Both the position numbers and the translations under genes were made by a program. From positions 1,169,957 to 1,233,956 of the forward strand of contig NMRA01000030.1 in assembly GCA_002633005.1 (NCBI GenBank): 64,000 nucleotides of DNA, written 5' to 3'. Below the pieces are notes generated by a model. It searched no databases. It was not told where the DNA came from and saw only the letters and a list, made by a program, of their open reading frames with translations. How positions within the stretch are numbered: position 1 is the first letter of the stretch; each line of letters begins with the position of its first letter. The stretch is from Phoronis australis (Eukaryota > Animalia > Phoronida). Of this stretch, positions 1-64,000 are shown piece by piece.

Positions 1-615
1 AAATCGCTGATCCAAATCCTGGCCAAATCTGCGCATTATGCTGAGACCAACCGTCTGATCAGGGCCACCTAAGAGTAATTTGGTTAATTCGCTCACTAGA
101 CTATGGCTGAAGGTCCTCGTAAGGACAAGAGTTCACCAGTCACTACCATTGGAAGAAATTTAGCGGACATTTTTCGTCAAAAAGTTTACCAGATAGTTTT
201 CATCAAAACGGAGAAAAGAAAAATGGATTTGTGAAGACAGGATTAAGTAGTAGGCCTACCAGAGCCTCTTAAAAAACACCCATCTTCGAAGTGTCGTGAA
301 CAAATGTATGAGTTTTTTTTTGGAAGAAAAACTTCCATTCACGTCGACGCAAGAACATAACTTTTTCTCCCAAAGCGGATTTTGTGGTCTTCGTACACTA
401 TGGAAGCTAACGCCTCTGCACTTCGCCTGCGTAGCCGAACAACCGGCCACACAGCAACCGACCATGATTAGCAGACGACGTACTTGCCGGAAATTACACC
501 AGATAATTGAGCCAGGTGTCGCCAGTGAATAATGACGTAAAGGCTTGTGCGCAAGCTCACAGATTTCGTCCATTGAAAGTAATCGGAGTTGGCGGTCCAT
601 GTACTATAGTCTATG
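1..615 (-). mobile_element. THAP-bearing DNA transposon relic (P-superfamily-like CATAG terminus), left part outside window
   Basis: Minus strand from 465: MVGCCVAGC..SFH, then frameshifted SYICSRHFEDGCF (THAP C2CH). End segment is shared with 10510-10673. Confidence 0.65.
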
Positions 616-733
616 ATCAAAATTACTTTTCTGACACAAATCTGGATTCTGCCACTTTTAGTAAGATATTGAAGTCTAGTAGTGTGCTTGTGATTGCCTG
701 AATTAATCTGTCTGTTTGCACTGTTTTCCACAG

Positions 734-839
734 GTGAGCAAAGGTAATACCACGATGTCCTTCTACAGCTTACCTGAGTTTGAGGAATGGAAGAAAGATA
801 CTGAAAACTGGCACACATACAAAGTCAAATACTACAAAG
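734..839 (+). CDS. TOP2: TOP2 exon (VSKG...[11 protein letters not shown]...KYYKG)
   Basis: cag acceptor 731-733, gt donor 840. Confidence 0.93.
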
Positions 840-3800
840 GTATTTATTTTGAGGTGACAGGAAACTATAAAGTTTGGCATGGTACAGGTGTTTGGTGCAA
901 ATTTTTCCATTAACAGTTGTATTTTATTGTTGTTAGCATGTCTGTCGTGCAAAGTTTTAGAGTGCTGTTTGAATGCAAAACAACCAAGAAATAATTTATG
1001 GGCCATGCAGTTTGGTGTGAGCTCATAGTTGTGACAACCACATAATTTTAGTGTACAGATCTTGGGTCAATTAATAAAATAAACATTTCATTTACTGGTT
1101 TTCTAATTCCTAACACTAGTAAGCTCAATCACTTTTCAAAAAATCCTGCTGAATTTGTGCGAATAGTGCTCAAATAGTCCCGGAGAAGTCACTCCTGTGA
1201 ATAATATGTAGTGTATGCGAGTTCAGATAAGGAAAGGTAATATGTTTGCGTATCGATACACCACTAACTATAGGATTGATGATTATTAACACAGGCATTT
1301 CAACAACATCTACTTTCTACTACTTTTTACAGGTTTTCCAACTTCTAGTCCTTTGATGTTATTACTTTTAAGTACTTTTTGGCAAGGTGTGTTGCCAAGT
1401 AGATTCTTGATATGAAAGAAGTTCAGAAGTTGTCAACAACAAACTACTTATTTCAAGTTGTTTTTCTTAAAATGTAGCTCATCAACGTGTTTAGGTGATA
1501 GTGGAGCCACATGTTGCTCATCAACGTGTTTAGGTGATAGTGGAGCCAAATGTTGCTCATCAACGTGTTTAGGTGATAGTGGAGCCAAATGTTGCTCATC
1601 AACGTGTTTAGGTGGTAATGGAGCCAAATGTTGCTCATCAACGTGTTTAGATGATAGTGGGGCCAAATGTCGTTCATCAACGTGTTAAGGTGATAGTGGA
1701 GCCACATGTTGTTGAGACTAAAACAAATGGTTTTCTTGTTCAGAGATGGGGAAAACCACGTGTATATGACATCCACATCTGCATGGCAACTTGTGTTTGG
1801 CTTAACTGCCATTCCAGTCAGATTGCGATTTAAAACAAATGGCAAGCCTGATTACCAAGCTTAGATATATACATTATAGATTTCTACGGATACTTTAAAA
1901 TGTAACAGTAATTCAGCCAAAAAAGCAGTTTTGTTGTATGAGAGCTTGCATTTCGTGACGTAACCGTTTGCCAATGATGATGATGTTGGATGGTTGCTTT
2001 TACTATTCATAACAATGGACAAATCATGAGGTAGACCATGTCTGAATCAGTATTTAGCATTGTGCCGGTATACGTTGCATTGTATTCATTTTTCGTCCAC
2101 CTGGTCACGGGTAAAATACTGCAACACAGGTAACTTATTTGTTTCCTTTAGCTTGCTGCTGTGTTTACAGTTTTTACTGTGTAGTAACTTTGTTGTAAGA
2201 GGTGGTTCTCTGTACCTCTGTGAGTGGAATTGCGTGGCTGAGACCAGCATTTGCACTCTATGCCATGTAGAGAGTCGTTACTTTAAAAGAAAATTTGAAG
2301 TTATGCATATATATTTCGCAAATGTAATGAAGTTAAGCTGCAATAGCGATCAGAGTTTTAGTGCATCGATATTTCAAGATTACTGTGCTGTTTTGAGTCA
2401 TACCGGAAAAACATTTCGGTTGGGTTGTGTATTGTGTTGTGTACCATCTCAGCCCTAGAAATAACAGCCTGGACATGTAGTAATGTACATTGAATGCTCG
2501 GTCAGTGGTGTGGGGACATGACAAAATATATCCCTTGCGTCATTTACTAGCATTGATGTTGAAGCACAAATGCTTCAGGTGAAATTTGTTTCATGGTCTT
2601 TGGAAAAGTTGAGTAAAATGTAAATTGTAGCACTGCCACAGTCTACGGTCATTTGTCAACCAACGGCTGCTTGCTGTTGTTTCCTCCGTTGCGTGACAAT
2701 GTTGTACCAGGGCTTGGAGTTGTCCTCTTTTAAAAGGATTTTCTCTGTTTTGGTTTCTATTTCATTGATTTCCAGTTTCCTCTTTTTTTCGTATCTTTAT
2801 AAATTCATTATTTTTACTTTATTCATGCAAAAACGTTTATTTCAGTTAAAATTTTACAACACAAAAATATTTCTATCACGCAACCATATTTATTTGTGGA
2901 ATGGTACATCACCTGGAAAATTTTCCTCTTTTTTGTCATTGGTCATTACAAGCTCTGTTGTATAGTGAAGGAATTGGAATCCTTGATGTTGGTTCATGGT
3001 CGGTTTGTGGACTTTGCTTTGACCTTGCTGAAGTAGGAGTGTGGCCATTGGTGCCTAAATGTTCCACTTCAGTAAGAAAAGATTAAGACCCTACTGGCTG
3101 CTCTGTGTGGGTTAATTGTGCTTTGATCCCGACTATACTGGTATCCTTTCATGGTGAAAGAGTCTATCTTCAGTAAAACCAGGAAACCCAGGATGAACTG
3201 AGATCAAGGACTTTGAATCGTCATTGCATCATCTCTGAATAAATGATTTATATTTTCCTCATTTGTAGTAGAAATTGACATTGACTTTAGTGAATATGTC
3301 ATAGACTTTCATCATTGGCATTAACTGATTTCTCTGATGAGAAATGTATTGGGTGTTGTAAGTTTGTTACTAGATGCTTGTGTTCACTTACCTCCTCAGG
3401 TTTGGGTACGAGTACAGCCAAGGAGGCAAAAGACTACTTCTCCGACATGAACAGGCACCTTATCCCCTTTAAGTATGTGGGCCCAGAAGACGACAGTTCC
3501 ATAGTACTGGTGAGTACATATGAAGGCACTATGTCCCCTGCTGATATGTGAGCCCGGAGATGGATAGCTCCATAGTACTGGTCAGTACATTAGCAAGCAC
3601 TACAGCAAACATCACGAATTATTGTATGACCGGTCCGCTAGCAGTTGACGACAGGCCGTCGGCTAATTTTTAGCTGACTGGCAGCCGGCCGTGGTGCCGA
3701 CTCAAGGCAACCCCCCAGCCGACTCTTATTGCGGACCGGTCATCAGCCTACCCTCTGGTTGGCTGCTATTTTTAGAGTAGCAGTTGTGTAATAGGTTGTC

Positions 3801-6800
3801 AGGCTGCTACTGCTTTGCGTGCCGATGCATATTCGTCTCAGCACAGTGTCAAATATATTAACCTAGTTTTACTGTGTCTCCATTACATGACTTCACATGG
3901 GTTGTGTAACACCCCTAATTCGATGGTTGAATGCAAGCGGTAATATTGAACATTGGATTATGGACAATGCAACAAGGTTTGGATAACAAAACGTGAAAGT
4001 TTTCTTTACATTTGATCTTTTGACTCGTGACATTAACAAGTTGCATTAGATTGGCTGCTTCAAGGTCAATACAACGCTGTAGTGATTTTGTAAACAGCTA
4101 TTTTCGCCCACACTTGTTTTTTGTTTGTGTTGCACCGAACTGCATATTTTTGCGTTTTTAAACTTCTTCATGAGTCTCCAACCACGCGCCCATGATGGGA
4201 TAGTGAGCGAGTTACTGCACCGAAGAGCTCTTACTCCATGGATTTTGTTTTCATAGTATTAACCTTGCAGTAAAGACGCAAAATACACGGTCCTGTATGC
4301 CCTAATCCCACAGACTTGGAAGGCTCTAAATTTGAAATCATATGGTTTCGATTTCCATGAACTTAGACAGTGACATCAAACACGGAATTACCACTGTTGA
4401 GGCTACAACCAATTCTAGCTTAAGTTTGCACATTCCGTTTCCATGCATACAGGGTCACGGTCTTAGGCATATGTTTTGTAATATCGGTTGCATTATATGT
4501 AACAATTGTAAATACCATGTCCGTGTACAATAAGCCAGTCACATTTATGTCTGATCACAATGCTTCCTCCTGTTTTGAAAACAAACAATCATTTTCATAT
4601 TTTTCGGAAAGAACGTGAAATACAACAAAATTATGATAGTCCAGATTCTACATTAAATCGCACGTGCGTTCATCGACCAACAGATGAGAGAAAACGATGA
4701 AACAACTGCCACTTGTTATCAATCATGGTAGAAAAAATTATTTGTATCATTGCCACAAGAAGTTTACAAAGCAGTCAGTGTCTGTAACTGTTCTGTCTAT
4801 ATTGTTGATTAATCAGAGCTTGGAATTTTCCGCGGAAACGCAGATTTCTGCTTTTTTCAAATGTTCTGTCCACGTTTCTTATATTTCGGATTTGATATAA
4901 AATTTCCACGGCAAATTTCTTTCTTACTGTGGCGTTGCCGACGACTTTCACCTCGAAAAGCGGAAGTTGCTCTTTATGTTTCGGAGCCAAAGTTTATCCG
5001 CTTAATCATAAAATGGTAATATCCGACTAAGAACACCCATAATCCGAATTGGTCGTCTATGCTAGGCGACCACTTTGACGACCGCAGAGGCGATTCGGCA
5101 GACGGCTCCTAGCCAGGCCTTTATGCAGCGTACGTCCTGGCAAGGATGCCCAATGTATAAATAGGAACCTTTCAAGTTTGGACACACACATTGTAATGAT
5201 TACTAGGAAGCCCAGTATGAAGACTCACAGAGGTGGCTCTTTTTTCAAAGCAGGAAGACATATACAGTGTATATACAAAGTAACAAAGTATGTCCAATGT
5301 TGCTATGCTCACACTTGGTTGCTAGCATTGTAAAAGTCTTGGTCTACACAGTTTTTTTAGTAAAAATGCTCACTACAGAAGGCTGTTTTGTAAACTTAGA
5401 TGTAAAAACCTTGGTCTATGCATTTTTTGTAAATAAATCTGTGTGTTTGGGGGGATTGCTGGGGGTGGGGGGATACGCGTCAGAATGATGGACGCCCTGG
5501 AATATTGGGAACCCCATTTTGGACACCCTATTTTCGAAATCCTGGATAAAGGCCTGCTCCTAGCCGACTGTTGTTGGTCGGCTGCTAGTTGCCTAGAGGG
5601 CCGGTCATCATCCAATTTCCGACTAGTAGGACAAAAATTCGTGATGTGTGCTGTATGTCCCCTGCTGATACATGAGCCCGGAGATAGATAGCTCCATAGT
5701 ACTGGTCAGTACTGATGATAATGTCTTGCTTTTGGTGAGCATATTCCTAAGAGCTGATTCACAGTTGTGTAGTTCACATGTTGTAAATAACCTAGTGTTG
5801 CAATTTACCTAGTATGTATAGGGGCTACGGTCACCATTTTATATACTTGAGTGTTCCCAGATGAACTTAATGGAAAATGTGAGTCAAATGTGCCACGTTT
5901 TTCAAAATCACTTCCCTGATGTTTGAAACAAGCCACTAAGTACAAGTGTCTGTATGTGATGGAAGGCAGGCTCATTGTTGTATTGTTAACATGGCAGTCT
6001 CAAGAACTGGTTGACTACATCAAGGCATGCAAGTGTTCTTGCAAGTTACAGTGTGACTCTCAGTTCATTTGACTCAGCCTTGTGGCCTCTCCTCATCTAT
6101 GCAATTTTGGATTTTACTGAAAGTGATCGCATTTTATCTGTTGCAGGCATTCAGTAAGAAGAAGATAGAGGAGAGAAAAGAGTGGCTGAGAAACTGGATG
6201 GAAGAAAAGAAGAGACGGGCTGAAATGGGTCTTCCTGAGGTAGGAAAGAGTGGGTCTGTCTGAGTAAAGTGGGAATGGCTTAGGTAAGAGAGAGTGAGTC
6301 TGCCTCAGGTAACAGAGACTGGGTCTGGCTGAAGTAAGAGGGAATCAGCCTGTCTGAGGTATTGAGGGAGTTGGTCTGACTGAGGTAAGAGGGATTGAGT
6401 CTGTCTGAGGTGAGGGGGAATAGGTCTGTCAGAGGTAAGAGGGAGTGAGTCTGTCTGAGGTGAGGGGGAATGGGTCTGTCAGAGGTAAGCGGGAGTTGGT
6501 CTGTCTGAGGTAAGAGGGAGTGGGTCTGGCTGATGTAAGACAGAATGAGTCTGACTTTGGTAAGAAAAAATCGGTCTCTCTGTGGTAAGAGGGAATGGGT
6601 CTGTCTGTGGTAAGAGGGAATGGGTGTGACTGATGTCAGAGGGAATGGGTCTGTCTGATGTAAGAGGAGTTAGTTTGTCTGAGGTCATGGAAGGAATGGG
6701 TCTGTGTGAGGTAAGAGGGAATGGGTCTGTCTGAGGTAGGAGGGTGTCGGTCTGTCTGAGGTAGGAGGGTGTCGGTCTGTCTGAGTTAGGAAGGAGTTGG

Positions 6801-9800
6801 TCTGTCTGAGGTAAGAGGGAATGGGTCTTTCTGAGGTAAGAGAAAGTTGGTCTGTCTGAGGTAAGAGCAAGGCTTGGAATTTTCCGCGCAAACGCGGATT
6901 TCCGCTTTTTTCAAATGTTCTGTCCGCGTATTTTATTATATTTCCGCTTAAAAAAATCAGATTTGATGTAAAATTTCCGTGGCAAAATTCTTTCTTACTG
7001 CGGCGTTGCCATGCCGACGACTTTCACCTCGAAAAGCGGAAGTTGCTCTTTATGCTTCGAAGGAATGTAAATTGTCAACATTGCCGGGGCATCTAGCGTC
7101 TCGTGTGATTGTAAACCGCGGTGTCAAATACTACGACTCTGCAGCCAAAAATGTGTGGAGGTGGAAGTGGTTGGACGAGCTAAAAACACGCAGACGCACA
7201 CTTCTGGAGGTGGTACTGTTTTTTTATATTTTTTTAGTCCTCCCAATTTTTCTCGACAAAAGGTTCACATCGACTGTTTCAAGGCTGAGTGCGCGCATGT
7301 TTTGGGCCGTAAAAATTTCCGCTTTCTTTGTTATTGGTCATTCCAAGCCCTGTAAGAGGGAGTGGGTCTGACTGAGGTAAGAGGGAATGGGTGTGACTGA
7401 GGTAAGAGGGAGTGGGTCTGTCTGAGGTAAGAGGAGTTTGTATGTCTGAGGTAAGAAGGAATGGGTCTTCTGAAGTAAGAGGGAGTTGGTCTGTCTGAGG
7501 TAAGAGGGAATGGATCTGAGTGTGGTAAGAGCAAATGGGGATGGAAGGGAGGTTGTACTACTAGGGTAAGTTGAGGGGAAGAGCCGAAGAAAGTCTTATA
7601 TAGGAAGGGAAATGCTTTAGTAAGGTTTCATTGGTGGCACTGAAGGGAGCATTGGAGAGGTACGGATAGAAAATACATTTTGTGGCAAAATGATGGAAAT
7701 TTCCTCATACTTGTGGATTGTCTTTAAAGACAGCAAACAAAACCTAGAAATAGCTTTGTTCATAAAGGACATTAAAAGTGCTAATGTTGTGAAGTGAAGA
7801 AAGTAAGAGACTCTTGAAAAGTAAGTAGGCTTTGTCTTATTCATCTGTTCATATGATTTACTTATTTTCTATGACTTGGGGAGTATGAAAGTGATTCAAG
7901 GTAAGATAGGGGCCTCCCTGAAACGTGTTCATACAAAAGTTTTTCCTTTCAGATCTATGTGTATGGCAAAGACACCAAGCACCTGACATACAATGAGTTT
8001 GTGAATCGAGAGTTGATCCTGTTCAGCAACATGGATAATGAACGGTCAATTCCAAGTCTCTGTGATGGTGAGTATGTCTGAGGTGGGCATGGACAATGAA
8101 CGATCCATTCCAAGTTTATGTGATGGTGAATATGTTTGAGGTGGACATGGACAATGAACAATCCATTCCAAATCGATGTGATGGTGAATACGTCTGAGGT
8201 GGACATGGACAATGAACGATCCATTCCAAATCGATGTGATAGTGAGTACGTCCGTCATCGCACCCCTCTCATCTCTACTGTCAAGCTTGTTCGATACAAT
8301 ATTCATCAATTTCTGTGATGTTATCGTGTTCATTATGGCACTTAATAATGCCTGCATGAGCAATGGATTTCCCTTGCAATTCTACCCTTGTCTTCCCAAT
8401 GGAATGTTTGACACCAGAAACATTTTTGCAAGCGTTAAAACATGGAGATGTATACTAACCACTGTGGCCATTCGACACAGACTTTACTGTCAGTTGTATT
8501 CGAACGCTCAGTCAGCAAAATTTTCTGTTTTTCAAGTATACTAACCACTGGTTAACATTTTGATTGGCTTTTATTTGGACATCACTTATATCTCGGAAAT
8601 ACACTTTTAACTAATCATGGATTATATCATTTTTAGCCAACTTGTGTTCCAGATATACGATTGAACTTCTTTTTGGCGTCTTTGTTTTCACAGTTCTGAC
8701 TCTGTGTAAAGTTTGCTTTGCTTATCACCCAAGCAAGAAGGCATGGAACATTTGGCCGCACGTATTGTCACATGCGTGCTTTGATGCGTAAATTTATGTT
8801 GTACAGTTATTAGATGTGCAAGATCAAGTAGTTCACGTTTGTGTGTGCTGTTTGTTTCTAGGTCTTAAGCCTGGGCAGCGTAAAGTGATGTTTACATGCT
8901 TTAAGCGGAACTTGGTAAAGGAACTGAAAGTTGCCCAGTTGGCTGGCTCGGTGGCCGAGATTTCAGCTTATCACCACGGAGAGGTATGTGGAAGAAAACT
9001 TTATCAGTGTACTGAAACTGTTTAATAGCGAATCGTATTGGTCAATGTGAAAGTATAGTTATAATAAATAAGATGAATATTCGTGAAGATGATGTTTTCT
9101 CACTGCCAACAGTTCAAAAATCTAAGGGCTGTTCCAGTAAAATCTGTATGGGAGGTAGGGGGAAGGCACCTTTTTTCGCACCCACCACCCATATTTTTCA
9201 TTTATTTCTTCAGCCTACCACCCGTAATTTTTTATAAGTTTGAAATGCAACCACCCGTAATATTTTTTTGTTCTTGTGGTTGACTGCACAGGCGCTTGAG
9301 TTTATCTGTTCCTCCATCACCACTAACGTCATTCATTACTAAGAAAACATATGTTTCTTATATATGGTTATTAGCCATCGAGAAATTCGAGCACCTGTGG
9401 TTAAATGGTGTTATGGACATGCCAATGAGGAGATCAGAGGGAGTGAAAAAGTCGGAGCTTTTTGCAAGTTGCATTTTTGTTTCAGTTTTTTATTCTGTTC
9501 GGATTGTTTATAAAATTTACTAAAATTCCACACCATCAAACATTTATGGCCCAATGAAACAACGACCAGTAAATTTAAATTTTTTTGAAGTACAACCACC
9601 AGCCATTTTGAATTTAAATCAAACGCAACCACCCATAAATTTTTATTTCAGTTGCCTTCCCCCCCCACACAGAATTTGCTGGAACAGCCCTAACATGAAA
9701 AGTGGTTCAACCCGTGGGGCATGAATGAAACCTGTGCTAATAGAATGCATTCAAAATAGTTCCTACAAGTCATGTTTTGAAATTTTTTGTACCAATTTTA

Positions 9801-12800
9801 ACAGAGTGTGTGCATTTTCCATTAACAAGCTTATTTTCTTTTGAAAGAGCATCAGTATGACTGGCACTGCTTCTAATCATTGTGATTCCCTTGTCAGGCT
9901 TCACTGATGGGTACCATAATCAATTTGGCCCAGAATTTTGTGGGCAGTAACAACATCAACCTACTGCAGCCCATTGGACAGTTTGGTACGCGCTTACATG
10001 GAGGAAAGGATGCTGCCAGCCCCCGTTACATCTTCACCGCTCTAAGGTAGGTCATCACTAGGCATGGGACTGTGCTTATTAGTTAGAATGACATACAGGC
10101 TTACGGTTCAAGCTGGCTGTGCACTTGAAATTATAGACAACAGATTCGCAACTCTCACATTTTCTTGCGAAATATCCTAGAGGAGCTCAGCTTCCGGTTA
10201 GTGTATTGTGACCGGAAATTCTTCCACCTATTATACTGTCTGGTACAAGGAAAGAAACTAATTTTGGCATTGAAATGTTGTTAAACATCTTCCATCAGTC
10301 CAGAAATTTTGAGGAGCTCTGGCGTGCATTAGAGCTTAAAATGAAATGTCAAGTAAACTGCTGTTGAAGTTCAAGATTGGTTTATGAGTAAGCCTGGTGG
10401 TTATTTTTGAAGTATTAATATGAGCGTTATTTAACTAGTTAATGTTTTACAAGAGTTCAATTTATTTAAGCACGGATGTGAGTTGGGCAAAATTGCTGAT
10501 CCAAATCCCGACAAAACAACCATGATTAGCAGACGATGTACTTGCCGGAAGTAATGCATGCTATATCTGCCAGGTGTCGCTGAAGAATGATGACGTCATG
10601 ACTTGCGCGAAAGATTACAGATTTCGTCCACTGAAAATATATGGAGTTGGCGATCCATGTACAATTGCTTATGATGTTATTGTTGTAGCTCACATTAAAA
10701 CGCTGTCATTTTAATGTTACTGTCATTGCAGCCCTCTTGCTAGACTTCTGTTCCCTGCCACTGATGAGCCTCTTCTCAAACACTGCTATGATGACAACGC
10801 CAAAATCGAGCCTGAGTGGTACCTTCCCATCATCCCAATGGTGCTCGTCAACGGAGCTGAGGGAATTGGCACTGGATGGAGTACCAAGATCCCGAACTAT
10901 GACCCCCGAGAAATAGTGGCCAACATCCGACGCTTACTGGATGGGCAAGACCCTGTTCCGATGGTTTGTTTTTCGTCACTTAGTCCATTAGTTAAAAACT
11001 TCATTATGTATTACTAAATAATAGCTGATTGCAATACTTCTAAATTTTTTATTGTTTGCATTACCTGATGACGATTTGCGGGCCATGTTACTTTCAATTG
11101 TTAATTCTGTAATTGTTGTGAGACGTATTATCCTGTTCAGATTTTTACAGAGGTTTTGATGGGATTGTATTCAATTGCACATTTAAAACAGAACTGTGAT
11201 GCTATCGTGCTTGAAATGCAACCAGAGCCCTCGCTTACTCGAGAAGAGATGTGCCTGTGCCATTTTGAGAGGGGAGCTTTTTCAAGGGAGGGTAAAGTTA
11301 CCCAGTCACCACCAATTCCATCCCCAATACATTTTGAAAACCCTTTTAATTGTGGGTGCTCTTATTTAGTTGTGCATGTTTCCAAAATTTTAACGATTTT
11401 TTCCATCCGCAGCTGTCCTTTGTTTTTTTTTTCTAGCAACCATCCTACAAGAACTTCAAGGGTTCCGTGGACGAGATTGAAGACCAGAAATATGTGACCA
11501 GTGGCGAAGTGTCTGTGTTGGACGAGACAACCATTGAGATCACAGAGCTTCCTGTGAGGTCGTGGACTCAGGCTTACAAAGAATCTGTCCTTGAACCCAT
11601 GCTGTATGGTACTGAGAAGACACCAGCTGTTATTACGTATGTTCTTTTCAATGCGTGTTCTCAGAAAGTCTATATGAGCTTCATCTAAACTCTGTCCCCA
11701 TAATCACCACTGGTTTGACAACCAAGTAGTTACAAAAACGTAACTATGTAAATTTGCATTTCAGCCTTGACAACTATCAGTAAATGAGAAAAAAAATTTT
11801 GATGGCTGATTGGTACTTATGAATGAAACATAAGAGGTTTGATCCAAATTCTCACAGGGGTGTTACGGTGATAAAGAGTGTGCCTTTTTTCATAAAGTGG
11901 TACCCAGCTCACATAGTGTATTTTAAGTGGTAACATATGAAACAGAAACCGCAAGGGCAATTGAAATAAGACCAGTCATGTTTTACCTGGCTGCTGTAAG
12001 TTGACTAGAATCTTGAATTTTAAAAGATGCGTCCTGGGGGCGCACTGCTGCAATGTGCTTGCACCTTTTTATTTTTGATGCGCTAATGGCGCAATGGCGC
12101 AGTCCAGGAATATCCCTGGGTGTTAGTGTTATGGTGGGATAGTTGGATGATGTTGGCCGTGTTTGTTTCTAAACACCCAATAGTATAATTGTCAATGTTA
12201 CCGAGTCATTATTGTGTGTAGGGACTATAAAGAGTACCACACAGACACAACAGTGAAGTTTGTGATCAAGATGAATCCTGCTAAGCTGTTGGAAGCTGAA
12301 GAGAAAGGGCTGCACTCGTTCTTCAAGCTGCAGTCATCCATGAGCACATCTAGTATGGTGAGTGGGGCCGAGATTGGTGTTTGTGGATGACTGTATGACT
12401 CAGACTGCAATCATCCATGAGCACATCAAGTATGGTGAATGGGACTGGTTTTGAGATCAGTGGTGCACTGATGTACAACTACTGTGATTGTACAAGTCTC
12501 GTTCATATTTTGCTCACTTACGACTCAAACACCTGTGTCTGTGTGTATCCTGTGCGGTTGTTTGTGTTTCATGTGCCATTGAGCTCAGACAGAGCCCACA
12601 TCATTTGGAGTTTTTCACAAAATATTTTTATAGTCTCTAGGTGCTGGAAGTCTTTTTGACTGATTTGCTAAGTCTTCTTTCTTCTTGAACTATCTTGACT
12701 TTTCTCAGGTATTGTTTGATCATATGGGTGTGCTGAAGCGTTACAACACTGTGGATGAGATCGTGCGTGAGTTTTACACCGTTCGTCTTGAGTATTACCA

Positions 12801-15800
12801 GAAACGCAAGGACTACTTAGAGGGCATGCTGTCTGCTGAATCACTCAGACTTGATAACCAGGCACGCTTCATTTGCGAGAAAATTGAAGGGAAGATTAAA
12901 ATTGGTGAGTTATTGTCTGTGGACAGACGCTGTTGTATAGAGGGTGAGGAGATACTCCTTTGTTTTTGTTGAATATTTCTTAAGCTTTGCATCATTATGC
13001 GCCCACATATTTATATGTGGACGCATTATGCCGTCATCTCCGTCCGTCCTTCCGGGCGGCGTCCGTCCGGCGTCCGCTGCTCTATTTTTAAAACCCTTTG
13101 ACATGCGTTCCTCAAATTTGGCACATATGTTCCATTCATGAATGGGACGGCATGTGCGAACTTTCGGACGGATCCAACTACCGGTGTGTCCCCTAGTGGC
13201 AATTTTAGTTTTTTACGCTTACCTTTGTATCTTCAAAAGTCCTGAACGGATTTTCCTGAAATTTTGTATGTAGGCACCAATTAGAGATGACGCTATCCTC
13301 CCATTTTCAGATGGATTTGACATAGTTTGCGCCACCTAGTGGCCATTTTTAGTGTTTTCGAGACCACCCCCCCTGGCTCCCACAAGCAAAAATAGAACAG
13401 CAACAGCGTGAAGCGTGAGGAAATACTGAGTAAGCATCTAGGACGCGGAGAAGGTGGTGCCCCAGATCACGGCGTCCCCCCTTATGGTATCGTAGATCCA
13501 CCACTAACAATCGGAGTGGTTTTTTTCGTCACAGGTTTTTACTATTTTGGTACCAGAAAACCCAATTTCAGGAGAAAGTTTCGAGAGATATCGCAAAATT
13601 TGAGGATATTGCGCATGCGTGAGCGTATCACGAGTATGCACTATTTTTAAATTGACTGACGACATTTTCCTTTGTTACACGGCGGAGAATTACGAAAAAT
13701 AACGTTTATCAGGTTTTAGTACTTCTACGAACGGCTGTAGCGAGTAAGGTGAATGTGTTCATTCCGAGATTCTGCATGCATCCCTGCAGGTTGTTGGCTC
13801 TAAGTTTCATGACGAGGTGACTAGCTGAACACCCACGTTATGTGAAATTTCGGTGTTTAACAGAGCTCTACACACGGCTACCTAGCTGCAGTGTGTGTTG
13901 ACGATAGTCTTCATACAGCTAGCTGGCTTTCTACCTCAGTATGTACATTTATGATGCAACTTTTGTAAATGCATCTATATAGTTTGTGTACTATACAATA
14001 TTTTAAATGCATTCTTAGTTTCCACTTTAAAAAGTATCTGATAACCGTACTTTGTGTAACTGCCTGGTTAAAGAATCCCGCAGCCGCACACCTAAAATCT
14101 GACAGTGACAGAAATTCTGCTTGCAGCTTTGAACACAGTCTCTTCAAAACATATTCCTGTCTTTTGCGATGAACACTCGGTTCACTCTTAGGTGTAGCTA
14201 TTTCCCCTCGGGTTTTCCCGGTAGCTGCTAGTCAGTAGAATAAGCATGGAATAATCGTTAAAATAATCGCAAACCTTACCTTTGTATAAGGTCATGCTTA
14301 CTTCCTCTCATAGAAGGACCCTTTTCACGCCATCTAAGATTCAGTTGGCAAGGCTTCAAGCCATTTCATCATGTATTTAAAGGGCTCGCGAAATCGAGGC
14401 TGTTAATCGATCACCACTAGTACACGCGTGCCTTCTAGTTAATGTAAATTTTCCGAATATCCCCATTCTTCCATTTACAACTCTTTGTATGAGTGCAATG
14501 TACCTGTGTTATGATCATATCCATCTAACTTGTAGAAAACATGCCAAAGAAGGACCTTATCCAGCTGCTAGTTCGCCGTGGTTATGACTCTGACCCAGTT
14601 AAAGCCTGGAAGGAAGCACAAAATAAGCTGGTATTGATGTTCATTTCATGTAATCATGAATTACTTGTCATGTAACCTTGGTCCAATCTCAAGTATTGAT
14701 GTTCATTTCATGTAATCATGAATTACTTGTCATGTAACCTTGGTCCAATCTCAAGTATTGATGTTCATTGCATGTAATCATGAATTACTTGTCATGTAAC
14801 CTTGGTCCAATCTCAATGTTCAAATGCACACACTGCCTTCTAGTCACTACTTACACATGTGAAATGAAAAGAAAAATTATAGTGACGTTACAGTATTGTT
14901 GGCATGCATTAGTTTATAAGATGTTGCCGTATTTGCCGTAATAACCGCCCATGCCCTATAAGCGCCCCCGACGCATTTTTAGACTTTGCTTAAATAAGCG
15001 CCCAGTCCATGAACGTGTACATGCGAACAATGACGTACCTACAGTCCTCGGATACAGTAACGTCTTTAATTTATCAAAAAAAAAAATTTGCACGGGTCTA
15101 CTAGATCACCAGTGGCACTGCTATGTTTGTATTTAGCCGTGACTATACACAGCGCTTCAAAAAGAACGCACCACCGTTGCTACTCTTGCGACCACCATGT
15201 CCCACTATGGTCTGACCTTTCGACTGTCTCGTGAATAAAAATAACTCGGTGTTAAACGCACGTGGCCAGGAAGCGCGCGCTACATATATGAACCTGTCAT
15301 CAAAGACATTAGTCGGGAACTATCCATTCATGAAACGAGTAACAACTTAGAAAAATTAATGAAGATTTCAGGTAATTTGCTTGAGTCGAAAGTATTTTTA
15401 TTCAATCATTGAAGTCGCCATATGGAAGACTGCGATTTCGAGGCAGTCAGTCGGCGAGTTTTTGCCCTTGGATTTTAGCACAATTTTCTGTAAAATGATG
15501 GTAATTTAGCCGCAATGTTTGATAGCAGTGCACCACAGTTTTGTTGAAAGTCTTTCATAGTTTACAGATACGTCACAGAGAGTAAATTTGATGAATTTTA
15601 GCTTCCGATTTCACCCGTTTTGGAGACTGGGTTTCAACCGCCTTGGGTTATAATAAGTGCCCCCACTGAACCGAACTTTTCTAAGCGCCCTGGGCGGTTA
15701 TTAGGGCGAATACCGTATGTTGTTTGTTTTGGAGTATCATGTAGGGGCATACTTATACCAGCAATTCTGTGAAGTGAAATTATGTTCAGTCATAATGTAA

Positions 15801-18800
15801 CATACTCTCAGTCTATGTAAGTAGTGATATTTTAGTACTGAAATAATCATATCATGATTATAACTGGCAGTTATCAGATAGACAGGTCAGTGTGTGATGT
15901 TTCAGGAGAACGACTCACAGAATGACACTGATGATGACGATCAGAGTGAAATGTCGGCCATGTCTGGCGGTGGTCCTGATTTCAATTACATTCTTAACAT
16001 GCCACTGTGGAGCTTGTCACGAGAACGTAAGGAAGAACTTTTGAAGAATCGCGATGCAAAGGCTCGGGAAATCGAAGTCCTGCGCAACAAGACTAACAGC
16101 GACCTCTGGAGAGAGGACCTGGATGCATTCATTGACCAGCTCCAGGTAAAGTTCAGATAGGCAGTTCGTTTTTCTTGAAAACTCAGCAGTTTTAGTTGTT
16201 TCACTGGTCACATTCAGCACTCACTGGTCCTTATTACGTAATCATTATTCTCATCTTTGTTGTTAACTTCAGGTTGTTGAAGCTCAGGAACGTGAGGAGG
16301 AGAAGGTTGGCGTCAAAATGCTGCCGTCCAAGTCTGGCAAGGGACGTCCCAAACCCAAGAAACTGGCTGTAGAGACATTGCCGTCGCCTATGGGACGGCG
16401 GGTAGAGCCACGGGTAGACGCCCTGCGGCAAAAAGCTGAGGGTGAGAAGAAAAAGGCCAAGAAGGTGAGCGGCGAGTTTAAAGGCGTTGACAAACCACTA
16501 ACAAGTTGGGTGTGTGTTAAGTATGGTATGCCAAAGTAGAAAAAGATCTAGGACACAAAGTATCTATTCAAGAATTTAAATCTCTGCAGTACCAAAAAAA
16601 CTACTCAAAACCAGAATTTATCGTGCTATGACCTATGATTTTTCTTGACGTCCAAAATTTTGCCACGCCAAGTCTGAAAATTTATCGCGCCAGGACATAA
16701 GATTTCAGGCCAAGACAAAAGTTAATGCCAGGACAAAATACATTGCCTGGAGACCATGTGGCCATCTGCAAGTACGTGACCACGAACATGTGGGTGTTAT
16801 TCACTTGAAGCTTGATGACAGAGAGAGACGGCGATCGGTTGAGTCTAGTATGTGTCATACTGAGTCATATTCAAGTCTAGTGTGTCTAAAAATACATTGG
16901 TTCTGTTGTAAAAGTTGGAAGATGCAAAAGAAATTCAACATCATTGTCTCGATAATATGACTGTTGTCGGCGAGACATTGTTGAATGCTTAGCCATTATG
17001 CACCTACCTGGTGCCGACGTTATCTTTTTGACAGAACATACCTGTAATACCTGTAGTATACCTGTCACGGACAGGATCATTGTGGATATGCTGGTGCATT
17101 ATTCCCCTCCCCAGACCATCCCCGTGACAGCAGAAGGCGCAGAACTCCAGGGCTGACGTTGCCTGTAAGCATTTGATTTGACAGCACTCGGGCACGGCTC
17201 TTCTTGTGACTCTTCGCAGCATGGCCATAAATAATACCGGCTTCGAGCAGTCGGCTGCCATCATTGAACTCAGCCAGTTGGGATGCAGTCTGCTCGAGGT
17301 TGCGTTTGCGGGCCAGCAGCTTAACGTCAGCCGAATATAAGTAGAGGGGTTGGTTGGTGGTGCATGAGCCCACGAGGTAATCTGCACGCTCATTAATCAA
17401 GACACCGGCATGGCCAGGTACGAAAGACCAGATCACTACATGATGAGGGTGGCGTGATCGGAAGACACCCCAGTTGGCTGGGAGGTTTCCAGATTGAACT
17501 TTCATCAACACTGCCATGGAATCGGTGGCAAAGATAATGGTGTGATTCTCCAGGTCTAGGAGTGACAGCTTGGTTAGGGCCCGTTGTATAGCCTCAAACT
17601 CCATCCGCGTACTGCTTGTGTATACATGGTGGCAGCCACTACCTTCCACAATGACGTTAGCACAGCGTATTTGATAACCCCATCCCACACAATTAGTTTC
17701 ACCATCGAAGGATCCATCAGTTGCTACAATGATGGCATTAATACCGCCAAGATCACGCCATTGCTGACAGCATAATGACAGAACAATGCATGTGGATGGT
17801 CAAATGGTATCCTGGCATGAAAAAAATTCGATCCTGATGTATTTAATTTTCTGTCCAGGCGTGTTAAATTTTTTATCGTGACTTGATAAATTTGAGTCCT
17901 GGCATCATAAAAGATTGGTTCAGACGTGATCAATTGCAAGTGTTGACATGATCAATTATAAGTCCTGACGTGATAAATTTTGGATACTGACCAAACGAAT
18001 TTTGTTCTCGGGTTGTTTTCTTTTTGGGTCTTACACAGTCGAAATAATATTTTGGACTGTTTTTAATTGTTGAGTAAGTGAAAATTCTGGTTTTGATTTT
18101 GTTTTGTTGATCATGCACAGTAAAATTAATGTTTTGACCTGTTTTTTTACTCTTGAATTGAAAATTCATATCGGGTAATTTTCCCGCTTTGGCCTTCCAT
18201 AGTAGTGTAAATACTCCAGCACCTGAATTAGAGTAAGGATGTAAAGTCGTGCTGGGAATTTTTTAATACATGCTCACACAAATCTCGGTGCACTGCTACG
18301 GGAATCATTCATTTTCATTAATTACTATTAATCAAAGTTCAATGTAAATAAAGATCATTTTGGTATGCAATACTTACAAGTCAGAAGTATGCTGATAAAA
18401 TATTTGACCCAAGTGTAACCTAATCTGTAGGGTACACTTGAGTACTGATTACTTATCTTTGGCCTAAAACAAAAACCTAAATAATTGGTGACACTGTGTT
18501 TCATTTGTTTTCTTTATAACTTTGTCTCATCCAAAGTATTCCTGGGTGCCCTTTATAGTATTTAGGAAATACCATAATTCTTCAACTTTTGACTACACTG
18601 TCTTGGCCTTTTGGAAATGTCTGGTGACATGACATGTATTACCTGATTGCTGGTTTTTCAAACCATGTTTGACCCAAGCTGTCCTGGTCCAAAGTCCCCG
18701 TTTTGTCTAATACACATTTCATACACACTCAGTTATGTGCGTGAAAGCATATTTTTTTCATTTATGGGTGTTTTTGACTATCTCCCAAACCCCGGGATGG

Positions 18801-21800
18801 ATCTTTGTGAAACTTTGCACATGTTTCCATCATAGCCAGAACAACAAATCCAAATATTATTGGCCCTCCTGGTGGCAGCCTAATTTGTTTTTCTTTTGTC
18901 TGCCTCTGTATCTGACAAGTTTTTCATTGAATTTCCTAGAAATTTGGTTAATGCTTTTCTATCAAGGAAGGCACCTACCCAATTTAGGATGGTTCTGACA
19001 TGTTGTGCCCCCTAGTTGCAATTTTAGAGCTTTGGTTCCACCTCTTCCAAACTGCTTCAGTGAATGAGGAATGCTTGGCTGGCTTTGATATTCAGACATA
19101 GGAGATTACTGTTGTGCCCTCTAGTGACAGTTATAGTTTTCTTTGGTTCAGCATTAACACCTGCCATGTTCCTTTATGAATCTTGATGAAATATTGCGTG
19201 TCTATGACTATCACAGCATGGATGACGCCTGCTCACTTTCGAATGTGCCATGGTTCTCATGATCATTTTGTATTGTGGTGTCTATTTTTGCTTCTCTATT
19301 TGATGGAGGCATTACCCTCCCACTTTTTTACAAAACTGTACTGCACTCCAGTTTCACTTAAAGTTATATCTTTTTGGCTAACATGTTTTTATAGTCGATT
19401 ACATTACTAACTTTGTTTTTTTGAATGATTTAACTAAATTATTATCGTGCCATCTTGTGGTTTATTTTGCGCCAACCATGTTCCATGATGCATTTCCGTG
19501 AATTATGCAAAGTGCCCTAGTTACAATATTCATATTGTCATTGCGGAATCTCTATTCTCCAAACTACTTCAATAGTGGCCATTATTTTTCAAAGAGGTAG
19601 GCATTTGAAAGACTGGTCATCACTTAGATGCATTTGTTGTTTAGAATCTACATGGTGGGCATCGGTCAATCCACATGGTGGGCATCAGTCAACTCTCCCA
19701 ATACTGTTGTTCATGTAGCTACTGTTGGTGAATGATTATTGTTTCTTTAGATCAAGAAAGAAGACGACTCCCAGACTAAGTTGGACAGTTATGGAATGTT
19801 AGAGGATGAGTCGCAGGGCAGTAGTGAACCCCAGTCACTGGCTGACAGACTGGGTCTGAACAAAGAGGCAAAGAAAGGTTAGTTCAAATTAAGATAGTGT
19901 TCATAAACAATGATGTGAAGTCAGTGCAGGAGTAATGACTTCAGTTGTCATTAAGGGTGTGTTTGGATGGGCAGTATGTGGTGTGCAGCCATTAAGGGTG
20001 TGTTTGGATGGGCAGTATGTGGTGTGCAGCCATTAAGGGTGTGTTTGGATGGGCAGTATGTGGTATGTAGCCATTAAAGACATAGTTTCGCACCAAAACA
20101 ACTGCTTTTCAACAAAAATAATATCACTGTGTGGATCTGTTGCACAGGGCACAGCTTGGTTAATGGGAAAAGCAAAGCAAAGCAGCCAGTCAATTCTGAG
20201 AACCGTCTGTGATGTCATATCAGTTAGACAGCTGTGTATTGCACTGGCTATAGGCAGTCAACCCTCCAAAATTTAGCTTACTTCATATGATAATTCCTTT
20301 CAACTCCATTTGTTGGCATAACTAAATTCTTTTTGCCAACGAGATGTAAGGACAAGTGTATAACAGATAATAAAGCCTAATACAAAATATTACAGTTTCC
20401 ATTTTTTTTCATTTTAAGCAGTGAGTAGGAAGAATGTCACCTTTTAATTTAGCCACATGAAATTTGAGTGGAGGTGGCAACCTCACAATTACAAGAACAC
20501 TTGAAATGGAAGTCTCCTGAACTTGGTTTTTTAAATTCATGTGTAAATCCATTGAAGTAATAATAAACCTAAGGCATCAAGAAATATTACCGTAATCGTT
20601 CGGGTTAACGCCCATGCTCAATTAACCGCCCATCCCCGACTTTAAGTGGATTTTCGATTTAACCGCCCACTGCTCGGTTAAGCGCCCCCCTGCGATTTTT
20701 GAAGATTTCCAGTTAAGCGCCCACCTCTCGGTTAAGCACCCATCCCCGACTTTTAAGGAATGAAGATTTAGCGCCTAGTGCTAAGGAAACGCGCGATTCC
20801 CCGACTTTTAGAAAAAGATCGATGATCGCAATGAGTGCAACGACGCCGGGACTTTGAGACGGTGGTTTAGCAATCTGAATTACAATACAGGTAACGAGTT
20901 ATTGTCTTGGGTCATGAACTCACTTCAAAACATAATACTCGAACCTTTTTGTCACTTTATTTTCTTCCCTTGTTTGCAATGTTTAAGAACGCCGCCGGGG
21001 TCAAAACCTCCGCTTTCAGCGACTTTGTTTACCGCGCTGAGTTTCCGTCTGCAGTGCACTAGATAAAACACATATTCGAGAAAATCAGGCCAGAGAAATG
21101 TGACAATGGTTTTGCCAACCCTCCAAATTCTATTAATGTGGGAAGCTCTCGTATTTTGAATAAATCTCACAACTCACGGAAAGATGACAAATTCTCAATA
21201 TTTTGATGAATATAACTGCCGGGTTATAGAGGATGTGGGGCGACCGAAGGGACAGTACAAGTGCCTTACTGGGTTACCGATTTCGTTGCTGCCTGTCGAT
21301 TTCTGAATTCAAACGTTGGCAATAATGTATGTTTGTGTATGATCTTGAAGTAATAAAAAACGGCTAGTCAAATTTTGTTTTTGCTTATTGCATCTTTGTC
21401 AAACTGGTTAGCAATGTCGCTGGCTGTTCTTTACTATTTCTTGCGTCAGCCCCCACAAAAAAGCGTGGCTGTGAATTATCGTTTCCACATTCCCTTTTTA
21501 GCCATCCAGAATAATTTTGTTTATACATTGCCCATTTTCAGCCTGAACAAAAATTCTTACCATTCGAGTCTGAAATATCTACGACATAGACTGCTTGACG
21601 ATAGTGGGTAGGAGATTCACGCAGCTAGTTACAGGGATGGGCTTAAGGAGCATCGAGCCGGGAAATATGGGAATAGACTTGACATCGCAGTTTTGGGGAA
21701 CATTGGCAACGGAGGAATATCGTGAAGAACTGGGTCTTTCGTAACACAGCTTAAAAGTACATAGTCACGCCCGTTTTGTTACATCGTCGGACTGTCGCTA

Positions 21801-24800
21801 TGTGTGACTGATTTTGTAGCGGTGCACGTGCGCAAGTTCCCACACTTTGGAGTGCATGTTACCTTGACACCAACATTTGATTGACAGGTGACTCACATGT
21901 AGGCCCTACGTGCGTGCTGAATACCGCCACTATCTTTGGCCATGAAAAACGAGATGCATATTGAAACAGGCCGTTATATTACTTGACGGCATTTCTAAGT
22001 CATGATTGTCAGCCGACTGAGACAATGCGCAATAACAGCGGGACGGAACAGTGCCGCAGGGCGATATTACAAGTGATATAAATGGGATAATCTGGACATC
22101 TTGCATGAAAAATAAATGTTTTTCCACCACAAAGTTTGGTAAGGTGATCGTTTAGAATAATGAATTGAAACATTGCTGTTTTCTGACATTTTGTAACATA
22201 TTTATGCAGTTGCTTGAAATTTTATTCTTGATCGACGTCTGGCTCGACCACCCCCGATCCTTGTCTTACTTCTTTGCATAGCATGTTTGGCGCAACGGCA
22301 AGAGAGCAATGCCGACTGGGCTGTCGAGATAAGACAGCTAGCCGCAGAACCATACGCTGAAAATGTCATTGAGTCATGAAGTGTCAACTATAACATCCCA
22401 AACACACAAAAAAAACAGCAGAGTTAAGTGTTTCAAACTTTTATTACAACCAATTTTAGAACTGCTCTCCGACTCAGAACTTGACAGCTACATTATAGTA
22501 CGAGACTGTAACCATAAATTTGATGTCTGACCTCTGCAACACGTGAAGCTTGCACGCGCGCACTTAAGCAGGGTCACATCTTGAAACAGTTTTAATTCTA
22601 GTGGAGGCTGCGCACTGCAGGACGGCACGTAGGCAATGACCATCGGCACGAGGCTATTACTCAGCAATTTTGTAAATTTACTAGTGAATAACTAATATGA
22701 GGGCAAGAGAACCTTTGTTGGGATCATCCGCTGTTATGACGTTTTCACAGTCATTTGGCGACGTGAAGATAAAGCTCTTTGAAAAGGGCTACGCGTTCCG
22801 AGTATTATTGTCGTGTCGGGATTTAGATCGCCAGGTAAGATTAACCGCCCAGGGCGGTTGTCTGTCGTAATAAGCGCCCATGTTCGGTTAACCGCCCATC
22901 CCCTACTTTAGGTAGATTTTCGATTTAACCGCCCACTGCTCAGTTAACCGCCCTTCCCCGATTTTTTGGATTCGCCAATTTAACCGCCCAGGGCGTTAAC
23001 CCGAACGATTACGGTACCTGAATATGCCAGTGAACATATTATTTCAGGCGTTCAATATGGCAAGCTAATTCTATCATACTTTGGTCACTGAGTCATAGAA
23101 ATCAAAGAACAAATCAGAGGACGATTATGATTTAGTCCACAGTTCAAATTAAAACCAAGTGCTTTCAGGCGGAATTATTGGTTTCTACAGTGAAAGACTT
23201 TCAAGGTAGTTGAAGGTTATATCTACACTACATAAGTCAAAACTGAAATAATCTCAGTACAGTAAAATTGATATGTATGTCAAAATGATCTTATCTTTTA
23301 CAGAAATAAGTAACTTAGAATGCACAGTACTTTAGAACATTTAAGCAGTATATTCAACAACATGAGAAATTTACGTGATATGAAAGTGGATATGCCTAAC
23401 TATTACCATGGCGACCAGGTGTTTCCTTACATTAGAATTTGACAAGCATGATTTGAAAAAATATGAAGTTGCATGGAAAAAGGATTGGAGGCTGAAAGCT
23501 TCACAATCCAACATGGCCTATTACTCTAATTAAGACCTTTACATTTGGCCTTGATAACTTGAATTAGGAAAGCAAAAAGTTAAATGCCTGTACGTGTATT
23601 AAAAGAAAGATTGATTTGTAGAATTTAGAAAAATATGAATTATGTTGTGACACATAATCAAACCTTGAAGCGCAATTGACTTTCAAAGAAAAAACGATTT
23701 CAAAACCTTTTCAACTCTTTTTAAGCTGAGTGTATGGTCAACTGAATGGGATATTCACACTGCAATAATTAGAATGTTCGTTATATTTTTTGCACAAAAA
23801 TATAAACATTGTGCAAATTTGCTTTTTTGTATCAGTGTTCATCAAATTGTATCAAAGTTAAAACTTCACCAAGTACAAAATTGCTGATTGAACATGCCCT
23901 TCAGTTCAGCAGAAATCGCCATGTTGTCGGTGCCACCGGAAATGAGTCCAACGGGAATTGTGAGCACTTTTATCACTCAATAAGTAACATCTGCTTGGCT
24001 GAAATCCTATGAAAACTATTGAATCGCTCAGAATGGTAGGTATATAGATCTTACTCACTAAATTTCATCGTGAATTATTGGTGAAAATAATTTATACACG
24101 GTTTTAAACTCGTAACATATGCCGCTGTTGTCCAAGAGGGCTGACGCGATCCAAACAAATGACCCAAATTTCACCACCAAAATTGCAATAAATGTGCACT
24201 GCTTAACCTGCAAATCTAAAATAAATGGTTGGACAGCCCTACTCTTACTGTTCATTCAGTCCAGCTACATGTAGCGATCAACTAGGTTATAATTCAATGG
24301 AATGCAACTACAGTTAACGAGCATCAAGCTGTTCAGCACATCCACCAAGTGAACAAACACTTACCGGTATGTTGCAAAAACTTTAATTCAAAAGATCAGC
24401 AATCTACTGGCTACTTCTAGCACTAATCCTTTCCGACAGTGTCCGTCGATTCTATCTGCCGTTTTGAATGTTAGGTAACTAAGGCCCACTAGCTTCTGGA
24501 AAGCGACAGCGCGTACCGTTTCGAATGCTCTAAAAGTTCATTCATCCTGGTTTACAACTATACTCGGATCACAGGCTGTCGTTCTAGAAGAAGTCCATAC
24601 AAAATATCTTTGCTACATACTACTGAATACAGCGATGCTCTACTGGTGGACTTCGCAAAGCTTTCTCACTTGCAACGCACTCTTGGATCAGTGGGAAACT
24701 TGTGCAAAGATACCCCAGCCCTTGGCGTATTGCCACAGCCTCCAACTGCACAACGTTCAGGCATTTTTCTTCAAATATTTACTGCAGTTTAAATCTAAAA

Positions 24801-27800
24801 ATCCGTCTACATGTGAAAAAAGTACTCCTATTGGCACACAGCAATGGACCCTGTGGACTGATGTGACGTGTTTTCGAAGATAGCTGAAGTTGAAACTTTT
24901 CTGGTCTCAAAATTTTGTGGGAAAGTGGGAACATGTTTAAAACGAATGACAGAAGAAAATGGGGTATGAAATAAAAAGAAATGTGGTTTATATGGAAACT
25001 TTATTAACAGTCAACACATGTGTATACATATTAACTACAACTGAATAGGCGTGAACTAATCTCTTTAAGGGTGTGTGTGGATGGGCAATATGTGATGTAT
25101 AGCCATTAAGGGTGTGTTTGGATGGGCGGTAAGTGGTGTGTAGCCATTAAGATTGTGTATGGATGGGCAGTAATTGGTGTGTAGCCATTAAGGGTGTGTT
25201 TGGATGGGCAGTATGTGGTGTGTGGCCTTTACGGTTGTGTATGGATGGGCAGTAATTGGTGTGTAGCCATTAAGGGTGTGTTTGGATGGGCAGTATGTGG
25301 TGGGTAGCCATTAAGGGTTTGTTTGGATGGGCAGTAATTTGTGGGTAGCCATTAGGGTGTGTATGGATGGGTTTAATTGGTGTGTAGCCATGCAGTTCAG
25401 CTTTTTGAGAACAGTATTTGTTGTAGTCAAAGCAGAAAGGGCAGTTTGATGTTTTGAATGAAGATGAGTTTGGTGCATTGTCAAGCAATTCGATGTTTGT
25501 GTGCTTAGGCAAAAGCCTGATGTCAGAGACTTGCAGATTGTGAGGACTTTTGTCATTAGATGCCCCAGCCAGGTAATCTCCTCTTTTGTTCACTTGGACG
25601 CGGGCATGACCAGGCACATATGTCCACACCACAGCCCGGGATGGATGATTGGCATGGAAAATGGGCCAGCAAAAGGTCAGGAATGTAGAGCCAGGTCAAG
25701 CACATTGTAAGAAGTGTAGAGCAATGTGTAGCATACTGCAGTTGAATGTGAAGTTATGTCAAGCATATTTTTAGGAATGTAATCCTTTTCTATCCCTGTT
25801 GTGTCGTCCTTCACCAGGATCAAATGAAGAACGAAAAACACAGCTACATGTTACCTGCGGCTCAGTCTGTAATAATACTGTAGAAGACTAAGACTGTGTG
25901 CTGAAATAAAGGTCTATAGAACTTTGACCATCTTTATTGTCATTAAGGTGTCTGTTATTGTTATTACTGTATAACTGTCCTAGTTTTATACCATTTCTTG
26001 CTTATCCAATTGTTGTTCATACTTGAAATAAAAAGAAACATTCTGTGCAACATTCTACCTGTAACTGTCCCGGGTATTTTCGCTATTTTTCCTTTATTTA
26101 GAATTGTCTTTCCAGACTACATGTAGTCATTGACTTAGGTCTCTTTGAGGTGTGTCACCTTTGTTAGCCACACAGTAATAATTATTTAAGTCTTGTACGT
26201 GGCCATACTCGTATGTTCCTAGAGTGTTAGATAGAATGGCATTAGAAACATTATAATTTACTGAATAGGTAGTGGTATTATTGTCTCCCCAGCTGGTCCT
26301 AAGAAGGCAGTTAGACAGACCAAGCTGGACTTCTCATCAGTTCCAAAGAAGAAGATTACTCCAAAGAAGAAGAAGAAGAAGACTAATCCATGGGACAGTG
26401 AGAGTGACGATGATATGAGCGAGGACGACTTGTCTGACGCAGAGCCTGTTGTCATACCTCGTGAGCGTGGCCCCCGAAGGGCAGCAGGTATGTTGCGCTT
26501 GATTAGCTATTAAGACGCACTGTATATAAAAACCACTAAATTTTCAAAAAATCAGTCTATTCGTCAAAATTCAAAACAGTTTTATTTTTTGTATCCCAAT
26601 AAAAATCTAAATGCCACATTTTGTGCACTCAATGACCCCTAATTTCGCCGGTGAAGCATTAGACCGTAATTGGTCATATTAGCTGTCTCCAAAATTTTAT
26701 GTTTTCAACATCGAAAATAAGTAACTTACAAAATGGATTGAAATTTGGGCTTTGGTGCCTGGAATAACCAATGTATACTCTGCATAATTATTTCGTGTTT
26801 ATTCAAATTTGACATCAATATGCTCAACAAGGAAGATAATCCACAGACCACTTTGCTAATTTTAGCAGCTGTTTTATTTGTGACCTCTTACCACCGTATG
26901 GCACCTTGTAGCTTTATGTAATTTTTTGAACATACAACTGAAGTGTTAAGGTAGGTGGATACACAAAAAAATAATATTGACTTTTTTACATTTTTATATC
27001 ATCCTAATCTTTAATTATTGATGCATAGTATACTGAAGAAAAATAAAATCATTCTGAAATCCAAAGTTGTTTTTTTAATTATATTTGACCAAGTTTCAGT
27101 AAGTCATATGGCTTGAGTGCTCACCAGCTCAGTGACTGACAAGTGGGGCGGAGCTCATACCAGGACACTAGCTCTTATCTAACCCTGTCAACAAACATTG
27201 CGTAACCGGGCAATCGAGAGGGCTGTACCAGCTGATATTGATGTTGTAGCAAGGCCAAGAATAAAATAATTCTATTTTTGACCATGTGGAAGTTGGTGGT
27301 GAAATGGTGAACTAGCTCTTGTTCTGAGCCTGAGCCTGTTTGTCCATCTTCAAATAATAAGTTGAGTACGCAAGTCCTACCGAAGCCATCACTGCACTCA
27401 GCTTGAGGAGTAGGCGCAGAAATTGTGCGTGTGCAAAAGAAGTGAAAGGTGAGGTGTCTTGCGAGAGGACGGTGAGCGTCGACGTGGGTGGTGTTGCACG
27501 GTTCGATGAGAGTGCATGTACGCGCTGTGAAGACACGCCGGGCGGGCGAGACATGGACAACTACATGCCGTCAGAGTAGAGTTTTGGAGATAAACTGTGC
27601 TTCTGTGCTAGGAACGCGCCATGGAGAAACTAGGCTCCCAAACTCGGAGGATTTTTTAACTGAAAGTGCTATTTTCTCATCCCAAAGTCCATTCGGTCAA
27701 AATGTTGGCGGTACAGGCATGTAAAAATGTTGAACCATTACAATGAAAGTAGTTCTTTATCCTCGTCGCCAATATTGTTATGTAGACAGTACTGCGGTGA

Positions 27801-29879
27801 TTTGATATAACACATATATTGGTTGATGAGGAGACAGTAACTACATATAATATTGGAATAGGCCAACTAACAAATAGGTCTAGGTAATACAGTTAGAGTC
27901 TTTTACCACGCTGAGTGGAGAGTTCATATGAGTCGCATAAACAATCAACACATGGTTTTAATGTGTGGTCGGCACACAAGTACAGCAGACAATAGATCAA
28001 CGCTAAGCTCCGCCCACGTGACAGCCATATTTGTTTTGGTCGTCTGTTGTGCTTCACAAGTTCGCAAAAATGATTAAAATTATGCTTTAAACAAACAGGT
28101 ATGTCACATTTTCTAAACATGAAATAAATATCAGATTTATTTCTAGTACATGAACAAAAATTGGAACATAATGACGGTGCATTCTGAACGAATGTTGACC
28201 TCAAGTGGCAATCGATGCCTGCTTAAGTTCAAAGCCGTTTTTCTAGGCTTGTGATTTCACGTTAGTGACAAGATTCTCGCGCCTATTTTTTCACAGCACG
28301 TGGGTCAATTTTTAAGAAATTTGAAATCCTCTAGGACTGAAGCAAAATCGCGTGCCAGGGTTTTTTGATATATGGACCAGATTTTTAGTTATTAGATGGA
28401 AAGCGACCAAGTGACAGAAAGTGGCGTGCTTGCCCCAACTCGCACGCAAAAATGGCACAAAATCAAGATCATAATGATTTCGTACATATATTTGGTATGG
28501 ATAAGTAGAATATTGCGTAAGGAAACAGTTGATGATAATCCCTGTGCATTTTAAAATCTAGGTAAAATTGGATTTTTTGAAAAATAAAAAATATGATTTT
28601 TTAAAAAAATGAACTACAATAAAAACTTTATTTTTTCGAATTTTGTCACTTGCAGAGTTATTTGTAACTAGTTAAACCCCCTTCATACTTATTTTAGATA
28701 GGAACCTGGAGATTTGACCAGTGTGTGCACCTACCTTAATCTTGATGACAGCAAAAACATCTTGCCTTGATTTTAGTGAAAATTGTCTTGCAAAACTGTC
28801 TATTTTGGAAATGATGAGCAGAGTTTACAGACCATTTGAATAAAAGTTTGAACAAAAATTCTGCATTAAATTGTTATAAAAGTCAAGTCTAAGCTCTTTC
28901 AAGTGAAAACAAATTTTTTTTGATCTATTGCACGGTCAGTATCAAAACTGAACCAGATGAACTTTGTCCTGTGAGTCAGTTGACATTAGGTTTGAGGATA
29001 TATAAAAACTTCTACATGTAACTCTTGTTTTCTTCCATTATCAGGTTAATTTAAGCACTCTTTTTAATGTCTAGTAAATGCCTTGGAAGTTTAAATATGT
29101 AAGCATTGATATTTGTAAAGATTGTTTTTGAGGGTATCGTGTGCTTAAAGACAAAATGGGGAATGAAGCTCCTTCCACACAAAGTGCGATCACGAAAGCT
29201 TTGTGGCTTTAGTCAGTCATGCTAAAGACACTTCAGAGCATCTGAGATGTTGTAAAGTACCGTATAAATCAAGGCCAGTGGCAGAGTGTGAGCTCCTACT
29301 AGCCAGTATAGATAAATTTGTGACTTAGAATTACCCATCGTGGAGTCAAATCATGTGTCATGTTCACCGAATAGAATTTGGTGTCGGGTTTTCACCCAAG
29401 CAGAAAGTATCCGCACTATGAACACCTGAAATGACAGTGGCATGGCGAGCACCTATTTGCCTCCGTCGACACCTCAAGTGGCACCCCACCCGAGACTTTA
29501 ATAAAATTTTCTTTCATGAATTGTTTTCTATTGACATTGAATGTTTGTCGCACTGTCAGAACTATTCGAAGTTGGGTGACTGGCAGGGAGGTGCAAACGC
29601 CAAACTTCTGGTGGCCAGTGGAGACTAAAATTCGTAGCAAGCTGAGGGGGTATTACAGTATCAATGGACCCAAAATTACATTGAATTTTGGCTGAGTTGA
29701 CGAATTTTTTTTTTTTTGCACTGAGCAGAGGGCCATAGCCCCCTTGTGTGACCCCGTCCTATGCCAGTGGCTCTCGCAATGAAGATAAAAAACGAGAGCA
29801 AGGCAGATTGGGCTTCTAGTAGTGTCCACAGTTTCCATGTTAACAAACAGCGACACTGTCTATCCTATAGACGAAGCGC

Positions 29880-29932
<53 letters not shown>

Positions 29933-32900
29933 CTTTATTTAAAGAGGATGAAAATACAATAAATGTAAAACATGCTTTAGCCAAAGGGTAATATCCAGCA
30001 TGGTCCTCAGCAGACATGCCAGTCATGCATAATTTTTTGTAATAAGCAATAATCATCAGTGTGGCTTTGAGAGAATGGTAATTAGTGGTGTTGTCTGCTT
30101 TTTATCTAAGATAAAATTTTTTTACATCGTGTTTTTGCAAGGTTATTACACGTTCCAACAGCCCCCTGTTGGTGGTTGAGGCAACTGAGAATAGGCAAAT
30201 AGGACCAAGTGCAGTTCATGTAATGCTTCGTAAGTTACAATTGTGGGAGAGACAAGATTTTTTATTTTAGAAATGACTAAACAAATTATTATAAGGTCAG
30301 TTTTTGGAAAGGTGCAATATGGCTGCCAGAGTGCCAAATTTGGCTGAAAATGGCTTCAGTGAAAACCTTCAAAATAGCCATTTTTGCTACACAAAATCAC
30401 AGCATTCAATTTGACAATGGATTTTGAAAGTTGTGTCATTGAATTATTCAATCATAGTTCTTTCAAAAGATATCACTCAGTTGTTTTCACCTCGCTATAC
30501 ATGGTAGAAAAACGCATTCAAACTGAATATCTGCTTTGCAACTTTTATTAAAATATCTTGATCTGTTTACACCGACTTCTTTTCTATTTACATTGTCACG
30601 ATGTAAATAGACAAGAGGTGGGTGTAAATAGACCAAGAGATTATAATAATAGTTGTAACACATCACCACCTCAGAGCAGTTTTAGAAAGTCATATCTACT
30701 TGTGCGCCCATTTTTTTTAAAAAAAGGAGGTACAGGCTATAAATTGAGAAAGATGTATGGAAATATGTAGAAAACTAGATTTTTCTACACTACACCAAAC
30801 CATTCTCATGTGCTAAGTCTCAAAAATCTGTGGTTTTGGGTATAGACATTACCTGTTGGATTTTATACGGATGTTACTTGGGGTTGCCTTCAGTACATGA
30901 CATAAGCATATGACATCATCACCATGAATTAGCATATCATGTTGCCTGGGTGCAAGTCACCATTTATTAGCATATGTCGCCTTGGTACAAGTCACCATTA
31001 ATTAGCATATCATGTCACCTTGGTTTAAGTCACCCTGAATTAGTATATCATGTCGCCTGGGTGCAAGTCACCATGAATTAGTAAATCATGTCGCCTGGGT
31101 GCAAGTCACCATTAATTAACATATCATGTCGCCTGGGTGCAAGTCACCATTAATTAGCATATCATGTCGCCTGGGTGCAAGTCACCATTAATTAGCATAT
31201 CATGTCGCCTGGGTGCAAGTCACCATTAATTAGCATATCATGTCGCCTGGGTGCAAGCAGAATACATCATCCATAGTAACTGAGTATTTCACAAACTGGA
31301 AACAATATTCCTGTGGAGTCGTTGTTTTTGTGAACAGAATTAAATTTCAGCACATAGAAACTGTATCTTGTTTGATTATTTTTGACGTGTAGCATTGGCG
31401 ACTTAAACTTTTACAATGAGATTTATGGTATTACATGTGATTGGATTAGTTGTGTTGTTAGCTTTCTTCTTGGTTATCTTTCAGCCGCTAAGAAGACCTG
31501 CTACAATTTGAGTGATAGTGAGGCTGATGATGACAATGCCAATGCCAATGCGGTCGACATTTCCGACAACGATTCCTTCAAACCTGATGATGGATCTGAC
31601 AACGAAGACTCGTTCGTGGCAGTTCAAAGTAAAAGGTGAGCTGGACACTTAACTTGTTGATAAGGAGAGCTTCAAAACATTGCTTGATTTAAACAAAATC
31701 TTTTTTGTTCAAAAATGGTATTAGTAGACCTTCATTGTTTTCATCGTCATCTTTCTTTGCATCAGCAATTCATGAGATTTCGATTCATTTTCAATGTCAA
31801 ATCCAACACTTAAATGGCCATGAATCCATTTCTATGGTAACTTGACTTTGTTGCTATGTAAGCACGTATTGTTGAAGTTGGTGTTAACCAAGGATTCACT
31901 CGTTGATTCGATATGACTATGACACTACTGTGCTGTGGCATGCCAGTGTTAACCGAGGATTTACTCGTTGATTCAATATGACTTTGACACTACTGTGCTG
32001 TGGCATGTCACTGTTAACCAAAGGTTCACTTGTTTATTCAATATGACTTTGACACTACTGTGCTGTGGCATGCCAGTGTTAACCGAGGGTTCACTCGTTG
32101 ATTCAATATGACTATGACACTACTGCGCTGTGGTATGCCTGCTTAACTCTTCACTTTCAGAAGGTGAGAGTTTTTGCTCTGTGGCTGACATGCATACCAG
32201 GATTTCCGTAGATAAGCCCATGGACATGTATTCGTAAAATGAAAAATATCAGACGTTTTAGTAACCTCAAATAAACCCCTTGGCGTTTATATGGAAAAAC
32301 GCAGCGTGTAAACATAGGTTTCCTGACTTGGTCATTTTTTTTACTTAAAATATGTTTTTTAAATTTTATGTTAATAAATGCATAGTTTGCCAGCAAATGA
32401 TAAATGCTACGCAAAACTGAATTTGTGACTAAAAGTTGATGCATAGTGGGCTTTTAGGAGGAAATTTCTGAATAAACGCTCTGTTGACACTTCACACCAA
32501 AAGTTATAACACCAAATAAAACGCCCATGGGCATAATTTGCCGAATAAACGCCTATTGGCATTTCATGGGAGGGGGGCTTATCAACGGAAAACCCCAGTA
32601 CGTTCCATCTTTAAGCTTATGGAGGACACTCAAAGACGGTCAAACTTGGCAAACTTTGGAGTGTCATATTTCAGAAATGTCTGATCGGATTGATATGAAG
32701 CTTGCAGATACCAAGCTTTGTGCACTGATCTCTGAAAGGCTGTTCTAATTTTGCATGATGGGCTTTTGAAAAATAGGATATTTATAATTCTAATGAAATG
32801 ACACATCAAATGAAAACGAAATAATTATTTAAGAAAACTGTAACATTGTTTTTGAGATTTCGTCTTGGACATTTATATCAAGCAAAATTTGGTTTTGTTG

Positions 32901-35900
32901 TTGATATTGTTTTTGTTGTACTTTTCGTGACATAGTCACGTGATCCAATTAATGGCAGATTGGTGAAGGAACTAACTCTTTAGTTTTGTGGATATTTGAG
33001 TAAATACACCGGCTTTTCGAGTAGGTCCTACAGAATTTTAAGGACATTTGCTGTGGGCAGGCTCAAGTGTACTGAGTGCATAATGAGTCATCTAGTTCTC
33101 CAGTTCAAGTCTTTTGTCAAGAAGAAAGTTTCTTTGTTAATACAGAAGTGTATGATTCTGCCCATATTGCGTTAACATGTGGTTTAATCCCCGCAGGAAA
33201 CCAGCTGGTAAGAAAATGCAGAAGGCTCTGGAGTCAGACGATGAAGTCGAGATGACAAACACACAGTCCTCAGAAGGTGATTTTCCTCAATGTTGATGGT
33301 TGGTGGTAGATGCACGGTGATTCCAGATGAACCAGCTGGCTGCATATATGAACCAGCTGGCTACATATCTGTCAACCGTTAGCCCAATAAGTGCTTTCTC
33401 GTCATTTTCTACTGCCTGTAGAGAGGAGCATCCGCAGGCAGCTGACAGTTGATGAATTTGTGACGTATCAGATTTGTTTATTTTGAAATGAAATCTAAAA
33501 CAACCATTGCAATTAACCATAATAGCATAAATCTAATAACATTATTGTCCTGACATAATTGGCAGATCTAGTGCCAGCCACAATTTTTCGAAGAAGAAAA
33601 TTTGCGTAAGCCCTAAAAATGGCATGACGGTGGTATATTTTGTTGATTAGTTGGTAGTGTCTGTAGGTGCCATTGATGGATGTGGTTGTTGGCGAGGACT
33701 ATCATTTAGTTTTGAAACCTTTATCATAATTTCCTTAACAGTTGTCTCTGTAAGTGACAGTGAGGAAGTGGCACCCTCTCCCAAGAAGGCTCCAGCCAAG
33801 AAGAATGCTGGTAAAGTCGGTGGTGGTGGTGGTGGTGGTGGTGATGATGGCTCTAAACCAGCCAAGAAACCACGTAAGCCAATCGCTAGTCAGAAGAAAC
33901 TGCAGGAGGTGTTGAGTGACAGTGAGGGCGAGAACGCTGAGCCAAAAAAGGTAGTGAAGAAAAAGGCACTGGGAAAGAAGACTGTTGGCAAGAAGGGTAT
34001 GTTATAGTGAGGTGTTATAGAAGGTTGTTATTGTGAGGTGTTTTAGAAGGGTGTTGCAGTGAAGTGCCTGTGGTAGTGACTATAGCCAGTGTGTTCATCT
34101 GTATGCGCATAAGGTTATATGTTGGTTGCATGCTCCTAAAAATCAAGATTCAATTGGCACAAGTGCAGTGTAAAAATCTGGGTGACCCACCACACTCCTT
34201 TTTGGCCCCGCCACTCATAACCTTGCCCAAATTCACTTAATCCAGACAGGAGAACTTAACAGCTACGCAGAAATTGGTATCAAAAATGAATATGATCAAC
34301 AAGTTACATGGCTATTGTCGATGTCTGTGGACCAACTGGAGATAACATAATTTAAAATCTGATTTGAACCTACCATATTTGCCGTAATAACTGCCCAGGT
34401 CGCTTAGAAAAATTCATTTCAGGGGGGGCGCTTATTATAACCCAAGGCGGTGGAAACCCGGTCTCCGAAACTAGTGCAATCGGAAGCTAAGATTCATCAT
34501 ATTTACGCTCTGACGTATCTGGAATCTATGAAAGACTTTCTACAAAACTGTTGTGCATTGCTATCAAATTAAGATCATTTTACAGAAAATTGTGCTGAAG
34601 TCCCAGGGCGATAACTCGCCAACTGCCTGCCTTGCAATCGTCAATATGGTGACTTGAATGCTTGAATAAATACAGTTTCGACTCAAGCAAATTACCTGAA
34701 ATCCTCCTTAAGTTTTCCAAGTAGCGTCCCAAAGATTTTTAAGTTCCTGTGGAGTTGGGATCACGGCAGGTTTAAGTACAAATCTGTGCTACATCATACC
34801 ATCTACATGTATGATCAGCAACATGAGGAAAATGTCTGGATGAACACACGTTGTTGTCACGTGACCGTTTTGTTTTGAAGTTGTCTGCATTTGTGAGTAA
34901 GCGAGCGCGTGCGTGTCACCAGAGTTCATTTGCTAGAGCAGATACAGTCTTTTGGCCAGAGCCACGCAATCTAACGAGCTAGATGTGCATTGCATCTAAA
35001 AAAATTCGCACAAGCAGTAGGCCTAAACCAGAGCGTGTTTCATTCAGCACTTGCCGGTCTCATGTGCTAAAAACGCTCGACATTTGTCTCGGTAAGGTCA
35101 TATTAGTTGCCGTGTGGCTGGATGCGTGCGTGACTATCTGACAGTTATTTTTCGGTGCAAGGGTGTGTAAGCATTCACTGGCCAAGCTTTTTATTAGTCT
35201 TCGACTCGCGGTTTTCATGTGTAGGCCTACAAAGAAATTTGGATTCCTGTTGAAAGCGGGAAATAGCCTATCTACAAAGCAATCCCGTACACAAATGCAC
35301 TACTTCTGTTCTGAAAGGCCAGACCATTGGTCCTCGCAATATCAGCAGAACTTTTGTGTTCGTTTTGAGGCATGGTGGAAGTTTGAAGTGTATAGTCACG
35401 CTAAATACCGACATAGCGGCAAGGCTCGTGGTCTACAAATTCTGTGCACAATGATTTTTTTCAGGACTGTCGGATATTATTGATTAATTGAGGACGATAC
35501 TGTAGAATTTTAGGACTGTAGGTAAGGCATTTTTCGCATTTACACGTTCATGGACTGGGCGCTTATTTTAGCAAAGTCTGAAAATGCGTGGGGGGTGCTT
35601 ATAGGGACATGGGCGGTTATTACAGCGAATACAGTATCTCCTTGTGCAACATAATCATTTTATCCCATTCCTTCCTCTCATTTGCTTTGTGACCTGGCCT
35701 ACATTTGGTACTGCCTCGTTTTTGATAATGCACAGCAACTGAATACAGTTGGGGACGAGGCAATGACCTTGACATTAGTTCTCTTAAATGGCGAAATGCA
35801 AGTGAACACTGAAGAAATAGGTGGAGAAATGGTAAATTTTATTTTGTTCACGTTTACAATTCAAACAATTTGAGTTATATTGCACAAAATAGTCAATAAC

Positions 35901-38900
35901 TTAAAGTGGAACTTGCATGCTAATTCCGGATCTCTCTGATTGCTTGTTCAAATTAGTTAGAAACACAACATATAGCAATGTGAATATGAAGTACGTTGAA
36001 ACTTGCAAAATGTTTTTAAAGGTTATCTCAAACCTTGTTTAGTGGCCTTCGTTATAACTCGTATATAAAAAACTAGGCTTTGTTAACTAAAGAAAGTATG
36101 TACTTTCTTAAGTCAAAATTCCATGTTTAATAAAGGTGTGTTTATAGCAAAATAACCCCTAGGTCGATTTTAATGAAACCTTTTTATGCGCCCACATATT
36201 TATATGTAGACTTATGCCGTCATCCCTGTCCGTCCGGCGTCCGTCCGGCCCGCGTCTGCTGCTCTGTCTCCAAAACCTTTTGACATATGTTCATGAAAGT
36301 TTGCAAATGTGTTCCTTTCATGGATGGAATGGCATCAGCGAACTTTCGGACGGATCCGACTACCGGTGTGCCCCCTTGTGGCAATTTTAGTTTTTTGCGT
36401 GTACATCTGTATCTTCAAATGTCCTCGAAGTATTTTCATAAAATTTGGCATATAGGCATGTATTAGTGAGATGACGCTAGCCTCATGTTTCCGGATGGAT
36501 TCGACATAGTTTGCGCCACCTAGTAGCCATTTTTACTGTTTTCAAGCATGGTTTTTGGCATCCACCCCTCTATCAACCAAACCGCTCTAAAGATGATTGT
36601 GAAAATTGGCAGGTATGTTCTTATTAGGAGGAGGACGGCTCATAATGATTTTCCGATGACTTTGACTACTGTGGCACCTCCTAGTGGCAGATTTTTTGCG
36701 CCCATGGCTGTATCTTCTAAAGCGCTAGCAGGATCTTCTTTAAATTTAGCAATTGTATTTATATGATGTTATCAACGGCTGACCACCACTTTTGGACAGA
36801 TCTGACTACCAGTTTCCCCCCTAGTGGCAATTTTAGTTTTGATGTTTACCTCTGTATCTTCAAAGGTCCTCTACAGATTTTCATAAAATTTGGAATATAG
36901 GAATCTATTGGTGAGATGACGCTATCCTCCTGTTTTCGGACGGAGTCAAGGTATTTTACGCCACCTTGTGGCCATTTTTGCTGTTTTCCACCCCTGTGTC
37001 AACCAAACCAGTCTAAGGATGATTTTGAAAATTGATATCTTCAGTGAAGAGATCACTTGACGATGACGACTTCGACTACTATGGTGCCTCCTACAAGGCT
37101 TGGAATTTTCCACGGAAACACGGATTTCCACTTTTTTCAAATGTTCTGTCCAGGTATTTTATTACATTTCTGCGTAAAAAAATCAGATTTGATATAAAAT
37201 TTGTGCGGCAAATTTCTTTCTTACCGCGGCGTTGCCAACGACTTTCACCTCGAAAAGTGGAAGTTGCTCTTTATGTTTCGGAGGAACGTAAATTGTCAAC
37301 ATTGCCGGGGCATCTGGGATAGCGTGGTGGATGTCTTCAATGGCGTCTCTTGTGATTGTAAACTGCAGTGACTAATACTACGACTCTACAGCAAAAAATG
37401 TGTGGAGGTGGGAGTAGCGGACGAGCTAAAAAGACGCAGACGCACGCTTCTGGAGGTGGTACCGTTTTTTTTAGTCCTCCCGATTTTTGTTGGCAAAAGG
37501 TCCATATCGAATATTTCAAGGCTGGCTGTGCGCATGATTTGGGATGTAAAAATTTCCGCTTTTTTTGTTATTGGTCATTCCAAGCCCTGCTCCTAGTGGT
37601 AGTTTTGTTTCACTTTGCGCCTATAGCTGTATCTCCTAAACCCACTGCATGATTTTTATTAAATTTAGTAAGTGTTATTTATTTGAAGCAAACAACAGAA
37701 GACGATGACTTTCAGGCAGATCAAATGAACACTGTGCCCCCTAGTGGCAATTTCATTGTTTTGTATTTTCCTTTGTTTCTCTGAAGTTCCTTCACAGATT
37801 TTTATGAAATTTGTAAATAGCTTTCTATTATAGAAGTGATGGTATGTTCCCGTTTTCAGATGGACTGGATGCTTTTGTGCCATCTAGTGGCCATTTTATG
37901 ATATAAATAAACAACCCTAGAAGCAGCCCGTTTGCTTTGGATTCGTGAGCGCATTTCAACGCTTCGTGCTGTTCTTGTTAAATGAAAACATCACCAGTTT
38001 AGCTTTTTCTCAAAACGTATGTTTGTAAAAATAGATGTCGCAGTAATCTTTGTTACATTACGCAAAAAGTAGGCGAATATCCTAAAATCTTGTTTTGAGA
38101 TTGATGAATAGATATTACTTTTGGAAAGTTTCAGAAAAATACATCAAGCCGTTTTCGAGAATTCATGTTCCTAAGTTCAAATGAAGTTGATTTGTCGAAG
38201 CTTAGAAAGGCTGATTATTTGGCGAGACGTGAAAATCTCAAGGCCTTAGGTTAACTAGATGGTGAAAACTTGTGTTTTGATCAGTATAACATATACTCCG
38301 CTTAGCCATGTTAATTGTTTCAACATTCATGCCCAATGTCATCAGAATTTCCGGTGCATAATTAACTCAATTAGCACAAAAGCGTCAAAATCAATCTGGT
38401 CACGTGCAGAGCCAGCACTTTAGGTGTGTCAAACTGGTGCATTGTGGTCTGCTTTAAAGTAGGTCAACAGTTCATTGTTAGACACACCACGCACTAGGAG
38501 ACTGATATGAAAACCAAGTACGAAATGGATACCGAAATCGGGTTGGTGGTTAAAGCACGTAGTGAGCATAAGATTGAAACATTGTAATGTCAAATTTTTG
38601 GTGAGGATTTATCTCTTTTCGCAGCTTGCTGTGTTTGTGAACACGAAGTCACCGAGGCATGAGGTGACTTGTAACATTTGTTCTCAACGGTCGTATGCAT
38701 ACAGACACAAAACTCTCAGGATCAAAGCTATGTTTTGTCTTGGTTTACTCCAGCATCTTTCTATCATATGTACACGTTGTTGAGGTAATACTATGGCGAG
38801 GACTGAGGGTACATGCAGAGCTGCTCTGTGCCTGGTGTGGTTCCAAGGTGGTTCTGCCAAATCTTTTTTTCTCGCTACATGGTATATATTTGGTATTTGG

Positions 38901-41900
38901 AGTTTTCCGAGAATGAAGATAAGGTATTTTGCTTGACATTTGTGAAATATTGTAAAAATGGCCAATTTTTATGGATAAGGTTTTTGAGATATCCTTAAGA
39001 ACCAGTTTTGTGTTGAAAATGATCCCCTGTAAATCACTCAACTGTGTCCAGTAAGTATTGTGTTGTGGCGTTGTTGAATAACATTGCATGATGCGGGCAA
39101 TGTCAGCCCCAGGGTTCGTCATTATAGTGCCAAGGTCACCTATTCTCAGATTTTTTTGTTTTCACATTTAAAAGTCGTCAATGAATACAACTGCACTTTG
39201 TTTAGCTTTGATGATGTTAAAATACCATGTTATTTAGTTCCTGCTATACATTAGCATAGCTAGGAGCTTGCAAATACATCTTTACTGAACCAGAAAGCAG
39301 TCTTGTTATCTCGGTAGTTGTCTGGGTAAAATAGAGGAATAAACCATCTGCTATGCTGGCTAATGCTGATCCAACTGAGTTTCGTTGAGCAACAATATAA
39401 ACGATATTAACGGAAGTTTTGTCATACAACTTAGTTGATCAGTTCCAAATAGGTTCAAACATTATTTTCATTCTAAGTGCCTAGAGCTGTAGAATTCAAT
39501 TTTAACGAGGAGTCTGTGGCCCTTTCCTGGGGTGTCTGCATCCTAACGTAACTTTAATTGGTGATTGAAATACGTCGGAATGATATGAAACTGCATTAAC
39601 TGTGATTAAATATTGACAGTCACTGGGGGGATTCCACTTTCCATTCTTGTGTGTGGCAGCGGGTTTTACATTGCACCTGGACCATTCGCCACCATGCTCC
39701 TTTTGAAACCCAGGAAAAACAATGAAATGAGCAACTAAACATGTGAGGCCTGGTGGGTTTTGGGAGGTGAGGTGAGCTGGCCAGAACGTCCTGCTTATCA
39801 TTAGTATTCACCTGCCACTATTAATACGGGTTACTGTAACTGTGGGTATGGTTACTGTTTTGTGATGAGTGAGAGCCATCTAGTGTCTGTGTATAGTTAT
39901 TGTGTTGTGATGGCCTGTGATGAGTGAGAGCCATCTAGTATCTGTGGGTGTAGTTACTTTGTTGTGATGACCATTGTGTAGCCACTGATTGTTTCACATT
40001 TCATCTCTCCCTGACTGTACTCTATCTTTCTCTGCTTCACCCCTCAGCACCAGGTGGCGGTAGTGGTCAGCTCAGTATAATTGCTTCATTTAACCAAGCT
40101 GCGTCAACTGTTGCCTCCAGCTCCCAGTCAGGTGAAAATGTAGACTTGCCATATGCATTGTTAACAGGTGTGTTGTAAAACCAGGCATAACTAAATAGCT
40201 ATCCCTTGTTGCTTGATGAATCTATGAAATTTGCAAAAGTTGGGTGAATTTGTAACTAGAGGCTGTATGTGAGACACAAAGTACGTAATGTGTGAAGTGT
40301 TGAAATAGTACAACAGTATCACGGAGCTTTGTCCAAGTTAAATAAATATTTAAGTCATACACATCTGACTTGTTGCAGTTCTGCTGATCTGTATTACCCA
40401 ATGGTTCATGTGAACAGGATACAAAATCACAAATTAACTATAGTTGATTTGATACAACTTAGATTGGACAATTTAGATGTCATAGTATTTGTATTTGGGA
40501 AATGGGTAACATCTTTTCAAAATGTTCATACTGGGTGCTGTTTCTGCATTACATGTTAACAATTTATGCAGCTGGTTTTGATGGGCTCAGAAGACTGGCT
40601 CGTTTTTAGACTGCTTCAACTAAGCCTTACTTCCATAAGTGCGTAATGCATATTGCATATACTTATTGTAATTAGCAATGGGTTTAGCTCATTGAATGAT
40701 TTGTTTCTGAGGAAAAATCACTTGTTGCACTTTTAAAATAATCTCAACAGGTAAAAACTCAGGTCCACGGCCAAACCTGGGTACGAATCCAGTAAATGTT
40801 GGAACTTGGAACGTTGTTGTAGTCAAACATTGCTAGAGGGCAGCACTTGCTACATGTGGATGACTCTGTGAGAAAACAATGCTACATGTAGTTGACATTT
40901 TATTTCTTGGGAAAGCACAAACTTGTCCCTTACCATTGCAATTGCCATTTTGGCATCTTACTCTTTTATTGGCATTGCAATGTCTCTTCCATGGAAGCTC
41001 CAGTTGGGGCAGCACCACTTTGATCATCAAAACGGAATATCTGTTTGTTGTACATATTCAATCTCTACACTGTCCATTTCAAATAAAAACATTCTACACT
41101 ATTCTTTACAATTAGGGTCTGATGGAAACCTGCCTAAATAATATACTGCTTAAGCAGGTTTATTGCATTTTGCATCACTCAGTATGTGTTAATGGAAACA
41201 GTTACAGTCCATGCAAACCTAATCACATGTGAGTGCTGCAATGGGACATATTGTTTACCATTTTGTTGGACTTTGTTTTATCAACGAGTGTTGATGAAGA
41301 TGACTATACGAATTTCAACATGTTGGTATATCGAGGACCTCAAATTCAGGATGATTACATTTTGCTTTTCTTATTTAGATCATGCTCTAGGTTAAATTTC
41401 AACAATGTCTTGGAGTAAAATTTGTTATTTGGTCTCCATAGCTAGGACTTTGAATTATTTCCTTATTTTGAACTGCATTCATAGTTTGTCTTGTATGCCT
41501 AGATGACAAAGTAAAGCCCAAAGCTGCTCCTAAGAGAAAGAAGCCAGTGTCAGATGATGAGTCAGAGGAAGAATTTGGTAAAAAGAAAAAGAAGTCTACG
41601 GCTGCCAAGGTAACACCTTCACTGTACAACTTACACTGATGTTAGTGTTGTGTCTTCACTACTTACATACACACATGTATGCATGTATGTATGTATGCAT
41701 ACTTACTGAACAGATAAATTGCCTATTCAAATGATAATCAGAAGACAGTAAGTTGACCAAACCATTAAAAGCAATGCAGAACCTACATAGGGTTCTATTG
41801 GGAAGACTCATGATAAAAAGTTGACTTCAACATTCAAGTGAAGCCAGTTTTGCCTTCAAAAAGCAACAAGGACATTATTTTTTAGATCTCAGTATTCGTG

Positions 41901-42484
41901 TATCATAGGACCCTGCTGCGAAATGTTGGCTATTCTTATTGAAAACTTGAATCTCACACAATGCTGTAAAAATGGTCAAGCTGACGTTTTGCCTCATTTT
42001 TGCATCATGGAGTTTGTTATATTTGCCTTTTTTAAGTTTTTCTGAACTGCATTAACTGTATTCGACCTTCCACTGCCAGTCACAATTTTCTGGTGTGCTA
42101 TGGGCTGCTACAGCATTAAATTGAGTAAACTCGCAGTATCCATGAATGTGATATATTGCGAGACTCCTAGAATCAGCCTCACATTTCTAAAACGAGTTCT
42201 GTGTAACAACACATTTTCCTACCTCCAAGACAAGGGAGATCACCATCCGGGGCCTTCAAATTATAAGACTGTTTGTAGTCCTTATTAACAATCTTGTATG
42301 GCAACTATTGGGAAGTATGAAATATAATATCAATTGTTTGGTTTTCTAGAAGAAGAAAATCGAAAGCGACTCTGATTCAGACGTGGCTGTTACCTCACCT
42401 GTGGAGAAGAGGTCGATGCCTGGGAGGTCACGACCTGCTGCCAAATATACTTATGATGATTCGGACAGCGACTTTGACTTTTAA
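734..42484 (+). CDS. TOP2: DNA topoisomerase II, 3' portion (21 exons; 5' exons lie upstream of the window)
   Basis: Exons 734-839, 3400-3509, 6147-6239, 7953-8067, 8862-8983, 9898-10046, 10732-10963, 11437-11636, 12222-12357, 12709-12904, 14536-14630, 15906-16145, 16273-16464, 19751-19877, 26293-26487, 31485-31635, 33197-33276, 33742-33996, 40048-40131, 41503-41609, 42350-42484 join in frame via GT-AG introns. Motifs [49 protein letters not shown]. Confidence 0.97.
1472..1710. repeat. 39-bp minisatellite, ~6 copies
   Basis: Unit tgttgctcatcaacgtgtttaggtgatagtggagccaaa. Confidence 0.95.
3400..3509 (+). CDS. TOP2: TOP2 exon ([14 protein letters not shown]...PEDDSSIVL)
   Basis: cag acceptor, gtgagt donor; completes YYKGLGTS. 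Confidence 0.95.
3446..3600 (+). repeat. ~71-bp tandem duplication of the exon end and donor site (third copy at 5654-5715)
   Basis: ctccatagtactggtcagtac copies ttccatagtactg|gtgagtac. Confidence 0.85.
3603..5653. mobile_element. Non-autonomous DNA transposon with TA TSD (Tc1/mariner-type insertion)
   Basis: TIR cagcaaacatcacgaatt / aattcgtgatgtgtgctg; TA on both sides; empty site visible in the neighbouring repeat unit. Confidence 0.85.
4814..4986 (+). mobile_element. Truncated copy of the 6868-7352 MITE, nested in 3603-5653
   Basis: cagagcttggaattttccgcgg...cacctcgaaaagcggaagttgctctttatg shared with the full copies. Confidence 0.8.
6147..6239 (+). CDS. TOP2: TOP2 exon ([14 protein letters not shown]...GLPE)
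   Basis: ttgcag acceptor, gtagga donor. Confidence 0.95.
6225..7530 (+). repeat. 25-bp minisatellite (~30 copies) derived from the exon/intron junction, interrupted by a MITE
   Basis: Unit gggaatgggtctgtctgag|gtaaga versus real junction aatgggtcttcctgag|gtagga. Confidence 0.93.
6868..7352 (+). mobile_element. hAT-like MITE with 6-bp TSD (taagag)
   Basis: TIR caaggcttggaat / attccaagccctg; second copy at 37094-37589. Confidence 0.88.
7953..8067 (+). CDS. TOP2: TOP2 exon (IYVYG...[20 protein letters not shown])
   Basis: tttcag acceptor, gtgagt donor. Confidence 0.95.
8030..8252 (+). repeat. 58-bp tandem repeat x4; first unit is the exon end and donor
   Basis: Units start at 8030, 8088, 8146 and 8204. 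Confidence 0.95.
8862..8983 (+). CDS. TOP2: TOP2 exon (LKPGQRKV...AYHHGE)
   Basis: ttctag acceptor, gtatgt donor. Confidence 0.96.
9126..9690. mobile_element. PIF/Harbinger-type MITE
   Basis: TIR gggctgttccagtaaaatctg / cagaatttgctggaacagccc; TAA TSD. Confidence 0.85.
9898..10046 (+). CDS. TOP2: TOP2 exon with catalytic tyrosine ([21 protein letters not shown])
   Basis: Tyr codon TAC at 10027-10029; cag acceptor, gtaggt donor. Confidence 0.97.
10132..10673. mobile_element. Internally deleted relative of the 1-615 element
   Basis: 10491-10515 matches 1-27 and 10518-10673 matches 460-615; the THAP segment is absent. Confidence 0.7.
10732..10963 (+). CDS. TOP2: TOP2 exon ([31 protein letters not shown])
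   Basis: ttgcag acceptor, gtttgt donor. Confidence 0.96.
11437..11636 (+). CDS. TOP2: TOP2 exon (QPSYKNFKG...[14 protein letters not shown]...PAVIT)
   Basis: ttctag acceptor, gtatgt donor. Confidence 0.95.
12222..12357 (+). CDS. TOP2: TOP2 exon ([13 protein letters not shown]...[10 protein letters not shown])
   Basis: tgtag acceptor, gtgagt donor. Confidence 0.95.
12328..12445 (+). repeat. Duplication of the exon end and donor, offset 77 bp
   Basis: ctgcaatcatccatgagcacatcaagtatggtgaat versus ctgcagtcatccatgagcacatctagtatg|gtgagt. Confidence 0.9.
12709..12904 (+). CDS. TOP2: TOP2 exon (VLFDHMG...[16 protein letters not shown])
   Basis: tctcag acceptor, gtgagt donor. Confidence 0.95.
12995..13365 (+). 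mobile_element. Helentron/DINE-like (HINE) element, 5' fragment
   Basis: 5' hairpin gcgcccacat-atttat-atgtggacgc, (GTCC)n-like tract, core units with cctagtggc; same family as 36181-37979. Confidence 0.7.
14232..14467 (+). repeat. Interspersed repeat end shared with 59115-59350
   Basis: High-identity ~235-bp match. Confidence 0.85.
14536..14630 (+). CDS. TOP2: TOP2 exon (ENMPKK...[18 protein letters not shown])
   Basis: ttgtag acceptor, gtattg donor. Confidence 0.93.
14631..14816 (+). repeat. 62-bp tandem repeat x3 starting exactly at intron base +1
   Basis: gtattgatgttcat... at 14631, 14693 and 14755. Confidence 0.95.
14927..15715. mobile_element. Tc1/mariner (pogo/Tc2-like) MITE
   Basis: TIR ccgtatttgccgtaataaccgccc / gggcggttattagggcgaataccg; inverted relative at 34373-35634. 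Confidence 0.8.
15906..16145 (+). CDS. TOP2: TOP2 exon ([15 protein letters not shown]...[10 protein letters not shown])
   Basis: tttcag acceptor, gtaaag donor. Confidence 0.94.
16273..16464 (+). CDS. TOP2: TOP2 exon (VVEAQERE...[14 protein letters not shown])
   Basis: cttcag acceptor, gtgagc donor. Confidence 0.92.
16522..18201. mobile_element. Foldback-like MITE with inverted arrays of short subterminal repeats, carrying a LINE fragment
   Basis: Ends tatggtatgccaaagtagaaaa / ttttcccgctttggccttccata; aaatttatcgcgccaggac-type repeats on the left, their complements on the right. Confidence 0.55.
17077..17775 (-). mobile_element. 5'-truncated non-LTR retrotransposon fragment encoding an RNase HI domain
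   Basis: [37 protein letters not shown]: all four catalytic acidic residues in one frame. Confidence 0.85.
18650..19710 (+). mobile_element. Old degenerate HINE-like repeat
   Basis: Repeated gtgccc(t)ctagt / gaaatttgg core motifs and a terminal ggtgggcatc; boundaries approximate. Confidence 0.45.
19751..19877 (+). CDS. TOP2: TOP2 C-terminal domain exon ([12 protein letters not shown]...QSLADRL)
   Basis: ctttag acceptor, gttagt donor; phase fits both neighbours. Confidence 0.85.
19949..20077. repeat. 41-bp minisatellite, left part (3 copies)
   Basis: Unit cattaagggtgtgtttggatgggcagtatgtggtgtgcagc. Confidence 0.95.
20078..25064 (-). mobile_element. Kolobok-like element with TTAA TSD and a THAP remnant
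   Basis: ttaa|agacatagtttcgcacc ... ggcgtgaactaatctct|ttaa; removal restores the 41-bp unit; minus strand from 24764 reads [31 protein letters not shown]. Confidence 0.85.
20590..23014. mobile_element. Tc1/mariner-type non-autonomous element nested in the Kolobok-like element
   Basis: Perfect 24-bp TIR ccgtaatcgttcgggttaacgccc, TA TSD, many ttaaccgccc subterminal repeats. Confidence 0.92.
25065..25390. repeat. 41-bp minisatellite, right part (~8 copies)
   Basis: Same unit as 19949-20077. Confidence 0.95.
25490..25700 (-). mobile_element. Second RNase H LINE fragment (degenerate)
   Basis: [27 protein letters not shown] resembles the 17077-17775 frame. Confidence 0.7.
26293..26487 (+). CDS. 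TOP2: TOP2 C-terminal domain exon (RQTKLDF...NPWDSESD...PRRAA)
   Basis: ccccag acceptor, gtatgt donor; NPW-acidic and PRRAA motifs as in animal TOP2 tails. Confidence 0.9.
26950..28735. mobile_element. Kolobok-like non-autonomous element with TTAA TSD
   Basis: ttaa|ggtaggtggatacac ... gtgtgtgcacctacc|ttaa. Confidence 0.8.
29881..29931. repeat. (TAA)17 microsatellite
   Basis: Perfect run. Confidence 0.98.
30920..31257. repeat. 38-bp minisatellite, ~9 copies
   Basis: Unit caccattaattagcatatcatgtcgcctgggtgcaagt. Confidence 0.95.
31485..31635 (+). CDS. TOP2: TOP2 C-terminal domain exon ([13 protein letters not shown]...)
   Basis: tttcag acceptor, gtgagc donor; phase 1 to 2. Confidence 0.85.
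31881..32140. repeat. 65-bp tandem repeat x4
   Basis: Unit gtgttaacc(a/g)agg.ttcactcgttgattcaatatgact.tgacactactgtgctgtggcatgcca. Confidence 0.95.
32197..32598. mobile_element. TA-flanked MITE
   Basis: ccaggatttccgtagataagccc / gggcttatcaacggaaaaccccag, TA on both sides. Confidence 0.7.
33197..33276 (+). CDS. TOP2: TOP2 C-terminal domain exon ([16 protein letters not shown]...)
   Basis: ccgcag acceptor, gtgatt donor; required to convert phase 2 to phase 1. Confidence 0.8.
33742..33996 (+). CDS. TOP2: TOP2 C-terminal domain exon, Lys/Ser-rich with a (GGT)n poly-Gly run
   Basis: taacag acceptor, gtatgt donor; open 255 nt. Confidence 0.85.
33991..34066 (+). repeat. ~26-28 bp tandem x3 spanning the exon/intron junction
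   Basis: agaagg|gtatgttatagtgaggtgttat, agaaggttgttattgtgaggtgtttt, agaagggtgttgcagtgaagtg. Confidence 0.75.
34373..35634. mobile_element. Tc1/mariner-type MITE, inverted relative of 14927-15715
   Basis: TA|ccatatttgccgtaataactgccc ... gggcggttattacagcgaatacag|TA; both ends homologous. Confidence 0.82.
36181..37979 (+). mobile_element. Helentron/DINE-like (HINE) element, near full length
   Basis: T-run start, gcgcccacat 5' motif, (GTCC)n tract, tandem core units with cctagtggc, 3' gtgagcgcat..gttcttgtt. Confidence 0.72.
37094..37589 (+). mobile_element. hAT-like MITE with 6-bp TSD (ctccta), nested in the HINE
   Basis: Same family and TIRs as 6868-7352. Confidence 0.88.
40048..40131 (+). 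CDS. TOP2: Probable TOP2 exon ([17 protein letters not shown]...), symmetric phase 1-1
   Basis: Long polypyrimidine tract plus cag, gtgaaa donor, 84 nt open; frame is also kept if it is skipped. Confidence 0.65.
41503..41609 (+). CDS. TOP2: TOP2 penultimate exon ([16 protein letters not shown]...)
   Basis: cctag acceptor, gtaaca donor. Confidence 0.85.
42350..42484 (+). CDS. TOP2: TOP2 last coding exon (...[19 protein letters not shown])
   Basis: ttctag acceptor; basic-KY-acidic-F terminus typical of animal TOP2; TAA at 42482-42484. Confidence 0.88.
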   Translation, partial: KKKIESDSDSDVAVTSPVEKRSMPGRSRPAAKYTYDDSDSDFDF

Positions 42485-42820
42485 GTTGAATACCAGTGTG
42501 TGCTCTGTACAAGTAATTTCTGTGAACTATTAAATTAGTTTTTTTAGTAATGTGAAGTGAGTACTTGTGACCTTGACTGTGATCGTACATTGACGAGTCT
42601 AACATTAAATAGAGCTCTCCAGGCAGTGGTGCCACCTGTTATGTACACTATAACCACAGTTTAGCTTATCTTATGGATTTTAAAGTACAATACTACTCCT
42701 CACAGGCAACTGTATGTTTATGTGTAATGTATTAACTATTTTTTTAATGTTTGTGTGGTTCAGTTGTTTCGTGATTTTATGGAAATTTTACATGTATTGA
42801 TAACTGAAATAGTGATTTTA

Positions 42821-42826
42821 AATAAA
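42821..42826 (+). promoter_or_regulatory. Candidate TOP2 polyadenylation signal AATAAA
   Basis: First AATAAA about 340 nt after the stop codon; position only. Confidence 0.4.
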
Positions 42827-43499
42827 TGTAGTTTTATCCTGACCAAATATCTTCCACAGACATTAAGTAGCATTACACCTCATATCCTAACCAAATATCT
42901 TCAACAGACATTACACTTTCGGCTCTTTTATCAAGGTAACCCCAGTTGTAGCAAAGACTACCTTGATGCCTAACTGACCGTAATATTGGGATTTATTATA
43001 ACTTTCGCCTGTTACCATGCTTAGCATGTGTCCACGCTTACGTACATGTCCATGTAGATTGGCCCATGGTGTCCATACCTGGTACTTGTGGTGTTAGGAA
43101 TTGATGTCTTCCCCCATGTAACAAGCAGGCCAAGCATCACAGGCTATTTCAGTTAGAAGTACAAGTTGTGTTTTGATTTTAATCAACTGTTTTGCTTGCT
43201 GGCACATTCCCTCCAGGTTTGGATAGAAATTGTTACATTAAACAACTTTATAAACCACTTTATGTAATAACATGGGGACTCACAAAATGTCCAATTTGGC
43301 TAATTTCAGAAGTCATGTCTGAGAAATGGCTGGTTAGTCACGAAAATTTCAGGTACTTTGTTCAGGCTGTAATTTGGGTGCAAGTTTTCGGTTACACAGA
43401 CTTGGTTAAACGTAGGACACTTTTCATTGTTCACAGTCTTTATTCCGTTACGTTCGTACCTTCGGAACAAAAGTACTCTCAACTGAACACAGATAACAT

Positions 43500-44070
43500 A
43501 AGACGGCTGACGATGATTTTTCGACGACTGTGGCGCTTCCTTGTGGCAGTTTTGTTTTTTGCGCCTATGGCTCTATCCCCTAAACCGTTCGCAGGATCTT
43601 TACTAAATTTAGTAAGTGTATTACTATTTATATGATGTTAACAACCGAGGACGACGACTTTCAGACGGATCTGACTACTGGTGTGCCACCTAGTGGCAAT
43701 TTTATTTTTTTACGTTTACCTCTGTATGTTCAAATTTCCTGAACGTATTTTCATAAAATTTGGCATACAGGCATCTGTTAATGAGGTGACACTATCTCTC
43801 CGTTTTCAGATGGATTCGACCTAGTTTGCGCCACCTAGTAGCCATTTTTACTGTTTTCGAGTCGGTTTTTTGCGTCCTCTCGTCTATCAACAAAGCGGCT
43901 TTCAGGATAATTGTGAAAATTTGCATGTATGTTTTTGCTATGAAGTGGACGGTTGACTACGATTTTCCAACGAGTTCGACTATTGTGGCTCCTCCTAGTG
44001 GCAGTTTTGTTGTTTTTGCGCTTATGGCTGTATTTATTAAAACGTTTGCAGGATCTTTACTTAATTTAGC
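43500..44070 (+). mobile_element. HINE core-repeat fragment
   Basis: Matches 36340-36770. Confidence 0.75.
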
Positions 44071-44072
44071 CT

Positions 44073-46823
44073 CAGTGGCGGATCTACGTTTTCAGTAAGG
44101 GGGGGGGTTTAGGATTCCCGCAAAGGTCGAATCCGAGGCACGTGGCGCCTAGAGGGGGGAGGTCGGGAGGGGGGTTTCCCCCTCCGTGTAAGACTATTTT
44201 TTTGTTTTTGTAGCCAAATAGTGAAATTTCCATGCATCCTGGTAAGTTTCTGGCACTTAACATGTCTCTTGAGTTTTTCTTAAGATAATTTAAAACCCTT
44301 CTCGATTTCGTCGCATGAACGTGGCTCACAAGTTTCGTGAAATCATATTTGTGCACATCTGGGTATGAGTCACGCCACCAGCAAAAATGTTTGTTGGAAC
44401 ATCTGCTTATACACACCTTTTTAGCATACGAAAAGTCATATATGAAAAAGTGTGGTGTGTGGGGGGTTAGACAACTACCAAATATTCAAGAGCATAAGGA
44501 GCACCCGACGGGGAGTAAAACATTGAATATCAGATGATCGCGTAACAGCAGCCTCAAGTTGTTTAAGAACGAAGACCTGTACTGTTAGCCTGGAAATAAA
44601 CATGTGTTCTGTCTAGTTATGAGAAAAACTGGCAAACGATGGTGCTCTCAGCTCATAGTATATTATTAAAAGCGACAATAAACAATTAAGTATCACTTTA
44701 TTAAGCTGAATCACGTTGACCACAATTGAAAAACGTCAAATGTATCTGGAAACGAATCAGCTGAAAACAGTTTCACGAAACCAAAACATTCTGTACATCG
44801 TGGTGAAAATATAAACAGGACCAGTTCGCAGAGGGACCAGATGTACACTGAGAGTACACAAAAAGGCCTGGTCCGTCACGAGACCAAAAGTACACCTGTG
44901 CTTATCCCTATAAAAATAGTTGATCTGTCGCGGGACCAAACAGTACTGGCTGAGATAGATAGTTTTACAAAGCACACTTTGGTAAAAAAAAACATCACAA
45001 GACTAGTTTGCCGAGGAACCAGAAGTACATTGAAACTCACTATCTACACAAATCAAGCTGGCCTGGTCCCTCGCGAGACCTAAAGTGTATTATGCAAAAA
45101 ATTTGAATTGAAAACTTCTCTCTAGACACTTTTTAATGCCCAGTGGTTGCTCATACGTGTACTTTATACACTCTGGTCGTCAACTGCTGCGAGAGGTTGT
45201 CTAGGAAGGGTTTTCGCACCGTTCTGTAGTACTCACTGGAAGAAACAAGTACTGAGAACAAATTTAACTACGCACTACGTGAAATCAATTTTGGATATGA
45301 AGAAGATAGAGCCAAGTGGAAATACAAACCAGAATCAGTTTTTGTGCGCTCGTAGACCCTCTGCTGTATTGGGTAAATTTGGCATGACCAAAAATAATTT
45401 CTATTTCGTTTTCATTGTACACAAGTATAAAAACCGACATTATGTACAAACTGTGTAGAATCATAACTTATTACGTAGGTATTTCTCCAGGAACGTTAGT
45501 CCTATCCTGCTGTTGTCTGGACTGCCGAGGAATCTGTATATCGGATCCAATGGTTTGCTGCTCTTGGAACCATTCTACCCAGACATCTTCGACGTTTGTT
45601 CCCAACGCTTGCACTTCGTCAACTGCTGTGTCAATGAGCTTGTACGCCTCTACAATGTCAGCATCTCGTTTCGCAGCTCAGTTGGCACTAAGCCCCCTGA
45701 GGTTACCAAGTCCATTCAAAAGACTTACAGCATGCGCAACTAAATTTGATCCGTTCATCATGGACTACTTCAAACCTTGACGATGTATCCCAGGACCCAT
45801 TTGCATCTCTTGCAATTTTCGAAATAAACGTCCCAGTGTCTGAACGCTTGAAACCCGAAGTACAAACATCAAATAAATGCCCATGAGCATGGGCGTTTCG
45901 TCGGTTGGGCCTTTCTGCGGAAATTCCCAGTATAGAAAACGGCAGTGGTGCTTATTGCAGGTAGAAAGACGGTAGGTGTTGAGGTCGGCACTAGGGCTCC
46001 TTAGGAGGCCCATTGAACATCGCACGAGTCCCGCAAGACTTTGTTGTGAAAATACAGGCTCCCCGCAATTTCTGGTACTGTAAACTGTTCGCGAATGCGG
46101 TCACTTTGTCAATGTGAGTGCCCCCTTGGTCATTCCTTGTATAGACAAAACTTGTTAGAGTGCATCTTCAAACAGACTCGCGACCAGACCACGGCGCCCG
46201 CCACAATAGCAATTCTTCGGAAAACAAGTTTTTTTCAAAAGTATTACATGTACATGTACACCGTATGATATTGCGCAAGACAACTTTACTGTACACCACT
46301 CAAATTCGAGTTTCAAACGTGTGGGGTGTAATACGATGACACGGCATGACAGATGAGGTAAAAACGTTGCACGTCAATTCGCCTGAATATCAGGGTTGGG
46401 GCACCACAGTATTTCCCTAATCAAATCAAAACATATCTTAGAGTAAAGAAGCTAGTTATCTAAAGAAATCAGCTATAGAGCTGCTCTTTCAGCGGTGGAT
46501 CCATCTAAAATGCTTGGCTACTTCAGAAGTGTCGTCGGAAGCGCGCGCACAATTGATCTCCGGGGTTTTGTCGATGAGCCACGAAGACTCGAAACGCGTT
46601 GATTTTCATAACAGCAATTCACAATGCAAAAAATATATTTTCAGAGTGAACCCCCCCCCCTCATTTTTTCCAGGTTGGTTTACTTGGGGTTTACACACGC
46701 TGGCGGTGCCGGCGTTTTTGTTTTGCTGGAGACGTTTTTGTTGTTTTTTTTTAATTTTTGGGTCCTGGCCCGAGGGGGGGGGTTTAAACCCCTTGAACCC
46801 CCCCTCCCGTAGATCCGCCACTG
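44073..46823 (-). mobile_element. hAT element (Tip100/PRKRIR-like) with a transposase remnant
   Basis: 16-bp TIR cagtggcggatctacg; minus strand ~45735-45472 reads LRGLSAN*AAKRDADIVEAYKLI..WF..IPRQSRQQQDRTNVPGEIP; no TSD. Confidence 0.75.
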
Positions 46824-47544
46824 CCGGAATAGCAAACAATTCGACTATGTTCGCGTAAGGCTACTGCTAACAGAAACTCGATGAAAAAGAACTAGACAAC
46901 TAATCTTGCTAACACAACCAGCAATGTATGTATTATATTTCAAACCCTTGATTTCCCCATTGATCACCCTTTAATGGGTGCTTAAACCTATACTTTTCGT
47001 CATAAATTTTCCTTCACCATATGGCGACCGGGACCAGACGTTGGGGAGATAGATCCCAATTTTGTGTGAAAGCCGGGGCCTGGTGTGTCAAAAATCATAG
47101 CGACAAGGATACATCCGAAGTCAAAGCATGTAAATTACAATGTAACTGAAAACCTTCAGTTCAATAACGAAGACCCACCCGCATCAGTGACGTCTAATGG
47201 GTTACATGAAGAGGATTTCTAATCACAGGAACATTTGCATTAGAAAATATGACAATTGCACACCGATTGCGTGTATTAGCCTTCATGATTTGTTTATTTA
47301 GATATGCAGGCTCCCTGTAACGACAAGAAAACATTTCCGGAAACGTTTCTCAAGCTTGTTGCTGTTAATGGTCTGTTGATCGTTTCCACCCTGTACGTGC
47401 ATCTAAGTAGTCCGGGACTTGTCCTCCCAGTTTTCCGATGAAGTCTTATAAGGCACGACGCGTCTATTGCCGTTACAAACGGAGGCGTGGAGATGCTAGA
47501 GTGGCGGCACCGTAGTTTAAGTTAAGGTCAGCGCAATCTGCACA

Positions 47545-47673
47545 TCACGTGCTTCTAGCAAAGCTTAGGTTAAGGTTCTCACAAGTATCTTCAATGGTGT
47601 CGCCGACGGAATTTGGCCCAAAATAAAATATCTTTACGCCGTCGCAGGCGCCACGTAACATCATGTTTATCAC
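47545..47673 (-). CDS. NOX5-like last exon (VINMMLRGACDGVKIFYFGPNSVGDTIEDTCENLNLSFARST*)
   Basis: cttacag acceptor; 42 aa plus TGA, aligns without gaps to the last ~43 aa of NOX5. Confidence 0.75.
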   Translation of the reverse strand: MINMMLRGACDGVKIFYFGPNSVGDTIEDTCENLNLSFARST

Positions 47674-50600
47674 CTGTAAGAATATGGCTGTACTGTCTGT
47701 CAAGTAAACTTTTCAAGGACACTGGCCAAATAGATATTGAACCGTTCTAAAAGATGACCAGTTTGACCGTTAATTGACTTATAGACGACTTTGGTTTTAC
47801 TTGTATGCAAACCATCTTTGAAAGTACTAAGACGACAAATACTGCTGAAACTAAATGAGGATTTTCTTGTTCGGATGGATCCCATTTTTTGCAGTATGGA
47901 TAATTTAATTACACTTGTATCATTAATTAAAGTTACCTCGGAAAAATCCGAAGAAAATTTCAACTGCACAGATTTTCAAAAAGTCTCGCAACTTAACAAC
48001 CTTCAGTTAACTCACATGTAACTTCCCAGCATGTCAAGGTTATTCTATTCTAGTATGTATTCTGCAAAGGTTAGTTGATTTTTTATTGACTGGCACGTTT
48101 ATGTAGTCGCCAAAATCGACTGTTTTGTAGACGATATTTTGACAGTTAGAAGCAAATCTTGTAAGAAATAGACGTTGTTTAAATTGAGTTAGAGACAGGC
48201 TAAACTTTCAATCAAATTTAGTCACCGGCCTCAAAACTGCGAAGTGCACCAGATTATTTTTGGTAACCTGATGTTTTGGGGAATTTTGATTATGGCTGAT
48301 GACATTTTGTCAGCTCTGTATCATTTACCTTTTCGGAAACAGCCACCACAAACACATATACCCCGTATTCCAATAATTAAAGGAGCAAGCCACCCAAAAA
48401 AAACCTACTTTGTATCAATTTAGATCGAGTAGTTCTACTCGATAACGGCACGTTCGGTTGCGTTACCTGACACCTGACGGCAGACGGATATGTTGAAATT
48501 ATCCAATGACAGGCGTCATTGGTTTCACACGCAGTCTGTTCAGCAGTTGACAACACGGGTTACTGGTGCCAGCTTATCTCTTGAATTCATCGTTTAACAC
48601 CAATAAATCATCAAACTTCAATGTAAAATCCTTAAGANACGTTACCACAGAAAGCTTGCCATTGCTATAAACTGTGTGTCAGTTTGAGCCATATCCCTCA
48701 AATTGTTTATTCAATGCAACTCTTGGAAAGTAGTTCTATCCAGTCAGTTGTGGTTTTCAGTATGGGTCTGATGTGTCTGTCTGCAATTAGCCTGGTGTTT
48801 ATTGTAGTTAGATATTGTTTATGATAAGGGCCTGAAAATTCTGAGACCAGGCGAACTTTCGTCATGGCCTACAAAGTGCGGCAGGCCAATTTACCAAGGT
48901 CCGTAGCAGGAGTTTGAGGTCTGTTCGGAGATAAATTCGAAGTATTCTTCCGTGAAATACACACAGGAGAACCTAGATTTGTGTTGTTTAGACTTGTGGA
49001 TTTTTGAGCTTTCACACAAAACGCTTGTTATCCCAGCCAGTGGCTCGGAACCCGATTAGGCCCGTCGCGGCGGGACAGACTCGTTATCCCGGCCAGTGGC
49101 TCGGACGGAACATTATCAGGCCCGTCGCGGCCGGACTGAAGACATCACGAACATAAACCAGCCAAAGTTGGAAACTGAACTTCCAGTCAAGAAAATACTA
49201 TACTGTAGTGAGCCAACGAAGTAATGTGCACGTGAATATCTTGGTGAATTAGCCACGAAACTGCAAATCTACTTACTCGGGGGCAGCGCCAAATTCAGGT
49301 TCCCCGTTGGCCACAGAACGGTCCGAGCAGAAGATGTACATTGACAATCATTATTTGAATAATGTACATGTAAATAAAGATTCCCCTAACATCTGGCCGT
49401 GGGATATAGAAAATCTAGTTATTGTTTCACAACAGTTTCTGTTAGCAAACACTGAATAAGCATGCGCTCACACGGCCTCGGTGCCCGGTCAATTACCTTT
49501 ATTGCATCTGAAGTCGGTAACGCAGCGGTGTTTTCATGGCTGGCTTCTCAAAACATTTGGATTCGCGAATACTCCAAGGGCATTACAATGAATGAGACAG
49601 ACTTTGTTTCAGTTTTATATATGCATTGGTTAGGGCGAGAATATTTCATTTTGAAACGCAGAACGTCAACAGAGTCCCGACTTCTAGACGAGAGTTCATC
49701 CGACGAAGACTTCGCAAGTGGATTGTTAAGTTTCACAGGCTAACAGTCCGAACCGGAATACAGTGATCATGAAGTACTAGAGAGGCGCCGTGAACATGCA
49801 CAGACACCGGAACGTATGGATATTTCTCTGGTAAGCCGGCATTCGTCAGACGATCACTGTCGCCACGACTGCCGGCCACAGACACGGAGATGTTTCACGG
49901 TCTCATACTTGCTATTAACAGCGTACTTTTCTTTCTTCACTACCGCGACCCACTTGCTAAGCATTTCGGACTCTCGAGGAAGTCGAAAAAACGATGTACT
50001 CGCAGCTGCATAGTTCAGACAAGCGAGAACGATGTACCGCAACATAGCATTCACTCTGCAAATAAACCACTGACGTCGCTGCGTCGTTTCTCACCTTCCT
50101 CACAGGTTAATGCGACATCTCTCGGCAAGATAAGGTCGATCGTATGCGAGGCAATGAAGATATTCACCGATTAAGGCGGTAAAAAGACTAATTAAATCAG
50201 GTGGCCTTCTCCTTTAAGGAATTGAAACAGTCCTAAACCTCACCCTCTCAATGTGTAACTTCAAAGCGTGTCCCGAATGAGATTTCCCAGGAAAGTGAAT
50301 CTCGATTATAAATCTTACTCTCCTAAATAGACAAAACTACCATTGACGCTTCCGAGATTATGTTTCGTTTACTCAATTCCGATCTGATGATGCTATTTCT
50401 CCCCGAGTTTGCTCGGATTTCGCAGCCCGCGGTAGGAACGTCGCACGTTACATTTGCACCCTCACATGAGTGATGATGGCATTACACCATTTGACACCCT
50501 AAAGGTCACAACACACCCTAAAAACAACGCGTTTAACGTGCGGGGTCTAAAAGGATCGTTTCTTTCTAATTTTTTTAAAATACGGGTACCCAAGTGTCTA

Positions 50601-53600
50601 GTGCCTTCATGTTGTTCGCCCCACTCAAACCACAAAATCTCCATGCCTATGAAGGGAGGAAAGGGAAGACGTGCATCGAGGGCACTAAACCATGAGAGTG
50701 CAAATGTTTGACGAAGTTAGTTTGTGCTTCCTCACCTTGTAATGTTTATTTTCCCAACAAAACTGGCTCTGAGTTCAACCAACTACACAGCGAGAGCATG
50801 AGCAAACAGAACATCGACAGGCGTGTCAACGATTCCCTCTATTGCCGTCTGATAACTGCGGAACAGCTCCTGGCGTAAATTTGCGTTCGCGGGAAAGGTG
50901 TTCGACTTTGTTAGTTGAGCGCGCAGAAATGTCCTGTTGCTAATTTGTCAAAAATGAGGTTTCAAGTTTCTCTGTTATTAACTACCAGAGTTGTCACCCC
51001 TTAATACCATGAAACCTGATGGCCATTCACCATCATCCTGTGGGGCTTTGACGGTAACACTGTGTTAGAATTACTATTACAACCTTCATTGAAACGGTTT
51101 AAAAAGTTCATGGTAAAATGATATTGCTTACATGACAGCATTATCGTGCAAACTTGCCTTCATGCATCAGCGAAAAAAGTTTCTATAAACGACGGTACAT
51201 ACTTCTTGAGAAAGCAACGAATTTTAATCTTATTTATTCACAAACCACCAAGGACCGTCCAATTTCAGAATGTTCAAACAAAATATGCAAATCTGTAACG
51301 AAGTAACCTACGAAATTTTTAAATTTCCCTTGCTGTTTGTGGGTTACTTCGTTACTTAAAATTAAACACAACGTTTCCATTGATTCTGACCCTGGTGTGA
51401 TGACAGATCACGTGATGCGTAGCCTAGGCTGTCGCGCGGAAACACAAACAATATAAACAATATTTGATCACGTGATATTTGGTGTATTATAAACACGTAT
51501 GGCCGAAAGAAGCGGGGGAGGGGAGGGTCACCTGCCTCCTTCAATAATTTGCAGGAGTCAGAGTTACTGTATATCGTGTGCATAGACGCAGGCGCATCGC
51601 CGCGGGGTCGAGAAAACAAAGACAGTGAAGCAGTGGGGACGTGTGAATTAAAGAACAAGGGATATTTTTTGTTGGTTACATACGACAAAATGTCGATACG
51701 TAGTCCTATAGTACGACAGAAATAGTATTTTTGAACATCGTTACACGGAGTTGTTCGAAGCAAAATCGCAGCTTCGGAAATAACTTGTTTTGAGTACGTT
51801 CCAGAGTAATAGATTCGTGATGCCTTGTTTTGTTGCAGCTGAATGACATTTACTCTACTTGCATAGGCTTTACAATCATAATTATTTTCTGACACGTTTA
51901 CAATAACTGTGGTTTTGTGTGACAAAGACAAATGCAGTATCAGCGTACCTCACTCCATCGTGGCTGACCAAGATAAATATTAGCAATCATATCATCCAGT
52001 AGTCCTAGATTGTCCCCCCCTGCAAGCTCAATCGACATTTGTAGACCAACAGCTTTCATGTCCGAGACACGTTTGGCTCCAGTCATGTAAACACGTGCGT
52101 CAAAAGCCGAATTCGTCGCATGAAGCGCCTCCAACTGAACAAGTTTAAGCTGTTTTATCAACGAAAAAATCCACTCCAGGGTTTTTCTTATTGACGTGGA
52201 CCAGATGAAGCTCACCTTGAGAAATAATAATTACGTTCTTATTGATACTCTATAATCTTGTACAGTTTCAAAAATAAGACCCCTTTGTGTGAGATGTTTC
52301 ATTTCTTGGTTTGTGCCCAGTATAAATGCAGGTTTTAGACACGACAATGCCGTTTCAATAGTTCAAAGTGTTTCTGCCAGCTGAACGGTTTTCCAAATGA
52401 TACGGTTGCGCTTATTGGTTGTCTACGGTATCTACTCCTACGTGTTTCCAGGAAAAGGAGATATGATCAGTGGCGGATCTAGGATATCACAAGGGGGGGC
52501 CCAACATTTTTGTCCGGCTGTAAACATTTGCGCAAACTGAACCACGATTGTAGATGCGCATAGCACCGAATGGGGGGAGGTCGGGAGGGGGGTTTGCCCC
52601 CCTACCGCCCAGGAAATTTTTCTGTTTTTACATCTAAAAATCAAGTATTTTCCTTGATTCCTGAAGTATTATCCAAGAAAAAAAGGCAAAAAAAATACGG
52701 AGAACGTGTCAAACAGGAAAAACTGCGTGTACCAACGAATCGAACTCACAACCTTGCACATAGAGCGCGCGTGCGTTACCACTACACCACCACGATTTCA
52801 CTACTGATTTCATACTAAGAGACCTACTTGTTTATGATCCACAGCGTTTGCGCGCGAAACCTACTTCTTTTTGTAATGCTTATTATACGTTTTGTGCCAT
52901 NNNNNNNNNNNNNNNNNNNNNNNNNNNNNNNNNNNNNNNNNNNNNNNNNNNNNNNNNNNNNNNNCTAAAACTGCACACATTATCTTTTTTCATCCGTATA
53001 ATTTTAATTACCGGGGTTAATTAATAAACTCCACATTTCCCTACGCTCTTACTGTTTTATTTTTTGCGGCAGCCAAGGGGGGGGGCGGGCCCCCTGGCCC
53101 CCCACCCTAAATCCGCCTATGTATGATCATGGGATTATGAAGGAAAGTGTGAAAACTAAAGTCTGTGCAACGATGGACAACCTATAACAAGTGTAATTGT
53201 AAACTAAATTTCACTTTTGTGCTCACTCGGTCGTTAGTGTTACTCTTTGTTTGGAATTACCTTCCTCAAAGATTCGGGCGAGTGTTTGCTTTGGTTGTTG
53301 TCGATACACTTCCTGACGAGATCTTGTATTAGTGACACGCTCGAGACGGCGTGTGCATCAACTGTGATAACAACTGCATGAATGACGCCGTTGAAGCAAA
53401 GGTCCGCCTTCTTAAAAGGACCTTCCAAGGTTATCTGAAAAAGGAATGATCTTAATAATTGAAAATGAACTTGTCAGTGAACGTCTGATCCAACCAAAAC
53501 GTAAACACAGTGTATAGAATGCGGGCAAATCCAGAGCGAGGTACGTGGGAGCCGACACCCATGCCTGCATTGCATTCCTTTAGGGAGAGTCTCGATCCCC

Positions 53601-55448
53601 ATCTTCGCTTGAGTCCAAAGCAAAACCTTGTGATCAGGGTTCTTGGCCTTTTCATGTGACCTTGCAAATAGAACCAAATTTACCTTTGCATAAATTTACA
53701 AGATTTCCTGAGATTCATTACATTTCTGATGAAATCCTGTACAAGGGTTCAAGTGAAGTTTTGATTTTGACCGCGTACTTCTATATTAATTAGGGTGCCA
53801 ACTTGTTCTTTACTAAGTTCAGAAGGGATTTCTGAGTTAGCAAAGAACTGGTGAGACAATGCTCGGTGCAGAATATGACATGCCACGATATGCCAAATTG
53901 TAAGCCCTAGTCTCCAGCAATAACAAACCGCAAGTTCTTTCGAAGTCCTGAAAAAGTCTCCAGATTAGCCAAGCAACACTGAAATCTCCTTACTTTTTTC
54001 ACATGTCTTTGGCCAGTCAAATGATGGAGTTTACCTCTATAATCGAAGTGACGGAAACCTCTTCAACCTTACCCGCTTCCGTGCAAAGACCAAATTGCCA
54101 CTACTACGCATTAGAGAGATGCTCTGTAATGACGATGCTGCCATTACGGCTAATAGCGAGGAAGCACTCCAACGTCTCATTGACTGCTTCGCTCATGTAT
54201 GCGAGGAGTTTGGCCTTACCACCAGGCTTAAGAAAACCAACGTCATGCGTCAGGATGCAGCAAGTGTACCCAAAATCACCATTGGCAGCTATACCCTCGA
54301 GATGCTAGACAAGTTGGTACTACTATCAACAGCAATCTTTCACTGGACCCTGAACTCAAGACCAAGATTGGCAAAGCCTAACAGAAAAGGCCTGGGAAAA
54401 TTGCATGCTGTTCACCAACACAAAAATGAAGGTCTACCAGGTTTACGTCCTCAGCGCTCTCTTAATCAGCAGCGAATCATGGTTCTTATACACCTGCCAT
54501 GTGCACAGACTCAATTATTTTCATATGCGCTTCCTGAGAAGGATATTTGGCATCACATTGAAGGACCATGTCTCCAAAAACAAATTTATAACCCAAGTAG
54601 GACTGCCTATTATGTACGCAAAGCTTAACCAGAGGCGCTTCCGTTGGCTTGGCCACGAAAGGCGCATGGACGATGGGAAAATACCAAATGATCTACTTTA
54701 TGGAGAGTTGGCACTGGAATCAGAGCTGCAGGAAGGCCCATGCTTCGTTATAAAGATGTTTGCAAGCGTGATCTGAAGGCGCATAACGTCACCGTCGTAG
54801 GTTGGGAAGCTGTGGCCTCCGAACGCACCAGGTGGAGGTCGACAGTGAAATCGTACATCAAAACCAGTGACCACAGGCGTTACACGGCGGCCTGTGCTGC
54901 AACTGATTAAGACCAAGCATACATCTCTGATAATTGCAACAGAACATGCCGCTACGAAATCGGGCTTTTTAGCCACATTCCAACTAATGACTGACAGAGG
55001 GACATATCCATTGTCTCTCGAGACAGATGGATGCCAACATACATGTGAGTGATGTATATCAAAGTTTGATATTTCAAGTGGAAGGAAGAAACGAGCTGGG
55101 ACGTCGTACGCAAGAAAGACTATCCCTTTGCTTACGGAAATTAATCTTGATTTGACGTGAAACACGCAAACAAGAGCAGCTTATATTTTTTCTGGGATAT
55201 TAGCGTTTTGAAGAAAGGGAAAACGTGTACAGTAGATTCTATAGGTGGACCGACCTTTTCCTCAAATCCAACTTTGTGTCTGTTGATATAGTACTCCGGC
55301 TTCAGACTATAGCTGCGATTGGCACTCCTTTGACGGTTATCGAATAGAACTTTCTCGTCTAACGGGGTCTCTGGGTCTTTTTTGCAGAAATGCGCCCAGA
55401 CCTTAGCTTCCCAGTGTCCGAACGGTCTCACGTGTAACCACAGTGTTT
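47545..55448 (-). CDS. Divergent NOX5-like NADPH oxidase dehydrogenase region, 4 exons (55448-55255, 53434-53261, 52215-51949, 47673-47545); NADPH motifs degenerate
   Basis: Spliced translation ETLWLHVRPFGHWEAKVW..K|ITLEGPF..HAVVI..SLIQDL..LRK|VSFIW..LEWIFSLIKQL..VYMTGA..DMKAVGLQM..GQPRWSE|V..VKIFYFGP..CE..F..* is colinear with the NOX5 C-terminus (DTIWLHIRSQGQW, IDGPY, HAVLI, KVDFIW, MYMT, DMKAIGLQM, GRPDW, VFFCG). GT-AG introns, phases consistent. Confidence 0.85.
48381..50213 (-). mobile_element. Kolobok-like element with TTAA TSD and a degenerate THAP, in the last NOX5-like intron
   Basis: ttaa|aggagcaagccacc ... ggtggccttctcct|ttaa; SFFRLPRESEMLSKWVAVVK..LRVCGR at 50045-49870. Confidence 0.82.
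51949..52215 (-). CDS. NOX5-like exon (VSFIW...DMKAVGLQM...GQPRWSE)
   Basis: tctcaag acceptor, gag|gtacgc donor, 267 nt. Confidence 0.87.
52468..53121. mobile_element. CAGTGGCGGATC-type hAT MITE with 6-bp TSD (tatgat), spanning an assembly gap
   Basis: cagtggcggatctagg / cctaaatccgcctatg. Confidence 0.7.
52901..52964. other. Assembly gap (N run)
   Basis: 64 Ns. Confidence 0.99.
53261..53434 (-). CDS. NOX5-like exon (ITLEGPF...HAVVITVDAHAVSSVSLIQDL...LRK)
   Basis: ctttttcag acceptor, aag|gtaatt donor, 174 nt, phase 0-0. Confidence 0.82.
53985..55045 (+). mobile_element. 5'-truncated RTE-clade (BovB-like) LINE, frameshifted, antisense in a NOX5-like intron
   Basis: RSDGNLFNLTRFRAKTK..IREMLCNDDAA..FGLT..LKKTNVM; RRFRWLGH..RMDDGKIPNDLLYGEL; RTE-type 3' end ccattgtctctcgagacagatggatgcca. 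Confidence 0.9.
55255..55448 (-). CDS. NOX5-like exon (ETLWLHVRPFGHW...VGFEEK)
   Basis: attgcag acceptor, aag|gtcggt donor; frame also stays open upstream to ATG at 55512. Confidence 0.8.
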
Positions 55449-58400
55449 CTGCAATAGTACGTAGATATACGCGAATTAGAGTCAGCAATTTGTGTTTTCG
55501 ATGGAAGCGCATAATTACGTTTTAACGCACATGCGAGTCACAATGGGGAATTTTCCTCGCAGTGTCGCTGCTGTACTAGTGGTGATTGAATTGCGCATGC
55601 GTGGCTGTCTGCATTAAACAACTGGTAAAAGATGGAATTGTTATCAAAACACGTCGTCGCGCTAAGCCTTATTACTGCTAATTTCCCTGGTGCAAGTCTT
55701 CGACAGGTGGCCACAAATTCCCAAAAGACCTAAGATTACTATATTCGTGGACAATTGCCGTCAAAAGGATCAACTAACTGACAAAAAGTGTGTGGATGCT
55801 GAAGCCCCGTGTGTGCTCTATGACTATGCAGTTCCATTCGGAAACTACACATCATTACTTGGTAAGTATTTAGCAATCAGTTTCTATCAACACTGTTCGG
55901 TGATGTTATCCCCACCAGTTACCTCACTGAATAACGGGTTTATTAAGTGGAACTAAGTGTTTCTTTTAGGAAACTCACCCGGTACTCGGATGCCGGGTAG
56001 GCTAGCAGCACATATTCATATTGTCCTGGGTGGGAGTGCTCCCAAAATGAGGTGTATGCTACGTGATGCACAGAAGTCAAGGGTGACTTTTTCACAGCAG
56101 TTTCTCTTCAAAACTATGCTGTTTCCGATAAAATTCTCGAGATGAGTGAGTTTCCTTATTTTATCAAGGACCCCACCCCCAGGACTACCAGATCAGTTAT
56201 CGAATTAATATGAATAAGCCTTAATTCAGTAAGTGTCGTAACATTGCATTGGAAAAAATTGACACCTAGAATGAATTTTACTTGTTGAGATCAGAAGCAC
56301 ACTTTAAGCGTCATGAAAAATTCACATTGTCAAATCACTTTTAGCCTGTTTCACGTATTTTAATTCAGATATTAAATAAGACTTGGATACAAAGGTTATT
56401 AGTTTCTACATATAAACATGAAGATGAAACGTCAAGTATGTTCTCCTTTACAAATGTAGTTTTATCTTGTCTTTTCTTTTACAATTTGCTAATATTTCTG
56501 TTACAGGTGAGATTAAACAACTGAAACCAACCACATGACCGTCTATTTAACCTTTGGACAAAATGAACAGCAATCCTTCAGCAATAACATGAGAGAATTG
56601 AACGTAATTCAGAAATTCAGCACTTGATATGCCAGATTATGGACTCCGTCGCAATGTTGTTTCTTTCTGTGCTTTTTCAGTTTGCCATTTGTTTTTAAAT
56701 ACACCGATAATTGTTTATTATCGAATCTTTTGCCTATCAGATTCTTATCTAGCTACAATTGACAACATACTTTTCTTACATGCAGAACTTTTGTTCATAG
56801 ACAAGTTAACACAAACCTTAAAATTGTTCAACGGTCTTCTTAAGAAAGCTCTAAAATTAATTACACACACAAACAAATCAAATACAAACAAAGGGAATAC
56901 TTCATTTTGATCGCTGCACATTTCTATAGGTCAATGGGAAAATGACAATTTGCAAGCGCATTTGTTAATCACTTCAGCTTTATCAAGAATAAGCACAAGT
57001 GCACTGCATGGGATTTTAAAACTGAAGAAATATTGTGTGACAAACTTGCCTGTTGATTAAAAAATTATTCGATCATCAAAGTGCAACATTAATGGGCTTT
57101 CTACTGACAATAAGACAATCGATGCAGTCACTGAATTTCATTTCCCCATAACGTGTACCAAATTGAAAAGTTTTTACCATTAGTATAAAGCCTTTCTTCT
57201 GAAAGGAAAAGTTAATGTCACTCAGCTTTTGGCTTTCATTTCACTGGGATCTAGTTTCAATGGCCTATAGAAGCGCTTGTAAAAAAGGTTTAGTTTCGAT
57301 ACGTGGCTTTCTTTCATGTAACCTCATTCAGCCTCAATAACATCCACAATTAGACCCTTGAAGGTAAACACAGCAGTATATCACTTCAATCGTTTTGAGC
57401 CCAAAATCAGACCCTGAATTAGACCAGAGTGTCACCAGGTCTTCTTTGGTTTCAGTCCCTCATGTTTCTTCCAGGAAAGGAAATAAGCTATTGTCCACAC
57501 ATGACTCATTGCCTATGAAAGGGCATCCTCGCCAACAAGGCTTACTTGTATAGCAGTCAGATATAGTTCCTCTGAATACACAGACAGTCCACTGGCATAT
57601 TGTATTATGGTAAGTTAGTACTGCGATTGACATTTCTCAAGGGCCATGCAGCACTGCTGGTGAGTGAAAGTGCTGTGGGAAGAGAACGGAGTAACAAAGC
57701 TTGTCTATGATACAGCTTGAAGTGGCCTTAAAATGTCACTGAACCTGGAACAAATATTGAAATATGAATAATTAAGTGCTCCAGATTGGATCAAAAATGC
57801 TATCCCTGTTTTTCAAAAATATATGGTGATTGCTTAACAGTTTCACATAAAATTAAACAATTACTATTTTCAGAAACCAAGGGTGTATATAATAAGTAAT
57901 GCATAAAATTGTGTTTTTATTTATCATTTTTAGCTACAACAATTTTTTAAACGCATCAATCGTCTGCAAAAGTTGTTTGAGACAACTTCAAACCTTTGTT
58001 ACCCATTTTCAAGCGTTTTTAATTTTGATACTTTCAACAATTTTAAACTCCGATTACAGATTCATGGGTGTGTCAAGCATGCTCCTAGTTTAAGGCTGAG
58101 GGAACCGTTTCTCAGACTTTTAATTTTTCTTCTAATAGAATTTATGAAGACTTGGGTCATTTAAAAATGATGGATAATCTTTCTGTTGTTTAAGACTAAT
58201 TACAAATCGCAAGGCATCATCAAAAATGCAATTTTCACAAAAATGGTAGTCATTTTAATTTATAACGACTTGCAACAATTCAAGGTATGAGTTAAGACTA
58301 TTCAGTCACGGTGAATTCAGAAAATGTAATATATTTTCACAGGTTTACACTTGATAGAAAAACAGTACTCATGAAATAAACTTGAAGGAACTTCATGAAG

Positions 58401-59114
58401 GTTAAGAATTACCTCATCCTGCTCTTTCCCCCAAACATGTATTACCTGTTATTTCCCCACACATTCGGTTGCACCAAATATTACAACCTCAACCCCCATG
58501 CCCCATGTAAATTAACAAAATGACTTACATACCTTTGTTTAAAAATAGCTGCTCCTTTTCAAAGGCTTTGTTCGTTGTCTCCAATATTGAAAGTAGGCTT
58601 TGGCAACAGATCTGCACTGGATGGGAAGATCTTGTTGGTTAGCTGCAGTAAAATGCTTAAAAACCAATTTTTGTCCATTCAGGGACGGTGCAGAAGCGAT
58701 GCATATCTCCTCTGCACGGTACAAGCCCTAAAACCTAAGAACAAAGGTTGCGTGAAACAGACGTGATAGATTTCCATTTCAACGTGTAATAGATTTCCAG
58801 AAGACATATGATAGGGAGTAAACAAATAGTCTAATGCAATGGATATTTGTCATGTACGCTTTGCCATTGGGCTTGGTTTGCAATCTTAACTCATTAACCT
58901 GTATCGAGTTGACAGCATAAACATTCAGCATTGATTGATGTAACTGTCACTGATAAACTGTAACGAATCATTCCAAACAACAATAATGCTTTGATGTACG
59001 AAAAGATAACGATTGCTACGTCAAGTATCGCAACACATATTACAACAAACAAAGAATAGCCCGACTGGCGACTGCCGCGAAGTCGACATCGGCGAGTACC
59101 TCAGTTAAAAAGCA

Positions 59115-59350
59115 TCAGTAGAATAATCATGGAATAATCGTTAAAATAATCACAAACCTTACCTTTGTATAAGGTCGTGCTTACTTCCTCTCATAGAAGC
59201 ACCCTTTTCACGCAATCTCAGATTCAGTTGGCACGGCTGCAAACCATTTCACCATGTATTTAAAGGGCTCGCGAAATCGAGGCTATTAATCTATCACCAC
59301 TAGTACGCGCGCACCCTCTAGTTATTGCAGATTTTCCGAATAGCCTCATT
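59115..59350 (+). repeat. Interspersed repeat end shared with 14232-14467
   Basis: High-identity match. Confidence 0.85.
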
Positions 59351-62305
59351 GCCTCGGCGTGAAAACAACACCCAAAATCGGTCGCGGAGCTGGAGTGCAT
59401 TGCATAGTGCGTCTCCAAAAAGTATGCGTGCTCACATCACAAAAGATACAGATGCAGGAACATGAGAGCGGCATATGTGCGTACGTATCTTGTTCACCAG
59501 TATCAATGTACATGTAGGTTTAGATGATCAACCGAAGCCACTGTACATTTAGTCCTTCAAGGGACATATCAAACATACCAAATTCGCTGAGGAATTATTG
59601 ATTAACCTGGACCGGTAGCGCAGAAGGGGGGCTTCTTAGACCCCAGATCGAGACGTTCCCGTTTTTTTAGTCCACCAGTAGCAGAAGGTTCGCCTAACCT
59701 GCCCCTGCAACTTTCGGGCCTGTGCTGAAAACACAATCGCGCTTTCCCAATTCCCCGAGACAACATGTTGGGATGTCGCCCTCCCTTATGGCATCCTAGA
59801 TCCGCCACCGATGTTTAATAAAGTGCTAATACACCATGGTCTTCCAAGATTTTAAAACCATACGGTTCAATCTTTTCAAGGGACTTCCCATAATAGGCAA
59901 CGGGTGCAGATTCAAAATAATTTTAAAAAGAGTCCTAGGTTCAACCTCAACGATATTGTGAGAAACGCATTGACAGCTGTGGATGCAGAGTAGGCCTACG
60001 TTTTGGAAACGAGGAGGTTGAGATTTAAAACCGTTTTTAAACTTGCGCCAACTTCAAAAAAATTACTACATCTGAACTATCGGCAATCTCGGTATTGTTC
60101 GTGATATAACTATATCCTTCTGTATTTTGCCACGAAGAACTGAATTCAGACTGTAATCTTTTGCGATTTACATCTATAAGTGAGGATACACCATGTTTTA
60201 CCATTTTTGTCTTTTGTTGAAAACATTCCTTTTCAAGGAAGTGGGGCTCGTTCAACAATGATATGTAATTAATAATTGCGTTAAGTTGAACTTTGGAGAA
60301 AGACATTTTTCGAGAACTGGCGACTAATCGGATATGATTACAGTCACCAGGTCATTAGAATAGCAGATAACGAGCATGTACGAAACACGTAACAATTTGA
60401 TGTACGGAATGGGCCCCTATTTCCTAGAAGAACACTGGAATTTGAAGTTCGTTTCTTTGAAAGTGGTAGGTATGGAACAAAAACGGCCAACGTCAAAGTC
60501 AGCGACAGTGTTAAGTATGCATTTTATGTGATGTAGCAAAAGAGTAAATATACCAAATTCCCTTATCTGTCCACAGCTACGCGTGTGGTTGGCGGCAACC
60601 TGCAACAAAAAATGGCTTTTCGTTGGTTGCACAATGTCCAATCTCTGTCTTTATATATATGTTTCGGACTAAAAAACACTGATAAAATAACAAACATATT
60701 TGATTTTATCGTAACAGTGATATTTCTTTCATCTTTTTAAAAGATGTTTAAAACATGGGACTACGCTGCCACGTTTTTAAACTATTCGCTCGACCTTGTT
60801 AAATAGGCCATAGTGCCAGCTCTCCTATCTTTCACCTCCGGGGCCACTTTCTGGGGGCAACGGGAACTTTGCATTAAACCAATCTACAGCTGTTCAAAAG
60901 TCCATTTCAAATAAGTTCCCAAGAATACACTTGCAAGTTTAGTAGGAATTTTAATTTAAAAGCTGGAAAAATATAACCTCAACTAATATTTTAGTCACCA
61001 GGTGTCAGTGCAAAATGATCCAAACAGCCAATCAAATGCCCGGAAAATATTGTGTCCATACCTTTCCCCTTCAAAAGTCGTCTGCTTGGCATGAAAACAT
61101 TCACCAGAGGACAGTCAGCTGATGTTATCCTGCTGGCTTAGCTAGCTTGTTTACTGCTACTGACTACATTGGATAGCATTAATTCTTGGATGGGTGTGCA
61201 AGTAATAGGCAAATACCAAGGGTCAAGGCTCAAAAACCAGCATGCAGCAGTTAGGAATTGAGGAAAGCCAAATCAAGTGGCCACGAGTGTCATTGTACTG
61301 AAACAATTCTTGGCACATTCCTGAATCATTTCGTGTTTCGCAAAGAACAGTTTTGGGTCTGCTAAGGCTCTGCTGAAACCATGAATTATTGAACTAGTCT
61401 GCGACTTCACAATTAGACTGGCAAGATGTCTGCCCCTTGTTGCATTCATGTGTCAGCTTCTGCTCAAATTTCTTAGCTGGAATTTTCAGTTATTACCTGG
61501 CCTAAGGCTACTGCAAACAAACGTATCAACATTGAGTGCAAGAGAAGTATCATTGCTGATAAGTTTTTAAGTTTTCGTAGCTCTGAAGTACTCCGTCAAT
61601 CTTAATAAATATCCACATTCTCAAAAACTCGAGCCCCCCATTTTTAGTCTTGGTGCACGCATGCTTCTATCACAAGCAGTGTTACAGACACTTAACAGAG
61701 GTAACAAAAATTGAAAGATCTCTTAAAAAAGAAAAAAAAAACAAGTTGATGGTGGAAATAATGTTGAGCCCTCTACAAAATTAAGGAGATTGTCACTGTC
61801 AATTACATGTACATATACATTATATGTCTTGCCACCACAATAAACCATTTGCCACAAATCAAATTTCATCACAGGGGAACTTCACAAACGAAAGGAAAGT
61901 TGAAAACCTATCCCAGTTGCAAACATTCAATTGTTAATACGCCTACCTATTCTTAATTTGAAAAGGTGTCATATATGGTAAATAATCTTTATTTTATGTC
62001 ACAAAACAAAAAAATATTTTGCTTGATGAATTTGTAGTAATATTGGTCTCTGTCTCAAATGTAGTGGCAGTAGTTTTTACCTACCTGTGATTGATCCTCA
62101 CAGTGTGACTGCTTTTTATGAACTTCTACGCTTATTTTAAGATCCTTTTATGTAGAATCATGAGCAGTGATTGGAAATATAAAAATGGAAATATTGCCTG
62201 TGTTCTGTAATTTATGTATCTTGAAAATTCAAATGTTGCGCAGATTTCAGTATCTCACATTTTGAAGATTCTTGAATTGGAGTTTTTAGCAAAGCAAAAT
62301 ACTTA

Positions 62306-62796
62306 CTCTTCCAATTACGTGCTGTTTAAAACAGGAAGCGTCAAATGAAATTTTAGCTCTACGGTAAAGAAGACGCTTTCCAATTTCAAACAAAAACTAT
62401 TGCCAACATGACCATTCCTCTATTTTTCAAAGGCTGAACCACTGTATTAAGGATGATGAAAATGTTTCTATGTTTTAAAGTGTACACAACATGACTCTAG
62501 TACCTCAAAATAAATTTTATTATTATATCTTACTTGATTTCAGTGCCTTTAGTGCACAGCTCATAAAGAAACACGCAAAAATTGAAAAAAATAATAATTA
62601 TGTACAACGTCATGGGTTGAANCTCTTCCAATTACGTGCTGTTTAAAACAGGAAGCGTCAAATGAAATTTTAGCTCTACGGTAAAGAAGACGCTTTCCAA
62701 TTTCAAACAAAAACTATTGCCAACATGACCATTCCTCTATTTTTCAAAGGCTGAACCACTGTATTAAGGATGATGAAAATGTTTCTATGTTTTAAA
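62306..62796 (+). repeat. Exact 174-bp direct duplication (62306-62479 = 62623-62796) across a single N
   Basis: N at 62622 immediately precedes the second copy; probable contig or haplotype overlap. Confidence 0.9.
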
Positions 62797-63109
62797 TTGT
62801 TTGAAGGCAGCTGCACAGTGCAATCAATGCTAATAATGATGCTCATTTCTCGTAATGCTTATTTTTGTTACTGAGCACTGAGACAAAATGAAATTTCAGT
62901 TGTTGGACATACTGTGTGCTTAGGTGAAGAGCATTTTGGTTATCTATTTCAGTTAAATAGGATTACTGTAGCAAGGTGTTTAGATAAAACGGTGTTTAGG
63001 TTGTCAAAACTTTTTTAATTTAGGTAGGGTGCAGGCTTGCAGAGATATTTTTTTAACTTTGTCTTTGCCATTAAAGTTGGGCTAAAAATTTGTTTTTCCT
63101 GGTTAACTC

Positions 63110-63500
63110 ATGGAAGACATTGAACGGTTTGTATGCAAGCTGTACAGGTGTCATCAACAGTTAATAAAGCACGCCACCACATATTCAGGTTGAAATCTGT
63201 GATCTGCCTCCCCATCATCATTGTTTGCTGCTACATGCTAAAAGAGCAAACTGCCAGTGTGCCATTCAAACAGGAACGTTGCAACAGCATGTCAGTGCAC
63301 CATCTCCAGTTGCTAATGGGTGGCTTTTGGAGCGGGGTAGTCTGATGTTCCACTGGATGACTCGGCCTTCAGCCCCAGAAAATGCCATGAGAAATGTTTT
63401 TAATGGCAAGTGTAAAAGAAGTGGTTATAGTAAAAAAGGTGCTCTTGTTTGAAGTCAGGCATACCATGCTCTAAGTTGCATGAATGTCCAGACTACGTGT
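63110..63500 (+). mobile_element. Degenerate DNA-transposon ORF remnant, probably the Academ C-terminal (XPG/Cys-rich) region
   Basis: EDIERFVCKLY..VNKAR..LLLHAKRANCQ..APSPVANGW..WMTRPSAP..CK..CSCLKSGIPCS with frameshifts. Confidence 0.6.
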
Positions 63501-64000
63501 GAGCACGGTGTCTCAGTAAAAAAACAAGTTTTGATGACAATAATGATGATATAAATGATGATGGAGTGGATGAAGAAACGTAGTAAGTGTATGCTATGTT
63601 GTTAAAGAACTTTAAATTCTCACCCTTATGGAAAATATGGACAACATTTTTTTCATGCTCATGACTGACACTGCTCGGTGTGTCTCTCCCTGTGACAGTT
63701 GAGGGATAATGTTAATTAATTATGACAATTAATGAAATTGATGACAGAAAATTTGTTGCAGAAGCATTGGAAATGTATGGTGTTCACATGTAGGTTGTGA
63801 TGTCAAACCTTTATCAAGTTCCAAATGGTTAACAGTATTATAGTTCTTTTTGTAGCTCAGAGTATAGTAGTATGTTTTCTGGCCAACAGGAGGCGCTGCT
63901 AAAATGATACTTTTTCTCTTTTTTGAGCAATTTTCCAACTAATGTCATAATATTTATCACTTTCCTTGGTCAATAACTTCAAATGAACAAAACCCAATCA

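Follow-up and report, generated by a model that had tools for sequence, protein, structure and literature searches.

We studied a NOX5-like gene on the minus strand of a 64,000-nucleotide stretch of Phoronis australis DNA (hereafter, the window). The gene is transcribed, its reading frame is open and it is homologous to NOX5; its NADPH, FAD and zinc motifs are lost, and the start of its REFBD, the regulatory EF-hand-binding segment (residues 638-661 according to PMC11088703), shows excess conservation. Since the cofactor residues are replaced and the start of this calcium-sensor docking segment is kept, the product is likely a maintained non-catalytic regulator and not a working oxidase or a dead gene. 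The explanation we favor, to which we give about even chances, is that this expressed and correctly spliced NOX5-derived gene encodes a probably folded pseudo-dehydrogenase kept as an EF-hand docking platform.

Gene structure and transcription

The features of the gene, all on the minus strand, are the following:
55449..64000, intron 5' of exon A, longer than 8.5 kb and running past the window edge (the 5' part of the gene is beyond 64000)
55255..55448, exon A, comprising the second FAD segment, in which W-L-H-V-R..G-H-W is retained, plus an INS1-type insertion of short length; junction reads
53261..53434, exon B, with the GP motif, first Rossmann strand, degenerate NADPH loop and shortened INS2; junction reads
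53342..53359, site of the NADPH loop (G-I-G-V-T-P), D-A-H-A-V-S in the alignment
53297..53308, site of the CXXC zinc/dimer motif, C-I-D-N in the alignment
51949..52215, exon C, the core of the NADPH-binding domain plus the REFBD; NOX5 homology by search
52039..52065, start of the REFBD, the best-conserved run (9 identities to the consensus), including the Asp638 equivalent
47545..47673, coding part of exon D, with the CG cysteine changed to Phe (codon 47622-47620), the terminal Glu replaced, the terminal Phe absent, and TGA
47293..47544, likely 3' UTR, with a putative end near AATAAA at 47298

Each of the four exons (55448-55255, 53434-53261, 52215-51949 and 47673-47545) is preceded by an AG acceptor, and the intervening introns, of 1820, 1045 and 4275 nt, are GT..AG. 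The joined exons gave 254 codons open in one frame down to the TGA at 47547-47545; the remaining frames contained 16 and 19 stops. No stops, frameshifts or broken splice sites were found across these codons and introns, and the 10 codons upstream of exon A, read from RNA, were likewise without stop or frameshift. The four minus-strand exons with about 250 uninterrupted codons that had been proposed from the DNA alone were therefore recovered. The part of the gene in the window covers the dehydrogenase domain; the haem domain and any EF-hands lie beyond 64000. That the gene extends upstream past the window, and that its FAD motif and CXXC site are also changed, had been overlooked in the original prediction.

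Stranded RNA reads spanned all three introns in two of three raw-read runs (X1 and X2), all on one strand and at the exact coordinates at which junction reads had been proposed as a check: 13 and 19 reads for 47673/51949, 18 and 14 for 52215/53261, and 13 and 12 for 53434/55255, in X1 and X2, respectively. Run X3 had 0 reads for the three junctions and no exon reads. Strand-specific depth in the bin 47101-47750 in X1 and X2 covered the region of the likely 3' UTR. At the other end, 16 X1 reads, all agreeing on one sequence, departed from the window sequence at 55451 and carried the reading frame on into an additional exon beyond the window edge, where the altered FAD motif lies; an 18-letter piece of the sequence joined to exon A was not found in the window with up to 3 mismatches allowed, and tblastn of 12 NOX5 proteins against the window above 55455 gave no convincing match. 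A NOX linker seen by eye at about 56100-55980, in mixed frames, was rejected because of this lack of a tblastn match and because the reads link exon A to sequence outside the window. Two read joints, 57742-59161 and 57672-58533, were not assigned to the gene, since the first also occurred in the exon-less X3 and both lie in multi-copy sequence. The reads also showed two coding variants in the gene, of which one is non-synonymous, a Gly-to-Arg change present in 8/26 and 16/32 reads and located in a variable loop.

Relationship to NOX5

Searched against PDB sequences, exon C matched human NOX5 (E 1.2e-7, the best real match) and the cyanobacterial NOX5 dehydrogenase domain (E 1e-5), and rows up to E 10 included neither NOX2 nor DUOX; a designed repeat protein in the top row was dismissed, because no one stretch of it reached significance. 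For exon B and exon D, each searched by itself, there was no PDB sequence match. A search of representative sequences with exon C returned 85 matches, the named ones mostly NOX5-like and none above 40% identity. The profile score of the gene was 97 bits, and its identity to canonical NOX5s was 22-29%, versus a mean of 56% among the canonical rows. Homologue fragments suggest that both boundaries of exon C fall at intron positions shared with NOX5. These comparisons with solved structures and homologues argue that the gene is NOX5-type by descent, with an FNR-type dehydrogenase domain closest to NOX5.

In Pfam searches of single exons, all scored under the cut-offs: exon C matched NAD_binding_6 below threshold (E 0.13), and A, B and D matched nothing. 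Orthologues were found in 0/69 candidates for exon C, in 0/11 for exon B and in 0/220 metagenome contigs, and the ESM Atlas had no match at 0.9 or above. The gene could not be placed in a tree, its branch being too long. For Top2, the best named identities were 81% (annelid) and 79% (oyster) on one exon, and about 71% across all the exons that matched, which points to an invertebrate animal and no narrower taxon. An AlphaFold model of exon C alone had a pLDDT of 70.7 and a pTM of 0.46; Foldseek with this domain fragment, which is uninformative as such, gave nothing at E 0.001 and human NOX5 first at E 2.4.

Altered cofactor and dimer motifs

The replaced motif readings on which the original prediction was built were all present in the translation or alignment. 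The GxGxxP loop, with all its glycines and its proline changed, is canonical in 22 of the 24 covered homologues, and more than one loop change was seen in 0/24. The CG motif has Phe in place of Cys, and the C-terminal E-x-F has Ser for Glu and no Phe. In the HPFT FAD motif Phe-Thr became Leu-Val, changes conservative in size (hand-translated from the consensus of 16 reads, the His codon being outside the reads); the second FAD segment retains its His, Arg, Gly and Trp. The CXXC zinc/dimer site in INS2, found in 25/25 covered homologues, is left with one Cys, and the length of INS2 is reduced by about 9 residues. Overall, 26/64 near-invariant columns are kept, versus 59-64 in full-length canonical rows. 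Substitutions in the NADPH motifs were more radical than elsewhere (BLOSUM -1.4 versus +0.2, P 0.005), and the excess of losses at motif positions over the remaining conserved ones was not significant (kept 2/10 versus 24/54, P 0.14).

In the known enzymes, one substitution at a corresponding position is enough to remove activity: NOX2 T341K, P415H/L, C537R and E568K are reported as inactive, T341K by preventing FAD incorporation (PMC4550764), and human NOX5 P549H is reported to make no superoxide (PMC7394750). From this analogy we infer, on good grounds, that the NOX5-like protein would be unable to bind NADPH.

Selection and the REFBD segment

In simulations of neutral decay to the 26/64 level the mean was 9.3 stops, and stop-free runs were 0/3000. 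The changed conserved residues were more conservative than neutral (P 0.001), and 13/15 changed hydrophobic positions were still hydrophobic (P 0.003); the substitution pattern of the gene differed from the neutral one expected of a pseudogene. Fourfold-site GC did not differ from that of the introns (P 0.15). Because stops arose in 3000/3000 neutral simulations and the core changes are conservative, selection likely keeps a folded protein, and the Rossmann fold is inferred to remain under selection. Together with the spliced stranded transcripts and the open frame, these conservative changes support the earlier proposal of a maintained protein in place of an ordinary pseudogene.

The best-kept stretch of the gene was the REFBD start, where 11/13 positions are identical (P 0.004 over all windows) and 9 identities follow one another (P 0.002, again over all windows). 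The original prediction had noted that this stretch (DMKAVGLQ) was kept, which held, and had counted it among the structural segments; it is more than structural, being part of the known regulatory segment. The first conserved REFBD Asp (the Asp638 equivalent) and the following helix are kept, and the second (human D658) aligns to Gly; cyanobacterial mutants equivalent to this second Asp lose calcium activation (PMC7317449). A REFBD peptide supplied in trans is reported to reduce NOX5 activity (PMC11088703). The conserved run could also stem from gene conversion over a short tract, with a canonical paralogue as donor.

In the mechanism we propose, the cofactor-site losses would, by analogy with the human NOX2 and NOX5 mutants, preclude hydride transfer and superoxide formation, and the REFBD helix would still dock an EF-hand domain. 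If this domain belongs to the protein itself, the result would be a calcium switch of a non-redox kind; if it belongs to a putative canonical NOX5, the protein would be a decoy that damps oxidase output.

Alternative explanations

The protein might be a half-enzyme with its haems and perhaps FAD kept, which, like STEAP1, would carry electrons across the membrane from another donor, either a separate reductase or reduced flavin. The four residues kept in the second FAD segment and the size-conservative changes in the first are consistent with this, as is the report (PMC10659578) that STEAP1 takes cytochrome b5 reductase or reduced FAD as a donor. The Thr of the FAD motif, however, is now Val at the position of the NOX2 T341K block to FAD incorporation (PMC4550764), complementation in trans between NOX5 subunits is reported to have failed (PMC7394750), and the conservation of the REFBD would be left unexplained, with the haem domain outside the window; we consider a half-enzyme unlikely. 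The dominant-negative NOX partner put forward in the original prediction would use the dimer interface of the dehydrogenase domain to assemble with canonical NOX5. Earlier work cited in PMC7394750 describes a dominant-negative effect of inactive NOX5 variants, PMC7394750 itself shows them to blunt the haem response, and the fold of the Phoronis protein appears kept. This idea lost ground because the CXXC zinc site that stabilizes the NOX5 dimer is lost (PMC11088703, where C568S or C571S destabilize the human dimer); the shortened INS2 and the low identity to canonical NOX5s also weigh against such a subunit, and we rate it as quite unlikely.

A young pseudogene, formerly constrained, which lost its function recently and is still transcribed, would account for the failure of every search to find an orthologue, the segregating Gly-to-Arg variant, the intron-like fourfold-site GC and the silence of X3. 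Against it stand the exact splicing and the 254 plus 10 codons free of stops and frameshifts; moreover, deep conservative divergence needs long purifying selection after motif loss began, and the Gly-to-Arg variant sits in a variable loop. We regard this explanation as decidedly improbable. There is very little chance that the protein is a highly divergent active oxidoreductase on NADH or another soluble substrate. Its substitutions are compatible with the fold, and an acidic residue in the phosphate loop can shift nucleotide preference in other folds, but the loop glycines and proline, the cysteine and the terminal Glu and Phe changed together, and no covered homologue shares such a multiply changed loop.

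Comparison with known systems

NOX enzymes are usually regarded as dedicated ROS producers. If our reading is true, a naturally maintained cofactor-free NOX5 would put the family among those with pseudoenzyme regulators, would separate calcium/EF-hand docking from catalysis and would be a natural reagent for REFBD function. A gene like this one would be dropped from NOX surveys, whose filters require domains to be intact and haem ligands to be present, as described in PMC9524095.

Human NOX5 beta (PDB 6sz5, 8u85-8u87) and invertebrate NOX5 have in common with the Phoronis gene a collinear dehydrogenase domain, the NOX5-specific INS2 and REFBD/INS3 regions and, apparently, intron positions; they differ from it in the NADPH loop, CG Cys, E-x-F, FAD Phe/Thr, CXXC and second REFBD Asp, all replaced in the Phoronis gene. 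The dead NOX variants, whether engineered or causing disease (T341K, P415H, C537R and E568K of NOX2 in X+ CGD, which are inactive, and P549H of NOX5), are altered at the same positions, but each is a single lesion in one gene, whereas the Phoronis gene is a separate paralogue, probably maintained in nature, in which every one of the sites has changed. Another ferric-reductase-superfamily paralogue, STEAP1, is unable to use NADPH by itself, as predicted for the Phoronis product; it belongs to another branch and lacks the oxidoreductase domain, while the Phoronis gene retains a degenerate NOX-type domain.

It is possible, though doubtful, that animals evolved NOX5 pseudoenzymes in which the redox cofactors are gone and the EF-hand-docking helix is kept as a calcium switch or decoy, with horseshoe-crab paralogues as an independent case at an earlier stage. 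These are XP_013789730.1 (Limulus, P0026) and XP_076352769.1 (Tachypleus, P0002), NOX5 paralogues with altered NADPH-site residues and an intact REFBD. They are far less diverged than the Phoronis gene and keep the CXXC and CG motifs; the greater part of the haem domain is missing from their gene models, perhaps through a gap in the annotation. Both horseshoe-crab species share a change of the loop Gly to Glu and of two Arg to Gln.

Gene structure and expression

The four minus-strand exons of the original prediction were present in the window:
55448-55255, minus strand: exon A
53434-53261, minus strand: exon B
52215-51949, minus strand: exon C
47673-47545, minus strand: exon D

The introns between them were GT..AG (1820, 1045 and 4275 nt), and the joined exons gave 254 codons followed by a stop codon (47547-47545), against 16 and 19 stops in the remaining two frames. 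The three internal junctions were in phase 0 and the upstream one in phase 1. A run of 64 N (52901-52964) sat in intron 2 and single N occurred at 48638 and 62622; the exons contained none.

RNA data comprised about 18-19% of each of three raw-read runs under one species label (X1, X2 and X3), plus a contig run (X4). All three predicted joints were crossed by reads in X1 and X2: 13 and 12, respectively, for the first intron, 18 and 14 for the middle one and, among the joints listed, 13 and 19 for the last. Every junction read had its first mate on the plus strand, i.e., minus-strand RNA in a usual stranded library. X3 gave zero junction reads for these introns and almost no exon depth, and X4 had none of the joints; thus, expression is modest and varies by sample. 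At least 16 X1 reads ran beyond the exon A acceptor into one agreeing 30-letter sequence, 18 letters of which matched nowhere in the window even with 3 mismatches allowed, so the intron upstream of exon A must exceed 8.5 kb. A manual in-frame translation of this sequence gave a gap-free alignment to the canonical FAD motif, P-F-T-I-S-S-A-P reading (P/T/A/S)-L-V-I-T-S-T-P. Among the read variants listed, two were coding: that at 47620 was synonymous, and that at 52020, in the loop of insertion region INS3, was a segregating Gly-to-Arg (8/26 and 16/32 reads).

Homology and divergence

Exon C matched human NOX5 residues 589-675 (E 1.2e-7) and a cyanobacterial NOX5 dehydrogenase (E 1e-5). A representatives search with the spliced peptide (the query) returned 85 matches, none exceeding 40% identity; names of the matches themselves were found for 13 of 20 looked up, mostly NOX5 or NOX5-like. 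One match, P0077, was an unrelated repeat protein. In 19 of the 57 short matches the NOX5 resemblance ended just past the query's last-intron position, a hint of shared intron sites and of a possible origin by DNA-level duplication.

The alignment set for the query comprised 22 rows, namely P0087 and the 21 of 28 matches of at least 200 aa that remained after exclusion of P0009, P0028, P0030, P0056, P0077, P0084 and P0085. Query identity to these rows was 22-29%, against a mean of 56% among themselves, and the query retained 26 of the 64 columns at least 90% invariant, versus 59-64 in full-length rows. Its branch was too long for placement in a tree. This is a real, expressed and deeply diverged NOX5 derivative which, from one species and half of the gene, qualifies neither as an active NOX5 nor as a pseudogene.

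Replacement of cofactor and dimer sites

The NADPH loop read D-A-H-A-V-S (canonical in 22/24 covered homologues), the CG motif cysteine was Phe (canonical in 25/26), the terminal Glu was Ser and the terminal Phe was missing (canonical in 22/22), and CXXC, the zinc/dimer site in INS2, was C-I-D-N (CXXC in 25/25). Two arginines of canonical NOX5, which we take to be NADPH phosphate contacts, were Ser and Gln. Motif columns were kept in 2/10 cases versus 24/54 for other conserved columns, a non-significant excess of loss (P 0.14); their changes were more radical than elsewhere (P 0.005, scoring the missing Phe as -4). Motif-loss and best-segment statistics used 21 rows, one duplicate being dropped.

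In NOX2, T341K prevents FAD from being incorporated, the P415H/L and C537R mutants have disturbed diaphorase activity, and E568K is inhibitory to the oxidase (PMC4550764); human NOX5 P549H yields no superoxide (PMC7394750), and the VXGPFG and C-terminal regions are likewise required (PMC1940245). Because the query's sites are replaced, these data argue strongly that the protein would have lost oxidase activity.

A probably maintained fold and its possible role

In 3000 neutral simulations taking canonical sequences down to 26/64 columns, stops averaged 9.3 and no run was stop-free; these ignored indels and started from homologues, not the true ancestor. Query changes at conserved columns were more conservative than simulated (P 0.001), with hydrophobicity preserved at 13/15 changed hydrophobic positions (P 0.003). 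Codon-position GC was similar to that of the DNA topoisomerase II gene (Top2) in the window. Synonymous GC3 slightly exceeded intron GC (119/241, P 0.02); fourfold-site GC was not above it (50/104, P 0.15). The open frame and conservative changes support the earlier proposal of a maintained protein, and one that does not use NADPH is very probable.

The best-conserved segment, 11/13 identities (P 0.004) with a run of 9 (P 0.002), any position being allowed, was the start of the regulatory EF-hand-binding segment (REFBD, residues 638-661 of human NOX5); gene conversion may also explain this run. REFBD connects EF-hands 3-4 with the Rossmann fold and, supplied as a peptide, has an inhibitory effect on NOX5 (PMC11088703). 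The query retained the first REFBD aspartate and had the second replaced; both are described as required for calcium activation of the cyanobacterial enzyme (PMC7317449).

Given the selected fold, radical cofactor-site loss and kept docking helix, the simplest account, to which we would give about an even chance, is a pseudo-dehydrogenase serving EF-hand binding, which would work as a calcium switch (in cis) or as a decoy (in trans). A dominant-negative heterodimer is less likely, since the query has lost the zinc site by which the NOX5 dimer is stabilised (PMC11088703). A half-enzyme like STEAP1 (PMC10659578) is a possible alternative to EF-hand binding, although PMC7394750 reports no electron passage in trans between NOX5 subunits.

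Relation to other NOX proteins

NOX5 duplications are reported from ambulacrarians and from some of the molluscs (PMC11721785), NOX genes have often duplicated within particular lineages (PMC9524095), two Duox isologues lack one haem histidine (PMC1940245) and superfamily domain variants are treated in PMC3591440. In the mostly non-subscription literature searched, no title or abstract beginning described a NOX5 paralogue that naturally has its cofactor sites replaced. Two horseshoe-crab NOX5-like models, XP_013789730.1 (P0026, Limulus) and XP_076352769.1 (P0002), 67% identical to each other, share three NADPH-site changes: Gly-to-Glu in the loop and two Arg-to-Gln. Both retain CXXC and REFBD. 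The Limulus model has EF-hands and no ferric-reductase or FAD-domain Pfam matches. On these residues the pair is a possible milder parallel to the query. It might represent another degenerate NOX5 lineage, or the gene models may be incomplete.

Neighbouring features

731-41600, plus strand: Top2, with multiple exons and in convergent orientation to the NOX5-like gene
53969-54773, plus strand: reverse-transcriptase retroelement fragment in intron 1 (RVT_1, E 2.6e-4)
17080-17799, minus strand: RNase H-coding retroelement fragment in a Top2 intron (E 4e-10)

Twelve Top2 exons were matched by tblastn, up to 16148, beyond which lay candidate Lys/Asp-rich C-terminal exons. The best named matches of Top2 indicated nothing narrower than an invertebrate animal. 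A stretch similar in appearance to the RNase H fragment (25273-25695) had no Pfam match, and the reverse-transcriptase fragment had almost no RNA reads. Minus-strand spliced joints in the long upstream intron, 57742-59161 (X1, X2 and X3) and 57672-58533 (X2), fell in multi-copy sequence and probably represent a spliced repeated-element transcript or an unrelated non-coding RNA.
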